Origin: Candidatus Omnitrophota bacterium
GTDB lineage: Bacteria; Omnitrophota; Gorgyraeia; M55B152
Assembly: GCA_018399975.1 (NCBI GenBank)
Contig: JAGYNU010000003.1
Span: 1-41,977, forward strand
Length of the DNA: 41,977 nucleotides
Direction of reading: 5' to 3'
The notes below the pieces were generated by a model that saw nothing but the letters and a program-made list of their open reading frames with translations, had not been told where the DNA came from and did no database searches. This document shows positions 1-41,977 of this stretch, in pieces; position 1 is the stretch's first letter; each line of letters begins with the position of its first letter. Position numbers and translations under genes: made by a program.

Positions 1-23
1 AAGAATTTAGAAAGCGATTTAAA

Positions 24-2121
24 ATGAATAAATTTATATTTTTAACATTAATTTTATTTTGTTTTGTAACTTTAATAAGTTATTTTATTTTTCCTGCATT
101 TGATTTTTGTAATAAAAACTTTGGGACCACAAGAATAGTTAGAGAATTTTCTATTATGCCATTTATGGATTTTGTAGAAAAAGTATTAGCTGCCCGGATT
201 AGAGAAGAGGTTAAGGTAAATCCTTTATATATTAAGTTTCGAGGAGGACATTTAAATCATTCGCGTAATTTGATTTTAAAAGCGGCTCGTTTGTCCCTTC
301 TTGAACAAGAAGGTGAATCTACAAAAAAAGCACTTGTTATAGGTGCGGGTAATTGTTTGGATATACCTATTTAAAGAGCTTACTGAAATGTTTGATGAAG
401 TTTATTTGTTGGATGTTGCTTATGAAACGACAGGTTCTATTGTAAAAGAAGGAAGATATTTTGAACTTAAAGATACAGATGATGGTTGGCAGGTAGAAGA
501 AAAATACCTTACCGAAGAACAACGGTCTAAACTTAAATTTGTAAATACAGATGCAACAGGAGGTGCTGTATTTGAAATAGTTAAAAGAGTTTACGCATTA
601 GTTGAAAATAATGATACTGTTTTAAAAGAAGATGTTTTAAAAATTTTTCAGGATATTCAAATTTCCGCCTTGCCTTTTGAAGAAAGTATGTTTGATTTAG
701 TTACTTCTTCAACTGTGTTTTCTGATTTTTTGACTCTTGTACAAGATTATATGATGTATGTTTTGTATGAAAAAGATGCTTCATTTTTTGTAAATGATAC
801 TGATGTAAATAAAGTATTAGTTGGACTAAATGAGAAAGTAGGTAAACATCATATAGCAGAAACGCACAGGATACTTAAAAATACCGGTAGGTTTTATTTT
901 TCCGCGTGTGTATTTAAAGGTGAAATTTATAAACCTATAGGAGGAAATGGAGCAAAATCCGGAGAATTTCTTGAGAGCGGCCAACAGATACGTCACCTTA
1001 CAAGGGAAGTAACTATGCCGGAAGATTTAAAAACATTGGTTCCTAATTATTTTCGTATAAAACCAGAAGAACAAGATAAATTGAATCTATGGTTATGGCC
1101 GGGCGAAGATGGTGAAAATGCTCTTGAAGTTCAGGCACTTATTCTATCTAAAAAAGAAAAAATTATACATACACATACAAATGGCGATATTATAAACATT
1201 CCTTTTGGTTCGCAATTATTAGAGACAGTTGATAATATATATACTTATGGTAGTTCTGTTAGGGATATAACAGGGCATCTAATATTTGCTATACCAGATT
1301 ATCTTTTAAATGAAGGGATTTATATATTAAACAACCGTTTGAATCCTTTAATTAGAAGTGAATTTAAAGAAGGTATTGTTTTTGGTGATGATTTTAAGCC
1401 ACATTTATATGCTACTTCTTTAGTGTTTCTTAACAGGAACGATTTAAGAAATATTTTTATCGGTAACGAAAACGGTAAAGTTTCGGGTATTACATTGGAC
1501 GGTAACATAGTATTAACCCGTTTAGCAAGAATATCCAATGATACAGTTCTTAAAAATGTTACTTTTAAAGCTGCTGCTTATGTAGGTAGAGGTTGGAATT
1601 TAGAAAATGTGAATATTGAGAGAAGTATATTATCTGATTGTATAACCCAAGCAGGAGAAGTGCTAAGCGTAAATCTGTCGCATATTAATATCGTTGGGTC
1701 CTATGTAGGAGCAGGAGCCGATATACAAGCTACTTTATTGCAAAACACGGTAATTCCAGAAGGTAGAACTTTTGAAAAAGAAACGGCAAATATAATAGGT
1801 TTAATGAGCGAAGATACTTGTTTAGCAAATTATTTTGAAAAAATTAATTTTGATGAACTTGATGATGGTAATTTATTAACTGGTTTATTAGATGGAGAAA
1901 TTAGAGTGCGTGGTTCCGATATTGATAGCTTGCCTTACTCAGGGAGAATAACAAGTCTTGCTACTGCTTTTTGTATATTATTACAAAAAGGTAATCAGGC
2001 ATTAGTAGAGCGATATTTATATCTATTACCTGAGGATGTTAAAAAGGAAATTAGAGAAAAAATGTCAATTGTAAGTATATTTGTCGATTCTGGTTTATAT
2101 GAAGAATTAAATAAGCAGTAA
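24..2121 (+). pseudogene. Signal-peptide protein with class I SAM-methyltransferase-like domain and C-terminal left-handed beta-helix-like region, split by a +1 frameshift at about 369-375 (ORFs 24..374 and 343..2121)
   Basis: ORF1 ends in the SAM-binding motif ALVIGAGNCLDIPI. The +1 frame continues KELTEMFDEVYLLD (motif II acidic strand), then LPFEESMFDLVTS and ETHRILKNTGRF. Hydrophobic N-terminus; hexapeptide-like I/V-rich C-terminal region. Confidence 0.7.
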
Positions 2122-2175
2122 CATTTTCTAAAACTTACCTGAATTTATTCTTTCCTTTTTTATATTTTCACTTTG

Positions 2176-2203
2176 TTGTAGAAAAAAACTCTTATGGTAT
2201 AAT
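2176..2203 (+). promoter_or_regulatory. Putative sigma-70 promoter of the U32-addAB operon
   Basis: TTGTAG-N16-TATAAT with extended TG before the -10; RBS GGGAGG at 2232-2237. Confidence 0.5.
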
Positions 2204-2249
2204 AGTACTATATTATTTGGATATTTTTAACGGGAGGTATTTTGAAATT

Positions 2250-3470
2250 ATGAAGGCAGTTAAAAAGCCAGAATTGTTGTCTCCTGCGGGTAATTGGAGT
2301 TCGTTGAAAACAGCAGTTTCAAGTGGTGCGGATAGTGTATATTTTGGCGTTAAAAGTTTAAATATGAGAGATAAAGCTGATAATTTCGATATTCTTGAAA
2401 TTAAAAAAGTGATGGATTATTTACATAAAAATAAAAAAAAAGGATATCTTGCACTTAATATTATAGTAATGAATAACGAAATATATAAAGTCAGAAGAAT
2501 TTTAGAAGAATCGAAAAAAGCTGAAGTAGATGCAGTGATATTGTGGGATATGGCAGTTTTGTCCATGGTTAAAGAATTAGATATGCGTGTGCATTTATCC
2601 ACACAGGCAAGTGTTTCTAATATAGAATCTTTAAAATTTTTTACAAAGTTAGGTGTAAAAAGAATAGTTTTAGCAAGAGAGTGTAATTTAAAAGATATAA
2701 AGGAAATGGTAAATCGGATAGATAAAGAGAATATCGATTGTGAGATTGAAACATTTATACACGGAGCGATGTGTGTAAGCATTTCAGGCAGATGTTTGTT
2801 ATCAGAATATTCTTTTGGTAAATCAGCGAATAGAGGGAAGTGCTTACAACCGTGTAGAAGAGAATACATAATTAAGGATGTGCAAGATGGTATGGAATAT
2901 GTTTTAGGTAAAAATTATATATTAAGTCCCAAAGATTTATGTACTATAGATTTTATCGATGATTTGATAAAATCAGGGGTAAGTGCATTTAAAATTGAAG
3001 GGAGGATGCGCCCATCGGAATATATAAAAATTGTAACATTGTCTTACCGTAAAGCCATAGATTCTTTTTTTGAAAATAAATTAACCACTGATTTAAAAAA
3101 TGACTTAAAGCAAGATTTAAAAGAGGTTTATAATAGGGGTTTTTCAGCTGGATTTTATCTTGGGACTCCTGGAAAAAAAGCAATTAGTAAACAGTTAGAG
3201 CATCTTTACAAAAAAATTTTTGTTGGAGAAGTAAAGAAATTTTATAAGAAAATAAGTGTAGCAGAAGTATTAATTCAAAATGGGTCTTTAATTAAAGGAG
3301 ATAAACTTTTATTTGCAGGCAAAAAAACACAGGCTGAATTTTCGACTGTAAAAGAAATGCAGAAAAATAATGAATTTATAGACCAAGCTAAAAAAGGTGA
3401 TTTTATAGGAATCAAATTGCCTTTTCGTGTAAGGCGTAATGATAAAGTATTTTTATGGAAGAAAAAATAA
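2250..3470 (+). CDS. U32 family peptidase-like Fe-S protein (TrhP-type tRNA hydroxylase-like)
   Basis: PELLSPAG, GADSVYFG, HLSTQ, HGAMCVSISGRC, NRGKCLQPCR, LSPKDL, KIEGR motifs; ATG 2250 follows the RBS. Confidence 0.9.
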   Translation: MKAVKKPELLSPAGNWSSLKTAVSSGADSVYFGVKSLNMRDKADNFDILEIKKVMDYLHKNKKKGYLALNIIVMNNEIYKVRRILEESKKAEVDAVILWDMAVLSMVKELDMRVHLSTQASVSNIESLKFFTKLGVKRIVLARECNLKDIKEMVNRIDKENIDCEIETFIHGAMCVSISGRCLLSEYSFGKSANRGKCLQPCRREYIIKDVQDGMEYVLGKNYILSPKDLCTIDFIDDLIKSGVSAFKIEGRMRPSEYIKIVTLSYRKAIDSFFENKLTTDLKNDLKQDLKEVYNRGFSAGFYLGTPGKKAISKQLEHLYKKIFVGEVKKFYKKISVAEVLIQNGSLIKGDKLLFAGKKTQAEFSTVKEMQKNNEFIDQAKKGDFIGIKLPFRVRRNDKVFLWKKK

Positions 3471-3484
3471 AAGGAGTTGTATAG

Positions 3485-6400
3485 TTGAAAAATAAATCTA
3501 ATGTTTCTAAGCTTCCAGAAGTTAGAGTTGTTGAAGCTTCAGCAGGTTCGGGCAAGACATATGCTTTATCGAAACGTTATCTCCAACTTATTTTAAATAA
3601 AGAAGCATCTCCTGAATTAATTAGAGATATTTTAGCGATTACTTTTACAAATGCTGCTGCCCGGGAGATGAAAGAAAATATCCTCGATTTTCTAAAAAGG
3701 ATTGCCTTAGATAGTTTTTCAAATTTAGAAAAAAAACAAGATATTTATTCCTGTCTTAAAATTACTCCTCAAATTGCCCGTCAGAAAGCTACAGATTTAA
3801 TGAATTATATTATACAAAATTATAATTTTTTTCAAATACAAACAATAGATAGTTTTATTAATATACTTTTAGCAGGATGTTCGTATAAACTTGATATTTC
3901 GGCACAATTTAAAATAAAGGAAAATTACAAAGATTATTTGTCCTATAGTTTAGATGAATGTATACAGGAAGCTAATTATAGTAAAAAAGTGAAAAATGTT
4001 TTTGACAATTTTATAAACCAGTATTTGTTTTTAGAGAATAAACATAGTTGGTTTCCTAAAGATAATATTTTAGGTCTTATATATTCTTTGTTTCATTATA
4101 ATACTGTTTATGGGAGGAATTTTTTTAAATTTGGTTTTGAAAAACAAAGTTTATTTGCAAAAAAAAATGAGATACTTAACTCGATTAAAGTTTTAAAAGA
4201 TAAAGCACCTGAAGGAACAAATAAACGTTTCTTAAATAGTATAAATAAATTTTTAGAAAAAAATCAAAAAATTTTCGATTTTGAAGATTTAAGCGATTAT
4301 TTTAAAAGAGAAGTTTTTCCGATAAATAAAGGATATGAAGTTCCTAACGAAATAAAAAAAACATGGGGAAGTGTTAGAAAAAAAATAAAAGAGACATCTA
4401 AAAAGGAAGCATTATCTTTATTTAATTGTTATATTGATATTTTTAACATGGTACACCAATTTTTTAAAAAAACTACAGCTGGAGAGGACATTATATTTTT
4501 AGGAGAACTTAACCGCGAGGCCCGGATGTTATTTGAGAATTCGGGAATTACCGTGCCGGAGCTTTATTATAGGCTTGCTGCTCGTTTTAAACATTATTTG
4601 ATAGATGAATTTCAAGATACTAGTTTGTTACAATGGCAGAATTTAAAACTTATGATAGAAGATGCGCTTTCGTCTGGGGGGTCTTTATTTTATGTTGGTG
4701 ATAAAAAACAGGCAATTTATAGATTTAGAGGTGGGGAAGTTTCTTTGTTCGATGATATAAAAGAGGAATTGTTTAATTTTAATATTAGGACTAGTTCACT
4801 TAATAAAAACTATAGAAGCCAGAAAGCTATAGTGGATTTTAATAATAAATTGTTTTCTAAAAGTAATCTGGCAGAGTTTATCCAAAAATTTCAGTCCTCC
4901 GATAATAATGACCTTGGATATTTTTCTAAAGAAGATGCAGATGAAATTATCGATTCTTTTGCTGAATCCGAACAGATATATAAAAAAGACAAGCAGAATG
5001 GATATGTTAATGTGCAACAAATAGAATGTAATAATAAAGAAGAAAGAAACGAAATAGTTAAAAATAGACTTTTTGATAGAGTTAAAGAATTAAGGAAAAG
5101 ATTTTCATTGAAAGATATAGCGGTTTTATTGCGTAGTAATAAAGATGTTGAATTAATAAGCGGATGGTTGATTGAGCAAGGGATACCGGTTGAATCGGAT
5201 AAGACTTTAAATATTAAAAATAATAAATTTATAAAAGAAATTGTGTCATTTTTAAAATTTTTAAACTCTCCTATTGATAATATCTCATTTGTTTCTTTTA
5301 TATATAGCGATATTTTTTCTAAAGTATCAGGTTTAGATAGAAAAGAAATCGAGGAATTTTTAATAAAACAAAGAGATAATTACATCCATAAAAGTACATT
5401 TTATATATATAGAGAATTTAGAGAAAACTATCAGAAGATTTGGAAAGATTATATAGAAGATTTTTTTAAAAACGTTGGGTTAATCGGGTTTTATGAATTG
5501 GTAATTGATATTTTTCAACAAATGCAGATATTTAAGAATTTTCCGGAGTATCAAGGATTTTTTATGCATTTTCTTGAAATGATAAAAACAAAAGAAGAAG
5601 ATTATCAAAATTTAGATGATTTTCTGGGTTATTTTGAAAATGCAGATGAAACAGACCAGGCATTTTATGTAAATTCATCTGCCACCGATGCAATAAAAGT
5701 TAAAACCATACATAAAGCAAAAGGTTTAGGGTTCCCAGTTGTTATTTTACCATTTTTGGAATTAAATAAATTACAGTTAAGTCCCGGAGGCAGAGGTAAA
5801 TCTTCTTATATAGTGAAAGAGTTTGAAGATAATCTTGTTTTATTAAGATTAGATAAAAAATATGCTAAATTTTCTTCTTTTATAAAAGATTTTTACATTG
5901 ATGAATATAAAAAGTCTTTTATCGATGAGCTTAATACGATTTACGTTGCTTTTACAAGGGCTAAATATGAAATGCATATTTTTATTCCTGTTGGTATTAA
6001 CCACAGGAAAAATTTGGTGAAGTTTCTCGTCCCGGAAAATATATACGAATGTGGGAAGCCACGTTTATATAAAGAATTAAATAATAAAGAGGAGCATAAA
6101 AATATTGAAATACCTGTTGTTGATTACAAAAATTGGATTAGTTTTTTAAAAAATGAGTTTGTAGATATTAATACTATAAAAAACAGAGAGGAAATATTAA
6201 AGGGCAGTATATTGCATTTTATATTATCTTGTATAGGAAATTTAAAAAATAAGTCTAAAGAAGAAATTTTAAAGAAAGCTACAAAAAAAGCAAATACGGA
6301 ATTTCCTGATACAAAAAATTTTTCAGGTGAGAAGTCCATGGTTAACGCATTATTAAAAGATGATGTTTTAAAGAGATTTTTCTATCTTGATAAAAATGAT

Positions 6401-6649
6401 AGTGTTTTTACAGAAAAGGAATTAGTAGATAAAAAAGGACATACTAAAAGAATAGACAGGCTTATTATTAAGGCTGATGAAAATGAAGTTTGGGTAATTG
6501 ATTATAAACTTAAAGGGGCATTATTAAAAGAATATAAAGACCAGATTATAGAATATATTGATTTAGTTAAACAAATATATCCGGAGTTTAAAATAAAAGG
6601 TTTTATAATATTTATACAGGAATTACAGGTAGAGGAAATAAATGGTTAG
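3485..6649 (+). CDS. addA: AddA/RecB-like UvrD helicase-nuclease
   Basis: EASAGSGKT, AITFTNAAA, IDEFQDTS, VGDKKQAIYRFRGG, NYRS, TIHKAKGL, YVAFTRA and C-terminal RIDRL...VIDYK nuclease. Confidence 0.9.
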   Translation: MKNKSNVSKLPEVRVVEASAGSGKTYALSKRYLQLILNKEASPELIRDILAITFTNAAAREMKENILDFLKRIALDSFSNLEKKQDIYSCLKITPQIARQKATDLMNYIIQNYNFFQIQTIDSFINILLAGCSYKLDISAQFKIKENYKDYLSYSLDECIQEANYSKKVKNVFDNFINQYLFLENKHSWFPKDNILGLIYSLFHYNTVYGRNFFKFGFEKQSLFAKKNEILNSIKVLKDKAPEGTNKRFLNSINKFLEKNQKIFDFEDLSDYFKREVFPINKGYEVPNEIKKTWGSVRKKIKETSKKEALSLFNCYIDIFNMVHQFFKKTTAGEDIIFLGELNREARMLFENSGITVPELYYRLAARFKHYLIDEFQDTSLLQWQNLKLMIEDALSSGGSLFYVGDKKQAIYRFRGGEVSLFDDIKEELFNFNIRTSSLNKNYRSQKAIVDFNNKLFSKSNLAEFIQKFQSSDNNDLGYFSKEDADEIIDSFAESEQIYKKDKQNGYVNVQQIECNNKEERNEIVKNRLFDRVKELRKRFSLKDIAVLLRSNKDVELISGWLIEQGIPVESDKTLNIKNNKFIKEIVSFLKFLNSPIDNISFVSFIYSDIFSKVSGLDRKEIEEFLIKQRDNYIHKSTFYIYREFRENYQKIWKDYIEDFFKNVGLIGFYELVIDIFQQMQIFKNFPEYQGFFMHFLEMIKTKEEDYQNLDDFLGYFENADETDQAFYVNSSATDAIKVKTIHKAKGLGFPVVILPFLELNKLQLSPGGRGKSSYIVKEFEDNLVLLRLDKKYAKFSSFIKDFYIDEYKKSFIDELNTIYVAFTRAKYEMHIFIPVGINHRKNLVKFLVPENIYECGKPRLYKELNNKEEHKNIEIPVVDYKNWISFLKNEFVDINTIKNREEILKGSILHFILSCIGNLKNKSKEEILKKATKKANTEFPDTKNFSGEKSMVNALLKDDVLKRFFYLDKNDSVFTEKELVDKKGHTKRIDRLIIKADENEVWVIDYKLKGALLKEYKDQIIEYIDLVKQIYPEFKIKGFIIFIQELQVEEING

Positions 6650-9470
6650 CAAAGTAATTACATATAATTTCAATGAAGATTTTATAGATTGTTTGGTAAA
6701 TTACATACAAAAGGAATTTATTAGTAAAAGTAAATATGATTTATCAAAGCTTGCTGTTATTTTTGGAGGGAAACGGCCTTCTTTATTTGTTAAAAGGCAA
6801 CTTTCTGTTAGTATTGATAAAAGTTTTTATCCGCCTAAGTTTTTTTCCATCGACGAATTTATAAATTATATTGTAAAGAAACAAAAAAATGTTTTACCTA
6901 TAAATGATTTAAATGTTTGTTATATATTGTATAATTTAACTAAAAAGATTGCTCCTGAGGTTTTATCGGGGCGCGAAAAATTTTCGGAGTTTTTACCATG
7001 GGCTAAAGAATTGGCTAGATTTATAGATGAATTAGATTTAGAAATAATAGATAGCGAAGCTTTGAAGAGCATTCAATATAACGCCGAGATTGGTTATGAA
7101 ATTCCGGAAAATGTTAATAAACTTTTAGAGCATATAATTTCGATAAGGCAGGCGTATCATAAAAAACTCAAAGATAATAATACTTATCCACGTAGTTTAA
7201 AATATAATACTGCTGCTAATCTTATTTCTAATATTGAGTTTCCCGAATTCGATAAAATTTTATTTTGCAACTTTTTTTATCTAAGTAAATCAGAAGAGAA
7301 AATTATTAAAAGTCTTTATGATAGAGATAAAACTATTTTGTTTTTTCAGAGAGATGACAGAATTTGGCCTGTTTTTGAAAAGTTGTCCGATAATTTATCC
7401 TGTAAAATAAAACCTGATAGAAAAATAGAACATAAACCTAATATAGAAATACAAAGGGGTTTCGATATCCATTCTCAAATAGGATTAGTTAGAAAATATT
7501 TAAAGAAAAAAGACAATTTCGATGAAACTGTTATTGTATTGCCGGATTCGAATAGTCTTATACCTCTATTATCCGAAATTTCTGTTTTTATCGATGATTT
7601 TAATGTATCGATGGGTTACCCTTTAAATAGGACTACTCTTTATAGTTTATTCCAAGCTATATTTAAATCACAGAGTACCTGTAGAGATAATATGTATTAT
7701 ACCAAGGATTATTTAAAAGTTTTAACGCATCCTTTTATGAAAAATCTTGCTATAATTAATTCTAATTCTTCTATTACCAGAGTATTAGTTCACAAAATAG
7801 AGGAATTATTAAAAGGTGTTGAAAAAACGAATTTAAGCGGTAATTTATTTATAAAACTTTCAAATATACAACAGTATGAAAAATTATATTCTTTAGTTAT
7901 ATCTACTTTAAAAAATATGCATATAGATGTTAATGTTTCTGATTTGAAAACCGTTGTAGAAAAGTTGCATTTCTTTGGGTTTAATCTATGGAGTAAAATA
8001 AAGAATTTTTCTGATTTATCTAAGTCTTTAGATGAATTCCTTAATATACTTATAGACAAAAGTTTTATTGGGTTTTATCCTTTAAATTTAAAAATTTTAG
8101 AAAAAATATTTTCTATTAAAGATAAATTACAAAATGCTTTATTTAATCACGAGGAGTTTGATTTAAATGATATTTTTAAAATTTTTGATGATAAGCTTGC
8201 AAATGAATTAGTTTCTTTTTATGGTTCACCTTTAAAAGGTTTACAGATATTGGGACTTTTTGAAACACGTGCTTTGAGTTTTAAAAACGTTATAGTTATG
8301 AATGTTAACGAATCTGTTTTACCTAAACTTAAAGTTTCTGAACCTTTGATTCCGAGACAGATTATGATAAGTTTAGGGCTTGACCGGCTTGAACAGGCAG
8401 AAGAAATTCAAAGGTATCATTTTATGCGTCTTATTTCATCTGCCGAGAATGTGTATTTAGTTTACAATGATAACCCGGAAAATATAAGAAGTCGTTTTAT
8501 CGAGGAATTAATATGGGACAAACAAGTGCATGAACAAAAACTTTCAGTTTTTTCTGAACCTCAGGCTAAGTTTAAAACAGAAGTTTTATCACATAAAAGT
8601 ACGATACAGAAAACTCCTAAAATGATAGAGGTTTTAAGAAAATTAACATATTCTCCTTCCAGCATTGATACGTATCTTAATTGTCCTTTACGATTTTATT
8701 ATCAATATGTTTTAAAGTTAAAAGAAACAGAAGAGATGTTAGAAGAACCTAAAGGGTCTGATATGGGTAGTTTTATTCATGAATTACTTGAAGAAGCTTT
8801 TAGCGAATTTGTTGGAAGTAAACCTGTTATTGATGAAAATTTCAAAGGCAAATTTTTGAAACTATTTGATAAAAAATTTGATGTTATAATGAAGAAAAGA
8901 ATGAAAGCAGAAGCTTTTATGGTAAAAGATGTGTTGGAATATCGGTTAACTAAATTTTTAGATAAAGAAAAAACAAGAGAAGTTGAGGAAATTGTATCTT
9001 TAGAAGATAGCAGTTTAGGAAGCAATATAGAATTAAGCGGAAATAAATTTGATTTTAAATGTATAATTGATAGATTGGATAAACTTGAAAACGGGAGCTT
9101 TTTGATTATAGATTATAAAACAGGAACGAGTGCCAAAGCTCCTAAAGGAATTAAAAGCTTAAATAATATGGAGTTTAACCGTGAAAGCATAAAAAAAACA
9201 ATCAGGTCTTTTCAATTACCTTTATATTATTATTTTGTCAGAAAAAATTATAAAGAAGCATCTTTAAATGCGGTTTTGTATAACCTTAAAACTTTGGATT
9301 TTACAGCATTTGTTAAAAACATTAAATATGCAGATGATGTTATGCAGAAATGCATACAAGCTTTAGATTGTATTGTTCAGGAGATTTTAGATGTTGATAA
9401 AGATTTTGAAGCAGATGAATCAAAACCTCAAAATTGCAAATATTGTCCGTTTTTTTATTTGTGCAGATAG
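6642..9470 (+). CDS. addB: AddB-like PD-(D/E)XK nuclease subunit with Fe-S staple
   Basis: Overlaps addA; GLQILGLFETRAL, SPSSIDTYLNCP, IDRLD...IIDYKTG, C-terminal CKYCPFFYLC. Confidence 0.85.
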   Translation: MVSKVITYNFNEDFIDCLVNYIQKEFISKSKYDLSKLAVIFGGKRPSLFVKRQLSVSIDKSFYPPKFFSIDEFINYIVKKQKNVLPINDLNVCYILYNLTKKIAPEVLSGREKFSEFLPWAKELARFIDELDLEIIDSEALKSIQYNAEIGYEIPENVNKLLEHIISIRQAYHKKLKDNNTYPRSLKYNTAANLISNIEFPEFDKILFCNFFYLSKSEEKIIKSLYDRDKTILFFQRDDRIWPVFEKLSDNLSCKIKPDRKIEHKPNIEIQRGFDIHSQIGLVRKYLKKKDNFDETVIVLPDSNSLIPLLSEISVFIDDFNVSMGYPLNRTTLYSLFQAIFKSQSTCRDNMYYTKDYLKVLTHPFMKNLAIINSNSSITRVLVHKIEELLKGVEKTNLSGNLFIKLSNIQQYEKLYSLVISTLKNMHIDVNVSDLKTVVEKLHFFGFNLWSKIKNFSDLSKSLDEFLNILIDKSFIGFYPLNLKILEKIFSIKDKLQNALFNHEEFDLNDIFKIFDDKLANELVSFYGSPLKGLQILGLFETRALSFKNVIVMNVNESVLPKLKVSEPLIPRQIMISLGLDRLEQAEEIQRYHFMRLISSAENVYLVYNDNPENIRSRFIEELIWDKQVHEQKLSVFSEPQAKFKTEVLSHKSTIQKTPKMIEVLRKLTYSPSSIDTYLNCPLRFYYQYVLKLKETEEMLEEPKGSDMGSFIHELLEEAFSEFVGSKPVIDENFKGKFLKLFDKKFDVIMKKRMKAEAFMVKDVLEYRLTKFLDKEKTREVEEIVSLEDSSLGSNIELSGNKFDFKCIIDRLDKLENGSFLIIDYKTGTSAKAPKGIKSLNNMEFNRESIKKTIRSFQLPLYYYFVRKNYKEASLNAVLYNLKTLDFTAFVKNIKYADDVMQKCIQALDCIVQEILDVDKDFEADESKPQNCKYCPFFYLCR

Positions 9471-9502
9471 AAGTTATCCGATAAACTTATAAACAAAAAT
9501 AT

Positions 9503-10420
9503 ATGTTAAATAGAATTTTAAATTTTTATAACCGTTTATTTGTAGTATGGGTAATTATAGGAGGTGTAGCAGCTTATTTTTGGTCTGGAACGTTTTTGCA
9601 TTTAAAAAGCTATATGGAGATTTTTTTTGGCATAACGATGTTTGGAATTGGTATGGTGCTCAGTGTTAAGGATTTTGAGAATATTTTTAAACATCCCTGG
9701 GTAGTTTTAGTGGGAGTTGTTGCCCAGTTTACAATTATGCCATTTTCAGCTTATGGAGTCGCGAAATTATTTTCTTTTTCTAAAGAATTTTCTTTAGGCC
9801 TTATTCTTACCGGCTCTGCTCCAGGAGCTATGGCAAGTAATGTATTGAGTTATCTCGCAGGAGCAGATGTAGCTTATTCAGTATCTCTTACTACAGTTTC
9901 TACTTTAATTACACCTATAATGACGCCGGCTTTAACGCTTTTTCTAGCACATACACTTTTTGAAGTGCCTTTTTGGGATATGTTTTTAAGTGTAATAAAA
10001 ATTGTAGTTATTCCTCTTATTTTAGGATTTACAGTTAAAAGGATTTTTGATAAAAAAATAAAGCCTATAGAAAAAATATTTCCTGCTATTTCTACTACAT
10101 TCATTGTTTTTATCTGTGCTCTGGTTATTGCTTTAAATAGGGAATATTTAGAAAACATAAGGTATCTGATATTCGCAGGAGTTTTGTTGCTTAATATATG
10201 TGGTATGATATTTGGGTATATAGTTGGAAAATTTTTTAGATTTGATATATTAAAAAGACGGACTCTTGCTATAGAAATTGGTATGCAAAATGCTGGATTG
10301 GGAAGTGTCTTAGCTTTAAAACATTTTAATGAACGCGTAGCTTTTCCCGCAGTAATTTTTGTTTTTATATGTATTTTTACTGCGTCATTTTTAGTCCAAA
10401 TATGGTCGAAGAATAAATAA
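9503..10420 (+). CDS. Bile acid:sodium symporter (BASS/PanS-like) family transporter
   Basis: MFGIGM, AQFTIMP, APGAMASNV, IEIGMQNAGL motifs; multiple hydrophobic helices. Confidence 0.92.
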   Translation: MLNRILNFYNRLFVVWVIIGGVAAYFWSGTFLHLKSYMEIFFGITMFGIGMVLSVKDFENIFKHPWVVLVGVVAQFTIMPFSAYGVAKLFSFSKEFSLGLILTGSAPGAMASNVLSYLAGADVAYSVSLTTVSTLITPIMTPALTLFLAHTLFEVPFWDMFLSVIKIVVIPLILGFTVKRIFDKKIKPIEKIFPAISTTFIVFICALVIALNREYLENIRYLIFAGVLLLNICGMIFGYIVGKFFRFDILKRRTLAIEIGMQNAGLGSVLALKHFNERVAFPAVIFVFICIFTASFLVQIWSKNK

Positions 10421-10444
10421 CTAATATAAGAAAGGAGAAATGAT

Positions 10445-10612
10445 ATGTTTGATTTTGATAAATTAGGTGATATGAGCAAAATGGCAAAAGAAGCAAAAGA
10501 AATTCAGAAACAACAAAGTGAGTTCCAAAGCAAACAAATTGAACTGTTAAAAGATATTTCTTTGAAATTAGATAAACTGATTAGTATAATTAAAAGCAAG
10601 GGTTTTGATTGA
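10445..10612 (+). CDS. 55-aa small coiled-coil protein, absent from the ORF track (MFDFDKLGDMSKMAKEAKEIQKQQ...)
   Basis: Strong RBS AAGGAG at 10432-10437, ATG 10445, TGA 10610-10612; fills the intergenic gap; N-terminus reminiscent of YbaB/EbfC. Confidence 0.75.
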   Translation: MFDFDKLGDMSKMAKEAKEIQKQQSEFQSKQIELLKDISLKLDKLISIIKSKGFD

Positions 10613-10643
10613 TATTTGTAGGAATGATATAAAAAAAATGATT

Positions 10644-11258
10644 ATGAAAAAAATAATTTGTATTTTATTTTTTTTGGTTTTTATTTATTACCCAGATATC
10701 TCTTATTGTTTTTTTTATAGTAGGATTGTTGAGGAAGATACACCATTTGTTTACAAGGTGACCTTAAAAAATTTTAGCGTTTCCTCAGATAAAGGAAAAA
10801 CATGGGAGGTGATTCAAAAAAAACCCATAGCAGTAGATATTGTTAAAAACAATGCGATTGAATCTGTTGCTTATAAAATTCCGCCAGGCAGATATAATAA
10901 GGTAAAATATATGCCAAATGCTACTTTTATTATGAAAGGATATGTAAAGTATAAGGATTTAGTTTATTATACAAGTGTTGAAGCCGAAAATGGAACGGCA
11001 GTAACAGAAAATTTCGATTTGAATAATCCTCCTGTGGATTATGGAGAAGCTGAACTTACTGTTTTCGGATATAACGAATGGGAGTATTTAAGTTTCAAGA
11101 CAGAGAACATTAAATTTTCAGTAAAAGATTCAAAGATTAAAGAGATTTATATAAAAGTTGATTTAACTAATTCTTTAGCATTGTATCAAACCAGAGCAGA
11201 CCCAAATGTCTACCAGCTTATGCCGGTTTCACCTTCTATTATCGTATTTATAGAATAA
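10644..11258 (+). CDS. Exported hypothetical protein, DUF4382-like beta-rich (start at 10638 or 10644)
   Basis: MKKIICILFFLVF signal peptide; TPFVYKVTLK...W...IPPGRY pattern. Confidence 0.6.
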   Translation: MKKIICILFFLVFIYYPDISYCFFYSRIVEEDTPFVYKVTLKNFSVSSDKGKTWEVIQKKPIAVDIVKNNAIESVAYKIPPGRYNKVKYMPNATFIMKGYVKYKDLVYYTSVEAENGTAVTENFDLNNPPVDYGEAELTVFGYNEWEYLSFKTENIKFSVKDSKIKEIYIKVDLTNSLALYQTRADPNVYQLMPVSPSIIVFIE

Positions 11259-11269
11259 TTATTGTTCTT

Positions 11270-11692
11270 TTATATAGTATATAAGATTAAATACCTGCTG
11301 CTATCTTTTAGTATTACTTGCGTATTTTTGTTATTACAGTAACCAGGTTTTTCACTGACCGATAAAAATAATAAATTTCTAATCCCTTCTTCTTCTTTAA
11401 TTTCGAATAGTTTTGAACACAATCGAGTTCCTATTCCATTCGAACGATATTTTTTATTAACTGCTACGTAAAAATCTATTAAAGGAATAGGAGGTTCTGT
11501 TCCGTGTTCAGTTATAACACTTACTATTTCTTCTATTTCATGAGTTTCAAAATATTCTTCGAGGGTTTCTGTTTTATATAATAAACCTCCGATAATATTT
11601 CCGGTTTTTGGGTCTTTTGCAATTATAGCGTCATATTCTTCATTTAGGTTTTCCTGGCCAGGTAATATTCGTCTTTCTTGTCTAAAAATTTC
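11270..11692 (-). pseudogene. GNAT-family acetyltransferase reading frame lacking a canonical start codon
   Basis: Minus-strand 140-codon open frame with acetyl-CoA motif A (FYVAVNKKYRSNGIGTRL). It is preceded by GGGAG and an in-frame TAG where an ATG would be expected. Confidence 0.7.
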
Positions 11693-11892
11693 CTATTTTA
11701 AAAAAACTCCCTACTGTTTTCCTATCTTAGTTATTATTTTTTTTAATCACAAAAACTTGATTTTTTACAGCTGTATCAGGTATACTTAATGTGAGGTGTA
11801 AATATATAAATTTTTTTATAATTTATAACAAAAATTTACTATTTTATTGAAAGCTGCATTTAACACCAAGATATTTTATATTATTTATATCT

Positions 11893-11919
11893 ATAACTTA
11901 TTATATTGCAGTAAGTTAT
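11893..11919. promoter_or_regulatory. Palindrome ATAACTTA-N11-TAAGTTAT, IHF-like site
   Basis: Perfect 8-bp inverted repeat about 35-60 nt upstream of a -24/-12 element. Confidence 0.45.
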
Positions 11920-11954
11920 GTTTATATGGTTATTAATGTATATGTATTAATAAT

Positions 11955-11971
11955 TTGGTATAAAAGTTGCT
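11955..11971 (+). promoter_or_regulatory. Sigma-54 (-24/-12) promoter
   Basis: TTGGTATAAAAGTTGCT has the invariant GG-N10-GC spacing and TTGC; about 50 nt upstream of ATG 12021. Confidence 0.65.
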
Positions 11972-12020
11972 TTTAATGTAAGACTATTGAGCTAAAAATA
12001 TATTAGTTTAGGATAAAAAA

Positions 12021-13025
12021 ATGAAATATTCTAAAATAAGTATAATTATATTTATTTACTTAATATTGTTTGGTAATTTGTATTTTTCTGCCGATGCAAG
12101 GATGGTGAGAGAGAATACTTCCTTTGAACAAGAAATAATTTCTTATTTAATAGAAAACAGCGAGCTTAAGGAATTAGGTTTGTCTCAAACATTTATAAGA
12201 GATATATCTCTATTTATGAGACATTATCTTGAAAAAAGAGCAGAGTCACGACATTTATCTTTAGAAAGATATTTGCAACAAATAAAGACAGATAAACGAG
12301 AATTTGAATTTTTAATAAGCAAAATATCAGATTCTCTAGATATAGATGAATTTTCTTTTTATTCTGCATTTTTTAATTTTAATGTAGGTGTTTTTAGAAA
12401 ATTCTTAAATGAGCTAATTAAGGATAAAGTTAGGCAATCTGATTTAAGCATTAAGATAAAGAGCGTTGCTGGCAATAGGGGGATGGAAGCATATACAGCT
12501 GCTATGGTTGTTTATGATAGATTAGAAAGATATGCTTCTGAAAATTTATTTAGTCATGAAAGTGACTTGGAAAGAAAAAAAGAATTAGTAAAAGATTGGA
12601 TTAAAAAATGGGATATAGAGATTGCCATATATGATGTCGGATTAAGACTTTTAGAACATGCAAAGATAGGAGATTATTTTTATGTTGATATTTTTGGAGT
12701 TATTCCTGAAGGATTTCCACGCGGAAAATATGAACAAAACTTACTTCAAAGATTCTTTATTCCTTATGGAGGAAAAAGGAACGCTTATCAAATTGATTCT
12801 CTACTGCATTCATGGGTAAGAGAAAAATATATTGATTTAACTGATGAGTTTTCAAAAGATATACTTCTAGATGATTCAGGACATGAAATTGCATTTTTCA
12901 TTTCAGAAGGAGCCCCTTATTCAATTGTTAGACTAACTGAGGATATTTTAAAAGACTCTTTGAATTCTATTTATTCGGGGTTACTATTTTTTGCCTTGGA
13001 TGAATACCGAATAATAGAACCGTAA
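12021..13025 (+). CDS. Signal-peptide protein with divergent CheR-like methyltransferase domain
   Basis: Signal peptide ending ADA. IKIKSVAGNRGMEAYTAAM resembles CheR IWSAGCSTGEEPYSLAM; IAIYDVGLRLLEHAKIGDY resembles ATDIxxxxLxxAxxGxY; SLERYLQQIKTDKREFEFL resembles the CheR N-terminal helix. Confidence 0.6.
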   Translation: MKYSKISIIIFIYLILFGNLYFSADARMVRENTSFEQEIISYLIENSELKELGLSQTFIRDISLFMRHYLEKRAESRHLSLERYLQQIKTDKREFEFLISKISDSLDIDEFSFYSAFFNFNVGVFRKFLNELIKDKVRQSDLSIKIKSVAGNRGMEAYTAAMVVYDRLERYASENLFSHESDLERKKELVKDWIKKWDIEIAIYDVGLRLLEHAKIGDYFYVDIFGVIPEGFPRGKYEQNLLQRFFIPYGGKRNAYQIDSLLHSWVREKYIDLTDEFSKDILLDDSGHEIAFFISEGAPYSIVRLTEDILKDSLNSIYSGLLFFALDEYRIIEP

Positions 13026-13094
13026 TAGAATATTATTACGTCAATTTCTTAAAACCCCTTTCACTTCAAGAATAAATATTTCTTTATATCAAAC

Positions 13095-13123
13095 TTGCTA
13101 TATTGCCTAATTCCTGATATATT
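13095..13123 (+). promoter_or_regulatory. Putative sigma-70 promoter
   Basis: TTGCTA-N17-TATATT with extended TG; the ORF-track TTG start coincides with this -35. Confidence 0.4.
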
Positions 13124-13154
13124 CTTATTCAGGAGGTTATATAACACTATAAAA

Positions 13155-14825
13155 ATGAAAGTCTTAGATAATTTGTTTCAGGTCCGAAAACCCGGCAGGT
13201 ATATAAGCAAAGAGTATAATTCTGTAGTAAAAAATTGGGATAAAATAGATTTAAAGGTTTTAATTTCATATCCTGACCTTTACGAAATAGGTATGAGTAA
13301 CTTGGCTATATCTATTTTATATGAATTGCTTAATTCTAAAAAGGGTGTTCTTTGTGAAAGGTGTTTTGCTCCATGGAAAGACATGGAAAATTTTTTAAAA
13401 AACAATAAACAGCCTTTATATAGTCTTGAAAGCAAGAAAAATATAGATGAATTTGATTTAATAGGATTTACTCTTCAACATGAACTAAACTATACAAATA
13501 TACTTACAATACTTGAATTAGGAAATTTGAAAATTTGGCAAAAAGAAAGAAAAAATAAACATCCAATAATAATAGGTGGAGGCCCTTGTACTTTTAATCC
13601 TGAACCGATAGCAGACTTTTTTGATTTTTTCATTATAGGAGATGCTGAAGAAGTAATTTTAAAAATTGTAGAAGAGACTAAAAAATGGAAAAAAAAGGCA
13701 ATTTCTAGAAGGGAATTATTAAAGAATGTAGCTTTATTAAAGGGTGTATATGTTCCATCGTTATATAGTTTAAAAACAACAAGAGAAGAGTTTTTAATAC
13801 CTGAAGTAGATAAAAAAATAGAAAAAGCGACGGTTTCTGATATTAATAAAAGTTTCTATCCAACCACTTTTGTGGTCCCATATGTTCAAACTGTTCATGA
13901 TAGAGTTAATTTAGAAATTATGAGAGGATGTCCTAATTCTTGTAAATTTTGTCAGGCAAGACTTTATTACGGTTTACCCAGGGTTAGAAAGAAAAATAAC
14001 TTAGTTTCTATTGCGAGAAAAAGTTATGATAAAACCGGGTATGAAGAAATTTGTCTTTCTTCTTTGTCTAGTGGTAATTATCCTGGGATTTTAGAATTAT
14101 TAGATGATATAAAAGAGGAATTTAAAGAGGAAAACGTTTTTATAAGTTTGCCATCTTTGTGGGTTGGTAGAAATACTATAAAAGTTTTAAAAAGATTTAC
14201 TGAGTCTAAACGTCCTGGTTTAACTTTTGCTCCAGAGGTTACTTCAAAAAAAATGAAAAAAGTAATTAATAAATATGTAAGGGAAAAAGATTTAAAACAA
14301 GTTGTGCAATTTGCTTTAAATAATGGTTGGAAGAAAATTAAACTATATTATATGATAGGATTGCCAGAGTTGGAAATTGAAGATTTGAAGGAGACTGAGA
14401 AATTTGTATTAGAATTGTTAAATTTAAAGACCAAGAGAAAAGTTAATTTAACTTTAAGTTTTTCAACTTTTATACCAAAGTCACATACACCTTTGCAGAG
14501 GGCTAATTTTGTATCGGAGCAAGAATTTATAAAACAGTATAACTTTATTAAAAATAATCTTTCTAAACCAAGAATTACTTGGAATGTTAGAAGCTATAAA
14601 TTTTCATTGTTGGAAGCAATTTTATCAAGAGGAGATAGAGCATTAGGAAAGGTTATTTATAAAGCATGGCAGAAAAAAGCAAGGTTTGATTCTTGGAGCA
14701 AAGAATTCAATTTTTCCTTATGGGAAGATTCATTTAAAGAATTAAATGTAGAATATGAAAAATATTTGTATCCAGGCTTAAATAAAACTTCTATTTTGCC
14801 CTGGAGTTATATTGATTTATCATGA
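13155..14825 (+). CDS. B12-binding radical SAM protein (TIGR03960-like)
   Basis: VRKPGRY, YPDLYEIGMSNL, GGPCTFNPEP, EIMRGCPNSCKFC (CxxxCxxC), GLTFAPE. Confidence 0.9.
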   Translation: MKVLDNLFQVRKPGRYISKEYNSVVKNWDKIDLKVLISYPDLYEIGMSNLAISILYELLNSKKGVLCERCFAPWKDMENFLKNNKQPLYSLESKKNIDEFDLIGFTLQHELNYTNILTILELGNLKIWQKERKNKHPIIIGGGPCTFNPEPIADFFDFFIIGDAEEVILKIVEETKKWKKKAISRRELLKNVALLKGVYVPSLYSLKTTREEFLIPEVDKKIEKATVSDINKSFYPTTFVVPYVQTVHDRVNLEIMRGCPNSCKFCQARLYYGLPRVRKKNNLVSIARKSYDKTGYEEICLSSLSSGNYPGILELLDDIKEEFKEENVFISLPSLWVGRNTIKVLKRFTESKRPGLTFAPEVTSKKMKKVINKYVREKDLKQVVQFALNNGWKKIKLYYMIGLPELEIEDLKETEKFVLELLNLKTKRKVNLTLSFSTFIPKSHTPLQRANFVSEQEFIKQYNFIKNNLSKPRITWNVRSYKFSLLEAILSRGDRALGKVIYKAWQKKARFDSWSKEFNFSLWEDSFKELNVEYEKYLYPGLNKTSILPWSYIDLS

Positions 14826-14847
14826 ATAAGGAAGATTGTATATTATA

Positions 14848-15144
14848 ATGGAGAAGGAATATTTTGAATATCAATTAGTTTTTAAAAAAGAGGGGTTGTT
14901 GAAATACATTTCTCATTTAGATTTACTTCGTCTTTTTCAACGGGTAGTTAGAAGAGCTAATTTGCCAGTAGTATTTTCTAAAGGTTTTCATCCTCTGCCT
15001 AAGTTAAAAATACAACCTGCTTTAAAATTAGGAATAGAGAGTGATAATTTAAAATTATTTATCAAGTTAAATAAGAATATATCAAATAGAGAGTTAAAAG
15101 ATAGATTAAATTCAGAATTACCTGATGAAATCAAAGTTTTATGA
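14848..15144 (+). CDS. Radical SAM-associated protein (TIGR03936/DUF2344-like), short form
   Basis: KYISHLDLLRLFQR...FSKGFHPLPK...ALKLGIES; adjacent to its usual partner. Confidence 0.85.
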   Translation: MEKEYFEYQLVFKKEGLLKYISHLDLLRLFQRVVRRANLPVVFSKGFHPLPKLKIQPALKLGIESDNLKLFIKLNKNISNRELKDRLNSELPDEIKVL

Positions 15145-15200
15145 ATAAATACTGTAGGATAAATTTCGTGTTAAAATTTGACATTGGATATTGGGGGCTA

Positions 15201-15333
15201 TAAAGGATAAAGGAGAAAGGAAAAAGGATAAAGTTCTACGTTTAAAGTCCTACGTCCTAAGTCCTAAGTTAAAAACAGAGGATAAAAGAACAAGGATAAA
15301 GGATAAAGGAAAAAATAGAAGCCTGAAACCTGA
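15201..15333. repeat. Heptamer tandem repeat blocks (TAAAGGA, GTCCTAA, ARCCTGA)
   Basis: taaagga taaagga gaaagga aaaagga; gttctac gtttaaa gtcctac gtcctaa gtcctaa; second taaagga block 15276-15310; agcctga aacctga. Confidence 0.85.
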
Positions 15334-15352
15334 TGATTAAAAATTAGGTCAA

Positions 15353-15494
15353 CTTGTCATTTGTAATTTGTAACTTGTAATTTACTTGTATCTTGTATCT
15401 TGTTTCTTGTAATTTGTAATTTGTTTGTAATTTGTTATTTGTTATTTGTAATTTGTAATTTACTTGTATCTTGTATCTTGTCTCTTGTATCTTA
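15353..15494. repeat. YTTGTNN heptamer array, 18 units with 4-nt spacers
   Basis: Units cttgtaa/tttgtaa/cttgtat in groups of 4,5,5,4 separated by ttta/tttg/ttta at 15381, 15420 and 15459. Confidence 0.95.
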
Positions 15495-15575
15495 TTTAGG
15501 TTTTGTCTATTCAGACTTCATATTTTATTTATGAAAGTGCAAAATATTCTTGACATTACTTATGAATTTTGATAC

Positions 15576-15604
15576 TTGATATTTTCTTTAGTTCTTGATA
15601 TAGT
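15576..15604 (+). promoter_or_regulatory. Putative sigma-70 promoter of trpB2
   Basis: TTGATA-N17-TATAGT with extended TG; RBS AAGGAG upstream of ATG 15656. Confidence 0.45.
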
Positions 15605-15655
15605 TATAGCTTATTAATTTATAACGGATGTTTGTAAAAAGAAAGGAGTTGCCCT

Positions 15656-17035
15656 ATGTCTGATGATGTTAAAATTTTTCTTAATGAAGAAGATATTCCT
15701 AAACAGTGGTATAACATAGTGCCAGATTTGCCTAATCAACCACCTCCTCCTCTTGGCCCTGATGGCAAACCTATTAAACCAGAGATGTTGTCTAAAGTTT
15801 TCCCAATGAATTTGATTGAGCAGGAAGTTTCACAAGAACGTTGGATAGATATACCAGAAGAAATACTCGAAATTTTATATCGTTGGAGGCCTACTCCTTT
15901 ACGAAGAGCAAGATATTTAGAAAAATATTTAGATACTCCTGCTCGAATTTATTATAAGGATGAGAGTTTTAGCCCTCCGGGTAGTCATAAACCGAATACT
16001 GCGGTAGCCCAAGCTTGGTATAATAAAGAATTTGGTATAAAAAAGCTCACTACTGAAACTGGGGCAGGGCAATGGGGCAGTGCATTAGCTTTTTCTTGTA
16101 AACTATTAGGCCTTGGATGTAAAGTTTATATGGTTAGAATAAGTTTTGACCAAAAACCTTTAAGAAAGAATATGATGCAAATATGGGATGCTAATTGTAT
16201 TCCTAGTCCCAGTAATGAGACAAAAGTAGGCCGTGAAGTTTTAGAAAAAACTCCTGATACTCCCGGAAGTTTAGGTATAGCTATAGCAGAAGCTATAGAA
16301 GAGGCCATAAGTGATGAATCTGGGGAAACACGTTATTCCCTGGGTAGTGTTTTAAACCATGTATTGCTTCATCAAACAATAATTGGGTTAGAAGCAAAAA
16401 AACAGTTAAAAATAGCAGGGGAAAGTAATCCCGATATTGTTATAGGTTGTTGTGGAGGAGGTAGTAACTTTGCAGGTTTATCTTTTCCTTTTCTTTATGA
16501 TAAAATAAATGGCCAGGAGATGACTATTATACCTACAGAACCGACTGCTTGTCCTACTATGACTCGTGCTCCTTATTCTTATGATTTTGGGGATTCGGCA
16601 GGTCAAACTCCTTTATTGGCAATGTATACATTGGGACATAGTTTTGTTCCTCCTCCTATTCATGCTGGAGGTCTTCGTTATCATGGTATGGCTCCTTTAG
16701 TTAGCCAGGGAATTAAGGATGGGCTTTTGGAACCCCGTTCACTTGACCAGGTGAAATGTTATGAATCTGCTTTACTTTGGGCAAGAACCGAAGGGTATAT
16801 ATGTGCTCCGGAAACTAGTCATGCGATTGCTTGTGTAATTGACGAAGCCAAAAAGGCTAAAGAAGAAGGTAAAGAAAAGGTCATTTTATTTAATTATAGT
16901 GGGCATGGATTAATGGATTTAGCAGGATATGAGAAGTTTTTATCTAATGAATTAGTTGATTTTTCATTACCAGAAGAAGATTTAAAAAAATCCTTAAAAT
17001 CAATTGAGGGATTGCCCAAGCCAAATAATAAATAA
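15656..17035 (+). CDS. trpB2: TrpB2 (tryptophan synthase beta-like PLP enzyme)
   Basis: GSHKPNTA (PLP Lys), [34 protein letters not shown]; stand-alone with no trpA. Confidence 0.95.
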
Positions 17036-17115
17036 TTCTTTCCATAAAAATGATATTTTAGTGATTGTTTTTAGATATTTTTCAATCCCACAATATATTT
17101 TATGTAATAATATTT

Positions 17116-18105
17116 ATGGTTAAAGCAGTGTCTCTATTATCAGGCGGATTAGATAGTATTCTGGCAATAAGAATTATTCAAGAGCAGAAAGTAAATATTG
17201 TTGCGGTACATTTTTCTATTCCTTTTACAAGTAAAAAAGATAAAAATTATAATCTTAGTAAGAAATTATCTGATGAGTTAGGGATACACTTAGAACTTAT
17301 TAAGATAAAAAAAGAATATCTAAGTATAGTTAAAAACCCTAAATATGGATATGGTTCTAATTTTAATCCATGTATAGATTGCCGTATATTTATGGTGAAG
17401 AAAGCTAAAGAATATATGAATAAAATAAAAGCATCTTTTTTAATTACTGGAGAAGTTCTTGGCCAGCGCCCAATGTCTCAAAGAAAAGATGTTTTAACTA
17501 TTATTGAAAAAGAAAGTAAAATGCAAGGATTGATTTTAAGGCCGCTCTCGGCAAAGTTACTAAAACCTACTATTCCTGAAGAGAAAGGTTGGGTTGATAG
17601 AAGTAAATTATTAAATATTAGTGGGCGTTCTCGAAAAAAACAAATTGAATTAGCAAACAATTTCAATATAAAGGATTATCTTACTCCTGCTGGGGGATGT
17701 CTTTTAACTGACCCGGCTTTTTCAAGGAAAATGGCAGATTTGTTGAAATTTAAAGGGGATTTTGGATTACATGAAATTGAATTATTAAAAGTTGGGAGAC
17801 ACTTTAGATTAAATTCTGAAAGTAAACTTATAATAGGCAGAAATGAAAGTGAAAATAGTAAGCTATTGAAATTAGCTAAGATAGAGGATTTGATTTTTAG
17901 TCCTATCAGAGTTAAATGTCCAGTAGCTATTGGAAGAGGTGATTTTAACAAAGAAAATAAAACTTTAGCTTGTAAAATTATAGCGAAATACTGCAAGGAT
18001 TCTTCTTTTCAGACAATAAAATTGCATTGTGGTAAAAATACAGTTGATAATACAATAACAGTTTTACCTATAGAATCTAAAGAGATAAAAAAGTATAGAA
18101 TTTAA
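17116..18105 (+). CDS. ThiI/MnmA-like PP-loop tRNA thiouridylase (DUF814-associated type)
   Basis: LLSGGLDS PP-loop, NPCIDCR, TGEVLGQRPMSQ, PAGGCLLTDP, GRHFR, IIGRNE. Confidence 0.85.
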   Translation: MVKAVSLLSGGLDSILAIRIIQEQKVNIVAVHFSIPFTSKKDKNYNLSKKLSDELGIHLELIKIKKEYLSIVKNPKYGYGSNFNPCIDCRIFMVKKAKEYMNKIKASFLITGEVLGQRPMSQRKDVLTIIEKESKMQGLILRPLSAKLLKPTIPEEKGWVDRSKLLNISGRSRKKQIELANNFNIKDYLTPAGGCLLTDPAFSRKMADLLKFKGDFGLHEIELLKVGRHFRLNSESKLIIGRNESENSKLLKLAKIEDLIFSPIRVKCPVAIGRGDFNKENKTLACKIIAKYCKDSSFQTIKLHCGKNTVDNTITVLPIESKEIKKYRI

Positions 18106-18130
18106 TCTATCTGTTTTTTTTAAATTCTAC

Positions 18131-18262
18131 CTGCCTTTGTAGAAAGCCATGTTCCGTTAAATAAAAAAGCAAAGTATTTTACGGGAGACACCTTTAAAGG
18201 AGTGGATGTGCTTGTCCTGTAAGGATTTCAATCTCTTATAGGGTGAAACCGTAGAGCTTTAC
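18131..18262. mobile_element. Degenerate IS200/IS605-end-like / REP-like hairpin remnant
   Basis: gaaagccatg...tttaaaggagtggatg resembles IS605-type terminal hairpins; nested hairpins ccgttaaat...attttacgg and cctgtaagga...tctcttataggg; first 21 nt repeated at 19865. Confidence 0.45.
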
Positions 18263-18343
18263 TCTTTTAAAGAAAGCATTTAACGATATATATAGACAGA
18301 TAAATTTAAATATTGTTGTTTATAAGCTATAATTAACTTTTTA

Positions 18344-18384
18344 TTGACATTAATTTATATTCTGTTATATTGATAACAGAATAT
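18344..18384 (+). promoter_or_regulatory. Sigma-70 promoter overlapped by a perfect 12-bp inverted-repeat operator (Rex-like)
   Basis: TTGACA at 18344 and TG-n-TATATT at 18366; ATATTCTGTTAT-ATTG-ATAACAGAATAT at 18357-18384. Confidence 0.7.
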
Positions 18385-18431
18385 GATTATTTAATAATAT
18401 TTGCTTTATTTTTATGATTTAGGAGGTAAAA

Positions 18432-19772
18432 ATGAAGGATACTGATGTATTAATTATTGGTGGAGGCCCGGCAGGAATAGTTAGTGCTTCTACAGTTAAA
18501 CAATATTATCCAGATAAAAGGATAATTTTGATGAAAAGTATTAGAGAGGGTTGTATCCCTTGTGGGATTCCTTATATGTTTTCAAGTTTAAAAGACCCGG
18601 ATGAAGATAAATTAGGCACTGATTCTTTAGAAAAAAAAGGTATTGAAGTTGTTATAGATAAAGCTTTAAAAATAGATAGGGAAAATAAAGTAGTTGAAGC
18701 CGAAAATAATAAATATAGTTATGAGAAATTAATACTTGCTATTGGTTCTTCTCCTATAGTTCCTCCTATCCCGGGCATTGATAAAGAAGGCATTTATTCT
18801 ATATATAAAGATTTGAATTATTTAAGAAATGTTGTAAAAGATGTAAAAAGTAGTAAAGATATTCTTATAATGGGGGGAGGTTTTATTGGGGTAGAATTCG
18901 CAGATGAAATTTCTAATATTGAAGGTATAAATGTTTATTTAGTAGAAATGTTGCCTAATTTGCTTTTAAATTCGTTTGACCATGAATTTTCTGATTTAGT
19001 AGAAGAAAAATTAAAAGCTAAAGGTGTTAATATAATAACTAATGACAAGATTATAGAATTTTTAGGAAAAAAACGTGTAGATAAAGTCAAGTTAGCCAGT
19101 GGTAGAGAATTATCTGTCGATAGGGTTATTTTAGGTATAGGAGCAAAACCAAATGTTAGTTTAGCTGTTAAAGCAGACCTTGATTTAGGAAGGTGCAGTG
19201 GGATATTAGTTGATGAATATATGAGAACTAATGACCCGGATATTTTTGCTGTGGGAGATTGTTCTTGTAAAAGAGAATTTTTTACACGCAAGGCTACACC
19301 TGTAATGCTTGCATCTACTGCTACTGCAGAAGCAAGAATTGCAGGGGCAAATTTATATAAAATAAAAGTTGTTAGAGAACATAAAGGTACTATTGCTATT
19401 TATTCGACTTATATTGATGGTTTAGTTTTAGGTTCTGCGGGCCTTACAGAGCATAATGCCCGAATTGGAGGTTTTGAGATTGAGGTAGGATTCGTCGAAG
19501 GCGTGGATAAACATCCTTCTACTCTTCCTGGTGTTAGTAAAGCTAAAGTTAAATTAGTTTTTTCAAAACAAGCAGGAATTTTATTAGGAGGACAGGTAAG
19601 TTGTGGAATGGCTTGTGCTCAGCTTATAAATATGGTGGGCCTTGCTATACAAAAGAGGATGTCGTTTGTAGAATTGGAAACTTTGCAGGTAGCAACTCAT
19701 CCTTATCTTACAAGTTCGCCTACAAAATATCCTGTAGTTTTAGCTGCCCAGAAGATTTCAAAAAATATGTAA
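18432..19772 (+). CDS. FAD-dependent pyridine nucleotide-disulfide oxidoreductase (NADH oxidase/CoA-disulfide reductase family)
   Basis: IIGGGPAG, PCGIPY redox Cys, MGGGFIGVE, TNDPDIFAVGDC; RBS AGGAGG. Confidence 0.92.
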   Translation: MKDTDVLIIGGGPAGIVSASTVKQYYPDKRIILMKSIREGCIPCGIPYMFSSLKDPDEDKLGTDSLEKKGIEVVIDKALKIDRENKVVEAENNKYSYEKLILAIGSSPIVPPIPGIDKEGIYSIYKDLNYLRNVVKDVKSSKDILIMGGGFIGVEFADEISNIEGINVYLVEMLPNLLLNSFDHEFSDLVEEKLKAKGVNIITNDKIIEFLGKKRVDKVKLASGRELSVDRVILGIGAKPNVSLAVKADLDLGRCSGILVDEYMRTNDPDIFAVGDCSCKREFFTRKATPVMLASTATAEARIAGANLYKIKVVREHKGTIAIYSTYIDGLVLGSAGLTEHNARIGGFEIEVGFVEGVDKHPSTLPGVSKAKVKLVFSKQAGILLGGQVSCGMACAQLINMVGLAIQKRMSFVELETLQVATHPYLTSSPTKYPVVLAAQKISKNM

Positions 19773-19864
19773 TATTACAATTACAAATGCAAATGACGAA
19801 GTTAGATATTGAGAATCCTTAAATAAGGAAACAATATACTGATTTCTTTTAGATAATATTTTAT

Positions 19865-19897
19865 CCGCCTTCGCAGAAAGCCATGGGTTTACCCGTG
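19865..19897. mobile_element. IS200/IS605-end-like hairpin remnant
   Basis: gaaagccatgggtttacccgtg contains hairpin catggg-ttta-cccgtg; 18/21 identical to 18131-18151. Confidence 0.55.
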
Positions 19898-19898
19898 A

Positions 19899-20138
19899 AA
19901 GAAATTTTGGCATATTGATTATTTACTTTTATCAAAAGATGTCAAGGTAGAAGAAATTTGGTTTAGTAATAAAAGCGAATGTCAAACAGTAGAAAGTTTT
20001 AATAAAAAAGGATATAGTTCTATATATAAATTTGGGAGTTCTGACTGTAGTTGTGTCAGCCATTTGTTTTTTATCCCGTCAGAAAGTTATTTTTTGACAG
20101 AATTTGTTAAAAATATTGCCCAATCAAAGGTTTATTAA
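19899..20138 (+). pseudogene. 5'-truncated DUF123/Uri (GIY-YIG) endonuclease
   Basis: Unannotated frame KKFWHIDYLL...SEC...FGSSDCSCVSHLFF, the C-terminal signature of DUF123. No start codon; the N-terminal half is missing. Confidence 0.8.
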
Positions 20139-20205
20139 ATTAAAATAATCCTTTTATTTAAAATTTTGTTATATATGTTATAAGTTAGGGAGAGGATAAA
20201 TAAAA

Positions 20206-20643
20206 ATGAAAAATACCAAATTTATTTTTCAAGCGAGTGTAAAGTGGACAGAAAATAAAAAAGGTAATGTAAGTAGTCTTAACAAGCCGGATATTGAAAT
20301 TTCTACTCCTCCACAGTTTGAAGGATATGAGGGTTATTGGTCTCCTGAGGAATTGTTTCTTTCTTCTATTAATTCTTGTATTATGACTACATTTTTTTAT
20401 TTTGCTGATAAATTTTCTTTAGAATTTGTTTCATATCATAGTGAAATTGAAGGCGAAGTCTGTTTAGATAAAGGAAGCTTTGTTTTTTCACTTATAACTG
20501 TTCGGCCAATAGTTACTGTTAAAAATATTTATAAAAAAGAAAAGGTTCTTAAGACAATAGAAAAGAGTCATAAATATTGTCTTGTTTCTGCTTCTGTAAA
20601 ATCTGAGATTAAAATTGAGCCTAAAGTTAATATAGTTAAATAA
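20206..20643 (+). CDS. OsmC/Ohr family protein
   Basis: TPPQFEG...WSPEELFLSSINSCIMTTF and KYCLVSAS (two conserved Cys). Confidence 0.9.
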   Translation: MKNTKFIFQASVKWTENKKGNVSSLNKPDIEISTPPQFEGYEGYWSPEELFLSSINSCIMTTFFYFADKFSLEFVSYHSEIEGEVCLDKGSFVFSLITVRPIVTVKNIYKKEKVLKTIEKSHKYCLVSASVKSEIKIEPKVNIVK

Positions 20644-20712
20644 AAGTTTAATAGTAGTAGAAAATTTTGATAACTATTGCATTAAAAATAGCTTGTTAGT
20701 TTAATAATTTAT

Positions 20713-20764
20713 TTGACATATTCAAGAAAAAGTGGTAACTTAAATGGCAATGAAAATCATTTCC
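20713..20764 (+). promoter_or_regulatory. Sigma-70 promoter followed by Fur-like box
   Basis: TTGACA-N17-TAACTT with extended TG; GGCAATGAAAATCATTTCC (20746-20764) matches the Fur consensus GATAATGATAATCATTATC at 14/19. Confidence 0.65.
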
Positions 20765-20911
20765 AATAAAGAATAGTAAAATATTTTTTGTAGTTTTCAT
20801 TTCCCCCAAAATAGTTTTTTATATTACAGTTCAAGGATTAATGTATTTAAATTAATTAAAGTTACTATTTAATTATTTTAATATTTTTAAACAAAAGAGT
20901 TAGGTGAAAAA

Positions 20912-21733
20912 ATGAATGAACAAGAAAGAAAAGAACAGGATAAACGGTTAAAAGAGCGTATATCTCGCATAAAATATAAGGTTATTGTCATAAGTGGAAA
21001 AGGTGGCGTTGGAAAGACTACGGTGGCAGTTAATTTAGCTTGTGGTTTAGCTAAAAAAAATAAACGGGTAGGTATCTTGGATGTCGATATTCATGGACCT
21101 AATATAGCTAAGATGTTGGGGATTGAAGATAAAAAACTTACAGGTGGTGAATTAGGTATTGAACCTATAAAAGTTTCGACTGGTTTAAAAGCTGTAAGCC
21201 TATCCTTTCTCTTAGAAAATAAGGACCGGCCTGTAATATGGAGAGGGCCTCTTAAAATGATTACTATAAAACAGTTTTTATCAGATGTTAATTGGGGCGA
21301 TCTCGATTATTTAATTATTGACTCTCCTCCTGGAACAGGTGATGAACCATTAAGCGTATGTCAGCTTATTCCGGATCTAAATGCAGCTATAGTAGTTACT
21401 ACTCCTCAAGATGTTGCTATTTTAGATTCAAGGAAAAGTATTTTATTTGCAAAAGAACTTAAAGTTCCTTTTATAGGTGTTATTGAAAATATGAGTGGAT
21501 TTATATGTCCGTATTGTAAGAAGGAAATAAATTTGTTTGGAATTGGCGGTGGGGAAAAATCAGCTAAAGATTTTAATGTGCCATTTTTAGGGAGAATCCC
21601 TATTGAAACCGAAATGGTAAAGCTTGGAGATATGGGACAGCCTTTTGTTAATTTTAGAGATAAAACACAAACAGCTAAAATTATAGATGATATATCAAAT
21701 AAAATTACAAATTTTGTAGAAAACAATGGATGA
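20912..21733 (+). CDS. mrp: Mrp/NBP35 (ApbC) Fe-S cluster carrier ATPase
   Basis: [35 protein letters not shown]...CPYC. Confidence 0.95.
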
Positions 21734-21929
21734 TAAAAAAATTTGCAAGTGGTATGATGTTTGTCCGATTAAAAGATTTTATGAATATGGTAAATTAGAT
21801 AAAAAGTGGGTTGAAGATTATTGTTGGAACAACTATCTTAAATGTGTGAGATATAAAATGGAAGAGAAGAATTTATATCATCCTGATAATATGTTGCCAG
21901 ATGGAACAATCGATGAAAATTTAAAATAA
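21726..21929 (+). CDS. Small Cys-rich conserved hypothetical protein
   Basis: CKWYDVCP...YC...CVRY...HPDNMLPDG; overlaps the mrp stop. Confidence 0.75.
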
Positions 21930-21951
21930 GGAAAGTTTTTGAATTTTAACA

Positions 21952-22536
21952 ATGATTAAGTGGATTGAAGATTTTGTTCATTTTGGAAAAGTAAAAGAAG
22001 AACATAAAGATTTTTTAGTTTTAATGTTCTATGCAAATTTTTCGCATGGTGCAAAACGTGCTTTAAGTGAGATTGAAAGATTTAGCAAGGAAAACAAAGA
22101 AGTGCCTATTTATATTGTAGACGTTGAAAAAATTAAAGGCATACATAAACAGTTTGAAGTTGAGAATGTTCCTATAGTGTTATTACTTCGTGAGTCAAAA
22201 GTAATAAGACGTATAAAGGGTGTTGAAAGTGCGCAGTTCTATGCACGTGTCATTCTTGGAATACATCCATCTAAATATAAAAAAGAAGGACAAAAGGTTT
22301 TTCATAGAGTAGTTGTATATAGCGGCCCAGGGTGTCCTGCTTGTGGAGCTGCTAAAGCATATTTACGGAAACGAGGAATTAATTTTAGAACAGTGGATAT
22401 ATCTCGTGACCAAAGAGCAGCTGAAAGATTAGTTAAACGTAGTGGACAAATGGCAGTGCCACAAATTGATATAGATGGTCATCTAATAGTAGGATTTGAT
22501 AAGGTAAAAATCGATAGGTTTTTATCAATTAAATAA
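21952..22536 (+). CDS. Thioredoxin-like plus glutaredoxin (NrdH-like) fusion
   Basis: N-terminal Trx fold (FYANFS, ENVP) without CxxC; C-terminal YSGPGCPAC...SGQMAVPQIDIDG...VGFD. Confidence 0.85.
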   Translation: MIKWIEDFVHFGKVKEEHKDFLVLMFYANFSHGAKRALSEIERFSKENKEVPIYIVDVEKIKGIHKQFEVENVPIVLLLRESKVIRRIKGVESAQFYARVILGIHPSKYKKEGQKVFHRVVVYSGPGCPACGAAKAYLRKRGINFRTVDISRDQRAAERLVKRSGQMAVPQIDIDGHLIVGFDKVKIDRFLSIK

Positions 22537-22596
22537 AAGATGTTAAACAATTATTTTTTATTTTGATAAAAAGTAATTATCAAAGGAGGTAGTAAA

Positions 22597-22881
22597 ATGG
22601 AATTAAAACCAGTAAACGGTCGTATATTAGTAAAACCTTTAGAGGCAAAAGAAAGAACTTCGGGAGGTATATATCTTCCGGATACCGCTAAAGAAAAGCT
22701 TCAAGAAGGTATAGTTAAAGCAGTAGCAGAAGATGCAACTGACGAAGTTGCAGTTGAAGACCATGTGATCTATAAAGAATTTGTAGGAACAGAAGTCAAA
22801 ATAGAAGGTGAAAATTATATTTTGCTTACCGAAGATGATTTGCTGGCAAAACATGAAGAAGTGAATAAGATTCCAGAATAG
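22597..22881 (+). CDS. groES: Co-chaperonin GroES
   Basis: LKPVNGRILVK, TSGGIYLPDTAKEK, GTEVKIEGENY; RBS AAGGAGG. Confidence 0.95.
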   Translation: MELKPVNGRILVKPLEAKERTSGGIYLPDTAKEKLQEGIVKAVAEDATDEVAVEDHVIYKEFVGTEVKIEGENYILLTEDDLLAKHEEVNKIPE

Positions 22882-22954
22882 AAATTCAGGGAAGATTTGT
22901 CTATATAGGTAAGAAAGATTATTATCGTTTAAGATAAAAAAAGAGGGTTTTAGA

Positions 22955-23212
22955 ATGATTAAAGTTAAAGAAGAAAATGAAGGTAAGTTTTTAGTCATAA
23001 TAGGGGAAAAAAATACTGAAACAGAATATAATGTAGAAGTAGATGATGAATACTATCAAAAATTGACTGAAGGTAGAATAACTAAACAAGAATTAATAAA
23101 AAAGTCTTTCCAGTTTCTACTGGAGAGGGAATCTAAAGAATCAATTTTTTCAAGTTTTAATTTAAGAATTATTAAAAGTTATTTTCCTGAATACGAACAA
23201 GTGATAAAATGA
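22955..23212 (+). CDS. Conserved hypothetical protein
   Basis: Clean ORF in operon; SFQFLLERESKESI...YFPEYE pattern. Confidence 0.7.
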   Translation: MIKVKEENEGKFLVIIGEKNTETEYNVEVDDEYYQKLTEGRITKQELIKKSFQFLLERESKESIFSSFNLRIIKSYFPEYEQVIK

Positions 23213-23231
23213 ATCTTTATAGATATAAAAT

Positions 23232-23555
23232 ATGTTGAGTGTAGATAAAGAAAAGTGTATAGGATGCAAGATTTGCCTTAATGTTTGTCCTGTAAAAGCA
23301 GTTTCGATGAATAAAGATAAAGCTGAAATTGATAACGATAAATGTATAGATTGTAGTAAATGTATACAGTTTTGTCCTAAAGATGCCATTTATTCTACGA
23401 CGGAGTCATTTTCTTTTAATTCTAATCAAATGTTTCCTGCTTACGGATTTGGTATGAGAAGAAAACAAGGTAGAGGTTTAGGCCGAGGTATGGGCAGGGG
23501 GTTAGGTAGAGGTTCTCAAGATGGGAGAGGGCGAGGCCGTGGTAGAGGTATATAA
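23232..23555 (+). CDS. 2x[4Fe-4S] ferredoxin with Gly/Arg-rich tail
   Basis: Two CxxCxxCxxxCP motifs; C-terminal GRGLGRGMGRG repeats (DUF5320-like). Confidence 0.9.
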   Translation: MLSVDKEKCIGCKICLNVCPVKAVSMNKDKAEIDNDKCIDCSKCIQFCPKDAIYSTTESFSFNSNQMFPAYGFGMRRKQGRGLGRGMGRGLGRGSQDGRGRGRGRGI

Positions 23556-23573
23556 AGATAGAAAGATAAAATA

Positions 23574-25433
23574 ATGATTAAAGAGTCAAAGCAAATAAAG
23601 ATTGCAGTTTCCAGTGGAAAAGGAGGAACGGGGAAAACTTTTGTAGCTACTAATTTGGCAAAGGTATTATCTAAAAAATACAGGCAGGTTTGTTACTTAG
23701 ATTGTGACGTAGAAGAACCTAATGGACATTTATTTCTTAATCCTGTTATAAAAAACCAAGAAGAAGTTACTTTAATTGCTCCTATGGGAATAGATGAAGA
23801 AAAGTGTACTTTATGTGGTGAATGTGCAGAGGTTTGTAAGTATAATGCTATAGCAATAGTTAATAAAAAAGTGTTGATATTTAAAGAGTTATGCCATGTA
23901 TGTGGAGCATGTGAAATTGTGTGTCCGGTTAATGCTATTGTTGAAAAAAAAAGGAAAATTGGTATTATAAAAGAAGGAATAAATGAAGGGATAAAGATAT
24001 ATTATGCTCTTTTAGAAACGGCCGAAGGGGGAATGTCTCCCAGGTTAGTAGCAAAAGTAAAAGAATATTTAGGGGAAGGGATTAATATTTTAGATTCTCC
24101 TCCAGGAACAAGTTGCCCAGTGGTAGAAACAGTTAGAGATATGGATTTATGTATTTTAGTTACCGATCCTACTCCTTTTGGGGTAAATGACTTAAAACTC
24201 TCTGTTGATATGGTTAGGGATACAGGTCAAGAACCAGTGATTTTAGTAAATAGAGCAGAATATAAGAATAATGATTTAAAAGATTATTGCTTAAAAGAAC
24301 AACTGGATATTATTGGAGAAATACCAGACGAGCGAAAGATAGCTGAAAGTTATTCACAGGGACAGTTGGCGGTAGAACAGTTTCCTGAAATAAAGAAAAT
24401 ATTTGATAAATTAGCTGATAGAATATTAGTTTTAGCTAAACAGCAGAGAAGAATACCAGAGTTAGTAAAAAGAAAAAACTATTTGTCTGACAAGAAGATT
24501 CCTGAAGAAACAAAAAAATATGATAATTTAGATATTACGAAACCTAAAGAATTAGTGGTTATTAGTGGCAAAGGAGGAACTGGGAAAACTTCTTTAACTG
24601 CATGTTTTACTGCTTTAGCAAAACCGACTGTAATTTCGGATTGTGATGTTGATGCAGCAGATTTATATTTGGTTTTATCTCCGCAAGTAAAAGAAAAAGG
24701 GTTTTTTAGTGGAGGAGTTGAAGTTGATATAAAGCAAGATTTATGTGTCCAATGTGGAGATTGTGAACAAGCTTGTAGGTTTTCGGCTATTAAGGAATAT
24801 GAAGGAGGTGGGAAAAAGCAATATGTAATTGATAAATTAGCTTGCGAAGGATGTGGCACATGCGAATTGGTGTGTGAATATGATGCTATTGAATCTAAAC
24901 CTTCTATAAATGGTGAATGGTTTATATCTGAAACTCGGAATGGGCCAATGAGTCATGCAAAGTTAGGGATAGCAGAAGAAAATTCTGGTAAGTTGGTTAC
25001 TCTAGTTCGTGAAAAAGCAGCTTTGCTTTCAAAACAAAATAAAATAAGTGAAGTTATTATAGATGGAGCTCCGGGGACAGGATGCCCGGTGATATCTTCT
25101 ATTACAGGAGCTGATTATGCTTTAGCAGTTACTGAGCCTACTGTATCGGGTGTGCATGATTTAGAAAGAGTTTTGCAAGTTATTGACCATTTTAAAATTA
25201 AATCTGGTATTGTGGTGAACAAATATGATTTAAATAAAGGATTAACACAAAAAATAAAAGAATTAGCAAAACAATATAATTCAGAATTTATAGGAGTAAT
25301 ACCTTATGGAAAGGAGGTTACAGAAGCACAGATGCAGAAATTATCAGTTGTGGAGTATACAGATACTCCTTTAACAAAAAGCATAAAGGATATTTGGGAA
25401 AAGATAAGTGTACACTGGAAACAAAAAGTTTAA
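23574..25433 (+). CDS. Tandem fusion of two MinD-like P-loop ATPases, each with an inserted ferredoxin
   Basis: Two SGKGGTGKT, two DCDV and two PGTxCPV motifs plus four ferredoxin-type Cys motifs. Confidence 0.9.
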   Translation: MIKESKQIKIAVSSGKGGTGKTFVATNLAKVLSKKYRQVCYLDCDVEEPNGHLFLNPVIKNQEEVTLIAPMGIDEEKCTLCGECAEVCKYNAIAIVNKKVLIFKELCHVCGACEIVCPVNAIVEKKRKIGIIKEGINEGIKIYYALLETAEGGMSPRLVAKVKEYLGEGINILDSPPGTSCPVVETVRDMDLCILVTDPTPFGVNDLKLSVDMVRDTGQEPVILVNRAEYKNNDLKDYCLKEQLDIIGEIPDERKIAESYSQGQLAVEQFPEIKKIFDKLADRILVLAKQQRRIPELVKRKNYLSDKKIPEETKKYDNLDITKPKELVVISGKGGTGKTSLTACFTALAKPTVISDCDVDAADLYLVLSPQVKEKGFFSGGVEVDIKQDLCVQCGDCEQACRFSAIKEYEGGGKKQYVIDKLACEGCGTCELVCEYDAIESKPSINGEWFISETRNGPMSHAKLGIAEENSGKLVTLVREKAALLSKQNKISEVIIDGAPGTGCPVISSITGADYALAVTEPTVSGVHDLERVLQVIDHFKIKSGIVVNKYDLNKGLTQKIKELAKQYNSEFIGVIPYGKEVTEAQMQKLSVVEYTDTPLTKSIKDIWEKISVHWKQKV

Positions 25434-25489
25434 TAATAATGTTTTTAAATTTGTATATTTTAAATTATAATTAAATAAGGGGTGATGTC

Positions 25490-26542
25490 ATGATAAACAA
25501 AATAACCGATATTTTGGGAAAAGATGCTCAAGATTTATTGAACCACAAATGTAATACAATTTCAAAGGATAGTCTTAATCTTCCCGGGCCTGATTTAATT
25601 GATAGAATATTTAGTATTACGGATAGGCCCAATAGTGTGCTTAAGAATTTACAAGGTGTTTTAAATCATGGTAGATTAAAAAACACTGGGTATCTTTCAA
25701 TTTTGCCAGTTGACCAGGGAATTGAACATTCAGCAGGAGCTTCTTTTGCTCCGAATCCTATTTATTTTGATCCTGAGAATATAGTGAAACTTGCTGTTGA
25801 AGGAGGATGTAATGCTGTTACTTCTACATTAGGAGTATTAGGAGCAGTTTCTCGAAAATATGCCCACAAGATACCTTTTATTGTAAAAATTAATCATAAT
25901 GAGCTTTTAACCTATCCCAATTCTTATGACCAGAGGCTTTTTGCTTCTGTAAAGCAGGCTTTTGATATGGGAGCAGCAGGAGTTGGTGCGACTATTTATT
26001 TTGGTTCACAAGAGTCTCGTAGACAGATAGAGGAAATATCGCAGGTTTTTAAACAAGCCCATGAACTTGGGATGTTTACTGTGTTATGGTGCTATTTAAG
26101 AAATAAAAATTTCAAGAAAGATAATGTCGATTACCATACTTCAGCTGATTTAACTGGTCAAGCTAATCATTTAGGAGCTACGATTGAAGCTGATCTTATA
26201 AAGCAGAAACAACCAACGAATAATGGAGGATATACTGCTTTACAATTTGGCAAAACTGATCCTATTGTATATGAAAAATTGACTTCTGATCATCCAATAG
26301 ACTTAACAAGATATCAAGTGGCTAACTGTTATATGGGTAGAATTGGATTAATTAATTCAGGAGGAGCTTCCGGAGAAAATGATTTACAGCAAGCAGTTAA
26401 AACAGCCGTAATAAATAAAAGAGCAGGTGGAATGGGAATTATATCTGGAAGAAAAACTTTTCAAAAACCTTTAGAAGAAGGTGTTAAAATCTTCAATGCT
26501 ATTCAGGATGTATATCTTACTAAAGAAATAACTATAGCATGA
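25490..26542 (+). CDS. fbaB: Class I fructose-bisphosphate aldolase (DhnA type)
   Basis: [45 protein letters not shown]. Confidence 0.95.
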
Positions 26543-26594
26543 TATTATTTTTATTGGATATACAAAATGTATTTAATTAAACATTTATTTTTTT

Positions 26595-27119
26595 ATGTCT
26601 ATTAAAAGAAAAAGTATTGTTACTAAAATTGGAGATAATGGCTATACTTACCCATATTCCGGAGATAAATTAAGTAAAAGTGATTTAAAGCTTGAGGTAG
26701 TGGGTACTATGGATGAGCTTGTTTCTTTTTTGGGAATGGCTAAAAGTTTGATTAAAAATAAAAAGGATAAAAATTTAGTAGAAAAAATTCAGAAAAATTT
26801 ATTTGTTTTAGGAAGTCAAATTTCTGGATTAAATTCTAAAAAGTTAAAAAAAAGAATAACTTCTAAGCATATAGCATATTTAGAGCATGAAATTGAGAAA
26901 TTAGAGGAAAAATTTAGTTTTAAGGATTTCATATTGCCCGGAGATAATTTAGTTTCTTCGACACTACATGTTACTCGTGCTATTATTAGGCGTTTAGAGC
27001 GTAGAACAGTGGCATTTAAAAATAAAACTAAATTTAAAAATAAAAATATTCTTATTTATTTGAATAGACTATCAGATTTATTATTTTTATTAGCTTATAA
27101 ATATAGTCTCAAGGATTAA
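26595..27119 (+). CDS. pduO: PduO-type ATP:cob(I)alamin adenosyltransferase
   Basis: TKIGDNG, GTMDELVSFLG, FILPG, RRLER, YLNRLSDLLF. Confidence 0.9.
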   Translation: MSIKRKSIVTKIGDNGYTYPYSGDKLSKSDLKLEVVGTMDELVSFLGMAKSLIKNKKDKNLVEKIQKNLFVLGSQISGLNSKKLKKRITSKHIAYLEHEIEKLEEKFSFKDFILPGDNLVSSTLHVTRAIIRRLERRTVAFKNKTKFKNKNILIYLNRLSDLLFLLAYKYSLKD

Positions 27120-27147
27120 AGATTAAATTTTAGGAGGGATTATTAAG

Positions 27148-28890
27148 ATGAAAGAAAGGAAAGTAAATGAGGGTATTGTGAATGTAAGGAAAAAGGGGAG
27201 TAACGTTTTTAGAGAAGGCCCACATATGTTGCCTGGAGTTTCTTTAATGCTTGCTGAGGGAGTTTTAAAATCAATTAAGGATTTAAAAAAGCCTTTTGTA
27301 ACTATAGTGAATTCGTATACCAATCAAATTCCTGGGCATGCCCACCTTGATCAATTAGGTGCTGTTTTAAAAAAAGAATTGGAAAAACAAGGTGTAAATG
27401 TGTGGTATGCTAATATTGGAGGCGCTGTCGGTGATGGTATTGCTATGGGGCATTTTGGAATGAAATATTCTTTACCATCAAGGGAACTTATTACTGACCA
27501 GATTGAAACTATTGTTGGGGCACATCCCACTGATGCTTGGATTGGATTAGGCAATTGCGATAAAATTGTTCCTGCGATGTATAACGCTATGGTAAGAATA
27601 AATATTCCTTCGATGTATGTAAGTGGAGGGCCTATGCTTAGTGGTTTAGACAACACGGATTTGATTTCTGTATTTGAAGCTGTAGGTAAATATAGTGTTG
27701 GTAAAATGAGCGAGAAAGATTTAAAAAAGTTAACTGAGATTGCTTGTCCTGGATATGGAAGTTGTGCAGGCATGTTTACGGCAAATTCTATGAATTGTTT
27801 AGGGGAAGTATTGGGTTTTGCCTTGCCTGGAAATGGAACAATACCAGCTACGCTTAGATTAAAAGGTAAGAAAAGACAATTTCAGTTAAATCCAAAAAGG
27901 ATAAATCTTATTAAAAAAGCAGCTAAGAAAATAGTTTTTCTTATGAAAAATAAGATAAGGCCATTGGATATTTTAAGCAAAGAATCTATTGATAATGCAT
28001 TTATTTTAGATATGGCTATGGGAGGGTCGACTAATACGGTTTTGCATTTATTAGCTTTAGCTCATGAGGCGGGTATTGGATATGACCTTAGTTATCTTAA
28101 TAAATTAGCTTCTACTACTGCAAATGTAGTAAAAATTTCTCCATCACGGCCAGAGATTCATGTTGAGGATGTTAACAGAGTAGGTGGGGTAGGAGCAATT
28201 TTGCGTTCTGTTTATGATGGTAAAAAATCTAAATTGAAACTTAAAGCTAAAACTATATATGGGACATTGGGTGATTATGTATTAAAGTCGCCTAAACCTG
28301 ATGGAGAAGTTATCCGTTCAGTGAAAAATGCTTTTTCTCCTGAAGGAGGATTGGCTGTCCTTTTTGGAAATATTGCTGTAAGTGGTTCAGTATTAAAGAC
28401 AAGTGGAGTAGATAAAGATATGTTTAAGTTTAAAGGCAAAGCTTTAGTTTATAATTCTCAAGAAGAAGCTTTAAATGCTATTTTGAAAAATAAGGTTAAA
28501 GATGGGGATGTAGTTGTAATTAAATATGAAGGGCCTAAAGGCGGGCCTGGTATGCAGGAGATGCTTTCTCCAACTGCTGCAATAAAAGGTGCAAATATAA
28601 GAGCAGCTTTAATCACAGACGGTAGATTTTCAGGTGGGACCAGAGGACTTTGTATAGGCCATGTATCTCCTGAAGCAGCAAGCGGTGGTGAAATTGGTTT
28701 AATTAAAAATAAAGACTTAATTGAGATAGATGTTGATAAAAAAGAAATAAATCTTAAAATTTCAAAGAAAGAGTTAAAAAATAGAAAAAAAGAGCAGGTT
28801 ATTTTTAAATCAAAAGTAACCGGAGGTTGGTTGGCAAGATATTCGGATTTTGTAGAAAGTGCTGATAAAGGAGCGATTTTATCACGCTAA
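27148..28890 (+). CDS. ilvD: Dihydroxy-acid dehydratase
   Basis: DGIAMGH, CDKIVP, GSCAGMFTANSMNC, GGSTN, GGPGMQEM, TDGRFSG, GHVSPEA. Confidence 0.95.
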   Translation: MKERKVNEGIVNVRKKGSNVFREGPHMLPGVSLMLAEGVLKSIKDLKKPFVTIVNSYTNQIPGHAHLDQLGAVLKKELEKQGVNVWYANIGGAVGDGIAMGHFGMKYSLPSRELITDQIETIVGAHPTDAWIGLGNCDKIVPAMYNAMVRINIPSMYVSGGPMLSGLDNTDLISVFEAVGKYSVGKMSEKDLKKLTEIACPGYGSCAGMFTANSMNCLGEVLGFALPGNGTIPATLRLKGKKRQFQLNPKRINLIKKAAKKIVFLMKNKIRPLDILSKESIDNAFILDMAMGGSTNTVLHLLALAHEAGIGYDLSYLNKLASTTANVVKISPSRPEIHVEDVNRVGGVGAILRSVYDGKKSKLKLKAKTIYGTLGDYVLKSPKPDGEVIRSVKNAFSPEGGLAVLFGNIAVSGSVLKTSGVDKDMFKFKGKALVYNSQEEALNAILKNKVKDGDVVVIKYEGPKGGPGMQEMLSPTAAIKGANIRAALITDGRFSGGTRGLCIGHVSPEAASGGEIGLIKNKDLIEIDVDKKEINLKISKKELKNRKKEQVIFKSKVTGGWLARYSDFVESADKGAILSR

Positions 28891-28908
28891 ATCTAAAAGT
28901 TAGTTGAG

Positions 28909-29673
28909 GTGATAAATATGGAAAGATTAAAATTAAGCCATGATTGGTTAAATGAAATTTTGCCGGCAGGATTACCTTATCCTAGTTCTACGTTAATCAG
29001 TGGTCCTGGTGGTTCAGGAAAACCTTTAATAGGTTTTGCTTTTGTTTATGATTGGTTAAAAGCTGGAGGCAATGTTATTTTTATTCCTCTCCAGTATCCA
29101 AAAACAGAGATAATTAAAGTAACATTAAAACAATTATATAATTTAAATGTTGAAGAATATAAAGGGCAGATAACTTATATTCAATTTAATCCTGATTTGG
29201 ATACATACAAAAAGATAAATGATGATACTATAGAAGCTAATTTATTGAAACCAGATGTATGGGATAAAGCAGTTGATGAAGCAGAGGATATTTTAAACAA
29301 AAAAACAGATTTAGGAACTTTAGTTTTTGGTTCAGCCTTAAATCTTTTATTATTTTCGCCTACATATAAAAGTCTCAGTTTGAATAAATTTGAGAAGGTT
29401 ATTAGAGAAGATAAAACGAAAACATATATGTTTAGTGTAAGCACGAGTGCTTTCGGCGAAGAAATAGAAAAATGGGAGAAATTGGCTGATAATTTGATGT
29501 TTGCCCATATGGAAAAACCAATGAATTTATATTTAAAGATAGTAAAAATGGAAAATCAAGAAAATATTTCCAAAGAAATTCAAATACCCATGAGTAAAGA
29601 AATGCTTGAAAGTATTAAAGAAGAAGCTGAAAATACAAGGCAAAGGCAAATTCCTAAATTGTCAAAAATTTAA
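28909..29673 (+). CDS. RAD55/KaiC-like RecA-fold protein with degenerate Walker motifs
   Basis: LNEILPAGLP...TLISGPGGSGKP and LADNLM, typical of the KaiC/RAD55 layout. Confidence 0.7.
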   Translation: MINMERLKLSHDWLNEILPAGLPYPSSTLISGPGGSGKPLIGFAFVYDWLKAGGNVIFIPLQYPKTEIIKVTLKQLYNLNVEEYKGQITYIQFNPDLDTYKKINDDTIEANLLKPDVWDKAVDEAEDILNKKTDLGTLVFGSALNLLLFSPTYKSLSLNKFEKVIREDKTKTYMFSVSTSAFGEEIEKWEKLADNLMFAHMEKPMNLYLKIVKMENQENISKEIQIPMSKEMLESIKEEAENTRQRQIPKLSKI

Positions 29674-29689
29674 AGATATAAAAAAGGCT

Positions 29690-30637
29690 ATGAATAAAGT
29701 GATATTGGTTTACAGTGATAATTTTAAGAGATTAGATTTTGGTTTTGGGCATCCTATGAGAGGAGATCGATATGCAAGAGCCTTAGAGGAGTTTGAAAAA
29801 ATAAATTTGTTAAACGATATTACTATTATAAATCCCGAAATTATTTCAGATAATATCATTAATCTTTTTCATACATCTGATTACATTGTAAAAGTCCAAG
29901 AGGTTAGTAAAACAGGACAAGGGTCTTTTGGGCAAGAAGTCCCTTCTAATAAAGGTATTTATGATATTGTTTTATTAAGTGTAAGTGCTTCTGTTACAGC
30001 GGCAGATTACCTATTGAAAAATAATAGTTTATATGATGTAGCTATAAATATTTGTGGCGGGTGGCATCATGCTTTTGAAAATACAGGAAGAGGATTTTGT
30101 ATATTTAATGATATAGCTGTGGTTGTTAATTATTTGCTAAAAAAAAAGAATATAAAGAAAGTTATGGTGATAGACTATGACGCTCATCATGGCGATGGGA
30201 CACAGCGTGCTTTTTATAGTAATTCTGAGGTTTATACTATTTCTTTTCACCAAGACCCATTAACGTTTTATCCATTTAAAAGTGGGCATGAAGAGGAAAT
30301 TGGAACAGGAGCAGGAGAAGGATTTAATAAAAATTTTCCGCTTTCTTCTATGTGTAACGACAATGAGTTTATTTCAAAAATTAATCAAATACCTAAGCTA
30401 ATTGACAATTTTACTCCAGAAGTTTTGGTTTTGCAAATGGGAGTTGATGGTTCTAAACAATGTACTATATCTAATATGCAGTTGACTAAAGATGCCTATG
30501 ATTATGCTTCAAAACTTCTTATGGATTTGCAAAAAGAATACAATTTTAAAGTTTTAGCTTTAGGTGGAGGAGGTTTTGTCCATCCTATGTTAGGACAAAA
30601 TTGGGGAGTACAAATTAAGAATTTCATAAGAAAGTAA
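29690..30637 (+). CDS. Histone deacetylase/AcuC family protein
   Basis: HPM, GGWHHA, GFCIFND, DYDAHHGDG, QMGVD, LGGGG. Confidence 0.9.
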   Translation: MNKVILVYSDNFKRLDFGFGHPMRGDRYARALEEFEKINLLNDITIINPEIISDNIINLFHTSDYIVKVQEVSKTGQGSFGQEVPSNKGIYDIVLLSVSASVTAADYLLKNNSLYDVAINICGGWHHAFENTGRGFCIFNDIAVVVNYLLKKKNIKKVMVIDYDAHHGDGTQRAFYSNSEVYTISFHQDPLTFYPFKSGHEEEIGTGAGEGFNKNFPLSSMCNDNEFISKINQIPKLIDNFTPEVLVLQMGVDGSKQCTISNMQLTKDAYDYASKLLMDLQKEYNFKVLALGGGGFVHPMLGQNWGVQIKNFIRK

Positions 30638-30687
30638 GTATATAGAGATTGAAAAACAAAAATAAAAGAGAAAGATAAATAGTAAAA

Positions 30688-30775
30688 ATGACAAAAGAGA
30701 AAGCCATAAATATAAGCAAAAATAAATGTGTTGGTTGCGGGATTTGCGAACAGTAGGTGTTATTTCCGTAGATAA
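30688..30775 (+). pseudogene. Ferredoxin gene remnant
   Basis: MTKEKAINISKNKCVGCGICEQ then TAG; the +1 frame continues RCYF, completing CxxCxxCxxxC. Confidence 0.6.
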
Positions 30776-30808
30776 GAAAATAGCGGATCTTTTATAAAGA
30801 TTACTCTT

Positions 30809-31486
30809 ATGGTAAGATACTATCCTAGATCAAAGGTTGAGTTTGGAGGTTTTGCAGCAAGGCATTACGATAGATTAATGGATATTATGACGCTTGGCAG
30901 ATATGGTTTATTTATAAAAAAGGCTATTCAATTAATGGAAATCAAGCCGTTTGACAGGATACTTGATTTAGGAACAGGTAGTGGCAGGAATGCTTATTTA
31001 ATGATGAAATATCTTTCTTCTGAAGGAAGATTGATTGGGATGGATATATCAAAAGAGATGATTCTTGCGTTTAAGAAAAAATGTGCCGGATTTGACAATG
31101 CTGAGGTTGTATACGCAAGAGCTGATAAGTCTTTGCCTTTTAGGGAGAGTTTTGATAAGGTTTTTATCTCTTTTGTTTTTCATGGATTTCCCCAGTTTGT
31201 TAGAGAGACAATTGTAGATAATGTTTGCAAGGTACTGAAGAAAAATGGGAAGTTTTACATTTTGGATTGGAACGAATTTGATTTGAAGAGTCTTCTCTTT
31301 TATCAGCGGACATTGTTTAAACTTATAGAATGCCCTTATGCTTTTGATTTTGTTCGCCGGGATTGGAAAAACATACTGGCAAATCATAAATTTGATAATT
31401 TTAAGGAACATTTTTTCTTTAAGGATTTTGTGAGATTATTAGAAGCCCAAAAAACTTATAATGAGAATAACAAGGAGGTGATTTAA
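30809..31486 (+). CDS. Class I SAM-dependent methyltransferase (UbiE-like)
   Basis: YDRLM, ILDLGTGSG, GMDIS, FDKVFISFVFH, LKKNGKFYILD. Confidence 0.9.
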   Translation: MVRYYPRSKVEFGGFAARHYDRLMDIMTLGRYGLFIKKAIQLMEIKPFDRILDLGTGSGRNAYLMMKYLSSEGRLIGMDISKEMILAFKKKCAGFDNAEVVYARADKSLPFRESFDKVFISFVFHGFPQFVRETIVDNVCKVLKKNGKFYILDWNEFDLKSLLFYQRTLFKLIECPYAFDFVRRDWKNILANHKFDNFKEHFFFKDFVRLLEAQKTYNENNKEVI

Positions 31487-31771
31487 ATGCCAAAAGTTGT
31501 ATTTGATTACGCAAAATGCTCAGGATCGAACGATTGCGTGGAAAGTTGTCCTGTCGATATCCTCAAGCTCAGTGAAAACGGAAAATGGTGCACGGCCGTA
31601 GATAAGGAAGTAGAAAATAAAGAAGCAGTTGAGAAATTCCATCAAGAAGTCGAGAATAAAGAACATGGAGAGGCAAACTTGAAGATAGAATTTAGTATGC
31701 CGAATTGTATTCAGTGTCGAGTCTGCGAAGCGGCCTGTCCAGAGGAGGCAATTACTATAGAAGAAGATTAA
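31487..31771 (+). CDS. Ferredoxin with split clusters and an insertion
   Basis: CSGSNDCVESCP and CIQCRVCEAACP; RBS AGGAGGT. Confidence 0.85.
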   Translation: MPKVVFDYAKCSGSNDCVESCPVDILKLSENGKWCTAVDKEVENKEAVEKFHQEVENKEHGEANLKIEFSMPNCIQCRVCEAACPEEAITIEED

Positions 31772-31805
31772 CGTGACTTTTAAAGTTATGTAAGATTTTA
31801 CAAAA

Positions 31806-31862
31806 TATGAAAGTTACTATAATTGAGGTAATAAAGAGGTAATTATGAAAGTTACTATAATT
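31806..31862 (+). repeat. 19-bp direct repeat of the MBL-hydrolase gene start
   Basis: tatgaaagttactataatt at 31806-31824 and 31844-31862; gaggtaat also occurs twice between them. Confidence 0.9.
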
Positions 31863-32483
31863 TATGATAATACTGTTTCCAATGAAGGCCTAAAATCTGA
31901 CTGGGGTTTTTCTTGTTTAGTAGAGGCAGAGAATACTCCCAGGATTTTATTCGACACAGGAGCTGATGGGGCAATTTTACTTAGCAACATGGAGCAATTA
32001 GGGATATCTCCATCTACAATTTCAGAAGTTTTTATTTCTCATTCTCATTTTGATCATACTGGAGGTTTATCAGCTTTTCTTGGTCAGAATAATAAAGTTA
32101 GAGTTTTTGTTCCTTCTTCTTTTCGAGGAGTCAAAAATGCAAAAGAAGTTGTAACAATAGAAGATTCTATTGAACTTCATGAAGGAATTTATTCAACAGG
32201 AGAATTAGAGGGAATTGAGCAATCACTTTGTGTTAAAACTGAAAAAGGTATAATGGTTATCGCTGGTTGCTCTCATCCTAAAATGGAAAATATTTTAGGG
32301 GCGGCTTCTAAATTCGGTAAAGTATGTGGAATAATTGGAGGGCTACATGGAACTCAACCAGAATCTTTAAAAGGTTTAGATTTAATATGCGCCACTCATT
32401 GCACTCAATATAAGCAAGAAATGAAGAAGCTTTATCCTTCAAGTTATATAGAAGGTGGAGCGGGTAGAGTTATTGAAATATAA
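31845..32483 (+). CDS. MBL-fold metallo-hydrolase
   Basis: WGFSCL, LFDTG, SHSHFDHTGG, GCSHP, GGLH, HCT. Confidence 0.92.
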   Translation: MKVTIIYDNTVSNEGLKSDWGFSCLVEAENTPRILFDTGADGAILLSNMEQLGISPSTISEVFISHSHFDHTGGLSAFLGQNNKVRVFVPSSFRGVKNAKEVVTIEDSIELHEGIYSTGELEGIEQSLCVKTEKGIMVIAGCSHPKMENILGAASKFGKVCGIIGGLHGTQPESLKGLDLICATHCTQYKQEMKKLYPSSYIEGGAGRVIEI

Positions 32484-32494
32484 GGTGATATTAT

Positions 32495-32746
32495 ATGCCG
32501 ATTTATAAATATCAGGCGAAAAATAAATCAGAAGGATGTAGTTATTGTAGAAATGGGTTTGAGATTTTACAAAACATAAACGATAAATCTTTAAAAGTTT
32601 GTCCTGAATGCGGATCTGAAGTTAGAAAAGTTTTTTCAGAATTTTCTTTAGGTTTTTCTAAAACTGAATTAGATAGAGAAGCTAAGGAAAAGGGCTTCCA
32701 TAAGTTAAAGAAGATTGATAAAAATAAATATAGAAAGTTGTATTGA
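32495..32746 (+). CDS. FmdB-family zinc-ribbon protein
   Basis: MPIYKY...CSYC...FE...CPECG. Confidence 0.88.
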   Translation: MPIYKYQAKNKSEGCSYCRNGFEILQNINDKSLKVCPECGSEVRKVFSEFSLGFSKTELDREAKEKGFHKLKKIDKNKYRKLY

Positions 32747-32784
32747 GAATAGCTGTTACTAATAATTAAATTAAAGGAGCTATA

Positions 32785-33846
32785 ATGAAAAAGGAGTCTT
32801 TAGGATTTTTACAAAGACTTATAGATTCTATAAGTCCTTCTGGTTTTGAGGAAAATGCAGTTAAAGTATGGAGTGAACGAACAGAAAAATTTGCTGATTA
32901 TATTAAGGTAGATATTTTAGGTAATAGTATGGCAGTTTTAGAAAATAATGAAGGCCCCAAAATTATGTTTGCTGGCCATATTGATGAAGTTGGCTTTATG
33001 GTAAAGTACATTAATAAAGATGGATATATATATTTTTCAACTATTGGAGGGATTGATCTTCATCTTGTTCCGGGACAGAGAGTTTGGATTAAAACAAAGA
33101 AAGGTAAGATTTTGGGAGTAATAGGTAAAAAACCTATACATCTTTTAGAAGAAGAAGAGAGAAAAAAGGTTTCGAAAATTGAAGGGTTTTGGATAGATAT
33201 AGGAATAAATGATAAAAAACAAGTTGAATCTATTGTAGATATTGGTGATCCTATTGTACCGGCAGTTGGCCTTGAAACTTTAAGTAAAGATATTATGGTT
33301 GGAAGGGGTTTTGATGATAAATCTGGCGCATTTGTTGTAAGTGAGGTTTTACGTGTCCTTTCAAAAAAGAAGTTTAAATCTTCTATTTATGGAGTTGCAA
33401 CTGTTCAGGAAGAAATAGGCCTTAGAGGTGCGAAAACTTCAGCATATGGAATATCTCCTGATATAGGTATTGCTATTGATGTTACATTTGCTTCGGATTT
33501 TCCTTCTGTAGATAAAAGAAAAACAGGAGATATAAAACTTGGTAAGGGCCCTGTTATAGCAAGAGGCCCTAATATTAATCCAAAAGTATTTAATCTTTTT
33601 GTTGAAACAGCTAAAAAAGAAAAAATACCTTATCAAATTGAAAGTATATCTAGAGCTACCGGTACCGATGCAAATGTTATGCAGCTTACAAAATCAGGAA
33701 TAGCAACTGGATTGATAAGTATTCCTAACAGATACATGCATACACCTGTGGAACTTGTTAGTATTAAAGATTTAGAAAATGTTGTAAAATTACTTAGTGC
33801 TTTTGTGTTAAGAGCCGAAAAAGAAAAAGATTTAGTATCAATATAA
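32785..33846 (+). CDS. M42 family metallo-aminopeptidase
   Basis: SPSGFE, AGHIDEVG, FDDKSG, VQEEIGLRGA, GTDA, RYMHTP. Confidence 0.95.
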   Translation: MKKESLGFLQRLIDSISPSGFEENAVKVWSERTEKFADYIKVDILGNSMAVLENNEGPKIMFAGHIDEVGFMVKYINKDGYIYFSTIGGIDLHLVPGQRVWIKTKKGKILGVIGKKPIHLLEEEERKKVSKIEGFWIDIGINDKKQVESIVDIGDPIVPAVGLETLSKDIMVGRGFDDKSGAFVVSEVLRVLSKKKFKSSIYGVATVQEEIGLRGAKTSAYGISPDIGIAIDVTFASDFPSVDKRKTGDIKLGKGPVIARGPNINPKVFNLFVETAKKEKIPYQIESISRATGTDANVMQLTKSGIATGLISIPNRYMHTPVELVSIKDLENVVKLLSAFVLRAEKEKDLVSI

Positions 33847-33879
33847 TTTATTTTGTGTAAAGAAAGGTTATTTTAATTT

Positions 33880-34365
33880 ATGGAGTTTAGATTTTGTCCT
33901 TTATGTAGAAATGCCTTAAAACAAAAAAAAGTAGATAATGTTAAAAGATTAGTTTGCTCGAAATGTGGATGGGTGTATTATAGAAATCCTTTACCTATAG
34001 TGATATGTGCAGTAAAAGATAAAGAAAATAAAATACTTGTAGCAAAAAGAAATACTAAGCCAAGTATAAATAAATGGGCATTGCCTGGAGGCTTTATCGA
34101 GTTAGATGAAACTCCTAAAGTTGCTTGTTTAAGGGAATTAAAAGAAGAAACAGGTTTAAAGGGAAAAGTAGAAAGGTTAATAGGCGTTTATATTCAAAAA
34201 TCTAAATATTATGGTTCACTTTTAGTTATTGGTTATGAAGTGAGTATTTCTGAAAATGGTTTATCATTGAATAGTGAATTGAAAGAAGCAAAGTTTTTTG
34301 ATAAAGAAAACTTACCTATTATCCCGTTTTTATCACATAGGAAAGTGATAAAAGAAGTGTTTTAA
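33880..34365 (+). CDS. NUDIX hydrolase with N-terminal zinc ribbon
   Basis: FCPLC...CSKC...YRNP; Nudix box PGGFIELDET...RELKEETG. Confidence 0.92.
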   Translation: MEFRFCPLCRNALKQKKVDNVKRLVCSKCGWVYYRNPLPIVICAVKDKENKILVAKRNTKPSINKWALPGGFIELDETPKVACLRELKEETGLKGKVERLIGVYIQKSKYYGSLLVIGYEVSISENGLSLNSELKEAKFFDKENLPIIPFLSHRKVIKEVF

Positions 34366-34370
34366 AAGAT

Positions 34371-34958
34371 ATGGAAGAATTAAATAGTTTAGAAGAAATT
34401 TTTGAAGCGGTAGAAAATTGTGAAAAATGTAAATTGCATGAGTTCAGGGATAAATGTGTATTTGCTGAAGGTAAAAACAATGCTAATATTATGTTAGTTG
34501 GTTTATCTCCTGGAAGGCAGGAGAATTTAAGTGGAAGGTTATTTGTTGGGCCTTCTGGAGATTTTTTGAATGAACTTTTGCAATTAGCTGGACTGGATAG
34601 GAATGAGCTTTACATAACCAATATTATAAAATGCCATGCTCCTACTTATGCAATAGGGCCAAAAGAAATATCTGCTTGTTCTATATATCTTGATAAACAA
34701 ATAGATATAGTAAATCCTAAAGTAATTATTGCATTAGGGTCTGTAGCTGGACGTTATATTTTAGAAAAATATAATATAGCCAATCAAAAAGTTTCAGATA
34801 TTCACGGACAGGTTTTTTCTGTTTCTATGAAGGATTTGTTTAGTCCAGATAGAACTTTAAAAATAATTCCTATGTTTCATCCAGCTGCAGCATTAAGGTC
34901 TGAGGGATTATTAGAATTGGTTAAAAAAGATTGGCAAAACTTAGGTGAAAAATTATGA
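34371..34958 (+). CDS. Family-4 (Fe-S) uracil-DNA glycosylase
   Basis: CEKCKL, GLSPG...FVGPSG, TNIIKC, FHPAAAL. Confidence 0.88.
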   Translation: MEELNSLEEIFEAVENCEKCKLHEFRDKCVFAEGKNNANIMLVGLSPGRQENLSGRLFVGPSGDFLNELLQLAGLDRNELYITNIIKCHAPTYAIGPKEISACSIYLDKQIDIVNPKVIIALGSVAGRYILEKYNIANQKVSDIHGQVFSVSMKDLFSPDRTLKIIPMFHPAAALRSEGLLELVKKDWQNLGEKL

Positions 34959-36214
34959 AAAATGATATTCTTAATTACATAGTTAAAAAAGAAAGTATTG
35001 GTATTAATCGATTGAAGAGTAATATTGCACAAGGGTCAGCTGTTATTTTAGCAAATAAAAATCATAAAAATATTCGGCCAGTAGCAATAGGCAAGGGATT
35101 AACAACTAAAGTCAATGCTAATATCGGAGCATCTTCTACAGATTTAAATTTAGAAGCAGAATTAAAAAAACTAAATGTAGCTGTAAAAGCAGGAGCAGAT
35201 ACAATAATGGATTTAACTATAGCTGATGATTTTAAAGATATTGACAAAATAAGAAAAGCTATTATCCAAAATTGCAATCAGCCATTAGGTACTGTTCCTA
35301 TCTATCAAGTAGCTATTGAATCTGGTTCTCTTAAGGATATGACAATAGAGAGTTATCTCAAAGTTTATGAAAAGCAGGCTAAAGAAGGTGTAGATTTTAC
35401 TACTGTGCATGCTGGAGTTACAAAAAAAGCTTTAGAGTTAGTTAGTAAAAGATTAATCCCTGTAGTATCAAGAGGTGGCTCTTTTTTACTTAAATGGATG
35501 TCTAAAAATAATAAAGAGAGTTTTCTTTATGAGTACTTTGATGAAATTTTGGATATTGCCAAAGAATATAATATGACTATAAGTTTAGGTGATGGATTAA
35601 GGCCCGGCTGTATTGCTGATTCTACTGATAAAGCTCAAATCTATGAATTAAAAGTTTTGGGTGAACTTACTTTAAAAGCAAGAGAAAAAGATGTGCAGGT
35701 TATAGTTGAAGGGCCGGGGCATATTCCGCTAAATGAAATTAAGAAAAATATCGAATTAGAAAAAGATATTTGCTCTAATGCTCCTTTTTATGTTTTAGGG
35801 CCTCTTCCAATAGATACAGCAGCAGGTTATGATCATATTGCGTGTAGTATAGGAGGAGCTTTAGCTGCTTATTATGGAGCAGATTTCCTTTGTTACGTAA
35901 CTCCGAAGGAACATATTGGTTTACCTGAAATTGAAGATGTTCATGAGGGAGTGGTAGTTACTAAATTAGCGGCACAAATTGCAGATATTGCGAAGGGAAA
36001 CAAAAAAAGAAATTTTGAGAGTAAATTAATGTCGGAAGCAAGAAGAAATTTTAAATGGAACGATATGGAAAAATACGCTCTTGACCCTAAGAAATTTGAA
36101 GATATGATTAAAGAGAGTCCCAGATTGACGAAAGGAGGTTGTTCTATGTGTGGCGACGAATTTTGTGCATTGAAAGTTTATAGAAAAAAAGAAAGGAGGA
36201 AAAATAGTAAATGA
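34955..36214 (+). CDS. thiC: Phosphomethylpyrimidine synthase ThiC (or BzaF-like paralog)
   Basis: KVNANIG, GTVPIYQ, VSRGGS, SLGDGLRPG, EGPGH, GYDHI, CYVTPKEH, CSMCGDEFC. Confidence 0.88.
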   Translation: MKNDILNYIVKKESIGINRLKSNIAQGSAVILANKNHKNIRPVAIGKGLTTKVNANIGASSTDLNLEAELKKLNVAVKAGADTIMDLTIADDFKDIDKIRKAIIQNCNQPLGTVPIYQVAIESGSLKDMTIESYLKVYEKQAKEGVDFTTVHAGVTKKALELVSKRLIPVVSRGGSFLLKWMSKNNKESFLYEYFDEILDIAKEYNMTISLGDGLRPGCIADSTDKAQIYELKVLGELTLKAREKDVQVIVEGPGHIPLNEIKKNIELEKDICSNAPFYVLGPLPIDTAAGYDHIACSIGGALAAYYGADFLCYVTPKEHIGLPEIEDVHEGVVVTKLAAQIADIAKGNKKRNFESKLMSEARRNFKWNDMEKYALDPKKFEDMIKESPRLTKGGCSMCGDEFCALKVYRKKERRKNSK

Positions 36215-36876
36215 AGTATGTGACTTCGCAACAGATGATGGAAATTGATAAACAGACAATAGAAAAATTTGGGATACCTTCTATTGTTTTGATGGAAAAT
36301 GCAGGTAGAAGTGCTGCTGAGGTCTCAATTAGTATGTTAAAAAATTCGAACAATAAAAAAGCAACTTGTATTTGTGGTAAAGGTAATAATGCTGGAGATG
36401 GTTTTGTATGTGCTAGGCATTTGGTTAATAAAGGGATTGATGCAGAAATTTTTTTGATAGGAGATTCTTTTAAATTGAAACCGGATGCTAAATTAAATTT
36501 TAATATTTTAGAAAAGATGAAGGTAAAAATTAAGGTTTTGAAAAACGATAGGGATTTTAAATTTTTAAAGGAAGAGTTGAAGAAAAGTCAACTTATAATA
36601 GATGCAATATTCGGTATAGGTTTATCTGGAGAAGTAAAACCACCTTATAGTATAGCTATTGATTTAATAAACCAATCTAAAAAATTTGTTTTAGCAATAG
36701 ATGTTCCTTCGGGTTTAGATGCTACAACGGGAAAGAGTTTAGGAGCTTGTATAATGGCAAAAAAAACAGTAACTTTTGGGCTACCCAAAGCTGGATTTAC
36801 TAAAAATGATGGCCCATTGAGTGTCGGGGAATTAGATGTGGTAGATATTTCTATCCCAAATCAACTTTTAAAATAG
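36211..36876 (+). CDS. nnrE: NAD(P)H-hydrate epimerase (YjeF N-terminal domain, stand-alone)
   Basis: LMENAG, CGKGNNAGDG, DAIFGIGL, AIDVPSG. Confidence 0.92.
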   Translation: MKYVTSQQMMEIDKQTIEKFGIPSIVLMENAGRSAAEVSISMLKNSNNKKATCICGKGNNAGDGFVCARHLVNKGIDAEIFLIGDSFKLKPDAKLNFNILEKMKVKIKVLKNDRDFKFLKEELKKSQLIIDAIFGIGLSGEVKPPYSIAIDLINQSKKFVLAIDVPSGLDATTGKSLGACIMAKKTVTFGLPKAGFTKNDGPLSVGELDVVDISIPNQLLK

Positions 36877-36897
36877 ATAAATAAAATAGGAGAATAA

Positions 36898-37677
36898 ATG
36901 GATATTGAAAGAAGGAGAAAAATAGCAATTAAAGCCTGTAAAAAGGCAGGGAAAATATTAAAAGATAATTTTAAAAAGACAATTGAAATTGAGAGTAAAA
37001 CAAATAAAGATTTGGTTACAAATATTGATAAGAAAGCAGATGAAACAACAATAAAATTAATAAAGAAAACATTTCCTAAAGATGGCATTTTATCTGAGGA
37101 AAGTAAAGGTTTGTCTTCTGAAACAGGATACAGATGGGTTATTGACCCTATGGATGGAACACATAATTTTGTTCATAATATAGATATTTTCGGGGTTTCA
37201 ATAGCTGTAGAATTTAAAGGTGAAGTTATTTTAGGAGTAATATATATGCCTTGGACAGATGAATTTTATATTGCTCAAAAAGGAAAGGGAGCTTATTGTA
37301 ATGGTAAAAAAATAGAGGTATCCAAAAGAGAATTAAATAAGGCAACTTTGGTTTATGATAGTAGTATCCGTTATAACAAAGAACAAATGCTTGAAGTTTT
37401 AGGTAAACTTACCGATAAGGTTTTTAATGTGCGTATGTTTGGTTCTTCTGCCAGAAGTTTGACTTATGTTGCTGAAGGTAGGGTTGATGTGGAAGTAGAA
37501 TTTAATGATAAAGTTTGGGATTTTGCTTCAGGACTTCTTTTAATTGAGGAAGCGGGAGGGAAAGTTACTGATTTTGAAGGAAGGCCTTGGAGTCTCGATA
37601 TCAAAGGTTATATTGCTTCAAATAAAACTATTCATCAAGACATTTTAGACACTGTAAGAAATAGCTTAGAAAAATAA
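36898..37677 (+). CDS. Inositol monophosphatase family protein
   Basis: DLVTNID, LSEE, WVIDPMDGTHNF, WDFASG. Confidence 0.92.
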   Translation: MDIERRRKIAIKACKKAGKILKDNFKKTIEIESKTNKDLVTNIDKKADETTIKLIKKTFPKDGILSEESKGLSSETGYRWVIDPMDGTHNFVHNIDIFGVSIAVEFKGEVILGVIYMPWTDEFYIAQKGKGAYCNGKKIEVSKRELNKATLVYDSSIRYNKEQMLEVLGKLTDKVFNVRMFGSSARSLTYVAEGRVDVEVEFNDKVWDFASGLLLIEEAGGKVTDFEGRPWSLDIKGYIASNKTIHQDILDTVRNSLEK

Positions 37678-37735
37678 GATAAGTAAGGTTTAAAACAAAA
37701 TTTTCTTTTAAAATTTATAAAATAAATAAGCCAAA

Positions 37736-38692
37736 ATGGAAAATGATAATCTAATTGTATTTGGTCCGATTCCTTCAAGACGTTTGGGCCGAAGTTTAGG
37801 TATTAACAATATTCCTCCTAAATTTTGTAGTTATTCTTGTATTTATTGCCAAGCTGGAAGAACTTCACATATGCAGGTTGAAAGGCGCTCTTTTTATAAA
37901 CCCGAAAAGATATTAAAAGCCGTGCAAAGAAAGATTAAAGAAGCAGAAAATAAAGGAGAGCATATAGATTATCTAAGTTTTGTTCCAGATGGGGAGCCTA
38001 CTTTAGATATAAATCTGGGTAAAGAATTAAAGTTACTTAAATCATTTAATATTAAAACCGCGGTTATCTCAAATGCTTCTCTTATATGGCAGAAAAGTGT
38101 TCAGAAAGATTTATATAATGCCGATTGGGTTTCTTTAAAAATAGATGCTGCAAGTAAACATATCTGGAATAAGATTAATAGGCCCCATAAGTCTTTACAT
38201 ATTGATGAAATATTTCAGGGTATTGTTGAATTTTCAAATAGTTTTAAAGGTGATCTAACCACGGAAACTATGCTTATCCGAGGGATTAATGATAACATAG
38301 AAGAAATGCAAAAGGTTGCCAAATTTATTTCTAAATTAAAAGACTCTAAAAGTTACATTTCTATTCCGACTAGGCCACCAGCAGAAAAATGGGTAAATTC
38401 TGCTACAGAACATTCAATAAATATGGCATATCAACTTTTTAAAGAAGAGTCTATTAATGTTGAATATCTTATTGGTTACGAAGGGAATGCTTTTGCATAT
38501 ACAGGGAATGTAGAAGAAGATTTATTAAGTATTACTTCAGTACATCCAATGAAAGAAGAAGCAGTGAGTGAATTTTTAAAAAAAGCTAATGCAGAAAAAG
38601 AAATAATTCAAAAGTTATTAGATGAAAATAAGTTGATGGAAACTAAATATAGAGAGAGTAAATTTTATTTAAGAAAATTTAATATGAAATAG
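37736..38692 (+). CDS. Radical SAM protein (TYW1-related uncharacterised family)
   Basis: FGPIPSRRLGRSLGIN, CSYSCIYC, GEPTL, ETML...GINDN, TRPPAE. Confidence 0.88.
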   Translation: MENDNLIVFGPIPSRRLGRSLGINNIPPKFCSYSCIYCQAGRTSHMQVERRSFYKPEKILKAVQRKIKEAENKGEHIDYLSFVPDGEPTLDINLGKELKLLKSFNIKTAVISNASLIWQKSVQKDLYNADWVSLKIDAASKHIWNKINRPHKSLHIDEIFQGIVEFSNSFKGDLTTETMLIRGINDNIEEMQKVAKFISKLKDSKSYISIPTRPPAEKWVNSATEHSINMAYQLFKEESINVEYLIGYEGNAFAYTGNVEEDLLSITSVHPMKEEAVSEFLKKANAEKEIIQKLLDENKLMETKYRESKFYLRKFNMK

Positions 38693-38712
38693 TAATGTAA
38701 GAAATAATACAA

Positions 38713-39303
38713 ATGTTTAAAGAAACCGAAATTATAAAAATAGTTAGAGAGGATGTTTTAAGAATATTAGGCGAAAAAAAGAAGAGTATTCCTTTAGATG
38801 TAATAGAAAAAGAGATTAGTGTTTCAAATAACTATATTATGCAAGCTATTGAAGAGTTGCTAAAAGAACAATTAATTCGGAGCAGAAATAATTCTTTTGA
38901 GTTAGAGACTAAAGGTTTACAAGTAACAAAGGATATATTAAAGAAGCATCTTGTTTGTGAAGATTATTTTAAACAATCGAGGAATGAAAAAAAGGCTCAC
39001 GAAATAGCAAATATTCTTGAGCATTGTATTTCTCATAAAGTTATTGATAATATAAAAAAATTTTCTACATTAAAAGAAAAAGGTGTACCTTTAACAGAAA
39101 TTGGTCTTAAGAAAAAAGGAATAATTACTGATATTATGTTTTCTGATTATGGATTATTTGAAAGAATAGTTAGTATGGGGATGTGTTTGGGGGAACAAAT
39201 TGAAGTTGTTTATAATATCCCTGATGGTGTTGTTATTAATGTGGGGGGTAAGAATTTTGCTGTAGGTAAAGAAATAGCAAAGAAGATTGAGGTTTTAGTA
39301 TGA
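38713..39303 (+). CDS. DtxR/MntR-like metal-dependent regulator with FeoA domain
   Basis: Winged HTH, KKHLVCEDYF, ANILEH metal-site region, C-terminal RIVSMG...GEQIEV...FAVGKEIAKKIEV. Confidence 0.8.
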   Translation: MFKETEIIKIVREDVLRILGEKKKSIPLDVIEKEISVSNNYIMQAIEELLKEQLIRSRNNSFELETKGLQVTKDILKKHLVCEDYFKQSRNEKKAHEIANILEHCISHKVIDNIKKFSTLKEKGVPLTEIGLKKKGIITDIMFSDYGLFERIVSMGMCLGEQIEVVYNIPDGVVINVGGKNFAVGKEIAKKIEVLV

Positions 39304-41207
39304 AATTTAAAATTCTTCTGGTTGGACAACCTAATGTGGGGAAATCTACACTGCTTAATGCTTTAGTTGGGGCAAAAGTCATAGTATCGAATTATCCTGG
39401 GACTACAGTTGAAGTAACTAAAGCTAAGAAAGTAATTGGTGGGCACGTAATAGAGTTTATAGATACTCCAGGGATATATTCTATTTCTGATATGTCTGAA
39501 GAGGAAAAAGTTACTGAGAAAGCTTTATTTGAAACAGAAATAGATGGAGCAGTAGTGATAGTTGATAGTAGTTCTCTTGAAAGAGGCCTTTATCTTACAT
39601 TTCAGATTTTAGAAGCGGGAAGGCCTGTGGTTTTGGTTTTAAATTTTGTTGAAGGGGCAAAAAAAAGAGGAATAATAATTAACTGCAGTAAGTTAAGTGA
39701 AATATTAAATATTCCAGTTATTCCAGTAAATCCCTTAACAAAAAATCAAATAGGTGAATTTGTAAATACCATTTTAAAAATTAATGAAATTAAGACTAAA
39801 CCTTTCAATATAAGATATGATGGCCATATAGAAAAAGCAATAGAAGATTTATTGCCCCAAATAGTTGGGAATTATTTACCAAAGAGGTTTATAGCCCTTA
39901 GAATATTGGAAGGAGATATTGATTTTTACAAATATTTAAAAGGTAAAAAAGTAATTGAGAAAAATAAAGAAGATTTAGAAAAACATACAGGGGTTAGCCA
40001 AGATATAGCAATAGCTAGATTTGGAACAGCAGCTTTTGTCGCAAAGAAAGTTACCCAATTAACTTCTATAAAAAAAATAAGGAAAAGTTTAGAGCAACGA
40101 ATTGATGAAATTATTCTCCATAGAGTATGGGGCCCGGTTATTACTTTTTTGACTTTTTTTACTATATTTGGTGTATTACTTTATTTTGGTGGTTGGATAG
40201 AAAAAATTCTTATAGGTTTTGCTGAAGGTTCTATCTTTCCGGTTATTAAATTTGGTAGCGGTTTTTTAGGTACGGCGTTAGAAATGGGAATAATAGGGGT
40301 GATGGCTGGTGTTGCTATTGCTTTACCATATGTTTTTTTATTTTATTTTCTTTTTGCCTTAATTGAAGATGTAGGAATTCTTTCAAGGTTTGTGGTTAAT
40401 TTAGAAAGATTTTTAAGAAAATTAAATTTTCCTGGGAAAGCAATGATTCCATTAGCTTTAGGGTTGGGGTGTACTGTCCCAGCTATTAGAGCGACAAGGG
40501 TTTTATCTTCAGAAAAAAGACGCTTTTGCACAGCGTCTCTTTTTACTGCAGTTCCTTGTTCTTCTCGTATTGCTATAGTAATGGGAATAGTTGGACATTT
40601 TGGTGGCAAACTTTTAGCAATTGCTGTTTTTATTTCCATTATTGTGGCTTTTTTAATTTTTGCTTATTTGATAAAAAAAATTATGCGATTAGAAAAAAAA
40701 CCAATACTTTATGAATTGCCTGAACTACCACCTTATAGAATGCCTTCGATTAAAAATATTGTTGCTAAAAGTTGGATAAGGATGAAGACTTTTGTTTATG
40801 TAGTTATACCTTTTTTAATTATAGGAGGAATTATATATGCAGTATTAGATATTTTAGGAGTTACTAAATCTATTATAACTCCATTTTTGCCTATTACATG
40901 GTGGTTGGGATTACCTGCAGTAGCAATTATTCCATGGGCATTTTCTTATTTACAAAAAGATCTTTCTGCAGCAATGCTTTTTTCTGTTTTAGGAAGTGAA
41001 ATAGCTTTAGTTTTATCACCTCTTCAGATATATACATTTGGAGTAGCAACTACTATTGGAATTCCTTGCATGATTGCTTCTGGAATGCTTTGGAAAGAAT
41101 TTGGGTTTAAAAGGGCTTTTCTTTTAACTTTAATATCAGCAGTTTATGGCATTATATTTGCCGGTTTAGCATGGAGAGGAGTTCAATTTTTTAGCAATAT
41201 TAGATAG
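39300..41207 (+). CDS. feoB: Ferrous iron transporter B
   Basis: GQPNVGKS, NYPGTTV, DTPGIYS, LGLGCTVPA, VPCSSR, ELPPYR, gate domains. Confidence 0.95.
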   Translation: MKFKILLVGQPNVGKSTLLNALVGAKVIVSNYPGTTVEVTKAKKVIGGHVIEFIDTPGIYSISDMSEEEKVTEKALFETEIDGAVVIVDSSSLERGLYLTFQILEAGRPVVLVLNFVEGAKKRGIIINCSKLSEILNIPVIPVNPLTKNQIGEFVNTILKINEIKTKPFNIRYDGHIEKAIEDLLPQIVGNYLPKRFIALRILEGDIDFYKYLKGKKVIEKNKEDLEKHTGVSQDIAIARFGTAAFVAKKVTQLTSIKKIRKSLEQRIDEIILHRVWGPVITFLTFFTIFGVLLYFGGWIEKILIGFAEGSIFPVIKFGSGFLGTALEMGIIGVMAGVAIALPYVFLFYFLFALIEDVGILSRFVVNLERFLRKLNFPGKAMIPLALGLGCTVPAIRATRVLSSEKRRFCTASLFTAVPCSSRIAIVMGIVGHFGGKLLAIAVFISIIVAFLIFAYLIKKIMRLEKKPILYELPELPPYRMPSIKNIVAKSWIRMKTFVYVVIPFLIIGGIIYAVLDILGVTKSIITPFLPITWWLGLPAVAIIPWAFSYLQKDLSAAMLFSVLGSEIALVLSPLQIYTFGVATTIGIPCMIASGMLWKEFGFKRAFLLTLISAVYGIIFAGLAWRGVQFFSNIR

Positions 41208-41252
41208 CATATAAATTATTGTAAATTTGGTTTTACTAATCAGGAGGTAGAA

Positions 41253-41882
41253 ATGTTTAAACAAATTTTTAAAGAATTGAAAAACCATGCCCCTTTTACT
41301 ATTTTTGGAGCAGTTACAGGGATTATAATTATGCTATTTTTTCATAGATTGCCCTCTAATGTTTCTTATAACATATTTTATATACTTCATCCAATTCACG
41401 TCGTTTTGAGTGCTCTTGTTACTGCATCTATGTATAAACTTCATACATGTGAGCATATAAGTGGTAAATGTTTAAAGGGTAAATGTAATCTTTGGCTTTT
41501 GCTTATTATTGGGTATATAGGCGCTATAGGTATTGCTACGTTAAGTGATTCGATTATACCTTATTTGGCTGAGGTAATGTTAGATATGCCTAATAGGGGA
41601 ATTCATTTGGGTTTCATCGAAAAATGGTGGTTAGTAAATCCCTTGGCTATTATAGGTGTTTTTATAGCTGCTTTTAGGCCAACTACGAAATTTCCACATG
41701 CAGGCCATGTTTTATTAAGTACTTGGGCATCGCTTTTTCATATTATTATGTCTGCAGGAGAATCATTAGCTTGGTTTTTATATATTGGTATTTTCTTATT
41801 TCTTTTTCTTGCGGTTTGGATACCTTGTTGTGTAAGTGATATTGTATTCCCTCTACTTTTTGTTAAAAACAAAAATAAATAA
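41253..41882 (+). CDS. His/Cys-rich multi-pass membrane protein, possibly metal-related
   Basis: HAPFT, LHPIHV, HAGHV, PCCVSDIVFP; hydrophobic helices; RBS AGGAGG. Confidence 0.75.
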   Translation: MFKQIFKELKNHAPFTIFGAVTGIIIMLFFHRLPSNVSYNIFYILHPIHVVLSALVTASMYKLHTCEHISGKCLKGKCNLWLLLIIGYIGAIGIATLSDSIIPYLAEVMLDMPNRGIHLGFIEKWWLVNPLAIIGVFIAAFRPTTKFPHAGHVLLSTWASLFHIIMSAGESLAWFLYIGIFLFLFLAVWIPCCVSDIVFPLLFVKNKNK

Positions 41883-41932
41883 ATTCTAACAGGAAATTCG
41901 GCTTTTTAGCAAATACTATTATATTTTTTTTC

Positions 41933-41962
41933 TTGACATAATGATACTATTTTAGTATCATT
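41933..41962 (+). promoter_or_regulatory. Sigma-70 promoter with overlapping palindromic operator for a gene beyond the window
   Basis: TTGACA-N17-TATCAT; AATGATACTA-TTT-TAGTATCATT at 41940-41962. Confidence 0.7.
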
Positions 41963-41977
41963 TAATTAATAAAATTA

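Follow-up and report, generated by a model that had tools for sequence, protein, structure and literature searches.

The window, which here means the whole stretch of 41,977 nucleotides analysed, carries three genes whose products each have a K/R-rich N-terminal start and a hydrophobic stretch, followed by a short motif led by arginine (Table 1). Multi-pass membrane proteins aside, no other ORF in the window is of the signal-peptide type. A check of the sequence found the three strings pointed out in an earlier sequence-only reading, namely RIVREFSIMPF (nt 132-164), RIVEEDTPF (10722-10748) and RMVRENTSF (12099-12125), each in place after its hydrophobic stretch.

Table 1. Genes, motif instances and frameshift site in the window.
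Feature	Position (nt)	Strand	Basis or remark
Gene 1 (signal peptide, RIVR, SAM-methyltransferase-like region, C-terminal domain)	24..2121	+	ORFs, orthologs
Motif instance 1, R-I-V-R-E	132..146	+	R = residue 37 from ATG 24
Frameshift site within methyltransferase motif I	366..374	+	surplus base in T/A run; stop 372-374
Gene 2, 204-aa all-beta protein with signal peptide	10644..11258	+	no Pfam match
Motif instance 2, R-I-V-E-E	10722..10736	+	R27 from ATG 10644
Gene 3 (signal peptide, RMVR, CheR-fold SAM methyltransferase, 334 aa)	12021..13025	+	structure model, Foldseek
Motif instance 3, R-M-V-R-E	12099..12113	+	R27 from ATG 12021; directly after S-A-D-A

In gene 1 the RIVR motif follows a signal peptide, and a 1-base frameshift near nt 370 splits the gene into two ORFs (24..374 and 343..2121). 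Its orthologs P0083-P0087 and P0089, each one uninterrupted ORF of 678-693 aa, read through the frameshift site. A related contig (~88% identical) has one base fewer at 370 than the window sequence. The product of gene 2 found no match in Pfam and gave a poor structure model (pLDDT 43); its placement in an Atlas cluster named 'DUF4382' (score 0.92) is a lead towards a DUF4382-like protein. Judged by its AlphaFold model (mean pLDDT 89.5), the body of gene 3 is a CheR two-domain fold with a SAM-binding Rossmann domain. The top 10 Foldseek matches were all CheR or glutamate O-methyltransferases (E 9e-10 to 3e-6), the best including the CheR structures 5y4r, 5xly, 1bc5 and 1af7 (E ~1e-9); the Pfam CheR match stayed under the cut-off (19.7 vs 27 bits). 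That gene 3 encodes a cytoplasmic CheR of a chemotaxis operon was rejected, as a signal peptide is present and no che genes adjoin. Weak matches adjoining che genes in other genomes are separate, canonical CheR proteins.

The motif was then followed through the small Omnitrophota genome to which the window belongs (G000, 1.18 Mb, 89% complete). The pattern R[IM]V.E occurs 16 times in the 3446 six-frame ORFs of this genome, in four cases right behind a signal-like segment. When 28,985 patterns were enumerated without bias, 'R.VR' ranked second overall for enrichment after N-terminal hydrophobic segments, and first among those not of the hydrophobic-composition type (18 vs 31 occurrences, 15.3-fold, binomial p ~1e-15). 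Within residues 15-75 of signal-like proteins, R.[VI]R reached a rate of 1.77 per 1000 positions, compared with 0.27-0.41 elsewhere. Across the genome the motif is both enriched and restricted in position.

From 44 regex matches among 311 signal-like ORFs a set of 28 proteins was curated, which puts the motif proteins of this genome at about 28. Position 1 is R, never K, in all 28 members, although K is 2.5 times commoner than R in the proteome (10.2% vs 4.0%). Position 3 is V in 17, I in nine and T in two members and never L; at position 4, 27 of the 28 have R, gene 2 being the sole member with E instead, and its ortholog P0081 reads RVVK. The longer consensus R-[IM]-V-x-E-[DN]-T-x-F proposed earlier did not survive this comparison. 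Position 5 is E in five and D in another five members; E does not define the motif, and [DN], T and F show no conservation either. What remains is a core R-x-[V/I]-[R/K], which takes the form [A/F/Y/S]-R-x-[V/I/T]-R in G000 and R-R-[V/I/x]-[K/R] in relatives. Within the motif, Arg is encoded by AGA, AGG, CGT, CGC and CGA, and Val by every one of its four codons. Mixed codons and the choice of R over K demonstrate selection at the amino-acid level. The motif genes of G000 lie in tandem runs, with synteny to the relative G030.

Export and cleavage of the motif proteins are predicted from sequence features. The n-regions have a median net charge of +2, and a lipobox is missing from the motif proteins. 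Between 0 and ~30 residues separate the hydrophobic core from the motif, which can therefore not always stand at a new N-terminus. Ala precedes the motif directly in eight of the 28 members, compared with a background of 5% (p 5e-5), and in five G030 proteins P-A-D-A or A-Q-A comes immediately before RR; Ala at -1 would fit a signal-peptidase cut directly before the motif. One S26 signal peptidase was found in each of five genomes. By a crude measure of h-region length, signal peptides could not be told apart from first transmembrane helices. In the gene 3 model residues 22-32, the motif segment, have pLDDT below 50, which places the motif in a disordered linker. A reverse (N-out/C-in) signal anchor was rejected: the N-terminal tails are net +2 rather than uncharged or acidic. 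The basic C-flank of such an anchor is present.

The bodies behind the motif are unrelated enzymes of cytoplasmic type. An all-vs-all BLASTP of 25 motif proteins gave two weak pairs, neither among the window proteins, whose bodies had already been called unrelated; the match covered the leader in one pair only. Pfam identified in G000 aminotransferase I/II, SecA_DEAD, Pribosyltran_N, Glucosamine_iso + HAD, PGM, HD, ARMT1, TreT GT1, HEAT, class II aldolase + HhH and RVT_1, and in G030 UDPGP, GNAT, PAS-GGDEF, HATPase_c and HAD. SAM methyltransferases (the CheR-like one, its fold assigned by structure, and others) and a PRPP-synthetase-like enzyme also occur. The claim that SAM-dependent domains sit behind signal peptides hence holds, and extends to other domains of cytoplasmic type. 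We know of no role outside the cytoplasm for GGDEF, HATPase, SAM- or ATP-dependent domains. Several motif proteins are extra copies: the aminotransferase, SecA, Prs and NagB/Pgl-like bodies each have housekeeping paralogs that lack a signal peptide.

In other Omnitrophota, orthologs of all three proteins encoded in the window, and those of one further family, carry the motif at the same place, mostly as R-R-[V/I]-[K/R]. Six gene 1 orthologs have a signal-like N-terminus; the regex matches five of them, and in P0089 the eye reads RRVS. The single ortholog of the 204-aa protein has the motif. PRPP-synthetase-like homologs with a signal-like N-terminus match in 12 of 16 cases (P0016 doubtful). 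Among CheR-like homologs nine of 31 match, seven of them small and two doubtful; when the small ones with a signal-like N-terminus (340-590 aa) were aligned, all seven had the motif. An ARMT1-like homolog in the genome G001 reads RLVR and a CheR-like homolog in G210 RRLK, and variants lacking the second basic residue (RRIL, RRVS, RRVH, RRTQ) were also seen. Ortholog identity is 24-59%, and the motif is kept although the leaders have diverged. The motif is not general across the phylum: no enrichment was found in 400 kb of the genome G035 or in 298 kb of G001. Because the motif is enriched, restricted in position and conserved in orthologs, nothing was found of what the sequence-only reading had named as speaking against a shared signal.

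Two body families of the motif proteins recur elsewhere as modules of giant Omnitrophota ORFs. The CheR-like module is present in up to seven copies in proteins of 2,200-6,600 aa and also in frames of 1,334-54,392 aa, the PRPP-synthetase-like module in frames of 4,140-21,496 aa. The Arg motif was absent from those large and giant proteins with either module that were examined. The 'archaeovorin'/dockerin-type giant proteins of Omnitrophota (bioRxiv preprint 10.1101/2023.11.21.568195) resemble the present set in their module families, and the preprint reports SecA-like domains. The difference is that G000 encodes the modules one by one, every gene bringing a signal peptide and an Arg motif of its own.

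Searches of the literature and of NCBIfam returned no description of a post-signal Arg motif, and the motif behind Omnitrophota signal peptides is apparently an undescribed tag. Plasmodium exports proteins by PEXEL (RxLxE/Q/D), and oomycetes use RxLR(-dEER). The likeness to these motifs suggested earlier stands for form and placement: a short conserved Arg-led motif lies a few to tens of residues (≤~60) after a Sec-type signal peptide in many otherwise unrelated proteins of a host-dependent organism, their genes often clustered. It does not extend to machinery or consensus. No plasmepsin-V-like or other processing enzyme and no translocon was found in G000; the bearer is a bacterium, and R-x-V/I-R/K has a second basic residue instead of L-x-E. 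The PEXEL/RxLR consensus itself was rejected, given that position 3 is never L and that E and D are each found at position 5 in only five of 28 members.

A Tat signal (S/T-R-R-x-F-L-K) shares with the motif two adjacent Arg with a hydrophobic residue and K behind them, and its cargo consists of folded cofactor-type enzymes. The genomes G030 and G230, both with the RR form, do have TatC. Tat was nevertheless rejected, since its motif lies in the n-region before the hydrophobic core, whereas the Omnitrophota motif lies after the core with no hydrophobic stretch following, and since TatC was not found in the motif-bearing genomes G000 (89% complete) and G001. The LES of Bacteroidota and the +2 Lol-avoidance rule concern lipidated Cys N-termini, acidic or K-(D/E)-rich. 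There too the final compartment depends on the first few residues behind the point where the signal peptide is cut off, but the Omnitrophota proteins have no lipobox. The AST domain of accessory-Sec (SecA2/SecY2) substrates of Gram-positive bacteria, such as GspB, is a segment of ~20 residues on serine-rich glycoproteins. It offers a parallel in that one class of preproteins is routed by a dedicated segment immediately behind the signal peptide, in a system with a SecA paralog; G000 has a free-standing SecA_DEAD-like protein, and SecA-like domains are described on giant proteins in the preprint 10.1101/2023.11.21.568195. AST differs in length and cargo and has no Arg consensus, and the SecA-like protein of G000 itself bears the Arg motif.

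The reading we favour, with confidence and doubt in equal measure, is that the motif is a sorting or processing tag peculiar to the lineage and borne by effector-like enzymes that Sec exports. It is weakened by work in E. coli, where Sec export is impeded when the mature part begins with basic residues. A cytoplasmic, membrane-tethered location fits as well in view of the ATP-, SAM- and GGDEF-type bodies and of a PilZ-like gene, itself without signal peptide, inside one motif-gene island (seen by eye). The hydrophobic segment would then stay uncleaved as an inner-membrane anchor, and the Arg cluster, acting as a positive-inside or 'export block' signal, would retain the body in the bacterium's own cytoplasm, where the modules might cooperate at the membrane, for instance in envelope glycan synthesis and c-di-GMP signalling. 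We consider such a tether unlikely, although it accounts for bodies that require ATP, GTP, SAM, PLP or nucleotide sugars, and although the PAS-GGDEF member of G030 has a hydrophobic segment of 19 residues (counted by eye). Giant ORFs with the PRPP-synthetase-like module lack an N-terminal signal peptide in all three cases examined, and giant proteins are reported to bear transmembrane anchors and SecA-like domains and to be followed by PilZ genes (preprint 10.1101/2023.11.21.568195), which also suits a tether; yet 12 large proteins of at least 1600 aa that contain the CheR-like module begin with a signal peptide. In the motif proteins the N-terminal flank, too, is positive, as in N-in signal peptides, A-x-A-like sites adjoin the motif, several cores seem too short by eye to span a membrane (the length measure being non-discriminating), and up to ~30 polar residues lie between core and motif. 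A plain charge effect, moreover, needs neither the exclusion of Lys in a Lys-rich proteome nor a position 3 fixed as V/I/T.

Still less probable, in our judgement, is a propeptide site without any addressing role, R-x-x-R or R-R-x-[K/R] being cut after export by an Arg-specific endopeptidase of the furin/kexin or omptin kind. The R-x-x-R form and the dibasic RR, with 27 of 28 members having R at both position 1 and position 4, are what such an enzyme would recognise; the variable spacer from the predicted signal-peptidase site could be a pro-segment, and the motif segment is disordered and accessible in the model. S8 and C39 peptidase domains are reported on giant Omnitrophota proteins in the preprint 10.1101/2023.11.21.568195, but S8, C39, C11 and omptin were not found in G000 (89% complete), nor C11 and omptin in G030, G230 and G210; as a control, the S8 family PF00082 missing from G000 was detected in eight of 14 genomes. 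A convertase cut would remove only four residues in the many members whose motif adjoins the predicted signal-peptidase site. Position 3 is also more conserved than a furin-type site demands, and forms lacking the second basic residue occur. That the motif is a functionless passenger of a leader cassette copied by duplication or recombination is very improbable. Five G030 proteins with different bodies do share a nearly identical leader ending P-A-D-A-R-R-[V/I]-R, and two neighbouring genes on contig C36 of G000 are alike in the first leader residues; otherwise the G000 leaders are diverse in sequence and length, yet R1, V/I at position 3 and R4 are fixed. That BLASTP matched across the leader in one pair only, that the motif codons differ and that the motif is kept behind diverged ortholog leaders also speak against a copied cassette. 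Chance is refuted: the original observation comprised only three instances in AT-rich ORFs picked out by eye, and a broad regex also matches unrelated proteins (e.g. 8/93 signal-like ORFs in G035), but neither explains a 15-fold enrichment (p ~1e-15) among 28,985 patterns tested or conservation in four ortholog families.

Under the favoured sorting or processing tag, the motif proteins would leave the cytoplasm via Sec, and the single signal peptidase I would cut them, in many members directly before the first Arg. The exposed, disordered motif might then be recognised by a second component, either a receptor or translocon or a processing enzyme, which would route the class to one shared destination: a secretion apparatus, the cell surface or, as the sequence-only reading proposed, another cell (a host or prey). 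The searches of G000 turned up no candidate for this second component. A bolder version, which we put forward tentatively and hold to be well short of probable, makes the motif the address label of a bacterial effector arsenal of ~25-30 separate Sec-exported enzymes, which a T2SS/T4P-like or SecA-like machine would carry onward, as a second step, to the surface or into host or prey cytoplasm. If the motif is such an address label, it would be a prokaryotic counterpart of PEXEL/RxLR; SAM-, ATP-, GTP- and PLP-dependent activities would work in the cytoplasm of the host or prey; and some lineages of Omnitrophota would make separately the modules that others fuse into giant proteins.

All three motif strings on which the sequence-only reading had built its proposal were confirmed in the window, which is contig C33 of a 1.18-Mb genome (G000; 109 contigs, 30.5% G+C), and the leading arginine is residue 27 of both gene 2 and gene 3, as had been counted. 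Each string is preceded by a K/R-rich start and then a hydrophobic stretch; multi-pass membrane proteins aside, no ORF of the window other than genes 1 to 3 has such a signal-peptide-like start. The remaining genes of the interval are ordinary and code for a U32 peptidase, a UvrD-type helicase with its PD-(D/E)XK nuclease partner, and an SBF transporter. Gene 1 is split, its first ORF ending within methyltransferase motif I and the continuation lying in another frame. Its orthologs are intact single ORFs of 678-693 aa, and a ~88% identical contig in a public sequencing run has one base fewer at position 370; the runs covered only 0.14-0.16 of the stretch and were used solely for this one-base difference. 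The frameshift may reflect an assembly error or a real pseudogene. The AlphaFold model of gene 3 (10 sequences) reached a mean pLDDT of 89.5, and its best ten Foldseek matches were CheR-type methyltransferases; the match to the Pfam CheR family was below threshold. Structure prediction for gene 2 was poor (pLDDT 43.3), and a language-model look-alike search yielded a DUF4382 cluster as a lead. Genes 2 and 3 are separated by 760 bases whose single ORF (140 aa, minus strand) is of doubtful reality, and an Rfam scan of the window, this spacer included, gave no match.

Coordinates of the genes and features discussed in the text
Feature	Genome and contig or locus	Position
Gene 1, SAM-methyltransferase-like (RIVR), first ORF (+)	G000, C33 (window)	24-374
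Gene 1, continuation in other frame	G000, C33 (window)	343-2121
1-base frameshift in T/A run inside methyltransferase motif I	G000, C33 (window)	366-374
Gene 2, 204-aa protein (RIVE) (+)	G000, C33 (window)	10644-11258
Stretch between genes 2 and 3	G000, C33 (window)	11259-12020
Gene 3, CheR-like (RMVR) (+)	G000, C33 (window)	12021-13025
Small PilZ-like gene	G000, C44 (locus L007)	1559-1963
2120-aa membrane-associated protein	G000, C44	2133-8492 (locus L007)
Tagged Glucosamine_iso + HAD protein	G000, C44	32379-34193
NagB/Pgl-like housekeeping enzyme	G000, C99	21076-21837
TatC	G030, C36	28880-29491
TatC	G230, C1	67803-68408
Shared leader	G030, L049 (span of the proteins concerned)	609-2495
Shared leader	G030, L059 (span of the proteins concerned)	2-3630
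CheR-like module in 54,392-aa frame	G252, C6 (locus L109)	around 374829-375254

The pattern R[IM]V.E occurred 16 times in the 3446 six-frame ORFs (at least 60 aa) of G000, four times directly behind a signal-like segment (the three cases in the window and one on contig C60). When the N-termini of all signal-like ORFs were read, many further cases of the form R-x-[V/I]-R appeared. At residues 15-75, R.[VI]R was present in 30 of 268 signal-like proteins, corresponding to 1.77 per 1000 positions, versus 0.27 in the rest of the signal-like proteins, 0.32 in other proteins and 0.41 in the same residues of other proteins. All gapped two- and three-residue patterns (28,985) were also enumerated over the 50 residues that follow the hydrophobic core. 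'R.VR' was found 18 times there versus 31 times elsewhere (15.3-fold; binomial p about 1e-15) and ranked second, behind just one hydrophobic-composition pattern; the lipobox 'GCA' emerged from the same enumeration.

Curation left 28 motif proteins among 311 signal-like ORFs, with YidD, a sensor kinase, a biotin carboxylase and multi-pass proteins excluded, and two members with T at position 3 as well as the RIVE protein included. All 28 members have R at position 1. Position 2 varies among L, I, V, T and M; V (17 members) and I (9) predominate at position 3, where two members have T; and R occupies position 4 in 27 members, E in the remaining one. At position 5, E and D are each found in five members, and position -1 is A in 8/28 and F/Y in 10/28. 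Judged by these counts, E, [DN], T and F of the consensus initially proposed, R-[IM]-V-x-E-[DN]-T-x-F, do not define the motif; the second arginine, overlooked at first, does. At the motif, Arg is encoded by AGA, AGG, CGT, CGC and CGA and Val by each of its four codons, so the motif is not a nucleotide-level one. The proteome of G000 contains 10.2% K versus 4.0% R, yet replacement of R by K at the motif was never seen in this genome.

Conservation was examined in homologs from other Omnitrophota genomes; the names given to such homologs place G000 itself in this phylum. Among 23 homologs of the PRPP-synthetase-like protein, 16 have a signal-like N-terminus, and a regular expression placed the R motif at the equivalent position in 12 of these (one, P0016, doubtful), in the forms RVVR, RMVR, RRIR, RRVR, RRVK, RRIK, RRER and RRQK. 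Four of the 16 have L-A-P-R or L-R-P-[PI] in its place, and the seven homologs that do not start signal-like are fragments or longer fusions. For the CheR-like protein, 31 of 45 homologs start signal-like and nine of the 31 matched, namely all seven aligned small ones (340-590 aa) and two doubtful cases; the homolog in G210 reads RRLK. Seven others carry L-A-P-K/S, L-S-P-K or L-R-L-P, and the 12 homologs of at least 1600 aa have neither the R motif nor any of these forms. The motif is present in five of six gene 1 orthologs with a signal-like start, the sixth reading RRVS by eye. The single homolog found for gene 2 reads RVVK, and an ARMT1-like homolog in G001, which alone among 40 relatives belongs to the same order, reads RLVR. 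Proteins with L-A-P-[K/R/S], L-R-P-P or L-R-L-P at the place of the motif are P0008, P0009, P0012, P0013, P0016, P0049, P0050, P0055-P0057, P0065, P0067 and P0070; in two homologs RR is followed by L-A-P within a few residues. Such sequences may represent a second version of the signal, or an extended one.

Three relatives were sampled blind: 279 kb of G030 (family f31), 400 kb of the complete genome G035, and the 20 largest contigs of G001. In G030, a broad regular expression matched 15 of 80 signal-like ORFs (4.03 vs 1.73 per 1000), of which 13 were judged genuine, including five consecutive large genes in a run syntenic with one on contig C45 of G000. The bodies of the G030 proteins include UDPGP, GNAT, PAS-GGDEF, HATPase_c and HAD domains, and five proteins share a leader ending in P-A-D-A or A-Q-A directly before R-R-[V/I]-R. 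This leader is almost identical on different bodies (HATPase_c, HAD, unknown), like a copied cassette. The sample of G035 showed no enrichment (1.73 vs 2.48) and no convincing case among 93 signal-like ORFs; that of G001 contained none among 52, although a targeted search did recover one outside the sampled contigs. Compared with G030, these two samples indicate that the motif is lineage-restricted within the class and that its members are clustered.

The tagged proteins of G000 have largely unrelated bodies. All-versus-all BLASTP of 25 members gave two pairs, both weak, and Pfam had no match for about half of the members. The others include aminotransferase I/II, SecA_DEAD with a preprotein-binding domain, Pribosyltran_N, Glucosamine_iso + HAD, PGM, HD, ARMT1, a TreT-type GT1, HEAT repeats, a class II aldolase with HhH, and RVT_1. 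Because G000 also encodes housekeeping paralogs of the aminotransferase, SecA, Prs and NagB/Pgl-like bodies that have no signal peptide, the tagged proteins represent additional copies, in a genome that is itself reduced. Across 241 residues, the Glucosamine_iso + HAD protein shares 45% identity with the NagB/Pgl-like enzyme, a level of similarity which suggests fairly recent recruitment from a housekeeping enzyme into the tagged class. No relative of the SecA-like protein was found when genome contigs were searched for related loci, and a phylum search at E 1e-35 or better, a threshold too strict to inform, matched only G000 (1/301). For a 1263-aa protein, the look-alike clusters of GT2 type (144-159 shared features) were too weak to use. 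Tagged genes form same-strand runs of four on C36, five on C45 and three to four on C60, with others on C21, C44 and C96. On C44, a small PilZ-like gene (RxxxR and N-x-S-x-x-G recognized by eye) precedes the gene for a 2120-aa membrane-associated protein and two motif genes, an arrangement that echoes the PilZ genes reported beside giant genes.

Giant Omnitrophota genes carry SecA DEAD, preprotein-binding and peptidase domains, and T2SS-like loci and PilZ genes lie near them, according to the available part of a preprint, which does not mention the motif (bioRxiv 10.1101/2023.11.21.568195). The CheR-like body is present in up to seven copies within proteins of 2,200-6,600 aa. Its family profile matched 22 of 301 sampled genomes; the full-length, free-standing form was confined to G000 and G210, and in eight genomes the module lies in open frames of 1,334 to 54,392 aa. 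Other weak matches to the profile include canonical CheR beside che genes. The stop-free frame of 54,392 aa exceeds the giant proteins quoted in the available part of the preprint (bioRxiv 10.1101/2023.11.21.568195). The PRPP-synthetase-like body matched 8/301 genomes: G000, G230 and G030 encode it as a separate protein with signal peptide and motif, and the other five have it embedded in frames of 4,140-21,496 aa. Since the same bodies occur in giant frames and G000 has no ORF above 2,590 aa, the tagged proteins resemble stand-alone versions of giant-protein modules. None of the giant ORFs examined has the motif at its start, and at the module boundaries inspected no clear copy was seen ahead of the module.

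That the motif is an export tag has, in our estimate, about an even chance of being correct. It would act as a linear motif read by a specific partner following Sec export and signal-peptidase cleavage. In the gene 3 model, the motif segment (pLDDT below 50) lies between the leader helix and the confidently folded body. Alanine is enriched at position -1 (8/28, p 5e-5), mostly together with a small residue at -3, and G030 has textbook P-A-D-A sites adjoining the motif. Each of five genomes encodes one S26 signal peptidase, and the median net charge of the N-tails is +2. Together with the exclusive Arg and the fixed position 3, these features fit a linear signal. Among candidate partners, S8, C39, C11 and omptin peptidases were sought and not found in G000, which is 89% complete. 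That the motif is purely a protease site appears improbable, and hitch-hiking of the motif on a leader cassette would be very surprising.

The main puzzle is posed by the bodies, as GGDEF, HATPase and SAM-, ATP- or PLP-dependent enzymes would be useless in the periplasm. Two readings are therefore favoured: delivery into the cytoplasm of another cell, the destination initially put forward and still a candidate, or an uncleaved leader serving as membrane anchor, with the Arg cluster holding the body inside the cell. Besides the cytoplasm-type bodies, the PilZ-like gene seen by eye in one island and the giant ORFs that have the same module but no signal peptide speak for such a tether; the basic N-tails, A-x-A sites, Arg specificity and long polar spacers speak against it, and overall it seems unlikely. 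Comparing h-region lengths gave no discrimination, the median being 12 in the motif, multi-TM and other groups alike.

Linear sorting motifs after signal peptides are known from eukaryotic pathogens and from lipoproteins of Bacteroidota; to our knowledge, none has been described for soluble Sec substrates of diderm bacteria. The Omnitrophota motif resembles PEXEL/RxLR in form and position but does not match their consensus; among bacterial systems, the AST segment of accessory-Sec substrates comes closest in logic. A Tat signal was rejected because the motif follows the hydrophobic core instead of preceding it; a search of G000 also failed to recover TatC. The two f31 genomes searched, G030 and G230, do encode TatC, and the motif proteins seen in them are of the twin-Arg type; neither G001 (R-h-V-R form, as in G000) nor G035 (no motif seen) yielded it, these genomes being too few for a correlation. 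No NCBIfam model covered the N-terminal region of 10 motif proteins, and a literature search whose scope excluded supplements, possibly with signal-peptide tables, returned no description of the motif. It is placed with post-signal-peptide sorting or processing motifs, with a putative mechanism.

Omnitrophota are widespread, mostly uncultured nanobacteria that are thought to be parasites or predators. A short, searchable tag for exported enzymes of cytoplasmic type would provide a catalogue of candidate effectors in any motif-bearing genome, would connect stand-alone genes with modules found in the enigmatic giant proteins, and would be a handle for finding the machinery that reads the motif. 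If the tether reading were true, the motif would still represent a new membrane-anchoring device and an assembly of membrane-bound enzymes.
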